A stretch of DNA of 63,182 bases, filler included, from Octopus bimaculoides (Eukaryota), in NCBI RefSeq assembly GCF_001194135.2. It is 5 parts of 5 records of this genome, joined end to end, with 100 filler letters (N's around TTAATTAATTAA, not from the genome) between each part and the next. Parts side by side here need not be neighbours in the genome. Positions count along the whole stretch, not along the records: positions 1 to 24,917 come from NC_068982.1; 4 more parts are not named here. One strand, given 5' to 3'. This document shows positions 1-63,182 of this stretch, piece by piece (position 1 is the stretch's first letter; the number at the start of each line of letters is the position of its first letter). The notes under the pieces were generated by a model. That model had not been told where the DNA came from, made no database searches, and worked only from the letters and a program-made list of their open reading frames with translations. The translations under genes and the position numbers were made by a program.

Positions 1-199
1 CCCGAAGACACCTTAGGAAGCCTCCTTCTTTTGGAGAATATTTCGTTGTTAAAATTTATTGTTATTGTTTTCACTTTTTACACGTTTCATTTTATGTGAC
101 CCCACATTGTATTGTCCTGTACCGTCCCTAATGTTTTTTTGCTAACCCTAAGTGGTTAATGAAGAAAACATTATTATTATTATTTATCATCATCAAAGT

Positions 200-410
200 G
201 GCAAGCTGGCCGAATCGTTAGCGCACTGAGGAAAATGTTTAGCGGCATTTCGTCTGTCCTCATGTTCTGAGTTCAAATTCCGTTGCGGTCGACTTTGCCT
301 TTCATCCTTTCGGGATCGATAAATTAAGTACCAGTGAAGCACTGGGATAGATATAATCAACTTCTCCCCTCCCCTAAAATTTTAGGTCTTGTGCCTTTAG
401 TAGAAAGGAT
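200..410 (+). mobile_element. tRNA-derived SINE, family B (GGCGAGCTGGCAGAATCGTTAG head)
   Basis: A-box-like TGGCCGAATCG, B-box-like GAGTTCAAATTCC, and body GTCGACTTTGCCTTTCATCCTTTCGGG..GATAAATTAAGTACCAG shared with 62212-62444 and other copies. Confidence 0.85.
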
Positions 411-539
411 AATTATTATTATTATTGCTACACATTTTCTTATTGTTTTAGGCTCGACGTACCATTTATCACGAACTCTCTAGGTTTACGGTCATGGTGA
501 GAAGCTATGACTTGTGTCATGCACATATGTATATATATG

Positions 540-550
<11 letters not shown>

Positions 551-589
<39 letters not shown>

Positions 590-623
590 NNNNNNNNNNN
601 NNNNNNNNNNNNNNNNNNNNNNN

Positions 624-678
<55 letters not shown>
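551..678. repeat. (CA)n and (TA)n microsatellites flanking an N gap
   Basis: Direct reading. Confidence 0.95.
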
Positions 679-679
<1 letters not shown>

Positions 680-699
680 CAACTCTGGTGATGATATCA

Positions 700-1078
700 T
701 TCCACGCATTCCGATCCATGTGGTTGGCTTTAACATGCTTGAGGTGGAGGTCGAGGTGTTGCAACTTCAGATCTTCCTCATTTTGTTTCGTTCATGTCTC
801 CTTTGGTGCACTGCGTCGCCTCTCCAGTGCATGGGTCGCTGCTGTCACAAAAGTTATTGTGGTAGTCTTCCGGTGCTCATCCTGCAGACATGGCCAAATC
901 TTTGCCCTTCGTCAGCTGATGGAAGAACGCACGTGCTGTGGGCCGAAGAAATTGTTTGTATTCATCGACTTCAAGTCTGCATTTGATTGCATCAACTGGA
1001 CCGGCCTATGGAGATCGTTGGAAACCGAACAAGTATCTCAGATTATTGCGCTCCTACGTTCGGCTTATGTAGGTCACA
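700..1078 (+). mobile_element. Non-LTR retrotransposon (LINE) reverse transcriptase fragment, degenerate
   Basis: Translates as SCRHGQIFALRQLMEER..LFVFIDFKSAFDCINWTGLWRSL, matching the LINE RT motifs QIF.LR and FIDF.KAFD.V. Confidence 0.8.
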
Positions 1079-1164
1079 TATAAAAAATAAAACAAGCACA
1101 AACTCTTCTTTTATTTTGCCTGTAAAATAGGTGTGAAACAGGTATATAGATATCAACATATATC

Positions 1165-1456
1165 GGTAATCTTCTAGTTTCGGGAGGTAAAAAAAAGTAA
1201 ATAAGAATACAAGGGAAATAACTTAACGTCTTACTAGTATTATCCGTACTCTCCTCACCCCACCCGTTCGCGAGCGCGCATTCTTCATATTCGTTCACAG
1301 CAAGTTGTTTTACACCTATTACACTAATTTTTGAGCTCGGGTCAAACGCTAAAAAAAAAAACATTTCAGAGTAGTACGGATAATACTAGTAAGACGTTAA
1401 GTTATTTCCCTTGTATTTTATTTACTTTTTTTACCTCCCGAAACTGGAAGATTACC
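1165..1456. mobile_element. MITE with ~85-bp terminal inverted repeats (Mutator-like by inference)
   Basis: 1165-1250 (GGTAATCTTCTAGTTTCGGGAGGT...TCCGTACT) is the reverse complement of 1373-1456; flanked by CAACATATATC (left) and CAACATATC (right). Confidence 0.75.
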
Positions 1457-2589
1457 CAACATATCTATCAATTATAATCATTATTACTCTTTTTCTAGTT
1501 TTAGTTCAAGAGTAGTTTCCATACTGGGACTCGAGGAATCATTTGTTTGACTAGTTTATAAATTTCTGATTTTTTTCTCGAAAAAAAAAAAAAGAAAGAA
1601 AAGAAAAAGAAAAAAAGAAACCTGTAAGAAGTCACCTCACTATTACTTGTCTGCCTCAATGACCTTCTTCGTAATAGTCCATAACGTCTATACTACCGAG
1701 GTGACGAAGCAGTAAATGTTCTTCCCACACTTTTTGTTACCTTTTGTTCGCATCTACTTCAACACACTACATTTTCTGCATGCAAATTCCTTATATACGT
1801 AAGAATTTCATTGTAGTTAATAATTTTGACTTTACAAGTATGGATAATGTGATAAAGTGAATGATGATATCATTTATTTCGTTAGTGTCTTAGTTGAAGT
1901 CGAGTCGTGTAGTGTGTGGTCCTCTCGTGTTATTGCAGTGGGGACAAACGCTGAAGGAAATGAATGAGAGATTCATATTCAGGAAAGATGTCCCGTTTTG
2001 AACACTAATATTTTCATAGAGTAAGACAAGATAGCTGAAGATAAAAATAAGTTACTGAGAGCAATATCACAGGAATGTCATCAGCATGAAAAAACGATAG
2101 CCAAGTCAGTGTTATATTTAATTCAGTGATAATGAGAAGTAATTATGTTGAGAGAAAAGACAATATTAGTTAATGATTAATGTCATTTCAACTATTTCGT
2201 CAAATACGGAAGATAACTGCAGGTGTATTTCGGCCTTAGTAAATCTACTCAGCCACAAATAATAATCACCGGGATAGAGATATGTTTTATTAGAGTCTAC
2301 ACAGCAATGTTCATCTAACAATGACTCATAACTTAACAGGGCCTTAGCACAACCATTCAGTAACACAGTACTGATAGTTATATCAAATGGCTATTGTTGT
2401 TGCTTTGTCGCAGTGAAACTTGTTTAAGAAAACCTATGCGCAAAACTATTCTATCTGAGACCACCACATCTGCATGCATAGTTTATCTAGGATCAATTTT
2501 GCTATGCTCTTCCCTTTTTTAACGACAGGGGAGATTTTAGGGAGAGTTGATTGCTATTTCTAGCAGGATGAGCTACTATATAGAGGCTC

Positions 2590-2880
2590 TCTTGTTGGTA
2601 TGATTGTTGAGCATAGAATTGGTAACGTGGTGAACGAAATGGTTTGTATGTTATAGGAATTCATAAGACATGATCCTAGCTAACTTCAAGGAGCAGAGTG
2701 AAGAGACAGCTTGAAGGTGGGCCAGGAGATGAAGTGTGTCTGTGAGTAATTTTATTCCACTCAGTTGGGTGTACCTTTTCTGGATGCAGTCTAGAATGTC
2801 TTTATGAGTTTCCCCTAAACTTTGTTGAGTATCAATAAATGTCGGTGGTTGAGTAGGAAGGACGAGTCAGTCCTTGAGAT
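2590..2880 (-). mobile_element. Degenerate LINE (CR1/L2/Jockey-like) ORF2 C-terminal fragment
   Basis: Minus strand reads ILDCIQKRYTQLSG..L..L.H..AVSSL..CS.KLA, resembling the LD.IQRRA.RLI..SL.HRR.VASL.L region after LINE RT. Confidence 0.4.
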
Positions 2881-4285
2881 GCGGTCTTAGCTATATTAAT
2901 GATATATTTTCGTCAGGGGAGATCTTCAATAATAGTGAAGCCCAACATTTAAAGAAGTGTTTCTCAACTGGGGTCCATATGGACCCTGGAGTCCATATAA
3001 AACTTTTAGGGTGTCAATGATCCTTATTATTGTTGTTGGTTATTATGAACAATTATTGCTTCTGTATCGATATTTTCATAATTTATATAATCTCACCTAT
3101 ACCATTTAGGTAATATTTTCTCCCACTCTCGTTATTACCTCTACCCTCTCCAGTTATAACCCTGAATCCCTACTTAAGTTCCTTCTCTTTCTATTTAAAT
3201 TTTAATAAGTTTTTGTTGAACTCTTATTAACTGCTTAAATGCCTTATGCACCTATTATTTTAGTTTTATCTCCAACTCATATCCTAGTGTAATAAAGCCG
3301 GCATAAAATCAGATCAAATCTAATAGAGCGAATGGCAGGGAGATATACATATATAGTTAACCCAAACTTTATCTTATAGATTGATAACGAACAAGACTGT
3401 TTGACTCCTTTTCTCTCTCCCACCCCTAACATGCTCACTAACTGCCCTGAAGCTATATTTATAGCTTCAAACGCCCTACCTACAAACTGATCTCTTAATG
3501 TCATCCTAGCTTTGCTGTTTCTCTCATTCCAAGCCAGCCTCAGTTGGAATCAAGTTCGACTGGCCCACAGTGGTAAAGAGTTGTTCTTATATTGCTTTGA
3601 AATGTTATGTATCATCTGATGAAAGCGTTTTTTTTTTAGTTTTGATGTTATGTACTCATTAATCTATTAAAAAAACAGCTGTAATGAATTGACGTGTACC
3701 CATCTTTTTATTTATTCATTTGTTCATAATACACCTCACTGGAATCTCGACCCATCAGACATTCTGGAGTATACCAAATAACGTATCAATACAACGTGCA
3801 CTTTTGGATTAGCCCATAGGCTCTGGATTTTTCACTGGATGTACTTCGGTAGCCAGGATATTTTTTCGACTAAAGGTGCTGTTTACAAATTAATTCAACC
3901 TAACCTGGTGTCTACCATTTAAGTATCTAAACCTTTGGAATCTTTAATATTGGATACAAATAATTTATGGTATAATTATAAACAGGGCAAACTTTAGCCA
4001 TTTCTCCGCAGACTGATAAAAAACTATGATAAACAACCTTAATCAATTTTCGCACCTTATTGAGTTTTCATCAGAGGCATCCGCATCATTCTGACGACAT
4101 CTGGAGATACAAACAACCAAACTATTTATATACTCAACAAATGCAGTAGTTACTCTCTGAAGGAATACCTAATTTGCATACCGAAAGTGTTTACCTTCTA
4201 TAAATTCAAGCGGCATGTTAACGGGGATCTTAGTCCACACAATATCAAGGTATGATATAATATATATGGCATATATGGTATTCAA

Positions 4286-4405
4286 GCTTCTTTCAGTTTC
4301 CAGCTACCAAATCCTCTCACAAGGCTTTGGTCGGCCCGAGACTATTGTAGAAGACACTTAGCCAAGGGGATTGAACCCAGAACCATGTGATTGGAAAGCA
4401 AGCTT
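4286..4405 (-). mobile_element. SINE family A, partial
   Basis: GCTTCTTTCAGTTTCC..CAAGGCTTTGGTCGGCCCGAG..TAGAAGACACTT matches full copies at 35381-35818 and 53293-53701. Confidence 0.8.
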
Positions 4406-4525
4406 GGGCAATTGGACGCTACCGCAGTGGTTCTTTGCTTCTCCATCAACTGGGTTATATGTAAGAAAACTCTAGGAAAAAGTCACATGCAAGATTTACA
4501 GTACATTCGCACGCACGCACGTATG

Positions 4526-4628
<103 letters not shown>

Positions 4629-5054
4629 CTGAATTGTGTATGTTTTAAGGTCGCAGAAGTGCGACGAAAATTTTGAAACTTCAAGAAATATACATAACAT
4701 AAGAGCCACGAATGTAGCTCAATAGTTAATATGGCTCTCCCACGATCTAATTGTTATACAAATATATATTAATTTATAACTGACTCAATTCGACAAGCTA
4801 AGCTGAGGCTATATTTGTTGAAACACTAAAATATAAAAACATAAACCACCTAAAAAAAACAAAAAAAAAACGAAAAATTAGATTTCCATACTTGTCAGGA
4901 AAACGGGAGAAAATAACATTTATCATATTTGATTCTATTCTCGCTTTTTTGTTCTAAGCTTTAAATATTCTGACATCCACTTATGTCCTATAGTATAGTT
5001 TGGAGAAGTAATAGTTTCAAATTTTTGTACTTTCCAGTAATTTCGGGGTGAGGT

Positions 5055-5222
5055 TAAGTCGATTACATTCACCCCAGTGCTCAACTGGTACCTGTTTTAT
5101 CACCCGCGAAAGAATAAAAGCAAGGTCGCCCTCGTTGGAATTTGAACTCAGAATGTGAAGACAGATGACATGCCAATAAGCACTTCACTCTGCGGGCTAA
5201 CGATTCTATCGGCTCACTGCCT
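5055..5222 (-). mobile_element. SINE family B, diverged
   Basis: CCCCAGTGCTCAACTGGTAC...GGAATTTGAACTCAGAATGT...CTAACGATTCT is the reverse complement of family B. Confidence 0.75.
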
Positions 5223-6582
5223 ATTTGGGGAAATGATAATAATGATGAAATGAAATTATTGCATACAGTACTCAGGTGCACCGCAAATATTCGTTTGAGC
5301 TCAATTGAAATAATCATTTAGATAAATATTAGTTTGTTTTGAACTTGATAAAGCGACTGTCCATGTCATGTGTGAGTTAATAGGAAGTTATGATATTCAT
5401 ATTATTCCTTACATCATTAATAGCGAAATTATGATGAATAGGCAATTAAGATAAATAGATTCGGCCTCTGTTAGATGTCTACCTCTTTTATATTGTGTGA
5501 TAATGTGATTATACAATCATCCCACCTCATAAATATTTAGGTGTGTGTGTGTATCGACTGGTCTTCGTTTATTGCTCTCTTCCTTCTGTTTTCAATGCAC
5601 ATATTCACTGAATATCGAGATATCAAATTTCATTTTCTAATTTCCTTTGCAAAATATTTCACTAGCAGAAATTCAACAAGGGGTATAATCGCAAACAGAG
5701 TTACTTCCCTTTGATTACAAACCAAAACAAGATAAAAATAGCAGAGAGAAAACGGAAAAAAAGAAACTTTTCAATCAAAGCCTACAATTTTACAACCGAC
5801 TTCAAGGCGACGAATGGTAGAATTTATATAGTTGCATCCTTTCATGTTCCGAATTAAAGTATCATTTAAGTACTGTGGTAAATAAAATCGGTTGTAAACT
5901 TTGTCACAAAATTTATGGTCCTGTGTTAAGGTCAGAAAACCTTTTATTTCCATCCTCATTTCATTAGTTCATTAATTCTGCCAGAGTCCTGTCTGCTTTT
6001 CGTTCATTCGAGGTAGATAAATAGATGAGTGATAGAGTCAGTTAAATCGACCACACCTTCTCAATAGGTTTATGGTATTGTGCAAAACATTTTTGGAGAT
6101 GTACTTGTCTAGCAAGTAATTTGATCTGAGACCGTATGTTGAAACAGAAACAATTACAGCGTGGAAGACACATATCAACCATTAAAAAATATACAAAAAC
6201 TGTTAACTTAGCTTCACTTTTTTATCATTTAGTGTCAAAATTTTCATCTCTCTAATTGCGACCTGGTCGCTGTCGCAGTGCGAAAATCAGGATAGCAAAT
6301 AATAAATGTTAAAGTGAAGTTGACAATTTTTGTTTTTGCTTCTGAATAACTAACGCTGTCATTGTTAGATTCTTTTCTCTTTTGTTCCAAATAAAATAAC
6401 CACACCTTGTGAAGGTCTCATTGCTTATGGAAAGTACAGGACAGGCAGCTGTCCCTCGGGAGCGAGCATAGTTTAATAACAAACTTTCGCCAATTGTTTT
6501 AAAATCCTGTGTAGTCACGAACAGACATAGACACCATCTCGCCTCCCTCTCTGATCTAGTGGAACATCTGGGATATGACTGC

Positions 6583-6584
<2 letters not shown>

Positions 6585-6678
<94 letters not shown>

Positions 6679-6740
6679 TAGATAGATAGATAGATATGTA
6701 GGTCGATAGGTAGGTAGGTAGGTAGGTAGAGAGAGAGGGA
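6585..6740. repeat. Compound (GA)n/(GATA)n/(GGTA)n microsatellite
   Basis: Direct reading. Confidence 0.95.
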
Positions 6741-6791
6741 AGGGGGGGGGGCTCTAACACCTATCATTTTCAGTTGAGTAAACAGGAGCAA

Positions 6792-7219
6792 TGTAAAATG
6801 AAGCGCCTTGTTCAGTGCTCTAGGTCTTTGACACTTGCCACTGATCCACACACGCATCTCGTCTCCAGCAACGATGTCCTGACACTAGCCAGTCTCCGCT
6901 CTCATCATTTCCACCAGACGCCTGTCTACATCATTGCTGTATGAAGACCACACGACCAACAAACCAGTCATCTGCCTCTGCATCCACCAACATTACGTCA
7001 ACTATGTCTACAACACCAACAGTCCAGCCAAACTACGAAGTCCTCTCACACATCTTTGTAATAACCTGTTATGTTTCGTTAATTCATGTATGGCAATCAT
7101 TGCATTTTATAACGGAGAATAAAACGTCGCTTACCAGTTCAATTTCAATCTCAGGTTGTATATATCCACATTCACACTTCCTCATTCACTCACTTCTTCG
7201 TTATAAGTAGTGACCCCGA
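6792..7219 (+). mobile_element. Possible LTR remnant followed by a tRNA-Trp-type primer binding site
   Basis: TGTAAAAT-like start, AATAAA near 7118, end ...TTCGTTATA-AG followed by TAGTGACCCCGA (7208-7219; 11/12 to the tRNA-Trp PBS TGGTGACCCCGA). Confidence 0.35.
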
Positions 7220-7682
7220 GCTATAACATCAACGTTATAACAAACTTCATCCAACCAAGTCTCACTGTCTTAGAAACAGATACACTGAATAATGTGGTCC
7301 TAAGTGGAACTCGCACACAAAATGGGTGTGTGTGTGTGTGTGTGTGAGAAAGGCAGGATGATCACGACTAGAATGTCTATGATTTTAGGTTTACTCGGTC
7401 AAAGCTGACCTGGTACTGCACAACAATGACAACGTCATTAGCAAAATCAAATAACAAGGAAAACAGCGATGCCGACGACGAGGTAGAGAACGTAACGTGA
7501 CAAGAACTATTTTGTCTATAATTTTGTCTCTTCTGCCACTCACCGCTCTTAAAACGACGAAATACAGCGAACAAAAAAGGTGGGGTTTACATTGATCAAA
7601 AGGGAATCAACAGAAATAAGGAGTGTACAGTTCTATATTTAAGAGATGAGGAATTATGTACATTATTTACACTATTTACATT

Positions 7683-8066
7683 AGAGGGATATATCGTAAA
7701 TATCTCCTTCGAGTAGAAGAAAATATGACCAAAAACTGCGCGTACTCAATCCCATGCAGCTGTTATAGGTTATACAAAGGCGAAACATGTCTCCCCCTCA
7801 AAATAAGGGTAGAGGAACATCGCAAAGCTGTGACACAAGGAGATATTGATAAATCGGGTATAGCTGAGTATGTATGGAAAAATGGAGACCACCTCCCCTT
7901 GTGGGATGAAGTTAAAATAATAGACAGAGAACAATGGAAAATACGAAAACTAAAAGAAGCAGCACATATGCTAGGACACAAATACCTCCTAAGCAGACCG
8001 AGTGCAGATAGGAATAGCATATGGGAACTGGTATTGCGGAAGGATAGGAAAATATTAGATTTATAA
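7683..8066 (+). pseudogene. Penelope-type GIY-YIG endonuclease (C-terminal part of a PLE ORF)
   Basis: KNCAYSIPCSCYRLYKGETCLPLKIRVEEHRKAV..KSGIAEYVW..H...WDEVKIIDRE..RKLKEAAHM, the PLE endonuclease pattern (VY.IPC.C...YIGET...L..R..EH). Confidence 0.9.
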
Positions 8067-8095
8067 GCCCTAAAATTCACAACATAATTGCCCAC

Positions 8096-8160
8096 AGGCA
8101 TATGGCGTAGTGGTTAAGAGCGCGGGCTACTAACCTCAAGATTCCGAGTTCGATTCCTGA
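8096..8160 (+). promoter_or_regulatory. tRNA-like internal Pol III promoter (A and B boxes)
   Basis: A box TGGCGTAGTGG (8103-8113); B box GAGTTCGATTCC (8146-8157). Confidence 0.8.
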
Positions 8161-8231
8161 ATAATAATAATAATAATAACAACATCGAAAAATACCTTAC
8201 GAATGAGAACCCAGGTTCGAAATTTCCCCAA

Positions 8232-8267
8232 GAAGGCTGGAGGGTATTTCAGCCGAAACGTTGTGTT
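8232..8267 (+). ncRNA. Hammerhead ribozyme remnant (CUGAUGA box deleted)
   Basis: Stem II GGCTG/CAGCC, GAAA, CGT-T, GTGT retained; ACACCTGATG, present in the 10751-10790 copy, is missing. Confidence 0.65.
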
Positions 8268-10671
8268 GACAACAAGCAAGATGAAGATAAATATCCGTCA
8301 AATGTAAATAATGTATAAGGAATGTAGAAATTAGAATTATAAATACATAATAAAATTCCCTACTAATGGGGTAGGCCACTTAGGGGAATTCTGGAAAAAC
8401 TCCACACAAAAGGGGTCTAGATAGAGAAACTGTCGATGCTTTATCGACAGTTTCTTTTTCCTGTTTCTTTCCTTCTATGTAGAAAACTCTACTCAGACGC
8501 CACCTTTCGATAAGCACACTTGAAGACAGCACCTGCTTTCTATCCTTACCTTCCTTTTCAAATGATACTTGAAGAAATTGTTGTGAGCTTGGCAAAGTAG
8601 GAAAGCGTCTGTCTTCAAACTTTGAGACGAGTCTGCCATGCAACCATTTTCGCAATAGTCACCAAGTAGAGAAAGATATGCCTCTCTTCCCTGCTCAAGG
8701 AAGGTAGCGCATCGATTTTCACTGTAGACTCGATGGACAATCAAATTCGTCTTGCTTGATACAGCAGAACGCTTTCGTCTTCCTGCAGCGAGTAATCAAC
8801 TCCTAGAATTTTGCGAAGTTATGTAAGCGCATCATCAGAGATGTCAAGTACTTGGTTGATAAACTTGACAATTTTGAGCGCGGTGGACGTTATCTTCAGA
8901 TAAATAATTCATTAGCAAGTCTAATTTATCAGCATCGTTGATATGTTTGTTGTCGTGACTTATACAATTCGACTTCTTAGCCTTCTAATTCACGAACTCT
9001 CCAGAGCCAGCGCATCAATACCATTAGTAAAAACTGCTTGTATCGAATAGCTTAGTTATGTCATCTTTCTGTGGTCGAGATAAAGTGTGTGCGTGTTCTG
9101 CTCCAGGAAGTTGACATTTTCAGCTGGTGTTCATGTACAAGATTATGAATATTTTGGAAATTATCGCCATAAGAATACGGAATGCAAACAACTTATTTAC
9201 TAAATAATCATTGATCAATCTTTATTTATAAGACAGTGATAGAATAATATTATGAACAAAAGAGGATAATGGCATACATAAACAAAAAGCTGAATATTAC
9301 TTTCTCGCAATATTCTCAATGATTAATGAGGATTGTATTACATATTCCGTCTCGAGAACAATGTGTTCAACTTTCAGTAATCATATTCATGCCTATATGT
9401 CTGACCGAATCATGCCGGTTACAGACTTGAAGACCATCATGACTTAGTTTCGTAGTCACTTAAGTGAAGCTTTTTCCGGTCAAAAGCTGTCAAAGTCAAC
9501 TTTACCTTTCTTATTTTCGGGGTCGATAAAATAAGTGTCTGTCGAGTACTAGGATCGATGTAAACAACTTCTTCCTCATCTCAAACTTGCTGACTTTGTG
9601 CCAAAATTAGAAAGAATTATATGAAGCTGTGAACATTTACATATACCTGTCAGCTTAATTTTAAAAGTCCCTATCTAAGATATAGCCAAGCTATATCAAT
9701 TTGACCACTACATCATCAATGGGTCTTGTGTTAAATTTATTCCGGCCGTGACTATTGTATTTTTTCTAGACATCTAGAAACATTATGGCCACCGTGAGAT
9801 CTTTGCAATATAAGACATGATTACTTTCGGGGTCCAGAGGGAGGATACCTCAAACATTTGTAGATTTAGGTTCTCTATGGATCTTACATATTTGATTATG
9901 TCTCTTCACTACAAATGATATGAAATGAAATTTATATTTGTAATTTTTCCATCTTTATAGAAAAATGATAAAAAAGAAAAAAATATGAACGAAGTACACA
10001 GCGTTTAGTATGTGATTATGAAAGTATAATTGAAGATGACTTGTCTCAAGATAATTGAGTATGACCACTGGTAATCTTTCGTAAATGTTTTGTTTCTTTG
10101 TACACCATATTGACCAGACAGCAATATACTTTATACAAAGATAAGAATAGAAACTAATGAAATAAAATTTCTTGACATTTTTAATCTGCAAAAATTTTAT
10201 TCACACTATCAAAATCAATTTCTCTAGCAAAGCTTAATTCATTAATCAATCTTGTGAAATGAACAACTCGAGTGTAGGAAACGTTTTTGATGTTTGAATT
10301 TTCTTAAAAATTTTCCTACTGAAACTGCTGTTGTTGGAATTATTTGCAATATTCTGAAATCATACAAACATATAGAAATATCTCACAAACTCCGTAGTCA
10401 ATCAGTAAATTTAGAGATTCAAAAAGTTTCGGTTCTGGTTTTCTAAATTTCACTTTATATGCTGACTGTAAATGTTGCAGTTTTATAACATCTTTGATAT
10501 TGGCCCACTAACACTAACTCTTTCACTTTTTTGTAGCTTACTTTCAGACATTTCCACAAAAAAAAAATCAAGCTTAAACTTTTACGCAATCAAATGCACT
10601 GTTACTCAATGATTAGCTAAACCATAAAACAGATTTTCTGAAGTAGTTGTCATTTGACGGATCGTCTGTAT

Positions 10672-10843
10672 AATACTGTTCTATATTTAAGAGATGAGAA
10701 ATTCTGTATCTTAGGAACGAGAACTCAGGATTGGGTTCAAAATTCCACCAGGACACCTGATGAAGGCTGCAGAGTAGATCCGAAACGTTGTGGTAACAAC
10801 AAACAAGATGAGGACACATATCCGTCCAATGTAAATAATGTAA
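10672..10843 (+). mobile_element. Short non-coding copy of the Penelope/tRNA/HHR family, inserted in the hAT fossil
   Basis: Perfect 11-bp TSD ATCGTCTGTAT (10661-10671 and 10844-10854). Inverted tail 10672-10708 matches 7628-7660; body matches 8195-8315. Confidence 0.85.
10754..10792 (+). ncRNA. Minimal type-I hammerhead ribozyme motif (stem II degraded)
   Basis: CAC-CTGATGA(10757-10763)-A-GG...CC-GAAA(10782-10785)-CGT-T-GTG. Confidence 0.65.
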
Positions 10844-11741
10844 ATCGTCTGTATCAGTCATTTTCGCCAGATTAGCATCAGTTGTTACATCATTGTGTGC
10901 TATTGCTCTCATTTGACCCAAGCACACAAGCCTCCATATCCATGGGAGAGTTTGATTTTCATTTCAAGATCTTATGTCACTTCGTTGGCCTCATTCCAAA
11001 TTCTTTTCCAGTTGTTTAATAATTTCATAATCTTCAAGGAGAGTTTTAATGTTTGTTACCGCACATCCAATGCAGTACTTAACATTCACGTCATTCTTTG
11101 TTTTGGTTGTTTAGTTTCAAGGATCTTGCAATGTTTACTTAACGTTGGTGAGGTGAAACTCAAAAGATTTGATGATACAAACCTGTAAGACCACTTAGTT
11201 TCTGGCATGCCGTATACAGACAAACCTATCCGATTTTCAAGTGATTTTCATCCATTTAAAGTTGAATCAAAATATGTTATAAATTCTTTGGACGGTTCCA
11301 AAATATGCTATGGCTTTCAGTTTGCGCTCAACTGTGTCGTTCTTTTTTTTTATCTTAAAAAACCTACCATACTCTCAAATTGACGTAGAAGGGGGAAAGT
11401 TTGCTGTTGAATACTACTGTCGTATTTTCGTTTGAACGTCATTGTACTTCCCTTTCATGTTGGCACCATTATCATTTGTTTGCACCCCGCACTCTCTTAA
11501 AGGAATGATGTGTTCTTCCAAGATATTGATGATTAACCCAACAATCAATGTTTATTGCCACAGTCTGCTCCTTAAATTTTTGTCATATTCCATGTTTATT
11601 ACTCTTTGAATAAATATACTTCAATAGAAATGTTGTCTGCTCAACGTGCGCGGACTTTGGAGTTGCATCCACAATAACTCCAAAATATTTTGACGACTTC
11701 TTTTCTAGCATAATATGTTACTTTACAAAGTTCCAATATTG

Positions 11742-11902
11742 CTCTCTTTTACTCTTTTACTTATTTCAGTCATTTGACTGCGGCCATGCTAGAACACTGC
11801 CTTTAGTCGACCAGTATTTATTCTATCGGTCTCTTTTGCCGAACCGCTAAGTTACGGGGACGTAAACACACCAGCATCGGTTGTCAAGCGATGTTGGGGC
11901 GA

Positions 11903-11956
<54 letters not shown>

Positions 11957-12103
11957 CGACGGACTTCTTTCAGTTTCCGTCTACCAAATCCACTCATAAG
12001 GCTTTGGTCGGCCCGAGGCTATAGTAGAAGACACTTGCCCAAGGTGCCATGCAGTGGGACTGAACTCGGAACCATGTGGTTGGTACGCAAGCTACTTACC
12101 ACA
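11742..12103 (-). mobile_element. SINE family A with internal (CA)n/(TA)n
   Basis: Near-identical to 35381-35818 and 53293-53701; (ACTCTTTT)n tail; head truncated. Confidence 0.92.
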
Positions 12104-12809
12104 TAAGATAAACTAATTTTTTACTTGGTTGATCGGTTGTGAACTTGAAAATTTTCAACCTGTTTCTGATATTTACTTTGGAGAATAGGACCCATTTTGG
12201 CGGCAGTTCCACTTAAAATGTATGGTTCCGTGATTCTTTGTGATAAAATATTAAAAAAAAAAAAAAAAGATTACAGCTTATATTTGCCGGATATCTCAGA
12301 GCAGTTTTGGAGTGTAAAGCTTCTTTACTCAGCAAAATTTTCAAATAGCTTGCAAAAGCTAGGATTTTAAGTGTGAAAAGCTGCAGTTATAAAATCAAAA
12401 TTCAAGATAACAGGGCAAGCAAGATTCATTGATTTTTGTCATTTTGAGTATATTCCTTGTAAATATTTTCCTTTTCAATAACTGGCATAAAGTACCATAT
12501 GAGATTCTTCCGTTGCTACAAAATTATCTGTGCACATTTCTTTCTGACCAACAAACGAGTCGGTCTTGGACTGACGTATACATCAATCAATCATTATTAA
12601 ATAAATTTTCTTGTAGTTATCTCGATGAAGAACACTAGTGCTAAACCAATCTGGAATTTATGATATCCGTTAAGTTAGCTTAGAAAGCAAGCAAAAACTT
12701 TCTGGTACCATAAAACCAAACTGTCACGCGTGCATCATACAAATGTAATATTTGGGTTTATATTTATAAACTACTGAATCATATTTCTCATTAATATTCT
12801 TTTCTCCTC

Positions 12810-12992
12810 TAGGCACAAGGCCCGAAATTTTTGGAGAGTGGGCTAGTCGATTAGGTTGACCCCAGTGCGCAACTGGTACTTAAGCTACCGATCCCGAAAG
12901 ATGGCAAGAATTTGAACTCAGAACATAAAGACAGACGAAATACCGCTAAGCATTTCGCCCGGCGTGCTAACGATTCTGCCAGCTCGCCGCCT
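12810..12992 (-). mobile_element. SINE family B
   Basis: CTAACGATTCTGCCAGCTCGCC head in reverse orientation plus family-B body. Confidence 0.88.
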
Positions 12993-14139
12993 TGTTTCTC
13001 AGTAATATTATTTGCTTTATATGTCATAATTCGTATGCAATTATTTGTCAAATGTGTTCGTTGCCAAATAATTCTCAATTGAATTAGAAAGATTTTCGCC
13101 AGTTGTTAGTATAATAGACATTTATCCTAAAATGGATGTTTGTACTCTATGACGCTTCAAGGAAAATATTTCACACGCAAGAACATTAGTTTTGTGGTGA
13201 TTATATCAATTGATTCATCAATTAATAACGAGTGTTCTGACATTTCTGAATCACCAGCTAACTTTTCACACGAAACCAGAGAAATAACATTTTTTTATTA
13301 GACTCATTCATTTTGTTCGAGGTCACTTAAACATTTCGAGTACAGCATTTTATCATTAGCTACATTTGGTGATAAATTACTCGAAAACTGCAGAAACACG
13401 TTGATTGTACACAATATTAAATTTCAATTTTTTTTCCTTCTGAGTACTTTGGGTTTAACCTTCTTAAGATATGTTTAAAATTAGATTTGAGTTTGCACAA
13501 CTGTTAATATTCTATGTTTTACAGATTTTACATGATAAGCTAGAGTGAGTATACACCATTTTATTAGTACACATTTACAACATTTACATGTATTAATATT
13601 CTTTCATATAAGCCTGAACTAATCTCCCACAATGTTTTCTTTTATAATGCCTGCCATCATTGGTATCCCATTTCCCCATTACGTGGGGCTGTCAATAGGA
13701 TTACATAAAAAATTACAATAGGAGAACGATGCCATTATTACAACTAGCGAAATTCTTTTTAGCTAATTAAATCACACAACACACTGAACACCAATGGGAA
13801 AATGAAATAAACCAAACACAGTTTACCACATTCGGAATAAACCATTTAAAAAAGTTTATTCAGATATCTGAGACTGGCCATCATGTTCAATTATGCTTTC
13901 ATAATCATACGCCAAAAAATTTGTTCATATTTTATTTCCAGAGCTAATCACACAAAGCACAATTCATTATATTTTTAACTCAATTAGACTTCAAATTAAA
14001 GATACTGGCATGAATCCGCTATCAGAATATGACGAAAAGAAAAGAAAAAGTTATTTTCAAAAATATTAAGATATAAAATTTTCATACTTCCGTCTTTTAT
14101 TGTTTTTGTACGTTAATTTATTCTAAGTACTAAATCTGT

Positions 14140-14170
<31 letters not shown>

Positions 14171-15266
14171 GCACAGGTAAAGTGGCAGAATCGCTTGAGT
14201 TGAATAAAATGTTTTACGGTATTTGTTTTGGTCCTCTGAGTTCAAATCCTGTTCAATCCAACTTCACCTTTTATCCCTTCGGGGTCGATAAATAACATAC
14301 CACCCGTGCTTCTTCTCTGTTTTTCTTCATCGCGCTCACACACACACGTTCCTTCTCTCTCTCTCTTTTGAAAAAATCAGCTTTCATTGGACCTGACAAG
14401 AAATGGACTCAACCAGGATTAGATGCTGAAGAAGCGTTGTAGATCACTTAACTAGTGATGTTTTAAGGTAGGTCCGATGGGTGGTACAACAGCGGAGTCC
14501 AGGAAGCCTTTGGGCTCAATTTAATTTACTTTAATATCAATGGGTTCGGGACCCCCGCTTCTTTGGGTTCCGAAGTATATGTATCAATCTGTAAATAGAT
14601 ATATTATACATAACGAAAAAGCAATACTTTATTTCCAATTCATGTAACTTTTCTTCCATTAATTTCTGTTTTGAGTATATAAAGTATATTTCAAGAAACT
14701 TTATTTTTTTTATCATTTTGTAAAACAAAAGGCTATATACTAATTTAGTATAAATGTCTCCATCTGTGTAAAAAAAAAAAAAATAAAACAACTTTGATAA
14801 TTTCAAAAATAACCTATTAAGAGAGACATTATCGAAGAGGCATATTTTCTTTGTTTTCGTAAATAAACTGATCTAGCCTAACCTAAATTATCATAACCTA
14901 GCGTAAGCATGGATTTACGTTACATGACGAGACATTAGATTAGTTTATCGACGAAAATATACAAAATATTTATATCACAAATACATTTGCCTAAAATAAT
15001 CGCAGCGGAGCAGATAAAATTGTTTGTGTGTATGTGTGTGTTTGTATATCTGATATGCATGTATATGTATATAAACACACATATACTTNNNNNNNNNNNN
15101 NNNNNNNNNNNNNNNNNNNNNNNNNNNNNNNNNNNNNNNNNNNNNNNNNNNNNNNNNNNNNNNNNNNNNNNNNNNNNNNNNNNNNNNNNNNNNNNNNNNN
15201 NNNNNNNNNNNNNNNNNNNNNNNNNNNNNNNNNNNNNNNNNNNNNNNNNNNNNNNNNNNNNNNNNN

Positions 15267-15330
<64 letters not shown>

Positions 15331-15417
15331 GGGTGTATGTAAATATGTGTGCATGTGTAAGTATGTATGTATGTATGCATGCATGTATGTATGCATGCAT
15401 GTATGCATGTATGTATG

Positions 15418-15448
<31 letters not shown>

Positions 15449-15889
15449 TGTTTCTCTAGTTATAGCAATATCGGTACATGCTTATGTAAAACGGAAGAAT
15501 GACTGTTGACTTAAGAAGATCCTATTGTTTTCATTTGAAGCTAGAATATTACTTACGTCACTGAAAAAATCTGACCAATCAAGGCTTCACGTGGAACCGG
15601 TTCCAACAATAAATTTCATCTTTGGTGCGCTTCTCTGAGCCTAACCATCACTAAATGTTCAATGCACCTTATCCATTACAGGGAGACGGCAGACAAACAG
15701 TGAACAGACAGCAGACAGCCGTTAACCAACACAAAAGTAATGAACAGACGGCGGACGAGAGACACCAGAAGACAGTAACACGACCAGAAGTTGACTCCAA
15801 TGGACGATCGGCGGCAGCAACAAGAGGACCAGTTAACATGTTGACTGCAACTACAATCACAGCAATCTAAGAACAATAACATTGATTTC

Positions 15890-16079
15890 AAGTTTTGACA
15901 CAAGGCCAGCAATTTTAGGGAAGGTGGGTAAGTCGGTTACAGCGACCACTAGTACTCATTTTAGTGACCTCGAAAGGATAAAAAGCAAAGTCGACCTCGG
16001 CAGTATTTGCACTCAGAACGTAAAGACGAACGAAATACCGCTAAGCATTTTGCCCGGCGTGCAAACGATTCTGCCGACT
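15890..16079 (-). mobile_element. SINE family B
   Basis: AAAGTCGACCTCGGC...CTCAGAACGTAAAGACG...ACGATTCTGCC. Confidence 0.85.
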
Positions 16080-16422
16080 TGACATTTTCCCAAGAGCAAC
16101 GATATGCAAATTCTCTCGATGTTTTGTCGTTCGCAGTAACGAAAACATATTTTCTTTGTTTATGAAAAGAATAAATTTCTTTTAATCAAAAATCTCAACA
16201 AATATTATGAAGGAGAACAGATGTTCTTCGTAACACACGAATCTGTGGCATCAAGAATGAAGATTTGATCAAACTCTCTCTTCTGTTAGAACTGAAATTT
16301 TACTTTCTCACGGTATTTTAAATAAGAAAATACAACCAACAAATACGCAATACATTGTTTAGATACAAAATATTAAAATGGAAAAATGCATCAATTTCTC
16401 TCACATCATACTTATTAAACTG

Positions 16423-16475
16423 GCTTAACTGATGAAGCGACAGAAATTGCCGAAACTGCCGCGTCAGTATTAAGC
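16423..16475 (+). ncRNA. Type-I hammerhead ribozyme, copy 1
   Basis: Stem I GCTTAA/TTAAGC, CTGATGA (16429-16435), stem II GCGA/TTGC, GAAA (16452-16455), stem III ACTGCCGCGTCAGT, GUA cleavage triplet (A16469). Confidence 0.8.
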
Positions 16476-16882
16476 ATTCTCGATCAGCGCTTTTCAGACG
16501 ATTATGGTCCCTGTTAGTGTATATGTTTTCATTCATGTGCGTTATTTACAGCATTAGAGCATTTCAACTCTTATTTCTAGCAATATAGGTCTTTTCTAAC
16601 ACCCTAATCGCATTTATTGATGTATATGTTTTCAGTGATGAACGTTAATTACAGCTTTAGAACGCTTTAGCTCTTATTTCAAGCAACGTAGGTGTTTTCT
16701 AACACTCTAGTCGCATTTCATGACAGTTGTAATTCTCCTTTTTAGTGAAACATTGCAGCCTACTGTTCCTATTAATTTTATATATACACATTAGCGAATC
16801 GCTAAATCATCCAATCATTTGCATGATGGAAACATAAATACTAATGGCGATGCGAGCCCGGGCAGAGCTATAACTGAGCTGG

Positions 16883-16933
16883 TTTAATTGATGAGGCGAC
16901 AGGAATTACTGAAACTGACGCGTCAGTATTAAG
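16883..16933 (+). ncRNA. Type-I hammerhead ribozyme, copy 2 (C3>U)
   Basis: TTAA-TTGATGA-GGCGACAGGAATTACT-GAAA, perfect palindromic stem III ACTGACGCGTCAGT (16914-16927), A16928, then TTAAG. Confidence 0.7.
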
Positions 16934-17181
16934 AATTCTCGATCAGCACTTTTCGGACGATTATGTTAGTGTATATGTTTTCAGTGATGAACGTTAATTA
17001 CAGCTTTAGAACGCTTTAGCTCNNNNNNNNNNNNNNNNNNNNNNNNNNNNNNNNNNNNNNNNNNNNNNNNNNNNNNNNNNNNNNNNNNNNNNNNNNNNNN
17101 NNNNNNNNNNNNNNNNNNNNNNNNNNNNNNNNNNNNNNNNNNNNNNNNNNNNNNNNNNNNNNNNNNNNNNNNNNNNNNNNN

Positions 17182-17214
<33 letters not shown>

Positions 17215-17239
17215 AATCCAAACATGGACAAGCAAGAAA

Positions 17240-17420
17240 AAAAAACCGAAAAAATAACAACGCGAGGACGTTGAATAAGTACAGTGTTATTGGACGTTCA
17301 GGAAAGGAAAGAAAAGAAAGAGGATTTCACGTTTCGAGCGGAGCTCTTCATCAGAAATATAGAAAAAGTCAAAAGAAGGGAAGACGGAGAAAGAAAATCG
17401 CCAGAAAGTATGAGCAGAAT
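17240..17420 (-). mobile_element. Penelope-type terminal repeat fragment containing a hammerhead motif
   Basis: Minus strand ATTT-CTGATGA-A-GAGC-TCC-GCTC-GAAA-CGT-G-AAAT (17324-17358) followed by a pyrimidine-rich tail. Confidence 0.6.
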
Positions 17421-18949
17421 TTAGGTTAGTTGAAATATTTTTGTCGCATATTTCAACTGCTAAAGGCAAATACACTGCAGTTACCGTGGAGAAAAGTCTC
17501 TCTTACGATAAAAAGGTGTGTAAACACCCATTTCGTTCATATATATGGAGAAGGATTATTGCGAAGTGACATTAGCATTACCTTTAATTCCTTTTTTTAT
17601 ACATACACAACCCCAAATAGACCTACACATGTTTCTTCTGAATCGATTAGTAACCGTTGCAATTGCAACCTTACTATGATACTGGTGCAGTTTCATTAGG
17701 GTCTTCACTTTAATATCCTTTGATTTAACTGTTTAAAGTGTTATATTGATTTTCTTTGCGTTCTATGATGTAGATTGGTTAATCACTCGTTTATTCCTTA
17801 TAGTCAGTTATTTCAAAGCATTTCGTTGTTAAAATGTTTATAACTCATTTACATTGAGCAAAAGTAAATTTTCTCATATGAAAGCATCTTAAAGCTTGTT
17901 CTTGTCTAGAATTTATTATATTACCTTCAGATGTAAAAGTTTGATAAAATTATTCTATATATAGGTCACATTTATTAGATTCTGGTCTGTATGGTTTTTC
18001 AGTACTAATTAATTCTCAATTGATAGTATAGTCTTAGTTTCTGTCTTTTATAGACCAGATTAATCTACTCAGACTGGTCTGGAATTTTATACTTTTATCT
18101 CTAATGAAATTAAGTGATCAACCAGTCTTGTTTTGAAAATTAGTGCAGTCGAACCGATGTAAAAGTATTCGTTTTCCTCAGATGTAAGTTTACATTTATA
18201 TATTACATTTTTAGTTTTATGTTTATTATTCACATAACAGGATTCTCGTTTAGAACAGTTGCAGAGATAATTTTTTTTATATATTTCTCAGATTTAGCAA
18301 TAATTTGATAATTCATAGTTAAATCAAATTCATTTCTATTAAGTTTTTTATTACTGTTTACTTTTTCATATAACGTTATATTTGTTCTATTTCTACACAA
18401 TTTTTATTCAATTCTACGTTATTAATTTTATTAAATTTGGTTGTCTCCCTTTCCACGACTTTCAAATTCTTGGCGTTTTCTTCTATTGAGTTTTTTTTTA
18501 TTCCGCTTGACATTATTCTGAATATTTACTTTGCTACTCTGATAGCTTTTTTGAAATTTCGATATTATTTTTACATTGTGTTGCTATTATTTGGGTTATT
18601 ATTTGTGCTACTATTTGTCCATACGGATCTTATGTTTATTAAAAATCTATATCTATGATTTATAGGAAAATATCTTTCTATTGCTGTATTGAACAATTTA
18701 GAAAAATTATAATTTATTTGCTTACCACATGGAACAATTAACCACAAAGTATTTTTTGAGTTATAATTATGATTATAATTTTGATGTTTAACCAGTTTTT
18801 GAAGGGGTAAGTATTCTTCCATTTCGATCATTATTTAGGTTAGCGTTTATTTTATCTTTAAAATTTTTAGTTGTTTTTATATTAAAAGAATTTGCGTTTA
18901 ATGGCTTGACATTTCAACCTCGACAGTCAGGTAACAATTATAGTTCTCT

Positions 18950-20215
18950 TGCACAAAATGTCATTATGAACCCATAAATAAGGAGAAAACCTGGAATGCA
19001 TACCTCACGAAAGAATATGGTCATCAGAACTCTCAGCTTACGACAAGCATATTGCCCACAACGCCTTTGCAATGCTTGTCCTCACACCTACGTTTGGTGT
19101 TCTGAATTTTTTTATTACATCAACTCAATGAGATAGTTGTTCGAACTCGCAAGCTGTTCAGTGTTGCAGGAAACTTCAACAGCAATGGAAATGCAGACAG
19201 GCTATACTTCCCATGCAAGGATGGTGACTGTGGTCTCTAATTTGTATTGATACCACACGTATTGTAACATTGACACATCTTCAGCAGAGGAAAGAGACCA
19301 GTAACAATCTTACTCAGGTTTGTGACCATGAAATCAGCAACATTATTAGGATAACTAATGAACTTGAGGAGAGGTATGAAATAAGAGCTGATACAGATCA
19401 CTCCCCAAGAAGCATTGGCAAAATCTATTTATCAGAACAACTGAATGAAAAAGTGGACTAGGTCACTGAGAAGATAGTACATGAATATTTTGCACGTAAA
19501 ACACAAACTATAGAAGGGATCGATCATGTCAAAAGCTTGGCATGGAGTACTGACAAGTTAATGACACCCCACTTCCAAGGCTACATCCATGCAATTCTGG
19601 AACAAGAGATCCCCAGCAGGTACTTACTGAATAAAAGACAGACCAAGACTTAAGACATCAACCACATCGTTGCCAACTGTGAGAGAGTGTTTTCCAGATA
19701 TTATTTTCCCATGGGGCATGATTCAGTGACCAGAACAGTCTGGAACAAGATAATAAAAATGAAAACACCTACAAACGAAGTTGACTATATTGAGAGTGAT
19801 GGTTCAAAATAATATTGAGGGAAAAGTATTAGCAGAGCGAGGGTGACTTATATCAGTGAAGGCGAGAACAGTGGTGGAAACAACCACAGGTTAAATCACA
19901 ACGGGCAATATATTGTTGTGTGGGACCACAAGATAAAGATAGATTCTGTTGTGGAAATCAGCTGCTCTCTGGACACCAATGTGGTCAGAAAAATACAAGA
20001 GAATAAAGACATTTATGGACCATTGATAATGATTTTTCAAATCCAGTACTCAAGATACACTTTCAGCTTCATACCTATTATTATTGGGGCTACAGGATAC
20101 AGACCAAACCGTATGGTTGAACTTGGGTTCTTGGAGAGAACGTAAATACTTATTTCACACACTACAAATGATCAAGATATCCGAGGGCTATAAAAGTCTG
20201 CAAGACCTTAAGATC
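18950..20215 (+). mobile_element. R4/Dong-like non-LTR retrotransposon 3' fragment with restriction-like endonuclease, degenerate
   Basis: NAFAMLVLTPTFG..RTRKL..ADRLYFPCKDG..GL (cf. RLY.PR..GGRGL); IVVWDHK..VVEISCSLDTNV..K..KDIYGPL..IPIIIGATG (RLE domain). Confidence 0.8.
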
Positions 20216-20318
20216 TAAAAGCTGAGGAACAAAACACGATGCTTTCTTTAACAACCTTGCTACCAAGTAGGTGACCAGTCAGAATAAGCTCTAAATTCCA
20301 AAAGTGAAAGACAACATA

Positions 20319-20374
20319 CGCGCGCGCGCGCACACACACACGCACGCACGCACGCACACACGCACGCACGCACA

Positions 20375-20408
<34 letters not shown>

Positions 20409-20839
20409 NNNNNNNNNNNNNNNNNNNNNNNNNNNNNNNNNNNNNNNNNNNNNNNNNNNNNNNNNNNNNNNNNNNNNNNNNNNNNNNNNNNNNNNNNNNN
20501 NNNNNNNNNNNNNNNNNNNNNNNNNNNNNNNNNNNNNNNNNNNNNNNNNNNNNNNNNNNNNNNNNNNNNNNNNNNNNNNNNNNNNNNNNNNNNNNNNNNN
20601 NNNNNNNNNNNNNNNNNNNNNNNNNNNNNNNNNNNNNNNNNNNNNNNNNNNNNNNNNNNNNNNNNNNNNNNNNNNNNNNNNNNNNNNNNNNNNNNNNNNN
20701 NNNNNNNNNNNNNNNNNNNNNNNNNNNNNNNNNNNNNNNNNNNNNNNNNNNNNNNNNNNNNNNNNNNNNNNNNNNNNNNNNNNNNNNNNNNNNNNNNNNN
20801 NNNNNNNNNNNNNNATCATCATCATCGTCATCATCATCG

Positions 20840-20871
<32 letters not shown>

Positions 20872-20904
20872 GTCGTCATCATCATCATCATCATCACCAC
20901 CACC

Positions 20905-20963
<59 letters not shown>

Positions 20964-20985
20964 TCATCATCGTCGTCATCCTGAC
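20319..20985. repeat. (CG)/(CA)n and (ATC)n microsatellites around an N gap
   Basis: Direct reading. Confidence 0.95.
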
Positions 20986-22220
20986 ATACAGTTGTGTGCC
21001 AGAGTGAATGCGTCTCTATTTTTTGCTCGGCTGATCTGAGGGAGATAGATGAGAGAGCATCCCTTTTTTTCCCCACACTTCTGTTTAAGCTACTAAATAA
21101 AGATAATGATGTTAAATATGTCTGCTAGTGCTATTGCGTTTTTCATTTCCCCGTTCTACAAGAATTAAAAAAAAATGACTCAAATAATCAATCGCAATAT
21201 CAGCTGGTATGGTACATGTTGTTTTGTCTTCATTTATCTATTATCAGATTAGTTTAATTTGCACCACGAAATCCCTCAGGACCTCCCAGTAATTTATTTT
21301 CAATAACAGATTCTGATGCCACTTTTCAATTAGTCGCAGTCCACATTTCCTACAAACATATTTTCCCTATAGTGTCATGCTTTCGTTATAGCTTAGTTTT
21401 TTTTTTTTACTTTCTTGTAACATTCACAAATTCAGTTATTGTCACTTTTATAGATAGTTATATTTGGCCTACAACCAATACTTATATCATTTGTGTTTTG
21501 GCTATTTTCCTTTTAACTAAGTGTACTGTTTTGTTGTGGTTTCCGATGTTGCTTTCGTTGCTGCTGGTTGTGATGATGTCGTTGTTCTTGTTCACAAAGG
21601 CAGCTATCGTCTTTAGTGTAGACAAAAATGCTTCCTGGTAATTCCTCTGGCTTTTACGTTCTGAGATCAGATATCACCGAGATGAACTTTTCTTTCATCC
21701 CCCCCCCCCGAGATCGATAAAATAAAGTACCAGTCAAGTACGGAGCTAGATGGTAATGACCACTCTCCTTCCCCTCAAAGTTGCAGAATTTTTACCAAAA
21801 TCAGAAATCATTTTTATCATTGTTTATTGCTGTAACTGAACGTATTTTCGAAGTTTCGTAAATTCGTCTCTTGCTCTCCTTTTTAGAGGGTTATATTAGT
21901 TAATCCTATAGTCTTATCTTGATAAGTCGACCAGAGCTTTGAAGGACTGATTGGCCTTTTTTGTTACTCGACCTACGTGATAAAATTTTGAAAGAAAGAT
22001 GTTTTTAAAGTAATTTTCAAAATTGCTTCCGTACTTTCGTCTTTGCTTGTCGAGCAATAGCTGAGGAAATTGAGAGATAGTTTTCAAGGTGAAATTGTCG
22101 TTCGCAATCAACATCATCCCGCCACACAACACTACAGGCGCACTAATGACTTACAACATTATTAGCAGCAGCATCAGTAGCAACAAAAACAGTAACTATA
22201 ACAGCAGCGGCAGCAGCAGC

Positions 22221-22255
<35 letters not shown>

Positions 22256-23789
22256 AAGCTGCAGCAACAGCAGTGACGATGTGTCAAACAGAAGAGAGGC
22301 ATCAAGAAGAAAACCGTCTCTGTCACCCACAATTTCATCAGCGGGAGAAAAGAATTTATTGCTACCGCTTCAACCATTGTAGCTCCAAACTGTAGTAGTA
22401 GGAATGGAGCTACTACCATCTTACCAGTACTAGAAAATGACAGCAGCAGCAGTGGGAACACAGCTTAAAACAAAACAAAACATTTTCATTTGCCAGCATT
22501 ACAGAATCTTTTGATTTCGTCTCACTAAACAAAAAATCATTAATTCATGGAAGAAGCAGAGCGATACTTCAACACTGAATTTTCATTCGGAGACCTTGGC
22601 ACAGAACACTGATATCAATTTATTTGGAACGGAAAGGGATCAGAGCAAAAATTGCAAATATACCACCAGAACTAAATTTCTGATAGGTGGTTAAAATGCG
22701 TTGTGTTGGATTCTGCTAGAAATATAAGATTCCGAAACAGAAATTGGACCGGAATGGGTAATGACAATCCTATTTTAGGTGAAACCTGAGACACAAGACA
22801 ATTATCTCCGACGCAATAGAGATCACAAGCGAGAGCTTGTGTAGAGGGTAGAGGAAAGAAGAAGGCCTATGTGCCACAATTTTGGACACATCGATCACTT
22901 ATACTCCAGCAACAGCTACAGAAAGTGATAGTTGAAACAAGGTGCCCACAGTTGTGAACACCTGAATCTCAACAGTAGTAACAGCAGTAGCAATCACAAC
23001 ACCACCAACAAGAGTAGCACTAGCAACTATATGCACACACAGCAGTAGTGGTTGTAGCACCATCTGCAAGAATAGAAGAAGCACATGCAGCAACAACAAC
23101 AGTGGAAGTGTCAGTAATAAAACAAGAAAGAAGTACCGTCAGCAAGAGTTACCCTTCACCAGCAACAGGAAGAACAATAACGAGAGAAAGCCCCAAAGCG
23201 ATAATGAAAAGAACTACAACAGAGCAAAACAATGAATTACTCCCAAGACATTCTGCTCTCCATTTCATGTCACTCAAAAACATGTGGCGAAGATGATGAG
23301 GAAAATTCGAAATAGCAAAATGTGCCCAAGGGAAAGATGTAAAAAAACGTTATACCAACAGAAAAACCAACAGAAAAGCTGGATGGTTCGGACAAATGGA
23401 GGAAATGCATTAACACTATCAATACCATCATCATTATCACCAGCACCTCAGACATCAGCAGCATTACAAGCACAAGCATAACCTAATTCAATCCCACACC
23501 AAAAGCAAGAATACTACCCACAGTACGAAAAGTAATTCACTAACTACATAGCTATAGAAAAAAAAAAAAAAATTAATGATTTCCATACACCATCATAATG
23601 GAANNNNNNNNNNATCATAATGGAAAAAAAACAAACAAAAAACAAAAAAAACAGACGATTTTACGAAGACATATTTGTAGAAATATCCACAAGCCGTAAT
23701 CACAGTGCTGTCTTTTCATTCGAATAAAGTAGATGGTCCTTCTCCATTTCCTCCCATTTTCTAACATAGCCTTATTCGCATTAGGAATG

Positions 23790-24230
23790 TAAAATATACA
23801 TGGCTTGGGATTGCTTTGAAAGCAGAGTCACCTATTCAACGACCTCAAGTCACTAGAAATAGATTTGGTGACCAAAACGAGGCAAGAATGTCCGAGGCAA
23901 GAGTATTTTCGGTCTTTGCTGGCTACGAGGAATAGACCTCGCTAAGTCAATTGGGATCCGGAAGGAAGTAGAGTCGCTGTGCTATTTAAGAAAGTTCTAG
24001 ACGTAACGATACAGACCATCTTATTGGAACCAGAATAGAAGCTGGTGGTACTGGACGCGACCAACAGCAAAGCCTATACCTTTAGACAAGTAGCCATCTA
24101 TGCCCCGATAAAAACGGGTCAGCCAAATTTCTTCCGACCTCTAGATATCTCCCTGGGAAAGTGCCGCTAGTCAGTTCTAGTGGGGGATAGGCACATCATC
24201 CTCACTGTACACTTAGAGTGTGTGGGGTTA
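23790..24230 (+). mobile_element. Tx1/L1-like APE endonuclease fragment, degenerate
   Basis: VAVLFKK, LVVLDAT, VAIYAP, FFRPL, VLVGD motifs in order. Confidence 0.55.
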
Positions 24231-24619
24231 GCTGATAAGAGAATGGTGAAGAATCATTAGAGTGCCGGACAAAATGCCTCGCAGTATTTTTCAGAAACTT
24301 TAGAGATCTAAGTTTGACCACAATTAAATTTGCTGGCCTTGTGCCTAGATTATGAACAATGGCTGCTATTGTAACTTTTAATGTTTCTTTTTTTCATTAA
24401 AAAAACCTCATAAAACTACAAAAAGTTTTTGACTCCCGGCCATGAGGACCTTTGACAATGAATATTTCGTCCTTTATTTTGTAGAATTAAGAATCAGGTG
24501 AAATAAAAAAAAAGACAAAACAAAACCAAACAAAACAAAACTGAATAAATAAATGTAAATGAATTACGAAAAGTTAGAATTTAGTGGCAAATGTTCAAAA
24601 AACAAAATGATTTCAAACA

Positions 24620-24656
<37 letters not shown>

Positions 24657-24701
24657 GTGTGAATGTATACACACACACAGAGACACACACAGTCACTTTT
24701 T

Positions 24702-24917
24702 TTATTCTTTTACTTGTTTCAGTCATTTGACTGCAGCCATGGTGGAGCACCGCCTTGAAGTATTTTAGTCGAACAAATCGACCCCAGGACATAATTATTT
24801 AAAACAGAATACTTATTCTATCCGCTAAATTAGGGGACTTAAACACAAAAACACCGGTAGTCAAGCGGTGATTGGGAGGAGGGACAAACACAGACAACAC
24901 ACACACACACACACACA
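24702..24917 (-). mobile_element. SINE family A 3' half, ending at an assembly break
   Basis: TTACTTGTTTCAGTCATTTGACTGC..GAGCACCGCC..GACCCCAGGAC, then (CA)n into the gap. Confidence 0.85.
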
Positions 24918-25017
24918 NNNNNNNNNNNNNNNNNNNNNNNNNNNNNNNNNNNNNNNNNNNNTTAATTAATTAANNNNNNNNNNNNNNNNNNNNNNNNNNN
25001 NNNNNNNNNNNNNNNNN
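24918..25017. other. Artificial scaffold linker (44 N + TTAATTAATTAA + 44 N)
   Basis: Identical 100-bp construct at four positions; the 12-mer has stop codons in all six frames. Confidence 0.92.
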
Positions 25018-25282
25018 TATATATATATACGAGCGTACACACAGACACGTATATGTATTTCTTTAATGGTATCCGTCGTGTTCTGGCATCCTTGAGCAGC
25101 GCCTTCATTTATTTTCTTTCAGTTTATTAATTTCTTTTCCTTTTCTGCCTGCTTGTTGTTCTATGGTTCACTTTGTATCCGCTGGTTTTCACCGAGAGTA
25201 CCCTTGAATGTGTTTTCTTTCCTTTTTTTTTGTCCGGTATTGTTAAGAATTTATCGGATGATTAGTTTGAATGCTTCATTAA

Positions 25283-25419
<137 letters not shown>

Positions 25420-26399
25420 GCGTTCAAGAGTGTAGAGGCGCAGAGCTTTGACACGTTCTCAGCAATTAAAGCAATTAAAGATTTTACCCGAAATTATTTT
25501 ACTGATAAACGTTCGTTTTAACTCTTTCTCTACTAATGAGACTGGATGAATTTGGCGACAAATGCTGAGATCAGTAGGACAATCTGCTCAGAACTAAGGT
25601 TTTCCATAGAATCAGAAAAAGTACTGGTTCTCTTTCCATGAATCTTCGTTTGATCCATCCTATAAAATGTCTACATTTCTAGATCTATGACATGCATAAT
25701 TTAACATGTTTACTCCTAAATCTCCTATAACAATAGCGTTCTAAATCATTGTGTATGTGGTGTGAAATCGTATTGTTTGTGTTTGTTGTTGCCGTAATGC
25801 AGAACCTGAAATTTTGATGTATTAAATGTCATATTGCTTTTATCTGTCCATTAATGAATATGTTTTAGATCGTTTTGGTGTGTGACAGTCTTTTCTGGAG
25901 TGTGGATTGCCAATGATAGCTTTGCATCACTGGCGTAGCTTGTCAGGTTGGCCAAATTAATTCGTAAATTTTACATGATAAGATGATAAATAGAACCATG
26001 CTCTAATTTATACCACTTCTTAATAGTGATATTAGCGAGAGAAAACCGTTTGCAGCAACAGATTAATTTATACCCTCTAAATAGTTGAAGAACCATTAAA
26101 CGTGTTTTCTTGTTCTATCAAGATATTTTAGCCTATGACAGATGATTCCATGATCAATCTAATGAAGCAGTTTAACCGAATTAGGCTTTATGCAATCCAG
26201 TGTTCATTTCTCGCAAGAGATTATTGAGGATAATATTACAGTGCTGTAATTGTGTAGCAGAAAACTTCGTCGATTTCAAAAACCATGTTGTATACTATTT
26301 AAGACTTACTTTTCTCTCAATGTTTCTTTTGTTGGTTAAATGCACTGTAATATTGTTGACTTAAGAATGCACGGGTATGTGAGGAATAATTCGTGCAAC

Positions 26400-27420
26400 A
26401 TCTCTTTTGGTCATTTAGAGGGTCAATCTAGTTATTTAGGCATGATGTTGCTTGGAAAAGTTGAAAATATATAGGGATTAGACTTCTCCACTGATGGGTA
26501 TTCCTTCAGCGATGTTTCTTTTTCATAAGATAATTTTAGATCCATCTCAATGTATTTTTCTTAATATTTTCGCCACCTCATGTGTTGAGAGATCATGGTT
26601 TTTAGTTGTTTTGTAAGTTTGCTTCTGATATGCATTATTATCCATCTATATCATGGAATTATGTTCTTGCGGGAATACGCGAGTTTAAATGGGATTCCCT
26701 TTCGACATATTTGATTAACACTTCGTTCAGTAACTTCATTTTCTCCTTAACATAGGAGTCGCCAATATGCTGAGTGGATTTCAGTTTCGATTTCCTTCCA
26801 AAAGGTGTCCCTGAATTTCAAGTTTATGAGCTGGGTATCATGTATGACGTTATTTGTGTATATTGCCTTCTTTGAATCATATATAAATAATTGTATAATG
26901 TCATCAGAAATACATGTTGTGAATGAAGTCGTTACTGGTGGTAAAGACTAGGTCGAGTATATTATTTCCCCTAGTTGATGAAGCAATTACCTGTTCTTTA
27001 AGAGTATCGAGAAGTGCGTTCATACTCCTGTTTAGTCGCTTACGTCCAGGTTGTGTATAGGTCAGCTGCGATAAAGGGAATTAAGGTCGCCTGAGCTAGC
27101 CTTACTTAAGTCTTGACTTATGAGGGACAAAGCATCCCTGAAGTCATCTCTGTGAGTAGACACATTAGGAGAACCGTTGGTAATGGTTATGGTCAAACTA
27201 AGATTGATCGCAGGTATTATAAGTGTACGGCATAATGTGTGGAAGTAGGAGATTGATAAATTTGTTCCTATATCTTCATGGATGAAGAGCGCTACTCCTC
27301 CTTATATCCATATTCTATGGCCAGTTGGGTGTAGAATACAACCTAACTTATGTATTTCGGCATTCAATATATCTGGAATCAGGTGTGTTTCACTTAATGC
27401 TACACATAATATCATTTCTT
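26400..27420 (-). mobile_element. CR1/L2-like LINE APE endonuclease region, degenerate
   Basis: Minus strand: CVALSETHL..D..EI, GGVALFIHEDI, GDLN, RGNNILDLVFT (APE motifs in order). Confidence 0.7.
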
Positions 27421-27768
27421 TATGGGCAAAATCTCTTCGGTTCTTTTGTGTGACTAACATTGTACATTTAACAAATTTAGTGTGTTGGATTTGCATATTA
27501 ATAACAGCAATATTTTTTGTTTGTGCACTGAGGTAACAGCAGCGGTTGGTGCTGTATGATATCGTCTTTCACACTCTTCAATCAATTATTTCTGTCGTTG
27601 GTTTACAGTCATGCTGGGGCACCACTTTGAAGGGTTTTCAGCCAAACGAAGGTAATTCATTACTAATATTTTTAGTCAGGTATTATTCGATCTATCTGCT
27701 TTGCTGAAGCGCTCAGTTACGGGAGATATTAAGAAACCAACACTGATAGTCAAACACAGACACAATAA

Positions 27769-27815
<47 letters not shown>

Positions 27816-28939
27816 ATATCTATCTGTCTATAAGTCATCTTCATAACATGTTTCTGTGTACCAGACATTTAGCAGTTATTTGTAGCACGACGAGTGTTCT
27901 GGTGAGGGCTTCATTTGCCTTCCTTGCCTATTTGTTGCTTCAGTAGAAACCTACGGATGCACGAACGCACAAAACGGAGAAAATTAAACAAATATGAACA
28001 TGTTCAGAAACACCCGCGAGTGGGGAACAATTCTCAAAGATAGCCCCCAATTGTGGTCCTCCAAAATTCCTATGTCCTAGAAATTTTCATAATCCGGGGT
28101 ATATTTGTAGAGAATTTCATTAAAAAATATCCATTTTCTTGAAAGTTAACACGAACTGAAGTAGTGGACTCCGGTGAAATTTCCAAAATTCCCGTCCCAA
28201 CCCCTCCTAAAACACTTTCCCCAAAACGTTTGAATATTCGGAATCTACATGATATAACACACATTCGTAGACAATTTCATTAAAATATATCCATTTTTTT
28301 CTGAAAGTTCTGATCATTCAAAATCGGGGGGTGGGGCAGAAATTTGTAGTTATGCCTTTGAATCAAACCCGTAGAGATTTCAGTACAAGCTATTTTTTTC
28401 AAGATTTTCTTCGAAAAGTTTCCAGTATAAACTTTCGGAAATTATGCTCAAAAAGAACAAAATTCTGTGAGTTTTCTCAGTAGCAAAAGCCTTTGTATCA
28501 ATAATGGAAATTTTTTCTTACCTTTTTGCTGAATTCACAAAACTGACTTGTGAGAATAAAATGACCTGTTAATTTTCATCTCTGTTCATATATATGTGTG
28601 TGTGTGTGTGTGTATATGTGCGTTACCAGTACCATAAATGTCTATCTTTGTGTCTTCTTCTCTCTTTCTCTCACTTTCTCTCTTTCTGCCTCTTTCTCTT
28701 CCTTCCCTGATGCTAACCCTTACTTCAACTCCATTTCAACCCATTTCATACCATTCAATTCTTTAATCACTCACTTTCTAACGTCATTCATTGCCCTATC
28801 AGCACTCTGCAGCGCTACATCATTTTTACCAGTCTACTTTTATAGATGGGAATGAGTGATCAAACAGTTCAAAACTGCATCCACACATAGCAGCCTTTAA
28901 AAGGATTTGTGTGCTGGAATATTGTCCTAATAAAACATA

Positions 28940-29665
28940 TTATTTTCGTCAGTTTTCAGGGGCGTTTAGTCTTCATCACTTTTCGTGTGGCTCTTTTGAA
29001 GAAGATAGTCAAAAAACATCATGAATTTTGCATCACAAAAATCTGATGCCATAAACGTCGCTACAGAGGAAACGACATCAACCTTCTTTGGAGCACTTAA
29101 GGAGTGGTGTTTTCACAGCATGGATTGTCTCCTTGTCTCTATCTCAAAGTGATGAACATGACTGAAAAAAACCTTTAAGGAAACCATTTGGAGCTGCATG
29201 ATACAATGCTAGATTTTTTTCCTGGTGCATTTTTTAAATGTCAAAAGACATAGCAACCACTGAGCAGAAACCTTCGTCATGCCAAGTTCATTGTGCAGAA
29301 TATGCTCAACTTTCATACGGATTATGCTAATGGCATTGTCTATTTGAATTATAATCAATCACTTGTCATCCACTGACATGTGGTGAACACGGCCAACGAT
29401 TTCTATGGTCTGTAGCAGTTGCTGGACGGTAAGAGACCTGAAAACAATCCATTCTCCTCCTAAATTGAACTGCCCACTTTTGCTCTGTTGATGAAATTGG
29501 AGCGTTATATGCGAATGTAGCAACCTTGTCTGCGTGAATGTCGTTGGGGACTAAATCCTTTTCTTTCAGATACTTGATAGCACCACGATGCCAAACTTTG
29601 TTCATTTTTCAAGGGAATTTGCTACTAGTTGCATTTGAAGTCTTCTTTGAACAGTCACGTACCAG
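28940..29665 (-). mobile_element. Mariner transposon 5' portion (fossil)
   Basis: MNKVWHRGAIKYLKEKDLVPNDIHADKVAT..KWAVQFRR; LGMTKVSAQW (WVP motif region); VHHFEIETRRQSM; TIR-like GTACGTGACTGTTCAAAG at the 5' end. Confidence 0.85.
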
Positions 29666-32600
29666 TTTAGCTGGAACGAAATGATGCAGTAATTAATAAC
29701 AAAGGTTGAAATTAATCTAAGATCTCACAGTTTTAGACTCACTCTTTCATAGTCAACCTATGGACATTTTAGCCCACTCACATGTATATATTTGTGTGTA
29801 TGTACATATATATATATATATGTGTGTGTGTGTGCATGTTGTGCGTGTGTATATACACATACTTGTGTATGTCAGTCGATATGAATGTGGTCATGTGGAT
29901 CTTTCTGTTTTGTATGTATATACTGAACAAATAATTTTCTATTCATGATTGTGCTTTAGACGGAGAGAGTGAATAGATTTAACATTACTTTAGTAATGTT
30001 AAATATATTCACTACTTTTTTTCTTTAATCTTATGTTTAACTTCTCTTCCTAAAAGCCTTGGTTATTTTCAATTTCTTATCCTGAGCACTAATTTTTCGA
30101 AGTTTGCCTTTGCATTAACATGTAACAAATACTGAAATATAAGCATACTACTTCGATTATATTATTTTCTCAGACTATAAATGTATATATAATTATTTAA
30201 ATAAGAAAAATAAATCATAAAGGTGAAAACTATTATATTCTGAGTAGTTATGCATAGTTTTAGTTTACTTGAAGGATTCAAATTTGGGCAGAATTACCAT
30301 ACACTTTAAGAGACAAATATAAATGTAGACTGGTAAAAATCATGGACGATCCCTATAACGCTTAACGTTCTTTTATCACCTGTACCTGCGCATTATTCAG
30401 GAATTTCCAAGCCAATAATTCCTCTTCAGGTTCACAATCCTTTCTTCGTATGAAATAATTTTCTGATTTGATGTGACAACATAATAATGAATCACATTCC
30501 AAAATATAATTTTCATGCATAACATGTGAAATAATAGTTTTATATTGCACGAATATAATATATATAGTTTGAATTTCACACTATTATTCAGTAAATTATG
30601 TTGCCAAATCAGTATTTCCGTAGAACTAACTTTAGCGTTGGTAGTTTGATGCTCTTGATAAAATCCCTTTCGTAAATTTTTGATACTGAAAAAAATAAGT
30701 AATAAATAATTAAATCCCTTCTGGCAATATATAACTTACACATGAGTCTGTTGAAAATAAGGATAACATATAGAATGTTGTCATCAATGTTACCTTTACA
30801 GAAAAGATGAAAACATCCCTCGTATCAGATATTGAAAGTATTGAAAGTTTCAGTCTGGGAAAAAAGCCGAGGCAGAAATCTGAAACTATTATTAACTTAA
30901 ATTTATCGTCATAATCACTGATGTTGTGATGACTCTTCAGTGACACAGAAGTTCCTTAGGAAACTGTGATGGTGACTTTTATTTGCATAAACATTTGCAT
31001 CACGTTCATTTCAAAGAAGTCTAATTAACTTTAGATTTTGCGTGAAGGGTGCACACACAAACAAAAACATACAGCTACAAATCCGCGCGTGCGCACACAC
31101 ACACATGTACGTATATACCCACTCGTGTGTCTGTGTGTTTGTATATATATATATATATATATATNNNNNNNNNNNNNNNNNNNNNNNNNNNNNNNNNNNN
31201 NNNNNNNNNNNNNNNNNNNNNNNNNNNNNNNNNNNNNNNNNNNNNNNNNNNNNNNNNNNNNNNNNNNNNNNNNNNNNNNNNNNNNNNNNNNNNNNNNNNN
31301 NNNNNNNNNNNNNNNNNNNNNNNNNNNNNNNNNNNNNNNNNNNNNNNNNNNNNNNNNNNNNNNNNNNNNNNNNNNNNNNNNNNNNNNNNNNNNNNNNNNN
31401 NNNNNNNNNNNNATACATATATACATACATAGTCTGAAAGTGTGCGCGATTGTGAATTTTTGAATATATGCATTCCTGTATCTTTCAGTTTCAATATTTC
31501 TTTATATAGAGTTTTATAGCTGATTAAAAACCGAACAGTAGAATTTATATTAAACTCTTTTGATTGAATAATTACAAAAGGATCACAGAAGCTCCTCATT
31601 AGATATCTAAATAAGATTAACGAATGTAAATATAATTTTATATATGAGAAATATTTTCTTCATATAAATTAATTGAAAGTGCTAATTGGATTAGAGTTTC
31701 TTTGATATTAAGAGTTCTAATCAGTATCTTCCTCATTAGCTTTAGCAGATTTATTTCATATAACCGCCCATTAGGCATTTCTCTTTCACAAAAACAGGCT
31801 TCTTATCAATGACATCGGTAAATGTGTATATGTGTGTGCGTTTATTAGTCTGTGTTTATTTATACATATATATCTGTATATATGTGTGTATATATAAACA
31901 TAGAAACACACATATACGCACACAATGTACATGCATTCATAAATTCACATACATGCTCATATAGCACGCGGACAAACATATGCACATACAACACATATAT
32001 GTTCATAAGATTTTCAATGTGGCATGCCTGTGTTTGTGTGGTGAGGGTTGTTGTCAAATGAATTTCGAGAATAACTACTTTCTCATTGCTTTCATATGCC
32101 TCTAAACCTTTGAAAACTTCTTTACCTGAGGCTCTTAAATAACAACCTAGCTGTGATGTTGGTTACGATATGTACTGGCAAACGTATATTTATTCATAAA
32201 TTTTGCATTTTTACAAAATGCATTTCTAGTGCAGCAGTAGATATATAGTTTTGATACCATGGTAGCTGTATGCATGCTTCCATCAATTCTTGATCTCAGG
32301 AAATTTGAGATTTCCTGAATTAAAAAATCTGGTCTGGTGAAACATTTTTCTCTGAACAGCGTTCCATTATTTCTTAAATTGCAACGTAGGGCGACAGTGT
32401 TCCATACAATACTTCAAAATCTTGAAATTTTCAGGCAACGTTTTTTAAGAATGTGGTGCTGAAGTGGGAGGTTCGTTACGGCGTCGGACAAAATGTGATG
32501 TGGTATTTTGACACCATTTTAGGTTCTGGTTAAAGATTCCATCAGGGTCCACCTTGCCTGCCATCCTTTATCGTTCAATAATTAATGTACCATCTAATGA

Positions 32601-33449
32601 CTGGGATTGATATAATCAACTAATGTGTCCCCTTAAAATTGCTGCCGTCTGTCTACAGCAGAAAATATTGGGAGTGACAGTTGGATGGAAGTTTAAAGTT
32701 TTCAACTATTCTTCTTTGTTAACGAACGATGTACAATTTTATTCAGTGTGTGATGTTTGCAGGACCGAAATTTCATTTTGTTTAGTCATCAAGATATATG
32801 TCCCTTTGACTACACAAAAGCTTCGATTATTGAAGCCATTCTCCGTAATATAATCACTTTGGAAGAAAGAAATCTTAGAAAACGGATGACATGACAACGC
32901 ATAGACTGAGAAAGTAAATGAGGCGAGCTTCCATACTGAATCCAGTCAAAGTCGTTTAAAACCACCTTAATGTAGGTGTCACTTGACATTTTTCGCATAT
33001 ATATTACTGGCTAAGAGATTCTCTATTGAAAAGAGAGGGAGATCTGAAGGCACGGCCCCAACTATGTTGAAGTTTATGTATTATTTATTACATCAAGTTT
33101 AAATTATATTCCTGCATCTTTTGTTAGTTTTGTTCAATCTGCCTACACTGCTGTCTTTTAGATTGCTACGGTCAGTATAATAGCATTTGACGACGCTGCT
33201 ATGATAGCCGGTTGAGTTAATAAATGAAAATATGTTACTTGGATGTGTGAAGAAGTAAATGAATAACACCCTCGAACGTTTAACGGCAGGATTCATTGAC
33301 GCACATCACGACAAACAGTGGTCGCCATTTACAATTGACAGCGGCAATTTATTATAAACTGGGAGAGTGATACTGTTCTGAGGTTACAGAAAGCTATTGG
33401 TAGGGTAACACGTAGATTGCCGAAAATATGTGGAATTCATCGAGCTATC

Positions 33450-33646
33450 TTCTTAAAGATATTAATCAGCGTGGTATCGAATTTATTGAACCGCAAAGCG
33501 GTCGAAATGTTCAGTTTTAGATTACCACATGGTTTGTAATTTTGTCGTAAATATTGAAATGCGAAATGTAAATAAAAGAATCATTAAGTATGTATTGTCG
33601 TTGGATTAGATGAAATGTAACTGTGGAATAATTGTCTGTCAGCATC
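33450..33646 (+). repeat. ~195-bp direct repeat, copy 1
   Basis: Aligns along its length with 34531-34727. Confidence 0.85.
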
Positions 33647-33665
33647 ATTCACACACACACACACA

Positions 33666-33736
<71 letters not shown>

Positions 33737-34530
33737 TGGCGACGAGAATTCTTGGAAATTTGTCTGAGCCGTCTGATGTGGCAATCGTGGCAACATGTCC
33801 CTCGACTAAATTCAGTCGCCAAAAGCTGCTATCTATATGAGAAGATTCTTGATTCCACAACGCGTCGATTACACAGGGATTGACTGCTTAATAGACCTAT
33901 CGACTAGTGTGTTTCTGTCGTGGCGCATTTCGGGCTCCCTAGCAGTTACGTTTAGGATCACCGCTAGAAGATTAATGCAGATTCTGGATGGATGTGTAAA
34001 AATTTGAAATGCATTTTCCTTCTGAATTACAAATCATGAGATAATTTATAACAACCTAAATGCATAATAATCTATTTGATTATTATGTTTGAGCAACGTT
34101 AACCTGTTTTACAGTTTCTTACCATCGTTTGTCTATTTTCCTGACAGATATGTTTTTCCTATAAATTCTACATGAATGAATTTTTCTTTTTGCTTCTTTC
34201 TAAATATATTTTTATGGTGATGTGTTTAATAAAATCGTTTTTTATTCTTTTACTTTTGCTTCAGTCTATGTAATATCATTATATTTTTACCATACACTGT
34301 TTGATTCCTATTTCTACAAATGAAAAATGTTTATTCTTAACGTCTGCTTGTTAAATACTTCAGCTATATTAGAGAATTAACGCAAAATCTGAAGCAGAAA
34401 TACACATGTTTTTATTGTAGAAATATCAATAGATTGTTCATTTGCTGGTGTAGTAAGACGGAAAATGAGTTCCTTTCACTTTTTCTGTTACATAAAAAAG
34501 ATACGACAATGAGATGTTTGTAAACTTCAA

Positions 34531-34727
34531 TTCTTAAAGGTATTGATCAGCGCGGTATCGAATTTATTGAAACGCAAAGCAGTCGGAATGTTCAGTTTTA
34601 AATTACCAGGAAATTTGTAATCTTGTCAGAACTATTGAAATGCGAAATGTAAATAAAAGAATCATTAAATATGTATTGTCCTTGGATTGTATGAAACGTA
34701 ACTGTGGAATAATTGTATGTCTGCATC
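34531..34727 (+). repeat. ~195-bp direct repeat, copy 2
   Basis: Aligns along its length with 33450-33646. Confidence 0.85.
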
Positions 34728-34783
34728 TCTCTCCCGCCTCTCTCTATCTGTCTCGCCCTCTTTCTATATCTCTATGCGTATGA

Positions 34784-34788
<5 letters not shown>

Positions 34789-34848
<60 letters not shown>

Positions 34849-34885
34849 TAATAATAATAATAACAAAAATAACAACAATAACAAT
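34789..34885. repeat. (AAT)n microsatellite
   Basis: Direct reading. Confidence 0.95.
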
Positions 34886-35380
34886 AGTAAATTGTGTGCG
34901 TGGGTCATCATTGCGCAGAGTCCAGGCTAGTATGTTCTGCATTATTCCAATTTTAGTATATTTACATCTATGATGCAGTAGACACATAGTCGGGTCAAAT
35001 ATGTGTAGAAACTGCTGTAAGATATATGCATAAGATATTTTTTTAAATTCCATTGTCGTGGCAATTTCATAATAATGCTCTGTGCTCGACTAACACTTCT
35101 TCCTGAATCATAAGCATTTTAAGTTGTACATCAGGTTACTAGTATCGCAATGCCTGAGCGCAATATATATATATGTGTGCGTGTGTGTGTGTGTGTGCGT
35201 GTGTATGTGTGTGTTTGTGTGTGCTTGTGTGTGCGTGTGCGTGTGCGCGCGCGTGTGTGCGTGTGTGTGTGCGTGTGTGTGCGTGTGTGTACAGAAAAAA
35301 GAAAATGGAGATTAAGAAATCGATAAACGTTTATTATTAACAGCAAATTGGCCATCTTCACTCACAGCCGTTTCAATCAA

Positions 35381-35818
35381 TACTCTTTACTCTCTTTTAC
35401 TCTTTTACTTGTTTCAGTCATTTGACTGCCGCCATGCTGGAGCACCGCCTTTAGTCGAGCAAACTGACCCCAGGACTTATTCTTTGGAAGACTAGTACTT
35501 ATTATATCGGTCTCTTTTGCCGAACCACTAAGTGACGGGGACGTAACCACGCCAGCGTCCCCCCAACATCAACCGATGTTGGGGGACAAGCATAGATACA
35601 AACACACACACACATATACATACATATATATATATATATATATACATATATACGACGGGCTTCTTTCAGTTTCCGTCTACCAAATCCACCTACAAAGCTT
35701 TGATCGGCCCGAGGTTATAGTAGAAGACACTTGCCCAAGGTGCCACGCAGTGGGAATAAACCCGGAACCATGTGGTTGGTAAGCAAGCTACTTAACACAC
35801 AGTCACTCCTGCGCCTAT
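35381..35818 (-). mobile_element. SINE family A, near full length
   Basis: tRNA-like head (reverse complement ATAGGCGCAGGAGTGACTGTGTG..GGTTCCGGGTT), internal (TA/CA)n, (ACTCTTTT)n tail. Confidence 0.92.
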
Positions 35819-36853
35819 ACTCAATAAACATTAAATTTCTATTTCTGTGACATGAGGACAGCCTCATCAGAGGAAAAAGATGTTATATGTATGTCTATGA
35901 ATTCACACACACACACACATATATGGACGAGTGTGAGTGTGTGTGTGTGCGTGTATCTGTATGTGTGTGTGCGTGTGTGTGTGTGAGTGAGTGTATTTCA
36001 CAAATAACATGTATCTATCAGCGTGCAGTGTCACACAACGTAACTTCGATGAGTGTTAATAACGTAACTTATAAATGAGCGTTATTACTTTGCATCATTA
36101 ATGGTCCGTCTGGAATATCGTTAGTGATTATTTGCCGATCCGAAATCCATATAAGATAAACATTCCGTAAAAAATTATTCACAAATCCTCAACTAATCAA
36201 CACAATGAATGAAATAATCTGTACCATGTATTAGCAAGTCAATAAATGGTATGTAGCAATTGTCATTTATATGTAAATTATAATAGAAAATTGTTGATAA
36301 TTTTTCATTTTACCAGAGTACGAATAAATTTACTAGATTTGCAATCTAAAATATAATTATAGTGATATAAATAGAGCTTTCAGAAAATAAACGCAACTGG
36401 ATCATTAAAATAAATGCCATTACGTATATTTTCCAAGCAAATTTAATCATTTCACATAAAAAGTAACATAAATAAGATTCACTGCATTTTTAATATTTCA
36501 TTCGTAAACATATGTATGTTAAGCACTGTCTTCCAACGATATTTGATAAGTTTGTCTATCGTTTTCGTATTATCTAACATAATAAACATATTACCTAATA
36601 TATGTTCTTTACCACCAGACAATTTCGTGACTCCCAGTCAGAATAGAAATTGCTCTTGTTTCAACTTTCTGTAAATTTTTACTGATATTTGATAAGATGA
36701 GATACATCGAAACTGGTAATATTTTCTCTATATATATATTTTTTTTATTATTCTTATTAAATCCCCTCTTAAACCGAAATATCTTAGACTTACTTCATTG
36801 CCCCTTCTTTTATTTATAAAAAATTGATTTGTATAGATGTCTAATCTTTCTTC

Positions 36854-36889
<36 letters not shown>

Positions 36890-37209
36890 NNNNNNNNNNN
36901 NNNNNNNNNNNNNNNNNNNNNNNNNNNNNNNNNNNNNNNNNNNNNNNNNNNNNNNNNNNNNNNNNNNNNNNNNNNNNNNNNNNNNNNNNNNNNNNNNNNN
37001 NNNNNNNNNNNNNNNNNNNNNNNNNNNNNNNNNNNNNNNNNNNNNNNNNNNNNNNNNNNNNNNNNNNNNNNNNNNNNNNNNNNNNNNNNNNNNNNNNNNN
37101 NNNNNNNNNNNNNNNNNNNNNNNATATATATATATATATATATATATAGATATATATGTACATACATATATGTACATATATACATATATATAATATATAT
37201 TTGAGGATG

Positions 37210-37580
37210 CTGTTTTCTGTATTTGACTACAGCTATACAGGAGCACCGCCCTTAAATTCTTTTAGTTTGACAAGTAGACCCAAGGACTTATATTCTGAAG
37301 CCTAATACTTATTATAACGTTGTCTTTTGCTGAACTGCTAACTTACGGGGACGTAAACACAAAAACACCAGTCATCAAGTGGTGATGGGCTCAAACAGTA
37401 ACACACACATACACACACACACAAACACATTAACACACGGGCGTCTTGCAGATTCCATGTATTAAATCCATTCGACCCGGAGCTATAGCAGAAGACACTC
37501 GCCCAATGTTCCACGCAGTGGGACTGAACCAGGATCCATGTGGTTGGGAATCAGGCTTCTCTCGACACGACCATACCCGC
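37210..37580 (-). mobile_element. SINE family A, old diverged copy
   Basis: Recognisable blocks GAGCACCGCC, TTACGGGGACGTAAACAC, GCTATAGCAGAAGACACT, CACGCAGTGGGACTGAACC. Confidence 0.75.
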
Positions 37581-38185
37581 CAGAATGTGTGTGTGCACGT
37601 GTGTGTGTATGAGTGTGCGTGCATATGTATGGGTATGCTCATGTGTATAAAAATTATTTCTTCCCGCTGCACCATCCCGGAAGCAATCTCACATAGTTTG
37701 GCATTTTTATACAATATTTCAGCAGATATGTGCATTTCGTATTCAAATTGCATAGGAGTTATTCGCACTTGCACCAGTTTATGCCATGTAAAAGTTATTC
37801 AACTTTTATCAAAGTTATTCAAGTCCCTTTAACATATTTGATTGTGTTACTGTAATTATCCTTACACTTATCTACATAACTGCCATTTGCTTTAACTGCT
37901 TTCATTTTGGTAAGTTATGTAAGAGATGGGTAATTATATTTTAACTCATAATGTATTTTATGTGTGTCACACAGGAGAAGGTGCTTGGTGGAATTTCATT
38001 TAGGATTAGTTTCACCCGCAGTTGACATTGCCTTTCATCCTTTTGGGTTAGAGAAAATAAATATCACTTCACCACTGGGAGTAATGTTGATCAACAAGAA
38101 CCCTCTGCTAAAAGTTCAGGTTTGGTGACAACCATAGATTAAAAGAATAATATATTCATTAATATATATATATGCACGCGTGCAA

Positions 38186-38237
<52 letters not shown>

Positions 38238-39048
38238 ACATTTTGCATTAAAACCAGTTTAGCAATAATTGAATGATTACTAAATAATTTATAATAGAGT
38301 ACTCGTTGCTATCGAAAATATATTCACGTGAATATTTCCTGGAAATATTTTTACGAAATTGCAGAGAAAGGAAATCAAATCCCATTGGCTTGACTATAAT
38401 ATCACTGAGAAATTATTAATTGCGCTGCCTCTAAATTTATATGTTACATGTACCTTGTATATGATTCAATTGTCATGACAGTATTTCTTGTTATTTGTTT
38501 TTAATCACAAATTAATTAGAATTTTATGCTACTTAAATGTACATTTTGAACATTAAACCAATCCCATTATCAATAATTAATTGTTTCGCCTTGTTTGTAT
38601 ATTTACAGATTACTTCAATGAGACACAGCAAAATATTAAAAACACTTTATATTACTATGTATTCTAAATGTATAAATAGTGTAGGTATTTCAGTCCTGAA
38701 GGAGAAGTTTGCAGTTTTCACTTAAATATTATTTGCATTTTATTCAAAGTCAATTAGGTGTATGCTATCGAATTTGAAAATATGTATATACATTAAAATT
38801 CTGAAATTATCAAGGAATTTGTGGTTCAAGACTACTTTTTAATGTGTATGGTAAGATACGTTCATTGATATCAAGATTTCAGTACTATGCTATTTCCTGA
38901 GTATGATTGTATTATCTATAGACATCAGATATAAATTAAATTCTTAAACAAAGGAACCTCATTTAAAAGTAATCATTATTTTTCTGTATTTTGAATGCTG
39001 TTCCGTATATTGTATTAGATTTATTTAATCTATTAGAAATAACAAGGA

Positions 39049-39136
<88 letters not shown>

Positions 39137-39236
39137 NNNNNNNNNNNNNNNNNNNNNNNNNNNNNNNNNNNNNNNNNNNNTTAATTAATTAANNNNNNNN
39201 NNNNNNNNNNNNNNNNNNNNNNNNNNNNNNNNNNNN
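39137..39236. other. Artificial scaffold linker
   Basis: 44 N + TTAATTAATTAA (39181-39192) + 44 N. Confidence 0.92.
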
Positions 39237-39525
39237 CCGAAGTCGACTTTGACTTTCATCTTTTCGTAGTTCTCGGGGAGATTCAGCGTGACACAGTGTG
39301 ACAAGACCCTTTGAATTACAGGCACAACAGAAACAGGAAGTAAGAGTGAGAGAAAGTTGTGGTGGAAGAGTATAGCTGGGTTCGCCACCATTCCCTGCCG
39401 GAGCCTCGTGGAGCTTTTAGGTGTTTTCGCTCAATAAACACTCACAGTGCCCGGTCTTGGAATCGAAACCGCGATCTTATGACCACGAGTCCGCTGCCCT
39501 AACAACTGGGCCATTGCGCCTCCAC
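39237..39525 (-). mobile_element. tRNA-derived SINE, family C
   Basis: Reverse-complement head GTGGAGGCGCAATGGCCCAGTTGTTAGGGCAGCGGACTCG..GGTTTCGATTCC with A and B boxes. Confidence 0.85.
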
Positions 39526-40606
39526 ATGGTGAGTGTAAACAGGTGTTTTACTAATTGAACCTGGGGTCAATAATTTACTAGCAGCATTTATTACAGCTGT
39601 GCTGGAACAATGAGAGTTGATGCAGCATTAACAGGGCTGGGGGTATAAAACGGAGCAAACCCTCATTGATAATCTCCCATGTATTTGAAGAATATAGAGT
39701 GAAATATATGCTAGGTTTTGCAAAGGCTTTATTTATTTAAACTTAATTTACTCTTTACACCTGCAAGGAACTTTTTAATGCTGGCCCTGTCTCTAATGAG
39801 CCTGCTGCTATTAAGGAAAAAGCCGTTATGAATGCAAGGGGCAACTAAATTTAAGTTTCTTGGGTTCAAAGAGAAGACAAAGTAAACCTGTTTTGCATTC
39901 GTGGCAGGACAGCCGTATATTTATCAAATCAGTCTACTTGTAGTTGCCTGTTGATTAAACATTATCAAGAATAACTCATGTTTTATTTCACACTCCATTG
40001 TCATATGTTATAGTAGTAGTATGTTTCACAATTTGCCAGTAGTTCTTTTCCTGACGTGTCAGCAGATAGACCATCACTAGAGGCACCTGGAGGTTTATGC
40101 AGGTAGTGGTGTTTATTTTATAAAACCAGGTGAAGTTTACAATTTAAATAAATGATCGTCAGTGTGTTTTTGTTTATTTGCTTGCTTGCTTGCTTTATTT
40201 TTTTTGTGTATTTTTCTTTGTTTTTTCTTTTGTTTTTCTGAAATGTAAGCTGAGAGGACTTGATTTTCTTTAACTTGCCTTTACCATTATCACGGCATTT
40301 GTCATATAATTATCCTATGTAATCCTTTTTATCCAATTGTGACAAGATACGAAATAGAAATGACATTAGCGACAATTATTATCATTCCTTTGACATGTAC
40401 AATACGATCTTTTCTTACATAGCGTAAGAAATCCAGGCTTACAGGGCAAATTTATTCAATTTGTTCCCCCGGATTATTTGTCAAACTTTCTTTTATTTTC
40501 ACTGAACCACCTGTGAATATCAAAATGTGTTTTTAAAATTCTTTTACGCTGTCTATCTAAAATTAAAACCGCAGTGCATTCGGAGGGCTACAGTTAATTT
40601 TTATCA

Positions 40607-40649
<43 letters not shown>

Positions 40650-41112
40650 CAATATTTGAGACACGATGGCGATGTAAAAGCTTAATTTTAACTTCTAATA
40701 CACACATACAGTACCACAACCTGCTGCCAAGCTAATAAACTATCTTTCTTTCACTATATCATTCCTAATTTTAATTACTTTAGGCTCTTGTAAATCGTCA
40801 GCTCTTTATTTATTTAATTATTTTGTTTTGTTTAAATAGTTTTATTTTGAGTTGTCATCCAGGCTTTGTTTGGCTTAGTTAAGCATTGTGTAACCCTTTA
40901 CCTTTGGTGTGTATCGTATATGGTACATATTTTCCTATCCATGGGTCGCATATGATATATGTCCCCAATATTTGTTTTTTTCAACCCCAACCCCGAGAGT
41001 AACTTGGGGCTGATAAAAGAAAAATTTTATATGTCTCAGAACGTATGAAACAAATGCTAAACAAGCAAGGAAGTTTAGGGACAAACATACGAAAATGCTT
41101 TGGACAGGCAAC

Positions 41113-41888
41113 GGATCTCTTCAGTTTGGCTCACAGACTTTTTTAATTATTTTTTTTCTTTCTACTGAACAGTTTAAGACTTCGTATACTGGTGTAATTT
41201 CCCACGCTGAACACGATTTACTTACAACATTTTTGACAAAATTTAACATTTTAGAAGTTATTTCGTGTTGTCATATTTGGGTAATTTTAACCAATCAACG
41301 ACGTGTATTCAACTTAATGGCTTCGTTATGGGGGGCGGGGGCGTAAGCAAACCAACACCGGTTGTCAAGTGGTAGCGGAGAGCTCACGCACACATACACA
41401 CACGGAAGTGTGCTGAAAGGCTCCTGTTTGCTATAGTAATCGAAGAGCAACTACTTCCGGGTCATCTCTACTAAGTATATTTTTCAACCACGTGTGGATT
41501 ATTCGGTGTGTTCTTTAGCTTGGCTAGATGTGCATGAAATATAGAAAGATACTCAAAGAAATCGGATAGAGAGTATGTTAGAGAGGGAGACAGACAGGGA
41601 GGAGAAAGAGGAGAGATAGCACATATTTAGTAGAGACGACCCGGAAGTTGTTGCTCTTTGATTACTATCGCAAATAACAGTAGGTTTATTCAGCTGAATA
41701 CACGTCGTTGATTGGTTAAAATTACCCAAATACAGCTTTAACACGAAATAACTTCTAAAATACGAAGTTTTGTCAAAAATGTTGAAAGTAAGTCGTGTTC
41801 AGCGTGAGAAATTACACCAGTATACGAAGTTTCAAATTGTTTAGTTTAAAAAAAGATGTTTAATCTGTGAGTCAAAATGAAGAGATCC
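41113..41888. mobile_element. Foldback/MITE-type DNA transposon with ~265-bp TIRs
   Basis: 41113-41312 pairs with 41690-41888 and 41427-41480 pairs with 41623-41674; the left arm is interrupted by about 110 bp including a SINE fragment. Confidence 0.85.
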
Positions 41889-42711
41889 AAGGCAATGGTT
41901 TAATACCCGATATGAGTATTATCTCGGTTAAAGTTACTATGCTACCCACATTATATAACCGTTTGCTTAAGAGAATATTTGCACTATCTATAAAATAGTT
42001 AACAACAGGGCATGAATATCACAACAACTTGTTTCACTCGCTTATAAGTTTGAAGTGATATTTCGATAAAATGTCAGATTTACAAGGAAGGGAAACATAA
42101 AGACGCAGGCATGGACGAATAGTTAAGACGTTTGCTTCACAATCCTGAGAACCAAATTTGATCCTTCTACCTAACACCTCGAGTTTTACAAAAGCTCTGG
42201 GTTATCTCAAGCCTTGTTAGTGAAACTATAACCTGTTTGGAAACGAGCCAAATGGATTTTGCCTGGAATTGAAAAGATCAGCCTTGTTTGAAGATCACGT
42301 TGATTCTCCTTGAGAAACACCTTAAGAGTATATTGTGTCTATGTAATACTGAACCACTTACGCGCTAAATAAGAGAGTAGGCCATTTTGTTCATCGGTTA
42401 TTTAGAACGCTCATTGCAGAAACCGACGAAAATCCATTTATATTTACATTAGTTCAATAAGTTATTTAAATTTAGCTTATCTAAGATACGTGCTCAAATT
42501 CAGGTCCAAGTTTTATCTTTACTTCCTCCAGGATCAAGATCAAAAATCGAATAAGGCGTGTGTTATCTAAAGGGAATTTGGCTGTCAATTCTAGCATGTC
42601 GAGTGGTACACTTCCTAATAAATAGAAGCGTACAAGACAGCGTAACATGATGTTTGCCGATAAAACGACAAATCCAACCTGTATTAAACAACCTTTTGAA
42701 TTCAACAGGCT

Positions 42712-42856
42712 ACCAACTGGTACTTATTTTATTGTCTCCGAAAGGATGAAAGACAAAGTCGACTTCGGCGGAAGTTTGAATTCAGAATGTGAAGACGGAC
42801 GAAGCGCCGCTAAGCATTTTGTCTCGCGTGCTAACGATTCTGACAACTCATCACCT
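42712..42856 (-). mobile_element. SINE family B
   Basis: AACTGGTACTTATTTT..AAAGTCGACTTCGGCGG..GCTAACGATTCTG. Confidence 0.82.
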
Positions 42857-43838
42857 TAAATTTCTCGGGGAAAATACTGACAGCAAAAATAACATCCTGC
42901 ATTTTTTAATATACTCTGTACTCGTGGATGTCATATAAAAAAAAAACTCTGGAACGAAAAGCCGATAACTTGAGCAAAACAAAGTTCAAAAATGTTCTGA
43001 GATGTGGTTGAGAGGGTTCATTACTAATGTTTGTGGGATGGGGACCCTGGATCTGCTGAACTGCAATCATCTTCAGACATCAACTTCCGCACTCTCCTGG
43101 TCATCGTTTCAAGTGAAAGGCTGTTTCAGTTCTTAACTACAATGCAACTCTGCTACTTGACCTTTACTATCGATCTTTGGTGTCTCTACTTGCATCATCT
43201 AAATCTATTCAATCAGTCCGTTGAGCCTATATTTTATCAAAATCGTAAAATTCTGTTGAAGCTAATACTTTGAGATCTATTAGATCAGAACAAACCATGG
43301 CAGGAACTAAGGATAAAATCTGAACCTCAGTTCTAATGAAGAACTGAATGTTGAAAAGCTTGCAATCGTTCAGTTCTAGGCCACGGATTTTTCTGAATAT
43401 TTGCCGGAATCAGCAGGGGGGAAGCTCTCTTAACCACCACCACCACCACTCTGCTTGGTATGGCTATGATAATACATTAAAGAAAAATATGAGACAGGGA
43501 GAGACAATAAAATGAGAAAGATAAAGTAGAATAATTTTAACTGGTGAAGAAAGAGACGGTAACTATATTTATTTTCAACCAGCGAACGAAACAAATGGGT
43601 AACTGTTAACTACACGGTAGGATAAGATCTGTCGTCGTTACATGGTAATAACTATATCAAATGAGTGACTGGCACACTAGTCGTCAAAATGCGCACGCGT
43701 TCACAGAATGGCAAATAATTTATGTAAGACTTAGTAAAGAAGGTTTCTAGAGTAACACTGCTAATAGGTACTAAACGACGCGTCGTAGCAAGAATCTTTT
43801 GTGTTCGCTGGTCGACTGAAAAATGATTCTACTCTCTT

Positions 43839-43869
<31 letters not shown>

Positions 43870-44788
43870 CTCTATCGACACACACACACACACACACACA
43901 CAGAAATTCAAGCTCCCAAAGTTATGGAATGCGGAAATGAGAAAGGGCCTAACATTACCTAGAACAATAGGAAATTGTGCAAACTTCAGAATCATAACAC
44001 TTACAGCATATATTTACTTTATCTTATTTAACAAACTGATGCGGAGCAAATGCTTTGTAGGAGCAAATTATCTAAGACCATCAGAGAAATGATTGGAGAA
44101 CGGAACTTCTGCGAAAGTAAAACCATGAATACAGAATGGAGTAAGAATCAAAGTTTGCAAACCCTGAGCAAGACTTGGACAAGACTGTTGGGAATACGAG
44201 CTGTGTTCGGACTTACTCTGTCCTGGTACCAGCAGAAAGCCATTTTGATTGGGATGTTGTTGATATCTTACGCCCATCACACAAAGAATACAAGATGAAT
44301 GTGTTAAGCATTTATCAAATTAATTCTATAACTTAAATGTGGTGCACAGATGTGCATGAGAGCGTGCATATTTATTAAACTAGATTGTAATTGATTCTTA
44401 ATTAGAAATTAATTTCCTAATATACAATTTAATTTTTAAGACTAAACTCGTTATTGTGATTCGATACTGTTATTCAGTATTATGAATTCAAATACGTTTA
44501 CTAATTTTATTCCCAGTTATCAGCCCAGAGTTGTAGAATGGTGAAAGTGCATCGAGTGAGCTGCCTTGCAGTATCTGTTCTAGTCTTTTGCATTCTGAAA
44601 GCGTCACTGGTAACTCACTAGTGCCAAGTTCTGGCGAGCTTAAACTGCAACCATTGTCTTGGACAACATCGGTAACGCAGAGAAGGGAAGCTTAAATGCA
44701 CAATCAATAGTCTTACCATGCTTCCACTTAGAGGTGCAAATAGATGTTTGACCCTGGCCGACGAAGAGTTCCCTAGCCCTCGCTTCGG

Positions 44789-44856
44789 ATAGGTGCAGGA
44801 GTGGCTGTGTGGTAAGTAGCTTGCTTACCAACCACATGGTTCCGGGTTCAGTCCCA
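44789..44856 (+). mobile_element. SINE family A 5' head only
   Basis: ATAGGTGCAGGAGTGGCTGTGTGGTAAGTAGCTTGCTTACCAACCACATGGTTCCGGGTTCAGTCCCA. Confidence 0.85.
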
Positions 44857-45254
44857 GGAACTGTGTCGTAAAACCCCTGCCAAACAGACGCAGTCGCCTG
44901 GGGTAGTCTTCAACCTCACTAGCTCCTGTCAACCTTTATATGCATACATACATGGAAGTCGGACGTTGAACGATGATGATTATTATAAAAGTTAAAACGA
45001 AACAGTGTATACAGAATTAACTCATTTTGTTTCTTCTCTAAAATAACCTTTCAGCCTCATTAAATGACTCCAGCAGTGAATACTATACTTTATGCTTACA
45101 GGCCGTTTATAATACTCTTGCTTCTGTGGTATTAACCTTTTGCCTGTCCAAATAATTTTCAAGATGTAAACATTTTTCTTCTTCTCCGTGATTATCTTCT
45201 ACATATATTAAAAAAAAGTAGCATTGTTTCCTTAAGATCTCCTTTATATTTCAG

Positions 45255-45370
45255 GGTTGGCAGGAAATGACACCCTCGACCAAGCGTATGCTGATTCTAT
45301 TGTGGAGACATTCGACGACCTTCACGTAGAATTTGGAAAAACTCTAAACGAGAAAGATGAGAAAAAAAAG
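45255..45370 (+). CDS. Sigma-class glutathione S-transferase (GST/S-crystallin family), internal exon
   Basis: tttcag|GG acceptor and AAG|gtactg donor; phase 1 start; (G)LAGNDTLDQAYADSIVETFDDLHVEFGKTLNEKDEKKK. Confidence 0.9.
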
Positions 45371-45829
45371 GTACTGATAACTTCTTTTTTTTTTTTAATT
45401 ATTGAGTAGAAATTTACGGAGGTGGACATGCATAGCAAGTGACTTGATCTGAGATGGTTTGCTGAGACAATAACAGTTGCAGCGTGAAAGATGTTTGTAA
45501 GCCATTTAAGAACACAGAAACCGTTAGTTTCATTTCAACATTTAAATTTAATTTTCGTCGCTTTGAAACCGCGACAAAACTGTCAGTGAACAGGTCGCGG
45601 TTTCAAAGTGACGAAAATATTTTGACACAAAATGAATTTAAATGTTGGAGTAGAAAATTATTAATTTTATACCATCTTAACTCCTAACTATAAAATAGTT
45701 TTAAATTAATTTTATAACTTGGATGTTAAAAGGAGTAACGACCATCACCAAAAACTATATAAAATTGTTTCAAATTTGGACACAAGGCCAGCAATTTTAA
45801 AGGAGAGGTAAGTCAATTCCATCGACCCC

Positions 45830-46385
45830 ATTGGCATCGACCAGGGCTCCGATCTTGCCGGGTCTTCTCAAATACGGCATATCTCCAAAGGTCTCGGTCG
45901 CTTGCCATTGCGTCTGTGAGGCCCAGCTTTCGAAGGTTGTGTTTCACCACCTCATTCAAAATCTTCCTGGGTCTATCTCTTTCACAGGTTCCCTCCACTG
46001 TTAGGGTGTGACACTTCTTCACACAGCTGTCTTCAACCATACGCATCACATGACCATTCTAGCGCAGTCATCTCTCTTACTCACTTCATCTGATACTTCT
46101 TATGTCCAACTTTTTTCTCGGGGCGCTTACACTCTGCCGTGTGCACACTGACATTACACATCCAGCGGAGCATACTAGCCTTATTTCTTTCAATCCTACG
46201 CATGTCCTCAGCGGTTACATGCATCATACAGTCTACCTTTTACTCTGAACGAGAGGCTCTTTCTTACCAGCAGAGGTAAGAACTCTCTGAACTTTGCCCA
46301 GGCTATTCTTATTCTAGCAGCTACGCTCTCGGAGCATCCCCCCACCCCGCCGCTGTGGACACCTGAATTGAAAATTATATCAGAC
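45830..46385 (-). mobile_element. RTE-clade LINE 3' fragment in the GST intron
   Basis: GGCSESVAARIRIAWAKFREFLPLL..KGRLYDAC and VEGTCERDRPRK..EVVKHNLRKLGL..MASDRDLWR. Confidence 0.85.
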
Positions 46386-47219
46386 GGGTGTGGGGTACGT
46401 GCGAGACAGCTTGCAAAGTTCAAAAGAGTAGAAACTGTTTTGCTGTAATATAAATGATACAAAGAGAATAAAATCTATACATTTGTAGATCGGTTCAATT
46501 ATGTTTGAGACACATTTGACTTGTGAAAAGGCCATTTTTCACAGCAGTTTGTCTTTGAGATAATTCTCGCTTTAAGCAAAAAATATTAAAACACCAATCA
46601 TTTCAGAGCACGCGCCGCAGGTATATCAAGATCTTTTACCTAAAGCGAAGATTTTATCGTTAAAAATTGGAAATTAACCCAATGCCTATGCTGTGAATCA
46701 CAGAACATATTTCTTATATGATATATAGTCCCAACTATTTTTTCAGAGTGACTTGAAACTTATGACAAGAAAACTTTATATTTTTCACAACGCATGAAAT
46801 AGATTAATTGAAATGCTTTGGACTAGTAAATGGTTAAACTAAACTATCAGTAGATTTCTTGTCTTTTATTTCAGCAATTCCACTGTCTGATAGGCATATT
46901 CTTCTCTCGGTTTAACACCACCACGAAACCTGAGTGGGTTTTAGCAGGGTTCAATGAATAAAAGGCGTTTGGACCAAATGTTCGGTCTGGAGTTAACTGG
47001 AATGACTTCTGTTTCTCTTATCAGTCTCGGAGCACTGAAAAGGGCCATTAATGTCACGAGTGCTGTTCCACCTCTGATTAAACTGTTAAAAAGATTACCT
47101 GACAGAACTAACAAAATTGATACTGTAAATGTCTTAGAAGAGATTATCTAATCATAAGAAATATTTGTGAAATCACTTTTTTTTATACACAAGAATGTTT
47201 GCAACTGTCTATAACATAT

Positions 47220-47311
47220 CGTTCTCTCTCTCTCTCTTTTTTCTCTCTCTCTCTCTCTCTTTTTTTCTCTCTCTTTCTTTTTTTCTCTCTCTTTCTTTCT
47301 CTCTCTCTCTT

Positions 47312-47360
<49 letters not shown>

Positions 47361-47422
47361 CTCTCTTTTTCTCTCTCTCTCTTTTTCTCTCTCTCTCTTT
47401 TTCTCTCTTTCTCTCTCTCTCA
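47220..47422. repeat. CT-rich degenerate microsatellite
   Basis: Direct reading. Confidence 0.9.
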
Positions 47423-47491
47423 ATACATAGTTGTTTTTTTATTTTAATTCTTTAAAACAGTTTATCTTATGTTTCCTGAAATTTCTTACAG

Positions 47492-47602
47492 GCTGAGTTG
47501 ACTTTGCAGTTCCGAAAAGAAACACTACCAAGATATTTAGGCAATTTGGAAAAAGCTTTGAACCGAAATAATGGAGGAACAGGCTATTTCGTTGGCGATT
47601 CT
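47492..47602 (+). CDS. Sigma-class GST, penultimate exon
   Basis: ttacag|GCT ... TCT|gtaaga; 111 nt, phase 0/0; AELTLQFRKETLPRYLGNLEKALNRNNGGTGYFVGDS. Confidence 0.93.
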
Positions 47603-48382
47603 GTAAGAAATTTTTATGTGAATGATATAACTTTTCATTTGAATTTTGTTTACCGCATATAATTGCAATTAATAATTAGACAGTGGTGGTTTTTGCTAGG
47701 TGTGTTATCTTCAACAGGAGTGTGTAGGTTTTTCTGCCCAATGCGCTGAGCTGCGCCAGAACACGTAAAGCTAAATATGTCTTTTTAAGATATTAATGTT
47801 ATCTTCTTTGTTTCAGTTTTTGTTTTACTTCATTTCAATTTTCTCCAGTTCCCTTAACGATACGTGCCATAATCTTAAATGTCGAACTAACGACCTTTAT
47901 TTCAAGGAATGGTAGCGATACCTTTAATTAAGCAGACATAATTACCTGTAAACACTTCATTGAAAAGAAATTAGATCTACAGGGTTTTTTGAGTTCAAAC
48001 TGAAAGACACAATTGACTGAAACACTATGAAAAAAATTATATGAAAGCGGAGGTCACCATATTTTCAGTAACGCAAGTCAAAATTTTCAGACCAAAATTT
48101 ACACCAAAACTAATTTATATAAAGACGACTTTCGAGGACCAAAATATTCATATGAAATGCAACAGGATTGGGAAGGACAGTGACGATATTTGAATATTTA
48201 CGCTACATGATTACACTGCATACTACGTCAGTTTGTATGCTGTAAAAATGGGAATAGTTTAGAAAACCCTTAATTGCTTTGGCAATATCTCTTTTCTGCA
48301 ACATTGAATTGTTTCATTTTTTTTTTTGCTGTTTTTCAACCCAGTATTCTGACCTTTTTCTTTTTTTCTGTCTCTTTCACAG

Positions 48383-48547
48383 TTAACATGGGCAGATTTG
48401 CAGGCTTTCCATATATTAGATATAACTCTGCGCGATGATGATGAGATCCTGAAGCAGTACCCCAAGCTGGAAGGCTTGAGACAGCGGATTGGAAACTTGC
48501 CGCGCATTTCAAGTTACCTACAGACCCGCCCTCAGAGTAAAGTATAG
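48383..48547 (+). CDS. Sigma-class GST, last coding exon
   Basis: ttcacag|TTA; LTWADLQAFHILDITLRDDDEILKQYPKLEGLRQRIGNLPRISSYLQTRPQSKV*; splicing restores the GST-C motif FVGDSLTWADL and the sigma-type YL..RP end. Confidence 0.93.
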   Translation, partial: LTWADLQAFHILDITLRDDDEILKQYPKLEGLRQRIGNLPRISSYLQTRPQSKV

Positions 48548-50989
48548 ATCCAGGAGGTGAAATCTCTAAACAAAATGGAACGACAATTTAGAAAGAAAGA
48601 AATTTTCCTTTCATGATTTTTTTAATTGCTCACTTACCATGTCTTTTGTCCACCTCTCTCACCATTTTAATGATAATGTTCATTAAAAACAGATTAGCAT
48701 TAACACATCAATCTGTTTTACATTAACCCTAACTTTAGTTTAATGTATATTATTAGGAATTAAATCTTAACATCTCTTAAATTAAACTTAATTTATTTTC
48801 ATTATAGTCAAAAAGCTTTTCCCCCAGCCTTGTACTGTAAACTTTTGTGCTGAAATTCTTGGCCTTTGTGTATTACAAAACGAGCATTTGTACTTGTGAT
48901 TATGTACTTGATGAGACAATGTAATCAAATTAAACTTAAAACCTTAGCTGCAGCGATGTGCTGTGAACCTTTTCGGTATCATATGTTAAATATCTCCCCT
49001 GCATTTTGAAATTTTCTCTAATTCCATATTTCTATCAATTTTGCGTCTAAAACAAAAAAATCTCTAGCATTGTACGAAACAGTAAATTAGCATTTTCATT
49101 ATTTAACATCTTTCAAATTGATTTCAAGTATCATAGGCTATTTTAATATGACCGTTACTGGCAAATCTGTAATTAACTTACATTGACTATATTTTGTTTT
49201 TAACAAACAGTATAAGCACAACAAATATAATCTCAAAACTAATTTGGTGGGGTTTTCGCTAACTTTGTGAGAACGATCTTTGCATTAGTTTCCCAATAAT
49301 ACAAAACAAATATTGCAGTTGGGACTGTATGTGTGTGAGTATGTCTGGGTTTTGTTGGTTTTTCTAAAGAATTAAAAATTATAAATGTGAAATGCAAGGC
49401 AGTAGTTTGAATGGGAATATGAGTAAATGTTTGTGTATGATTAACTCTAAATGCGGAATTAAAATTGGTTAGTAACGGGTAGATATTTCATGTAAGAACA
49501 TGCGGGGAACACTGCAGTATTAGATTAAGCAATAGCGACATTGAAAGACCTAAGGAATAGAGGGACCTTTTTTTGTTTGATATGTGTACTTTTCCATGCT
49601 GGCACGGGTTGGCGAAGTTTTCTGACCCAGTGTTTTATGGTCAGATGCCCTTTCTTCGCCATCCTTTTTAGTTGCCTTTTACTACACGCAGGGGCGGGGT
49701 ATACCTATTCTGTACCCGGAGTATACATGGTGTAAATCATGAGACGGAGTAATTATTTTAACACATTCTTTAGGGCGATACTCTCATATGAATTTAACCG
49801 TAATGGCTAAATCCGACTAAAGGATTCGTCAATAATCTGTTACCTTAAAATGGTTGACTTCTCTTTATTTTGTGAAATTTTAAAAAGGTTTCAAGTTAGC
49901 GCAATCTGATATAATAGTTTCAAGTATTATTGTTTCATTGAAATATAAATATCTTGCAAAACATTATTATAAAAAATTATATTTATTTTGAAGATATATG
50001 CCACCATACTTTATATATATATGTATATGTATATATATTACATATTTATATATATATATAAATTTAGTGATAAAGCTCAATGTTGCAAAAGATATTATAA
50101 ACTTGTCTCGGTAGTGTAGCGAGGTGAAACTGATAACAAAAATGCAACCAATAACTTAATAATATAGCCATCATTTTTACCTTATTTATTGTTGAAATCT
50201 GTCTGTGCGTAACATTTCTGTTCTCTGGAGATAATTTTGTTGTGAAGAAGCATAATAATAATAATAAAGATAACAGTAATGGCAATTACATTGTCACTTT
50301 ATATTGTTGGGATTTTACCCATAATAATTCTCTTTCTCTTTTTCTCTCTCCAGATAGCATAATGGAGGTTTTATTTTTTACATATGTGTAATAAAGCATT
50401 TTCTCTTATATTTATTCCTCAATCATCCTTCTAAGTAGTCACATTTTAATGTTTTAAAGTTGACTGATCAATTTTTAAATAAATATATATAATGATTTAT
50501 GTGTCGAAGACTTTAGTCATATTTTTTGTTGTTCTAAATAAGAACATCATGAAAATAAAATGTTTGGTTTCAGAGAAATTACTCGGGCTTTTCTTTAAAA
50601 AATAAAAAAATAATAATTCACCTCTACCCCCATTTCTAACCATCTATTACTCTCTCCTCTCATTCTTATACAACTACCTCCTCCCCACTCCCTGATACAG
50701 CGTATTTATCCACTCTTATAATCACCTTCTTGAATCTTGAGATGCTCTGGCATCTCATCACCACCATCTTTCCAGTTCCTGCCACCCGCCCTCATATAAT
50801 GTCAGCTAGCCTTGGATCTCCTTCACAGCAACACATTTGGGCTCGTTCCTCTATCATAATTTAGCCTCTCAACGTCTGGCATAAAACCACCGCCTATTCC
50901 TTCTTAGATATTCTTTCTTTTTTCTTAGTCGAGGGGGCTTTTTTCTATTCTTTTCTTTTGTCTTAAAAATTACTTGGTGACATCACTTG

Positions 50990-51165
50990 TGTCAGCGGAA
51001 TGAAAAAGTACCCAGTACATACTATGTAGTGGTTGGCGTTGGAAAGGACATCCAACCATAGAAAATATGTGAAAACTTACAGCGGTGCTCAAAGTGGCTC
51101 TCGGGCTTGCCGGATCCTGTCAAACTCAACCAATGTCAACATGGAAAACATGTTAAATGATGAAT
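50990..51165 (+). mobile_element. RTE-type 3' tail repeat (related reverse copies near 49590-49700 and 61575-61650)
   Basis: GTGGTTGGCGTTGGAAAGGACATCCAACC..TCCTGTCAAAC..CAACATGGAAAAC..GTTAAATGATGA; similar to the GGATGCCCTTCC blocks elsewhere in the window. Confidence 0.45.
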
Positions 51166-52453
51166 TACTAAACGAATTAATATCACATTTTAAATTCTAA
51201 AACGGGAACCATTAAAGAAACTTGCCTCAAGCAGTGAGAATTATCTCGTTACTGTTTCTAAAAGTAATTTTAAGCAAAATCTTCTTTTACAAGATTCAAG
51301 TTGCTACAGTTTTTTCTTTTTCTTTGTAAAACCTTTATTTGGGCTCAGATCTTCACGCAACAGATACTTACACTTTTTAAGATATTGTTACCATACAAGT
51401 ATAGCAAAAGGCAATGAGCATGTCGACTTAAATGCTTGTCGAATGTGACCATGATTCTACACAAACCAAACTTTGAAACAGATGTTTTCCAAGATACACA
51501 TAAGCTGCATGAGAAAACACAGCATGAATGAAATTTATTAAGATAAAAAAAAAAGCGTAAAGTGTTTTTATCTTCTTTTCCAACATCGTAACCTTGTACA
51601 GAAGATATTTTAAAAAAATCCAGAAACTTTAAAATTTAATCTTGTAAATATCACAAAAAATAACATGAGCTAAAAAAAAAAAAACACCTTTATGGAAATA
51701 TGTCAAAACACAGGATATCAAATATTTAAAAATTATATTCAGATAACGTTGGACAGGTCAGATTATTTCAGAAGTGGTCTCATAACATAAATTCATACAT
51801 TCAATGTACAGATACAACAAACTATGTAAGTTAATAGACATCTCACGAGAAAGGCAAGTATCTAAAAAATCAATATGCAATACACTATTGTAAAATTTAT
51901 CAGGGTCAATTAAAATCACAAATATACAGCTAAACTACGTAGGGTTTTAAACAATCGCTGTACTCCTTTATAACAACTTGTGCCATCATTACTAAATTTC
52001 TAGAACCAGTGCAAAATCATAGCCTCAGAACCATTTCACTCTTATGCACACTCAAGCATTTTAGAAACTTATTCCTTCATATCACTAACCAACATATTTC
52101 CCCTCTTGAATTTAAATCTCTACACGTACGATTCCAACCGCTATCGGCATTAACAAGGATTGTATAAGCCTTGTCTCACATCAGATGCATAGAAAGCTAG
52201 CTCCAAAGCAAGACTTAAAAGCACACCTAAGAAATCTATTAGTTCTTTCGTACCGTAGATGTCAACCTATTCGTTAAGATAAGCACACGAGAAACAGAAG
52301 ACAAATACAAGGAATTTCATGTAAAACGCAGAAGACATAGTAAAGAAATTCAACTATGTCGAAACGACAGATACAATACTTGTCCAACAGAAAGAAACAA
52401 GTGTACAAGCAATACAGCGCATCTATCATAGACCATACGAATTCTGTCTAGAT

Positions 52454-52626
52454 CAGTGCTTCGCAACTGGTATGCCATGGCACACTGGTGTGCCACGAGA
52501 CGATGCTAGGTGTGCCGCAGTGTAACCTGAATATAATTTTTTCCTTATATTTTTAGTTCAGGTGCGTCGCCGAATCTTGAAAAGAATATAAGTATACAGC
52601 AAGTGAATAAAGGTTGCGGAGCGTTG
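52454..52626. mobile_element. hAT (Charlie-like) MITE
   Basis: Ends CAGTGCTTCGCAAC and GTTGCGGAGCGTTG; 8-bp TSD GTCTAGAT/GTCTGGAT (NTCTAGAN-type site). Confidence 0.75.
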
Positions 52627-52744
52627 GTCTGGATCGCCAACCTCTCTAAATTGCGCAGAACGGGTTATACATCAAGACAGGTTGCATGCAGACCACACAC
52701 ACAATAAGTACTATCTCGAGTCCCAGGACTCATAGCGCCGGTTA

Positions 52745-52955
52745 CTTGATTTTCATGGTGTATAAATGACCGAGGTTGCAGCTTCTCCCGAATGGAACAG
52801 CACTCCATTGTAGAGTTACTCATTTACAGCTAAGTGGACTGGAACAAAGTGAAATGAAGCGTTTTACCCAAGAACACAACGCACCATCCGATCCGGGAAT
52901 CGAAACCATTATGTTGTGATCGTTAGTGCCAGACTCTAACCAATAGATCATGCGC
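52745..52955 (-). mobile_element. tRNA-derived SINE, family D (diverged)
   Basis: Reverse-complement head GGCGCATGATCTATTGGTTAGAG..GGTTTCGATTCCCGG followed by GTTGTGTTCTTGGG. Confidence 0.6.
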
Positions 52956-53292
52956 CGTCGCAGAGTTTATGCAGCTTATAACCACAACTTTAAATCCTCA
53001 CAGTTCCTGCCAATAAATGAACAGTCACCTCCAAACTCTTAAATCATTCTAGAACACTTCAAAGTGTCAGCCAGCGTGGTGGCCTCCACGTGATCTCTCG
53101 ATCTGTTACAAATAGCAACCAAACCGCTCTTAAATTACATCTAGATATCTCTAAAAGGACGGGGTGATCAAAGTTGGAACATCTTTGATCACAAGTCTGT
53201 TAAAACAAGGATGACCAAGGGCTAAACAATAGCTACAACAAAATCTTTAAAATAATATAACTCTAGTTCAACCGAAAGAAATATATACATAT

Positions 53293-53701
53293 ATAGGTGC
53301 AGGAGTGGCTGTGTGGTAAGTAGCTTGCTTACGAACCACATGGTTCCGGGTTCAGTCCCACTGCGTGGCACCTTGGACAAGTGTCTTCTACTGTAGCCTC
53401 GGGCCGACCAAAGCCTTGTGAGTGGATTTGGTAGACGGAAACTGAAAGAAGCCCGTCGTATATATGTATATGTATATATATGTGTGTGTTTGTGTCTCTG
53501 TGTTTGTCTCCGCAACATCGCTTGGCAACCGATGCTGGTGTGCTTATATCCCCGTAACTTAGCGGTTCGGCAAAAAGCGACCGATAGAATAAGTACTAGG
53601 CTTACAAAGAATAAGCTCTGGGGTCGATTTGCTCGACTAAAGGCGGTGCTCCAGCATGGCCGCGGTCAAATGACTGAAACAAGTAAAAGAGCGAAAGAGT
53701 A
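53293..53701 (+). mobile_element. SINE family A, full length
   Basis: tRNA-like head with A and B boxes, internal (TA)/(TG) tract, tail GACTGAAACAAGTAAAAGAG. Confidence 0.93.
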
Positions 53702-54013
53702 TATATTTAAAAAAATCCAAATAAACGGAATAATCTACAACATTATTATCCCCGACACTGCAACGATGCAGACTGGCAACTTTTCTCCGACTCGACTGTG
53801 ACCGTCACTTGAATCTGCGTGCGTACAGAGATAGACTGGGTTGTGAGAAGAGTGTAACAAATCCCAAACGTCGTTCTGCACTCCTCCATACTATTAATTA
53901 CAACGTATCGGAGTGCGAAGTACGGTCTCCAGATAGGCAGAAGCATGGTGTAACTGGAAAACTAGATTTGCGGGCCACGCCTAGTCGTTACCCCCAACTA
54001 CTTATGCGTTATA

Positions 54014-54238
54014 AAGAGTGCTCAAAGAGTCTCTCCGCAATAAGCATTTTATTGCAAAATAAATGGTATAAGACTACAAAAGAATGTATTAGACTTTACA
54101 ATACTTTTAAAAAACTTTATAAGCCGTGTTGAAATTGTCGTCCTTCATTTTCAATACGTAAGGTAACTCTTCTACACATGTTTTAAGATACATCAAGATG
54201 AAAAAAATTCACTGCGGAGAGACCTTTTGAACACCCTG
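54014..54238. mobile_element. Tc1/mariner-type MITE
   Basis: Imperfect ~27-bp TIRs (AAGAGTGCTCAAAGAGTCTCTCCGCA vs the reverse complement CAGGGTGTTCAAAAGGTCTCTCCGCA), TA on both sides. Confidence 0.7.
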
Positions 54239-55854
54239 TAGAAGTGAAGTACAATTACACAACAACAAACACTTCACCAGAAATCCTCTCCACTTCGGTT
54301 TCGACCAGCACCACCTTAACCTCGACTCCACTCAGTCTTATCAATTCGTTTCTGTCGAATCAAATAATGCATAAGAAATTTTCTGGCGAATAAATCTTAT
54401 CTTTTTTACATGCTCTACATTGCATGTCGATCAGTCCATTCTCCTATCATCTTCAGGTGCCCCATATTGTGGCATAATGAATAAAGTTTTCGAAACTTGA
54501 ACTGCCGAATATCATATATGTATTTATGGCGAATGCACTCAACAAGGCATCACCAATAATCCATCAAATCTACAAATAGAGCGGGGCCCCGTTTAAAGCT
54601 TTTGAGTCTAACATTGCCAACTCTCTTGGTAACCCTTACACTCAAATGTCTCCCAGTCGTGCTAGCCTTACCTTTACTCTGAAGCAGAGAAGATCGAGCG
54701 AGAGAAACTCCTCGATTGGTGAAAGGACCACCTAATGTAGTTAAACTAAGTTTTCGTTTTATTTATTTTTCTTCTTCTCATTATCAGTAATATAGAAACG
54801 TATAAAAGAGATGACGAAGGAATAAACCATTATGAATAGCATGGTCGCAGTCTAATGACTGAAACAAGTAAATAAGATAAAAGAAAAGAAGGTAGAATGT
54901 CTAATCTCAGCATTCAGTTTACTGAAGTTAAATCGGAACACGAACGAAAGTTTGTTGCGTTGACTCATTACGAGGCTGAAAGCAAAATAGTTGAGTGAAA
55001 GTGAGACACGTAATAATTAAAGTGTCATTGGAAGAAATTACTTTTATTTTCTTTCTCCCAGAATCCATTGCACCGTAGAGACAAGGCACGACTGAAAGAC
55101 TTGACTGTATGTAAAACATTTTAAATAATCCGCTTGTTGGAGCCCCCATCCTCTCTCTATCACTCTTTCTCATTCTCACTCTCTCCCTTTCTTTGTCTCT
55201 CGCTCTCTCTCTCTTTCTCTCTTTCACGTACGCGTTTTTTTCCCCTCTTTCATTCTGAGTCGCGCGCGTTCTTCTTCTCATATTCTCTGCTGCGCGTTTT
55301 CTCCCTCTCTCATTCTCTCACTTTCCCACCGTCTCTCTCTCTCGTTTTCTCTCTCTGTCTGTCTCTCGCTTTCTCTCACTCTCACCCCCTCCTTACCCTC
55401 TCGCTTTCTCTTACTATTTTCCGCCCCACCCCTAACTCTCTCTCTCTCTTTCTCCCCCGTCTCTCCAAACGACAGTCGAGAGGGATGGGGAAATTAAACT
55501 TCGTGTTGTTGGCCAATAAAACACTTGTCAAACAAACGGTGTTCCCGCTGCTTAGAGAACCATGAGTTATGTCTATCCATGATACTTGCAAATATGCAAT
55601 TTGGCCCGATTGACAATGAATTCTATTCGTCCACAATTCAGCACAGCCTCAGCAGGATCTATTTGAAGAATATTCCGATGTCCAATTAATTCTAACACCT
55701 ATGTCTCTTCAACCTACTTTTTTTCTCGAATCCAAGGACGCATAAGGCCGGTTACCTGGTTTCCATGTCGTGTTAAGTGACCAAGACTGCAATATTCCTT
55801 CTGAATGGGATGCTGGTTCGTTGCAGGGTTCTAGGTAAATCATTTTGAAGAGAG

Positions 55855-55980
55855 GAGCTACTCGAATACAACGTCCCCAGTGTTTAACTGGTACTTTATT
55901 TTATCAATCCCGAGGGAATAAAAGGCAACGTTTGACCTCGGCAGGATTTGAACTCAGAACGTAAAGATCCGGAAGAAATG
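55855..55980 (-). mobile_element. SINE family B fragment
   Basis: AACTGGTACTTTATTTTATCAATCCCGA..GACCTCGGCAGGATTTGAACTCAGAACGTAAAG. Confidence 0.78.
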
Positions 55981-56323
55981 TTTATATTTTGCATCTAAAA
56001 TTACTTGCTTAACGATAGCGTTAATACAAGGGCGTAAAACATACGACCTCTGACTCAGATCCGACCCACACCGGTGTTTGTTTAAAATGACGCCGACTAA
56101 TTAAAAAAAAAAAAAAAATGAAATTAGTTTTCAATTTTAGAATACTTGAGGCAATGGTATGTTTGCTTCCCAAGAACATGGTATCGGGTTCAGTACCACC
56201 ACATGTCTCTGAGTTAGTGTTATGTTTCCCTCGGGTGACTCGTAGAGATAACATAACGAGTTATACAATTTAATTATTACATTTATTGTTCAATTACATA
56301 CAAAGAACGCACTCACCCAATGT

Positions 56324-56423
56324 NNNNNNNNNNNNNNNNNNNNNNNNNNNNNNNNNNNNNNNNNNNNTTAATTAATTAANNNNNNNNNNNNNNNNNNNNN
56401 NNNNNNNNNNNNNNNNNNNNNNN
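56324..56423. other. Artificial scaffold linker
   Basis: 44 N + TTAATTAATTAA (56368-56379) + 44 N. Confidence 0.92.
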
Positions 56424-56724
56424 ACTTCTCAGAATGTATGAGGAGAAATATGTTTGCGGGTTATTGACATCACGCCCTGGAGGAATGAATAAGATGACAG
56501 GAGAATATCATTAAATTTATACAAAACTGTTTGATTGAATATTCTTCTTTCTCTCTTTTTCTTTTCTTTTTCTGTCGTCTTCCTTTTTCTTTCTTTCTTT
56601 CTGCTTATTAAAAAACTGACAAAAGCTGATGATGTCATTCTATCAACGTATGGACGCTGGTTACTCACGTTCATAGTTTACGTTTGGTTTCTGAAATTTT
56701 GAATTTTCAATCACCTTTTGGTTT

Positions 56725-56762
56725 GAACTTGAGAAAGACAGACGTTCTGTCGAAATGTTGTT
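56725..56762 (+). ncRNA. Degenerate hammerhead-like motif
   Basis: AAC-TTGAGAA-A-GACAG-ACGTT-CTGTC-GAAA-TGT-T-GTT; stem II perfect, catalytic box mutated. Confidence 0.35.
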
Positions 56763-57073
56763 AAAAAAATAAAACATCTAAAATCGCACTCTTCGTCTTG
56801 ACTATTTACCTTCATGAAGAGTTACGTCAATCCTCTTTTTAAAAATAATAATAGTAATAGTAATAATAATGATAACAACAACAACAACAATAATACTAAG
56901 AACTACAACAATTTATAGAGATGTTTCAAGCTTTTACAATTTGTCTCAAATTGTAGACTCTTGCGGTAATGTTATTTTTCGCCTTTTTCTTTTTTTTCTC
57001 AAACTATTTCATCGATTCTGGAGGAATGACAACCGTTAAATCGGAGGATCATCATCACTATCATCAACACCAT

Positions 57074-57074
<1 letters not shown>

Positions 57075-57139
<65 letters not shown>
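57075..57139. repeat. (ACT)n microsatellite
   Basis: Direct reading. Confidence 0.95.
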
Positions 57140-57467
57140 AGTTGCTGGTGCTTTTGTTAGATTAGCGAAGAGCTATTCTAGCTTATGATGTCGAAGACGC
57201 TGAGGGGGAGATGGAACAAGATGACGGCGTCGACAATGGTGGTGGTGGTGGTGGAGATGGTGCTGGTGGCGATGGTGATGATAACGATAGTGATGATAAG
57301 AATGAAGATGTGGAAGAAAAAGAAGAATACGTAGCCAGACAAACAGTTGAAAGGATATTTGAGGAATATATCTGAGAGATGACGAAACGGAGCACGTGAT
57401 TTCCTGATAACCACGTAGGCGTAAGGATCGATTTAGATTTACGTTAGACGATTCATTCACAGTTGTT

Positions 57468-57511
57468 ATTATTATTATTATTATCATTATTATTATTAAT
57501 ATTATTATTAA

Positions 57512-57583
<72 letters not shown>
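57468..57583. repeat. (ATT)n microsatellite
   Basis: Direct reading. Confidence 0.95.
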
Positions 57584-57584
<1 letters not shown>

Positions 57585-58427
57585 TCTTCCCATCAGCCTT
57601 CTATTCCCACTACCAGCATAGATTTCCTGCTTGACAAGAAATAGATCTTTAAGCTTTGCGTCGGTGCATGACAGACTCACAAGATCTGCACGTGAGGCCA
57701 ATAAAAAAAAAAATTCCTATCATTGATAGACTTATTTCACAAACGGAAATAGTCTTTCCTCTCTCTCTCTCCTTTTCTCTCTCTCTCACTCTCTATCTAA
57801 CTCTCTCTTTCTCTTTCTCTATGTCTCCATTACTCTTTTTCTTCGTATGTATTGTACACACTCACACACGCAGCCATATGTATGTATGAATGTATACATG
57901 TCTGTATATATACATGTGTGTGAGAGAGGATATATATATGTATGCATGTATGTATATATATATATACATATATATATATGTGTGTGTGTGTGTGTGCGTG
58001 TATATANNNNNNNNNNNNNNNNNNNNNNNNNNNNNNNNNNNNNNNNNNNNNNNNNNNNNNNNNNNNNNNNNNNNNNNNNNNNNNNNNNNNNNNNNNNNNN
58101 NNNNNNNNNNNNNNNNNNNNNNNNNNNNNNNNNNNNNNNNNNNNNNNNNNNNNNNNNNNNNNNNNNNNNNNNNNNNNNNNNNNNNNNNNNNNNNNNNNNN
58201 NNNNNNNNNNNNNNNNNNNNNNNNNNNNNNNNNNNNNNNNNNNNNNNNNNNNNNNNNNNNNNNNNNNNNNNNNNNNNNNNNNNNNNNNNNNNNNNNNNNN
58301 NNNNNNNNNNNNNNNNNNNNNNNNNNNNNNNNNNNNNNNNNNNNNNNNNNNNNNNNNNNNNNNNNNNNNNNNNNNNNNNNNNNNNNNNNNNNNNNNNNNN
58401 NNNNNNNNNNNNNNNNNNNNNNNNNNN

Positions 58428-58485
<58 letters not shown>

Positions 58486-58995
58486 CGTATGTGTGTGTAT
58501 AAATATATATCTGCATATGCATAAATACGTATAGAATGTATATGTACGTATTTATATGCATGAGTATGTAGGATATGAATTCGATTATTCTATCACTCTG
58601 AAGGGAAGAAAAATAGTGAGAAAGGGGTAACAGATAGAGAAGATAAATGAGGGAGAGATGATGGAAAACACTTCTTAGTCATTTTTCTCCAATCTATTTT
58701 CTTCTAATCGCTTGTCCCGTGATGCTCTGGTCAAAGAGCGTTGCTTTATATCTCTGCCCACTTCATGGCTTCATTTTCCTAACGTTCAGCTATTAAAAAA
58801 TGTCCGTTTTCTCACTGTTCTGATTTTTGGAAATAATTCTAGCTTCTCATTTCTTTAGATCGAATTTTTACCAATTTTTCTCTTTTGTTAACGTGATTGT
58901 TTTAGTTGTTATATTTATCGTAAATGGTGTTGTCCATGTCTTTGCTATTGTTGTTATTAAGAAAAGCTTTTGGTATACGAGCAAATCATCATTAA

Positions 58996-59028
<33 letters not shown>

Positions 59029-59047
59029 GATCATCGTCGTCATCATC

Positions 59048-59103
<56 letters not shown>

Positions 59104-59703
59104 TACAATTATTTATCAGTAAATGCTCCAGGAAAAGTATGATTGATCTTTCAGATGCAGGCTTTGAAATGTCATATTTGCTGTGGAGCGAATAGCTACG
59201 AGTGCAGATGTCATAAGTGATATATAATTCTATTTACATAAGTGGAATACGGACAAATGTCGAAAGCAGGTAGCACGGCAATGATTTGTAGTTTTAGTGA
59301 AGGTAAACAAAGCTGTTCTCAAACAGTGTTCGAGTTCTGGTTCTGGATATTTTCTCTCAATATTTTATATACGGATCAAGCGCGATTGTACATGAGTATT
59401 TGATTTGGGAAAATGATTATGCACAACGTGACATGAAAACGGAATGGCTACCAACTCACGCACATGCATGCACATAGTGACATGTAGTACACACACACAC
59501 GCACACAAACACACGGACACGTACACATACACACACACACCCATACACACATGCATATATTTGTTTCTGTGTCGAGTGATAAAAAAATATTTTACATAAA
59601 ACTGAAGGATTTGGTAGTACCCTTTGTTGAATACATATTTATTACTTCTTAACAAGGATAATGACTTCAAAGTTTTGGTCTGCTTAACCGACATGTATAT
59701 ATA

Positions 59704-59803
59704 NNNNNNNNNNNNNNNNNNNNNNNNNNNNNNNNNNNNNNNNNNNNTTAATTAATTAANNNNNNNNNNNNNNNNNNNNNNNNNNNNNNNNNNNNNNNNN
59801 NNN
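59704..59803. other. Artificial scaffold linker
   Basis: 44 N + TTAATTAATTAA (59748-59759) + 44 N. Confidence 0.92.
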
Positions 59804-59939
59804 TCAGATTATCATATAATATTTATGATTAAAGAATTATTTATCATCTTTTGAAGACAAGAAGAAAATGTTTTACTGAAGTTATATAAAGGTTTACATA
59901 AATTTGTGGATAATTTATTTTAATGAGAGGAGAAAAATT

Positions 59940-60791
59940 ATGGAAATTAAATTGTGTGAGAAGAAAGCTGGATTTAAAACACAATCTAAAGCCATTAATT
60001 TTCCAGATGATATAAAGAAAAAGGGCAAAGAAACACCCTATAACTGTGATATATGCGATAAATCATTCTCTGTCAAATGCCGCCTCAATAAACACAAACT
60101 TACTCATACAGCAGAGAGACCACATCGTTGTGATATCTGTGGTAAATCATTTTCTCATAACCGTCATTTAATTGAGCACATGCGCATGCATACTGGAGAG
60201 AAACCATATCACTGTGATATATGTGACGAATCATTCTCTGCTGTATGCCGCTTCAATACACACAAATGTTTCCACCCTGGAAGGAGACCGCATCAGTGTG
60301 ATATCTGTGGTAAATCATTTTCTCTTAAGTGTAATTTAACTATTCATATACGCATTCATACAGGAGAGAAACCATATCATTGTGATGTCTGTAGCAAATC
60401 TTTCTCCGTAGGAAGCAGCTTAACTAAACACAAACGTATTCATACAGGAGAAAAACCATTCCGCTGTGATGTCTGCAGTAAATCATTCTCTGGCAGTAGT
60501 GACTTAACTCAACATAAACGCTTTCATACAGGTGAAAAACCATATCAATGTGATATTTGTAGTAAGTCATTCACACAAAGTTCACACTTAACTGTACATA
60601 GACGTATTCACACGGGAGAAAAGCCATACCAGTGTGTTATCTGTGGTAAATCATTTTCTGAAAGTAGTCCCTTAACTCAACATAAACGTGTTCATACAGG
60701 AGAGAAACCATATCACTGTGATAACTGTGACAAATCCTTCGCTGCAATACGTAGCTTAATTCAACATAGACATATTCACACAGGGGAATAA
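59940..60791 (+). CDS. Tandem C2H2 zinc-finger protein (9 fingers)
   Basis: ATG at 59940 (MEIKLCEK..); nine CxxC..HxxxH fingers, mostly with TGEKP linkers; possible splice acceptor TCAG at 59804-59807. Confidence 0.9.
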   Translation: MEIKLCEKKAGFKTQSKAINFPDDIKKKGKETPYNCDICDKSFSVKCRLNKHKLTHTAERPHRCDICGKSFSHNRHLIEHMRMHTGEKPYHCDICDESFSAVCRFNTHKCFHPGRRPHQCDICGKSFSLKCNLTIHIRIHTGEKPYHCDVCSKSFSVGSSLTKHKRIHTGEKPFRCDVCSKSFSGSSDLTQHKRFHTGEKPYQCDICSKSFTQSSHLTVHRRIHTGEKPYQCVICGKSFSESSPLTQHKRVHTGEKPYHCDNCDKSFAAIRSLIQHRHIHTGE

Positions 60792-61329
60792 CCATATTTG
60801 TGTGATATCTGTGGGAAATCATTCTCTGAAAGTTGTCTATTAACTCTTCATAAACGAGCTTTATATATATTTTTTTTCTCTCATCTGGTGACAGGGTATG
60901 AAACGTGTCTTTGGGATCTGGAAATGAAGGCTAAACCTATGAAAAGGTATCATACTTCTTCTGCAAGTCCTAAGTTTATTAGCCAGCCATCGCTACATAG
61001 AGTCGTGGTGACTTGTTTTTTTTTTGTAATAAAAGCATCCTTCTTAGTTTTCTGGAACATGGCTGTAGAATGATATGCAACTGAGACATTGAAAAAGCTT
61101 AGAGAAAGCATTTAGAAGGAAGAACTCCCAGAAGAATCTGAAATCTTTCCACATTCATCAAAGCAATCCATGACCACACCTTTGACTGGATGGGATTGCC
61201 TAGGTTCGGTCCACTGCAGTATAGGGGCCTCAGCATGTTCTCTCCACCAACGACAGTCTAATGTGAAGGCCATAAATTTGAACATGAGATCCTAATGGTT
61301 TAATAAGACTGTGCTACCACACTTTCTCA

Positions 61330-61520
61330 ACATGGCTTGGCAAAGGGATGCTGTTTTTATACTCATACCCAGCTGTATTAAAGTCGATTAATCGATCCAA
61401 GCACTCAACACACATCTTTGTCAAGAAATCAGACAATTGGCAAATTTCCCTCAACCACTGTACAACATGGATCTGGTGCCTTCTAACTTCCACCTGTTCA
61501 GTACAGGGAAGAACAGTCTT
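61330..61520 (+). mobile_element. Mariner transposase C-terminal fragment
   Basis: FPQPLYNMDLVPSNFHLFS is a degenerate LPHPPYSPDLAPSDFHLF motif. Confidence 0.65.
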
Positions 61521-62211
61521 CATCATTATTCATTGTTTAATGTTTGTTTTCCATGTTGGCATGAGTTGGATGGTTTAACCAGAGCCAGCAAGATGGTTTG
61601 GTTTGTATGGCTGGATGCCCTTCCTTAATGCCAAACATTTTACACAGTGTGCTCACTTTTCACATTGTAGCGTCATCGGTCCTTACCATGTGGCCCACCA
61701 TGGGTGTCTTGCATGCAGCCCTAGCATGAGTGCATTGTATATGGTACCGACATTAGTGCTTTTTACACAGTGCTGGTATGGATCTTACTATGTGGTACTG
61801 CCACAGGACTCTTGCATGGCAAAAGCCCCTTGGGGATACTAATTTAATGACACAGAGGTGAAAGTTGTTGAGATGAAGATGGTACAACAATGTACACCTG
61901 TATTTTTTTCTAAATTGCAAGATTGTGTAAATGCTTCTCTTGTAATGGAAACAATGTTGAATGGTCCCTTTGGATGAAGGAATAGCACTCTTCCTGCAGG
62001 TAGAACTTGAAAGATCTGTATCGGTTTTTAAAATAGTTATGCCCTCTTTTATATTGCTTTCAGGAACAACTCCCCATCACCATATTTACAAGCTCAAAAT
62101 TATATATATAGGGGCGACCTAGCCACTACCAGTTTCTACTGGCCACTATTGAAACCTCACATGTTCTGAGACACTGCACTACTGATTTCCTCTGCAAAAT
62201 TGAAATAATGG

Positions 62212-62444
62212 AAGGCAGCGAGCTGGCAGAATCGTTAGCACGCCGGGTGAAATGCCTAGTGGTATTTCGTCTTCTGTTACGTTCTGAGTTCAAATTCCGC
62301 CGAGGTCGACTTGGCCTTTCATCCTTTCGAGGTCGATAAATTAAGTACCAGTTATGCCCTGGGGTCGATGTAATCGACTTAATCTCTTTGTCTGTCCTTG
62401 TTTGTCCCCTCTATGTTTAGCCCCTTGTGGGCAATAAAGAAATA
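62212..62444 (+). mobile_element. SINE family B, intact copy with TSD
   Basis: Perfect 16-bp TSD AAAATTGAAATAATGG (62196-62211 and 62445-62460); full head with GAGTTCAAATTCC B box. Confidence 0.95.
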
Positions 62445-63182
62445 AAAATTGAAATAATGGCAGACCATCTGAGAAAAGAGCCCTGTAAAGATCAGTGGTC
62501 GCTGCAGTGTTTGTTGCTTAGCATTTTCCATGGTATCTCCATCATGGTTGTGACCCCATGGAAAGGTTGAACACATCCTTTTTTCTGCGGTGTGTGTGAC
62601 CATTGCTCCTCCCCTTTCATCTAGTGCTGTTTCATACCATACCAAACACTTTCTTTTCCATTTGCTGTTTCATTGTTTCCTTGTAATTAAATTGTAATTA
62701 AATAAAATTGTTTCAAGTCTGAGCATGACAGAATCTGTAACATAATTTCAAGATGTAGTCTTTTGTGATTATTAACAGTAAGAAAGATTGTTTCTCTAAT
62801 CAATATTCACCAACACAGATCTGATTACACCATGTTACACGATCTTGTGTAGGTGGGTAGTAACTGTTATTTCCTATTCGCTTACCTCGAGAAAGTATGA
62901 AAAATGGCTAATATTCCCTTCAAACTTTGCTTTTGTTATGATATTTATTCAAACTCCAGCGAATCCCTCTCAATACATGATTACAATGCTCCTCCACTAC
63001 TCCTACTCGTTGTCAGAGATGTACATGATGTCGGCCACCAAGAGACATACTCAAATGGTTATGGTTGAGCAACTGACAACTAAATCTGTGGTACTGAGCA
63101 GAATATTTGATATATATGATGGTGCTCGGGAGGACACTTGTTCTAATCCACTTTGACTATTGCTCTCAGCTATGGTCACCAA

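What the first reader, a model, noticed from the sequence alone, without database searches (positions are those of the whole stretch)
16419..17022. Tandem type-I hammerhead ribozymes 459 bp apart: candidate octopus retrozyme/circRNA unit
Seen: two same-strand HHRs. Their combined consensus GCTTAA-CTGATGA-GGCGA-CAGGAA-TTGCC-GAAA-CTGACGCGTCAGT-A-TTAAGC gives a complete core, 6-bp stem I, 5-bp stem II, a perfectly palindromic stem III and a GUA cleavage triplet. Each copy has its own point defects (copy 1: A-C at the base of stem II; copy 2: C3>U). The downstream sequence is also duplicated. Known: animal non-LTR retrozymes are tandem, protein-free repeats of a few hundred nt with type-I HHRs, whose self-cleavage releases monomers that circularise; palindromic stem III favours dimeric cleavage. 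Inference: this is a partly decayed retrozyme dimer whose cleavage-to-cleavage monomer is 16470-16928 (459 nt). No ORF or SINE family seen elsewhere in the window explains it.
Basis: partly seen in the sequence, partly recalled or inferred. Interest (0 to 1): 0.9.

Follow-up and report, generated by a model that had tools for sequence, protein, structure and literature searches.

The report
Decayed hammerhead-ribozyme repeat in octopus DNA
Two worn-out copies of a small self-cutting RNA motif (a hammerhead ribozyme) sit 459 bases apart in a protein-free repeat; the repeat belongs to an old family of about 100-300 copies shared by several octopus species, a kind of mobile element already known from other animals, and I found no evidence that this locus still makes RNA circles.

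Summary
Type-I hammerhead (HHR) motifs lie at 16420-16475 and 16879-16934 on the + strand, with cleavage sites 459 nt apart. A motif of copy-1 quality is expected 0.0025 times per window by chance.

Reads from four organism labels show a repeat family of roughly 100-300 HHR copies per genome. Three helix III variants in the family are all perfect palindromes, which fits cleavage as a dimer. The unit has no ORF and 37% GC. Its usual length is about 350 nt; this copy carries a 103-nt internal duplication.

This locus is an old fossil. The flank-HHR1 junction is shared with a second species, and both ribozymes are damaged.

Weak points:
- Rfam hammerhead models give no hit.
- RNA-seq shows only sparse family transcripts on both strands, and circularity could not be tested.
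- The HHR2 segment is confirmed in only 2 of 4 runs.
- The last ~60 nt before the gap are unsupported.

Penelope-like elements with their own minimal HHRs lie in the same window.

Verdict: a new, decayed member of the known non-LTR retrozyme / Penelope-associated HHR repeat class.

The parts
16420..16475 (+). Hammerhead copy 1 (type I). The core CUGAUGA...GAAA is intact, with a GUA triplet and cleavage after A16469. Defects: A10.1.C11.1 (16436/16451) and a C.U mismatch in helix III (16459/16464). This is also the left edge of the repeat.
   Evidence: Read depth jumps from single copy to about 100-fold exactly at 16420. The family majority repairs 16436 (G), 16439 (A), 16442 (G) and 16459 (A).
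16470..16928 (+). Cleavage-to-cleavage unit, 459 nt and 36.8% GC. No ATG/GTG/TTG-started ORF inside the unit exceeds 30 aa, and the longest stop-free stretch is 50 aa.
   Evidence: Exact contigs tile 16380-16961 in runs X1 and X2.
16518..16723 (+). Internal tandem duplication of a 103-nt segment (16518-16620 and 16621-16723, 82% identical). Relatives usually carry one copy. This core is about 10 times more abundant in the genome than the HHR.
   Evidence: Joints that skip 105-116 nt appear in other copies. Depth is 107,259 here against 8,778 at the HHR and 49.8 for single-copy sequence in X1.
16847..16878 (+). Variable linker in front of HHR2. In relatives the homologous stretch reads ...GAAGCGGGTCCGGAAAGACCCGAAC..., a hairpin with the same CGGAAA loop as helix II. 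It may be a vestige of a duplicated helix II module.
   Evidence: Letters between joints; window sequence.
16879..16934 (+). Hammerhead copy 2. It has C3>U (16888), a weakened helix II (G.U, C.A, G.U) and a perfect 14-nt palindromic helix III. Cleavage would fall after A16928.
   Evidence: The family majority has C at 16888, A at 16898, G at 16901, A at 16903, G at 16908 and C at 16910. An exact contig exists only in X1 and X2.
16935..16965 (+). Start of a second unit, homologous to 16476-16506.
   Evidence: repeat D3. Exact contigs reach 16961.
16966..17022 (+). Sequence before the gap. 16970-17022 is 100% identical to 16621-16673. No exact contig in any of four runs covers it, so it may be an assembly artefact.
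   Evidence: repeat D1; depth 0 from 16974 onward, and the unitig 16561-16717 is unbranched.
17023..17181 (.). Assembly gap of 159 N. The right end of the element is unknown. (TA)n follows at about 17182-17212.

Best explanation
This is an old, decayed genomic insertion of a protein-free, hammerhead-bearing short-repeat retroelement. It works like an animal non-LTR retrozyme, which is the same thing as a non-autonomous Penelope-associated HHR repeat.

In intact family members the proposed cycle is:
1. Head-to-tail units are transcribed.
2. The type-I HHR folds, most likely as a double hammerhead in which two copies pair through the 12-14-nt palindromic helix III.
3. It cuts after GUA (or GUC), releasing monomers of about 350 nt with 5'-OH and 2',3'-cyclic phosphate ends.
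4. A tRNA ligase can circularise these monomers.
5. A Penelope-like reverse transcriptase can copy them back into DNA.

Shown here: the motif, its family, the intact consensus, the preserved palindromes, the lack of coding capacity, low-level transcription of relatives, and the age of this copy. Inferred: cleavage, the dimer mode, circularisation and the mobilising enzyme.

The locus in the window is a fossil. Both of its ribozymes carry inactivating or weakening changes.
For: - Not chance.
- The family starts exactly at 16420 next to single-copy flank. HHR copy number is about 176 (X1: 8,778/49.8) and about 126 in a second species (X14: 4,464/35.4). Raw reads give about 105-150-fold depth against 1-2-fold for the flank.
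- Majority letters restore a canonical HHR: 16436 A>G in 255/323 reads, 16439 G>A in 257/324, 16459 C>A in 254/293. For 16888 T>C the count is 27/38.
- No variant of CUGAUGA or GAAA is among the 40 best-supported differences, whereas loops and stems vary at 5-25%.
- Helix III occurs in three forms: ACUGACGCGUCAGU; ACUGACGUCAGU in about 25% of reads; and ACUGACCGGUCAGU, where 16461 G>C and 16462 C>G occur at matching counts. All three are perfect palindromes.
- The consensus homodimer folds with a 14-bp intermolecular helix III at -44.5 kcal/mol, against 2 x -12.5 for two monomers.
- Contigs from other loci and other species span body-end, linker, HHR and body-start.
- GC is 36.8% and there is no ORF.
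- RNA assemblies contain family contigs that include the HHR.
- An organism B contig covers 16250-16523 with 15 substitutions and 2 indels, so the insertion is orthologous and old.
- Penelope-like elements with HHRs co-occur in the same window, as reported for retrozyme-bearing genomes (PMC7229834; bioRxiv 10.64898/2026.07.22.740005).
Against: - No Rfam hammerhead model scores either copy, even at E<=10 on 75-nt slices.
- The HHR fold is not the predicted minimum-energy fold of either copy.
- The circular monomer is not unusually self-paired (z = -1.2).
- RNA-seq shows only a few reads per bin, on both strands, all from diverged copies, with no pile-up of ends at the cleavage site.
- The family is small (about 10^2 copies) compared with published retrozyme families (10^3-10^5).
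- The tandem arrangement at this locus rests on a contig present in only 2 of 4 runs, joined through a 36-nt segment shared by about 5 copies.
- No sequence similarity to the Penelope-like loci fetched.
- Array sizes at other loci could not be measured.
Confidence: 0.7

Rival explanations
1. A still-active retrozyme dimer. This locus is transcribed, both ribozymes cut, and a 459-nt circRNA is produced. This is the strong form of the first reader's reading.
For: Copy 1 keeps all core nucleotides and a GUA site. Copies 1 and 2 can still pair through helix III in silico. Family transcripts exist.
Against: No RNA read at 95% identity or better lies on the locus; all laid reads are 90-95% or lower and only partly aligned. 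Copy 1 lacks the conserved G10.1-C11.1 pair. Copy 2 has U3 and a +1.8 kcal/mol HHR fold. The insertion predates a species split and has drifted about 10% from the family majority.
Confidence: 0.07
2. A Penelope-type partial-tandem insertion rather than a circle-forming retrozyme. The unit would be a non-autonomous derivative of a Penelope-like element's pseudo-LTR. It would have been inserted as a 5'-truncated copy plus a full copy next to a (TA)n target, and its HHR would process linear element transcripts only.
For: - The element begins abruptly with the HHR, 50 nt before the cleavage site rather than at it.
- (TA)n lies on the far side of the gap; microsatellite targets and partial tandems are typical of these elements (PMC8557442).
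- Pieces of Penelope-like elements with pseudo-LTR HHRs are in the window.
- A 2026 preprint argues that animal retrozymes are Penelope derivatives (10.64898/2026.07.22.740005).
Against: The HHR lacks the unpaired base between A9 and G10.1 and has a full helix III, unlike the min-HHRs of the Penelope-like loci fetched here (PMC4209133). BLAST finds no similarity to those loci. This rival differs from the best explanation mainly in whether circles form, which was not testable here.
Confidence: 0.17
3. The dimer is an assembly artefact or a rare allele. The locus really holds one HHR plus body, and the HHR2 contig belongs to another copy or haplotype.
For: 16808-16919 has zero exact support in X3 (46x) and X6. 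16962-17022 has none in any of the four runs. The body-to-HHR2 link runs through 16772-16807, which is present at about 5 copies. X9 has almost no depth at 16872-16899 at 90% identity or better.
Against: The HHR2 contig is present at single-copy depth in two independent samples, X1 and X2. Other loci in four organism labels show the same order of body-end, linker, HHR and body-start, so head-to-tail order is a family trait even if this locus is polymorphic.
Confidence: 0.2
4. A chance resemblance to a hammerhead in AT-rich repetitive DNA.
For: No Rfam hit. The loose pattern CTGATGA..GAAA..GTH occurs 6 times in the window against 0.77 expected.
Against: The full descriptor is expected 0.0025 times per window. 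The family majority from more than 100 copies in several species is a defect-free HHR with an invariant core and palindromic helix III variants.
Confidence: 0.01

Closest known systems
Animal non-LTR retrozymes (Cervera & de la Pena 2020, PMC7229834), for example the Mytilus galloprovincialis and Acropora millepora repeats
   Same: A type-I HHR in each unit of a protein-free, AT-rich head-to-tail repeat of a few hundred nt. The family is multi-copy and species- or genus-specific in sequence. It co-occurs with Penelope-like elements.
   Different: The family is small (about 10^2 HHR copies, against thousands to 10^5). Helix III is much longer (5 bp plus a 4-nt loop, a 12-14-nt perfect palindrome) than the 1-2-bp stems usually described. 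Abundant circRNA was not shown; coverage is only sparse in what look like standard cDNA libraries. This copy is not highly self-paired. Array length is unknown.
Minimal HHRs in the pseudo-LTRs of Penelope-like elements (Cervera & de la Pena 2014, PMC4209133)
   Same: Type-I topology, a conserved G10.1-C11.1 pair in the consensus, and palindromic positions around helix III that imply dimeric action. Such elements are physically present in the same window (10757-10795 and about 8230).
   Different: There is no unpaired base between A9 and G10.1, a real helix III is present, and helix II is 5 bp rather than 6-8 bp. The motifs are 459 nt apart with no RT-EN ORF between them. No sequence similarity to the octopus Penelope-like loci fetched.
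Newt/axolotl satellite 2 and Schistosoma Sm-alpha hammerheads (dimer-dependent type-I HHRs in tandem or SINE-like repeats; from PMC7229834 and my own knowledge)
   Same: Tandem or dispersed repeats of about 330-350 nt carrying a type-I HHR whose palindromic helix III or loop 3 favours a double-hammerhead.
   Different: In those, helix III is 1-2 bp with a palindromic tetraloop, so the monomer is unstable. Here the monomer hairpin (5 bp) could itself be stable, so dependence on a dimer is less certain.

Membership tests
Hammerhead ribozyme, type I (structural definition) | Conserved core C3-U-G-A-N-G-A9, G12-A-A14, A15.1-U16.1, and H17 not G | tested here: met
   Copy 1 has the full core and A17. 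Copy 2 fails at C3 (U at 16888). The family majority is fully canonical, and no core variant is among the best-supported differences.
Hammerhead ribozyme, type I (structural definition) | Three helices around the core, helix I open-ended, and a G10.1-C11.1 closing pair | tested here: met
   The consensus has 5/5/5 bp with G10.1-C11.1. Copy 1 has A.C at 10.1/11.1 and copy 2 has G.U plus a C.A mismatch. The feature is therefore met for the family and impaired at this locus.
Hammerhead ribozyme, type I (structural definition) | Score at or above the gathering threshold of an Rfam hammerhead covariance model | tested here: not met
   No hammerhead family is listed at the gathering threshold, nor at E<=10 on 723-nt or 75-nt slices. 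The consensus sequence could not be submitted to the tool.
Hammerhead ribozyme, type I (structural definition) | Mg2+-dependent self-cleavage 3' of H17 | not testable with these tools
   This needs in vitro transcription. RNA-seq depth over the HHR was too low to see ends.
Hammerhead ribozyme, type I (structural definition) | Loop 1 - loop 2 tertiary contacts | tested here: inconclusive
   Helix I (5 bp) could continue after an internal loop (G16423 opposite 16475-84) into CUG/CRG. Loop 2 is CGGAAA. I could apply no sequence signature of the known contacts.
Non-LTR retrozyme (PMC7229834) | A type-I HHR in each unit of a short head-to-tail repeat (about 150-450 bp, dimers to multimers) | tested here: inconclusive
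   The window shows HHR, a 459-nt unit, HHR, and the start of the next unit. Other loci show body-end, HHR and body-start in that order. However, HHR2 is confirmed in only 2 of 4 runs, and array sizes elsewhere could not be measured.
Non-LTR retrozyme (PMC7229834) | No coding capacity, and GC below 45% | tested here: met
   No ATG/GTG/TTG-started ORF inside the unit exceeds 30 aa, and the longest stop-free stretch is 50 aa. GC is 36.8%.
Non-LTR retrozyme (PMC7229834) | Multi-copy, dispersed in the genome | tested here: met
   About 100-300 HHR-bearing copies in four organism labels.
Non-LTR retrozyme (PMC7229834) | Expressed as abundant monomer-length linear and circular RNA | tested here: inconclusive
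   Family transcripts are only sparse and on both strands. Their selection method is not on record, so circles may be under-represented. A circle junction cannot be told apart from a tandem read-through.
Non-LTR retrozyme (PMC7229834) | A highly self-paired monomer | tested here: not met
   The circular fold of 16470-16928 gives -97.4 kcal/mol against -90.3 +/- 5.9 for shuffles (z = -1.2), with 57% of bases paired. This was tested only on this decayed, internally duplicated copy.
Non-LTR retrozyme (PMC7229834) | Co-occurrence with Penelope-like elements | tested here: met
   The ORF at 7656-8066 belongs to a family with RVT_1 + HTH_animal + a C-terminal domain. A pseudo-LTR-type min-HHR lies 250-360 nt after that ORF in three loci, and at 10757 in the window.
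Penelope-like element pseudo-LTR min-HHR (PMC4209133) | An unpaired nucleotide between A9 and G10.1; minimal or absent helix III; motifs flanking an RT-EN ORF | tested here: not met
   The main HHR goes directly from A9 to G10.1, has a 5-bp helix III, and its two copies enclose 459 nt without an ORF. In contrast, the window's 10757 motif meets these features.

The most novel reading that the evidence does not exclude
Octopuses carry a genus-wide retrozyme lineage whose hammerhead has an unusually long, strictly palindromic helix III (12-14 nt, kept palindromic through a 2-nt deletion and a double substitution). That would make cleavage obligatorily bimolecular (a double hammerhead). A few intact master copies would still make about 350-nt circRNAs. 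Separately, a repeat of about 10^4 copies next door carries a Penelope-style minimal HHR, and one variant of it dominates the transcriptome.
Probability: 0.2. Interest if true: 0.45.

Novelty: new member of a known kind. Interest (0 to 1): 0.3.

Why it matters
If family members are active, cephalopods would join cnidarians, bivalves and amphibians as hosts of ribozyme-made circRNAs. The unusually long palindromic helix III would be a natural test case for monomer versus dimer hammerhead cleavage.

The window also shows three different hammerhead-type motifs within 10 kb:
- the retrozyme-like HHR;
- a Penelope pseudo-LTR min-HHR;
- a min-HHR-like motif in a repeat of about 10^4 copies.

This illustrates how much of an octopus genome's repeat fraction may be ribozyme-linked. 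As it stands, this locus is a fossil of a known kind of element and does not change current understanding.

Tried and rejected
1. Rfam scans at the gathering threshold and at E<=10 on the region and on each copy gave no hammerhead hit. The top hits were chance snoRNA or lncRNA fragments.
2. Minimum-energy folding of each copy does not give the HHR fold. This is not decisive for type-I HHRs.
3. Self-BLAST found no other copy of the unit in the window.
4. I tried to fetch other family copies by treating the open minus-strand frame across the HHR as a 'protein'. An exact look-up and a profile search both found nothing.
5. Exact-pattern scans of the metagenome and viral collections for the HHR consensus gave 0 hits.
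6. No PacBio runs are listed for this stretch, so the gap and array sizes could not be resolved.
7. The circular fold of the monomer is not specially structured (one search timed out).
8. I first read the CTGATGA..CGAAACGTTGTG motif at 10757 as a chance match inside a tRNA-SINE. I rejected that after finding the same motif downstream of the RT-HTH ORFs in three octopus loci.
9. Calling the ORF at 7656-8066 a GIY-YIG nuclease rests on my recollection of the motif (VYSIPCSCGK-YKGET...EH). Pfam and a PDB profile search did not confirm it.
10. I tested in vivo cleavage of the abundant minus-strand motif by looking for read ends. There was no pile-up.
Full report
**What is in the sequence.**

On the + strand there are two hammerhead-like motifs with the type-I layout, in which helix I is open.
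- Copy 1 reads CTGG-CTTAA-CTGATGA-AGCGA-CAGAAA-TTGCC-GAA-ACTGCCGCGTCAGT-A|TTAAGC and spans 16420-16475. The cut would fall after A16469.
- Copy 2 reads CTGG-TTTAA-TTGATGA-GGCGA-CAGGAA-TTACT-GAA-ACTGACGCGTCAGT-A|TTAAGA and spans 16879-16934. The cut would fall after A16928.

The two copies sit inside an 87-nt direct repeat, 16420-16506 against 16879-16965, that is 89% identical. The cleavage sites are 459 nt apart.

The unit between them has these properties:
- It contains a 103-nt tandem duplication, 16518-16620 and 16621-16723, at 82% identity.
- Its GC content is 36.8%.
- No ORF with a start codon inside the unit exceeds 30 aa, and the longest stop-free stretch is 50 aa.

**Is it more than chance?**

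A loose pattern, CTGATGA..GAAA..GTH, is common: 6 hits against 0.77 expected. A full descriptor requires the core, three helices, U16.1 and H17. It finds only these two sites in the window on either strand. In 400 random sequences with the window's first-order composition, a hit of copy-1 quality is expected 0.0025 times per window. A hit of copy-2 quality is expected 0.055 times.

Rfam gives no hammerhead hit at the gathering threshold, nor at E<=10, even on 75-nt slices. I report this as a failed formal test. It probably reflects the point defects of both copies and an atypically long helix III. The tool would not accept the consensus sequence, so that could not be tested.

**The family.**

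I laid public DNA reads and contigs on the locus. Sequence upstream of 16420 is single copy. From exactly 16420 onward, depth rises about 100-fold.

Copy-number estimates are:
- about 176 HHR-bearing copies (X1: 8,778/49.8);
- about 126 in a second species label (X14: 4,464/35.4);
- raw-read depth of about 105-150 against 1-2 for the flank.

The central 16500-16600 segment is roughly ten times more abundant.

The majority letters of the family repair every defect (16888; the other copy-2 positions):

| Position | Change | Reads |
|---|---|---|
| 16436 | A>G | 255/323 |
| 16439 | G>A | 257/324 |
| 16442 | A>G | 267/328 |
| 16459 | C>A | 254/293 |
| 16475 | C>A | 328/387 |
| 16888 | T>C | 27/38 |

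In copy 2 the majority also has 16898 A, 16901 G, 16903 A, 16908 G and 16910 C.

The family HHR is therefore CUUAA-CUGAUGA-GGCAA-CGGAAA-UUGCC-GAAA-CUGACGCGUCAGU-A|UUAAG. It has 5-bp helices I, II and III and a G10.1-C11.1 pair. The cleavage triplet is GUA, with GUC in about 8% of reads.

No variant of CUGAUGA or GAAA is among the 40 best-supported differences. Loop and stem positions vary at 5-25%.

**Helix III.**

Three versions occur in the family:
- the 14-nt ACUGACGCGUCAGU;
- a 2-nt-shorter ACUGACGUCAGU, in about 100 of about 400 reads;
- ACUGACCGGUCAGU, where 16461 G>C (38 reads) and 16462 C>G (32 reads) occur at matching counts.

All three are perfect palindromes. In a monomer hairpin the central four bases would be a loop under no pairing constraint. 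Preserved palindromy therefore fits pairing between two ribozymes, the double hammerhead. This is the mode described for animal type-I HHRs in tandem repeats (PMC4209133, PMC7229834). A caveat is that a 2-nt inversion inside a palindrome is a single event that keeps palindromy automatically.

In silico, two consensus HHRs form a 14-bp intermolecular helix III at -44.5 kcal/mol, against 2 x -12.5 for the monomers.

**State of this locus.**

Energies of the HHR fold compared with the minimum free energy (MFE) are:

| Sequence | HHR fold (kcal/mol) | MFE (kcal/mol) |
|---|---|---|
| Family consensus | -9.6 | -12.5 |
| Copy 1 | -7.3 | -15.7 |
| Copy 2 | +1.8 | -14.6 |

Copy 1 has lost the conserved G10.1-C11.1 pair. 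Copy 2 has lost C3. From established hammerhead knowledge, C3 pairs with G8 in the active site.

A contig from a second species label covers 16250-16523 with 15 substitutions and 2 indels. The flank-HHR1 junction is therefore orthologous, and the insertion predates that species split. I conclude that the locus is an old, decayed copy.

**Reliability of the tandem arrangement.**

At 99% identity or better, exact contigs tile 16380-16961 in runs X1 and X2. These include a single-copy-depth contig, 16786-16938, that carries the linker and HHR2.

The weaknesses are:
- X3 (46x) and X6 have no exact support for 16808-16919.
- X9 has almost none at 90% identity or better.
- The join between the body and the HHR2 contig runs through 16772-16807, which is present at about 5 copies.
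- No run supports 16962-17022, which duplicates 16621-16673 exactly and abuts the 159-N gap.

So the second copy is either polymorphic or, less likely, misplaced, and the last ~60 nt are doubtful.

Independently of this locus, contigs from other loci in four organism labels run body-end, a homologous about 25-32-nt linker, HHR, then body-start. Head-to-tail order around the HHR is therefore a family trait. Many relatives skip about 105-116 nt where this copy has its 103-nt duplication. That gives a usual unit of about 350 nt.

**RNA.**

Three 2026 cDNA runs were sampled at about 6% each. They give only tens of reads, all 95% identical or less, partly aligned, and on both strands. They lie mostly on the abundant central segment.

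Older RNA assemblies contain a few low-depth family contigs that include the HHR. One contig's homology starts at 16471, right at the cleavage site, but this is a single case.

No pile-up of ends was seen. A circle junction cannot be told apart from tandem read-through. Expression of relatives is therefore shown at a low level, while cleavage and circularity are untested.

The circular fold of this monomer is not exceptional (z = -1.2, 57% of bases paired).

**Context in the window.**

The ORF at 7656-8066 has octopus homologues, named Octopus vulgaris and O. sinensis by their sources. A profile search shows its family as RVT_1 + HTH_animal + this C-terminal domain. I take that domain to be the GIY-YIG nuclease of Penelope-like elements. 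That reading rests on the motif as I recall it, and Pfam and PDB searches did not confirm it.

In three fetched octopus loci, a minimal HHR sits 250-360 nt after that ORF, and again inverted upstream. It reads ACAC-CUGANGA-A-GGCYGG...CRGCC-GAAAC-GUU-GUGG. It has the unpaired base after A9 and a U-A to C-G compensatory change in helix II. The window holds this motif at 10757-10795 and a 5'-deleted copy near 8230.

This matches the published Penelope pseudo-LTR min-HHR (PMC4209133). It also satisfies the reported co-occurrence of retrozymes with these elements (PMC7229834; 10.64898/2026.07.22.740005). BLAST finds no similarity between these loci and the main unit, so no direct parent was identified.

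**After the gap.**

17214-17510 is a repeat of about 10^4 copies (X1: up to 679,829/50). Its minus strand carries AUUU-CUGAUGA-A-GAGC-UCC-GCUC-GAAAC-GU-G|AAAU. This has Penelope-style min-HHR geometry, but with G at position 17 in this copy and in most copies, and C in about 22%.

An alternative reading uses a 4-bp helix III and GUC at 17295-17293. It is expected 0.002 times per window under a descriptor I tailored after seeing the motif.

RNA reads on this repeat are dominated by one variant that is rare in DNA. They show no break at either candidate cleavage site.

**Comparison and verdict.**

In function and architecture this is closest to the animal non-LTR retrozymes. Shared features are the type-I HHR, the protein-free AT-rich unit of about 350 nt, the head-to-tail order, the multi-copy family, and co-occurring Penelope-like elements.

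It differs in these ways:
- the family is small;
- helix III is long and fully palindromic;
- there is no evidence of abundant circles.

It does not fit the Penelope pseudo-LTR min-HHR definition. I found no paper in the searchable library that reports hammerhead repeats in cephalopods, but such repeats are described as widespread in invertebrates, molluscs included.

I rate it a new, decayed member of a known kind, with interest 0.3.

Noticed in passing
window 17214-17510 (minus strand; motif 17358->17324, alternative reading to 17293): A repeat of about 10^4 copies per genome lies right after the gap. Its minus strand has a Penelope-style minimal-hammerhead layout: AUUU-CUGAUGA-A-GAGC-UCC-GCUC-GAAAC-GU-G|AAAU. 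Position 17 is G here and in most copies, and C in about 22%. The element ends in (TA)n. In RNA-seq one variant that is rare in DNA (17283T, 17293A, 17310T, 17331A, 17362T, 17366T) makes up most reads. There is no pile-up of read ends at the putative cut sites.
   Followed up: partly
window 7656-8066 (+), about 8225-8270 (+), 10757-10795 (+); L001 10942, L002 7497 and 5258(-), L003 7020 and 4265(-): Pieces of a Penelope-like element. The ORF fragment belongs to a family with RVT_1 + HTH_animal + a C-terminal (GIY-YIG-like, unconfirmed) domain. It is followed 160-360 nt later by a min-HHR, ACAC-CUGANGA-A-GGCYGG..CRGCC-GAAAC-GUU-GUGG, with a compensatory U-A/C-G change in helix II. Inverted copies lie upstream of the ORF in two loci.
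   Followed up: partly
window 16808-16919 and 16962-17022: The HHR2-bearing segment is exact in runs X1 and X2 but has no support at 99% identity or better in X3 and X6, so it is either polymorphic or an allele that has diverged. The 53 nt before the gap duplicate 16621-16673 perfectly and are unsupported in all four runs, which suggests an assembly artefact.
   Followed up: partly
window 16847-16878 and homologous linkers in other copies (letters between joints): In relatives, the linker upstream of the HHR reads ...UGAAGC-GGGUC-CGGAAA-GACCC-GAAC.... This is a hairpin with the same CGGAAA loop as helix II but a different, still complementary stem. It looks like a vestigial duplicate of the helix II module, or a second degenerate hammerhead half.
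   Followed up: no
window 16500-16600 and 16650-16700: The central 103-nt segment of the unit is about 10 times more abundant in the genome than the HHR (about 2,000 against about 180 copies in X1). It is therefore shared with HHR-less relatives or with another repeat family.
   Followed up: no
reads adjoining 16521-16522 and 17360: Copies of both the HHR family and the abundant repeat are sometimes interrupted by the same perfect 28-nt palindrome, GGTTCGTCCATCGATCGATGGACGAACC. It is presumably the end of another mobile element.
   Followed up: no
window 514-1083 (+): An ORF fragment with a weak reverse-transcriptase match (RVT_1, E = 3e-4, below the Pfam cut-off), next to a microsatellite and a gap. 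It is another decayed retroelement.
   Followed up: no
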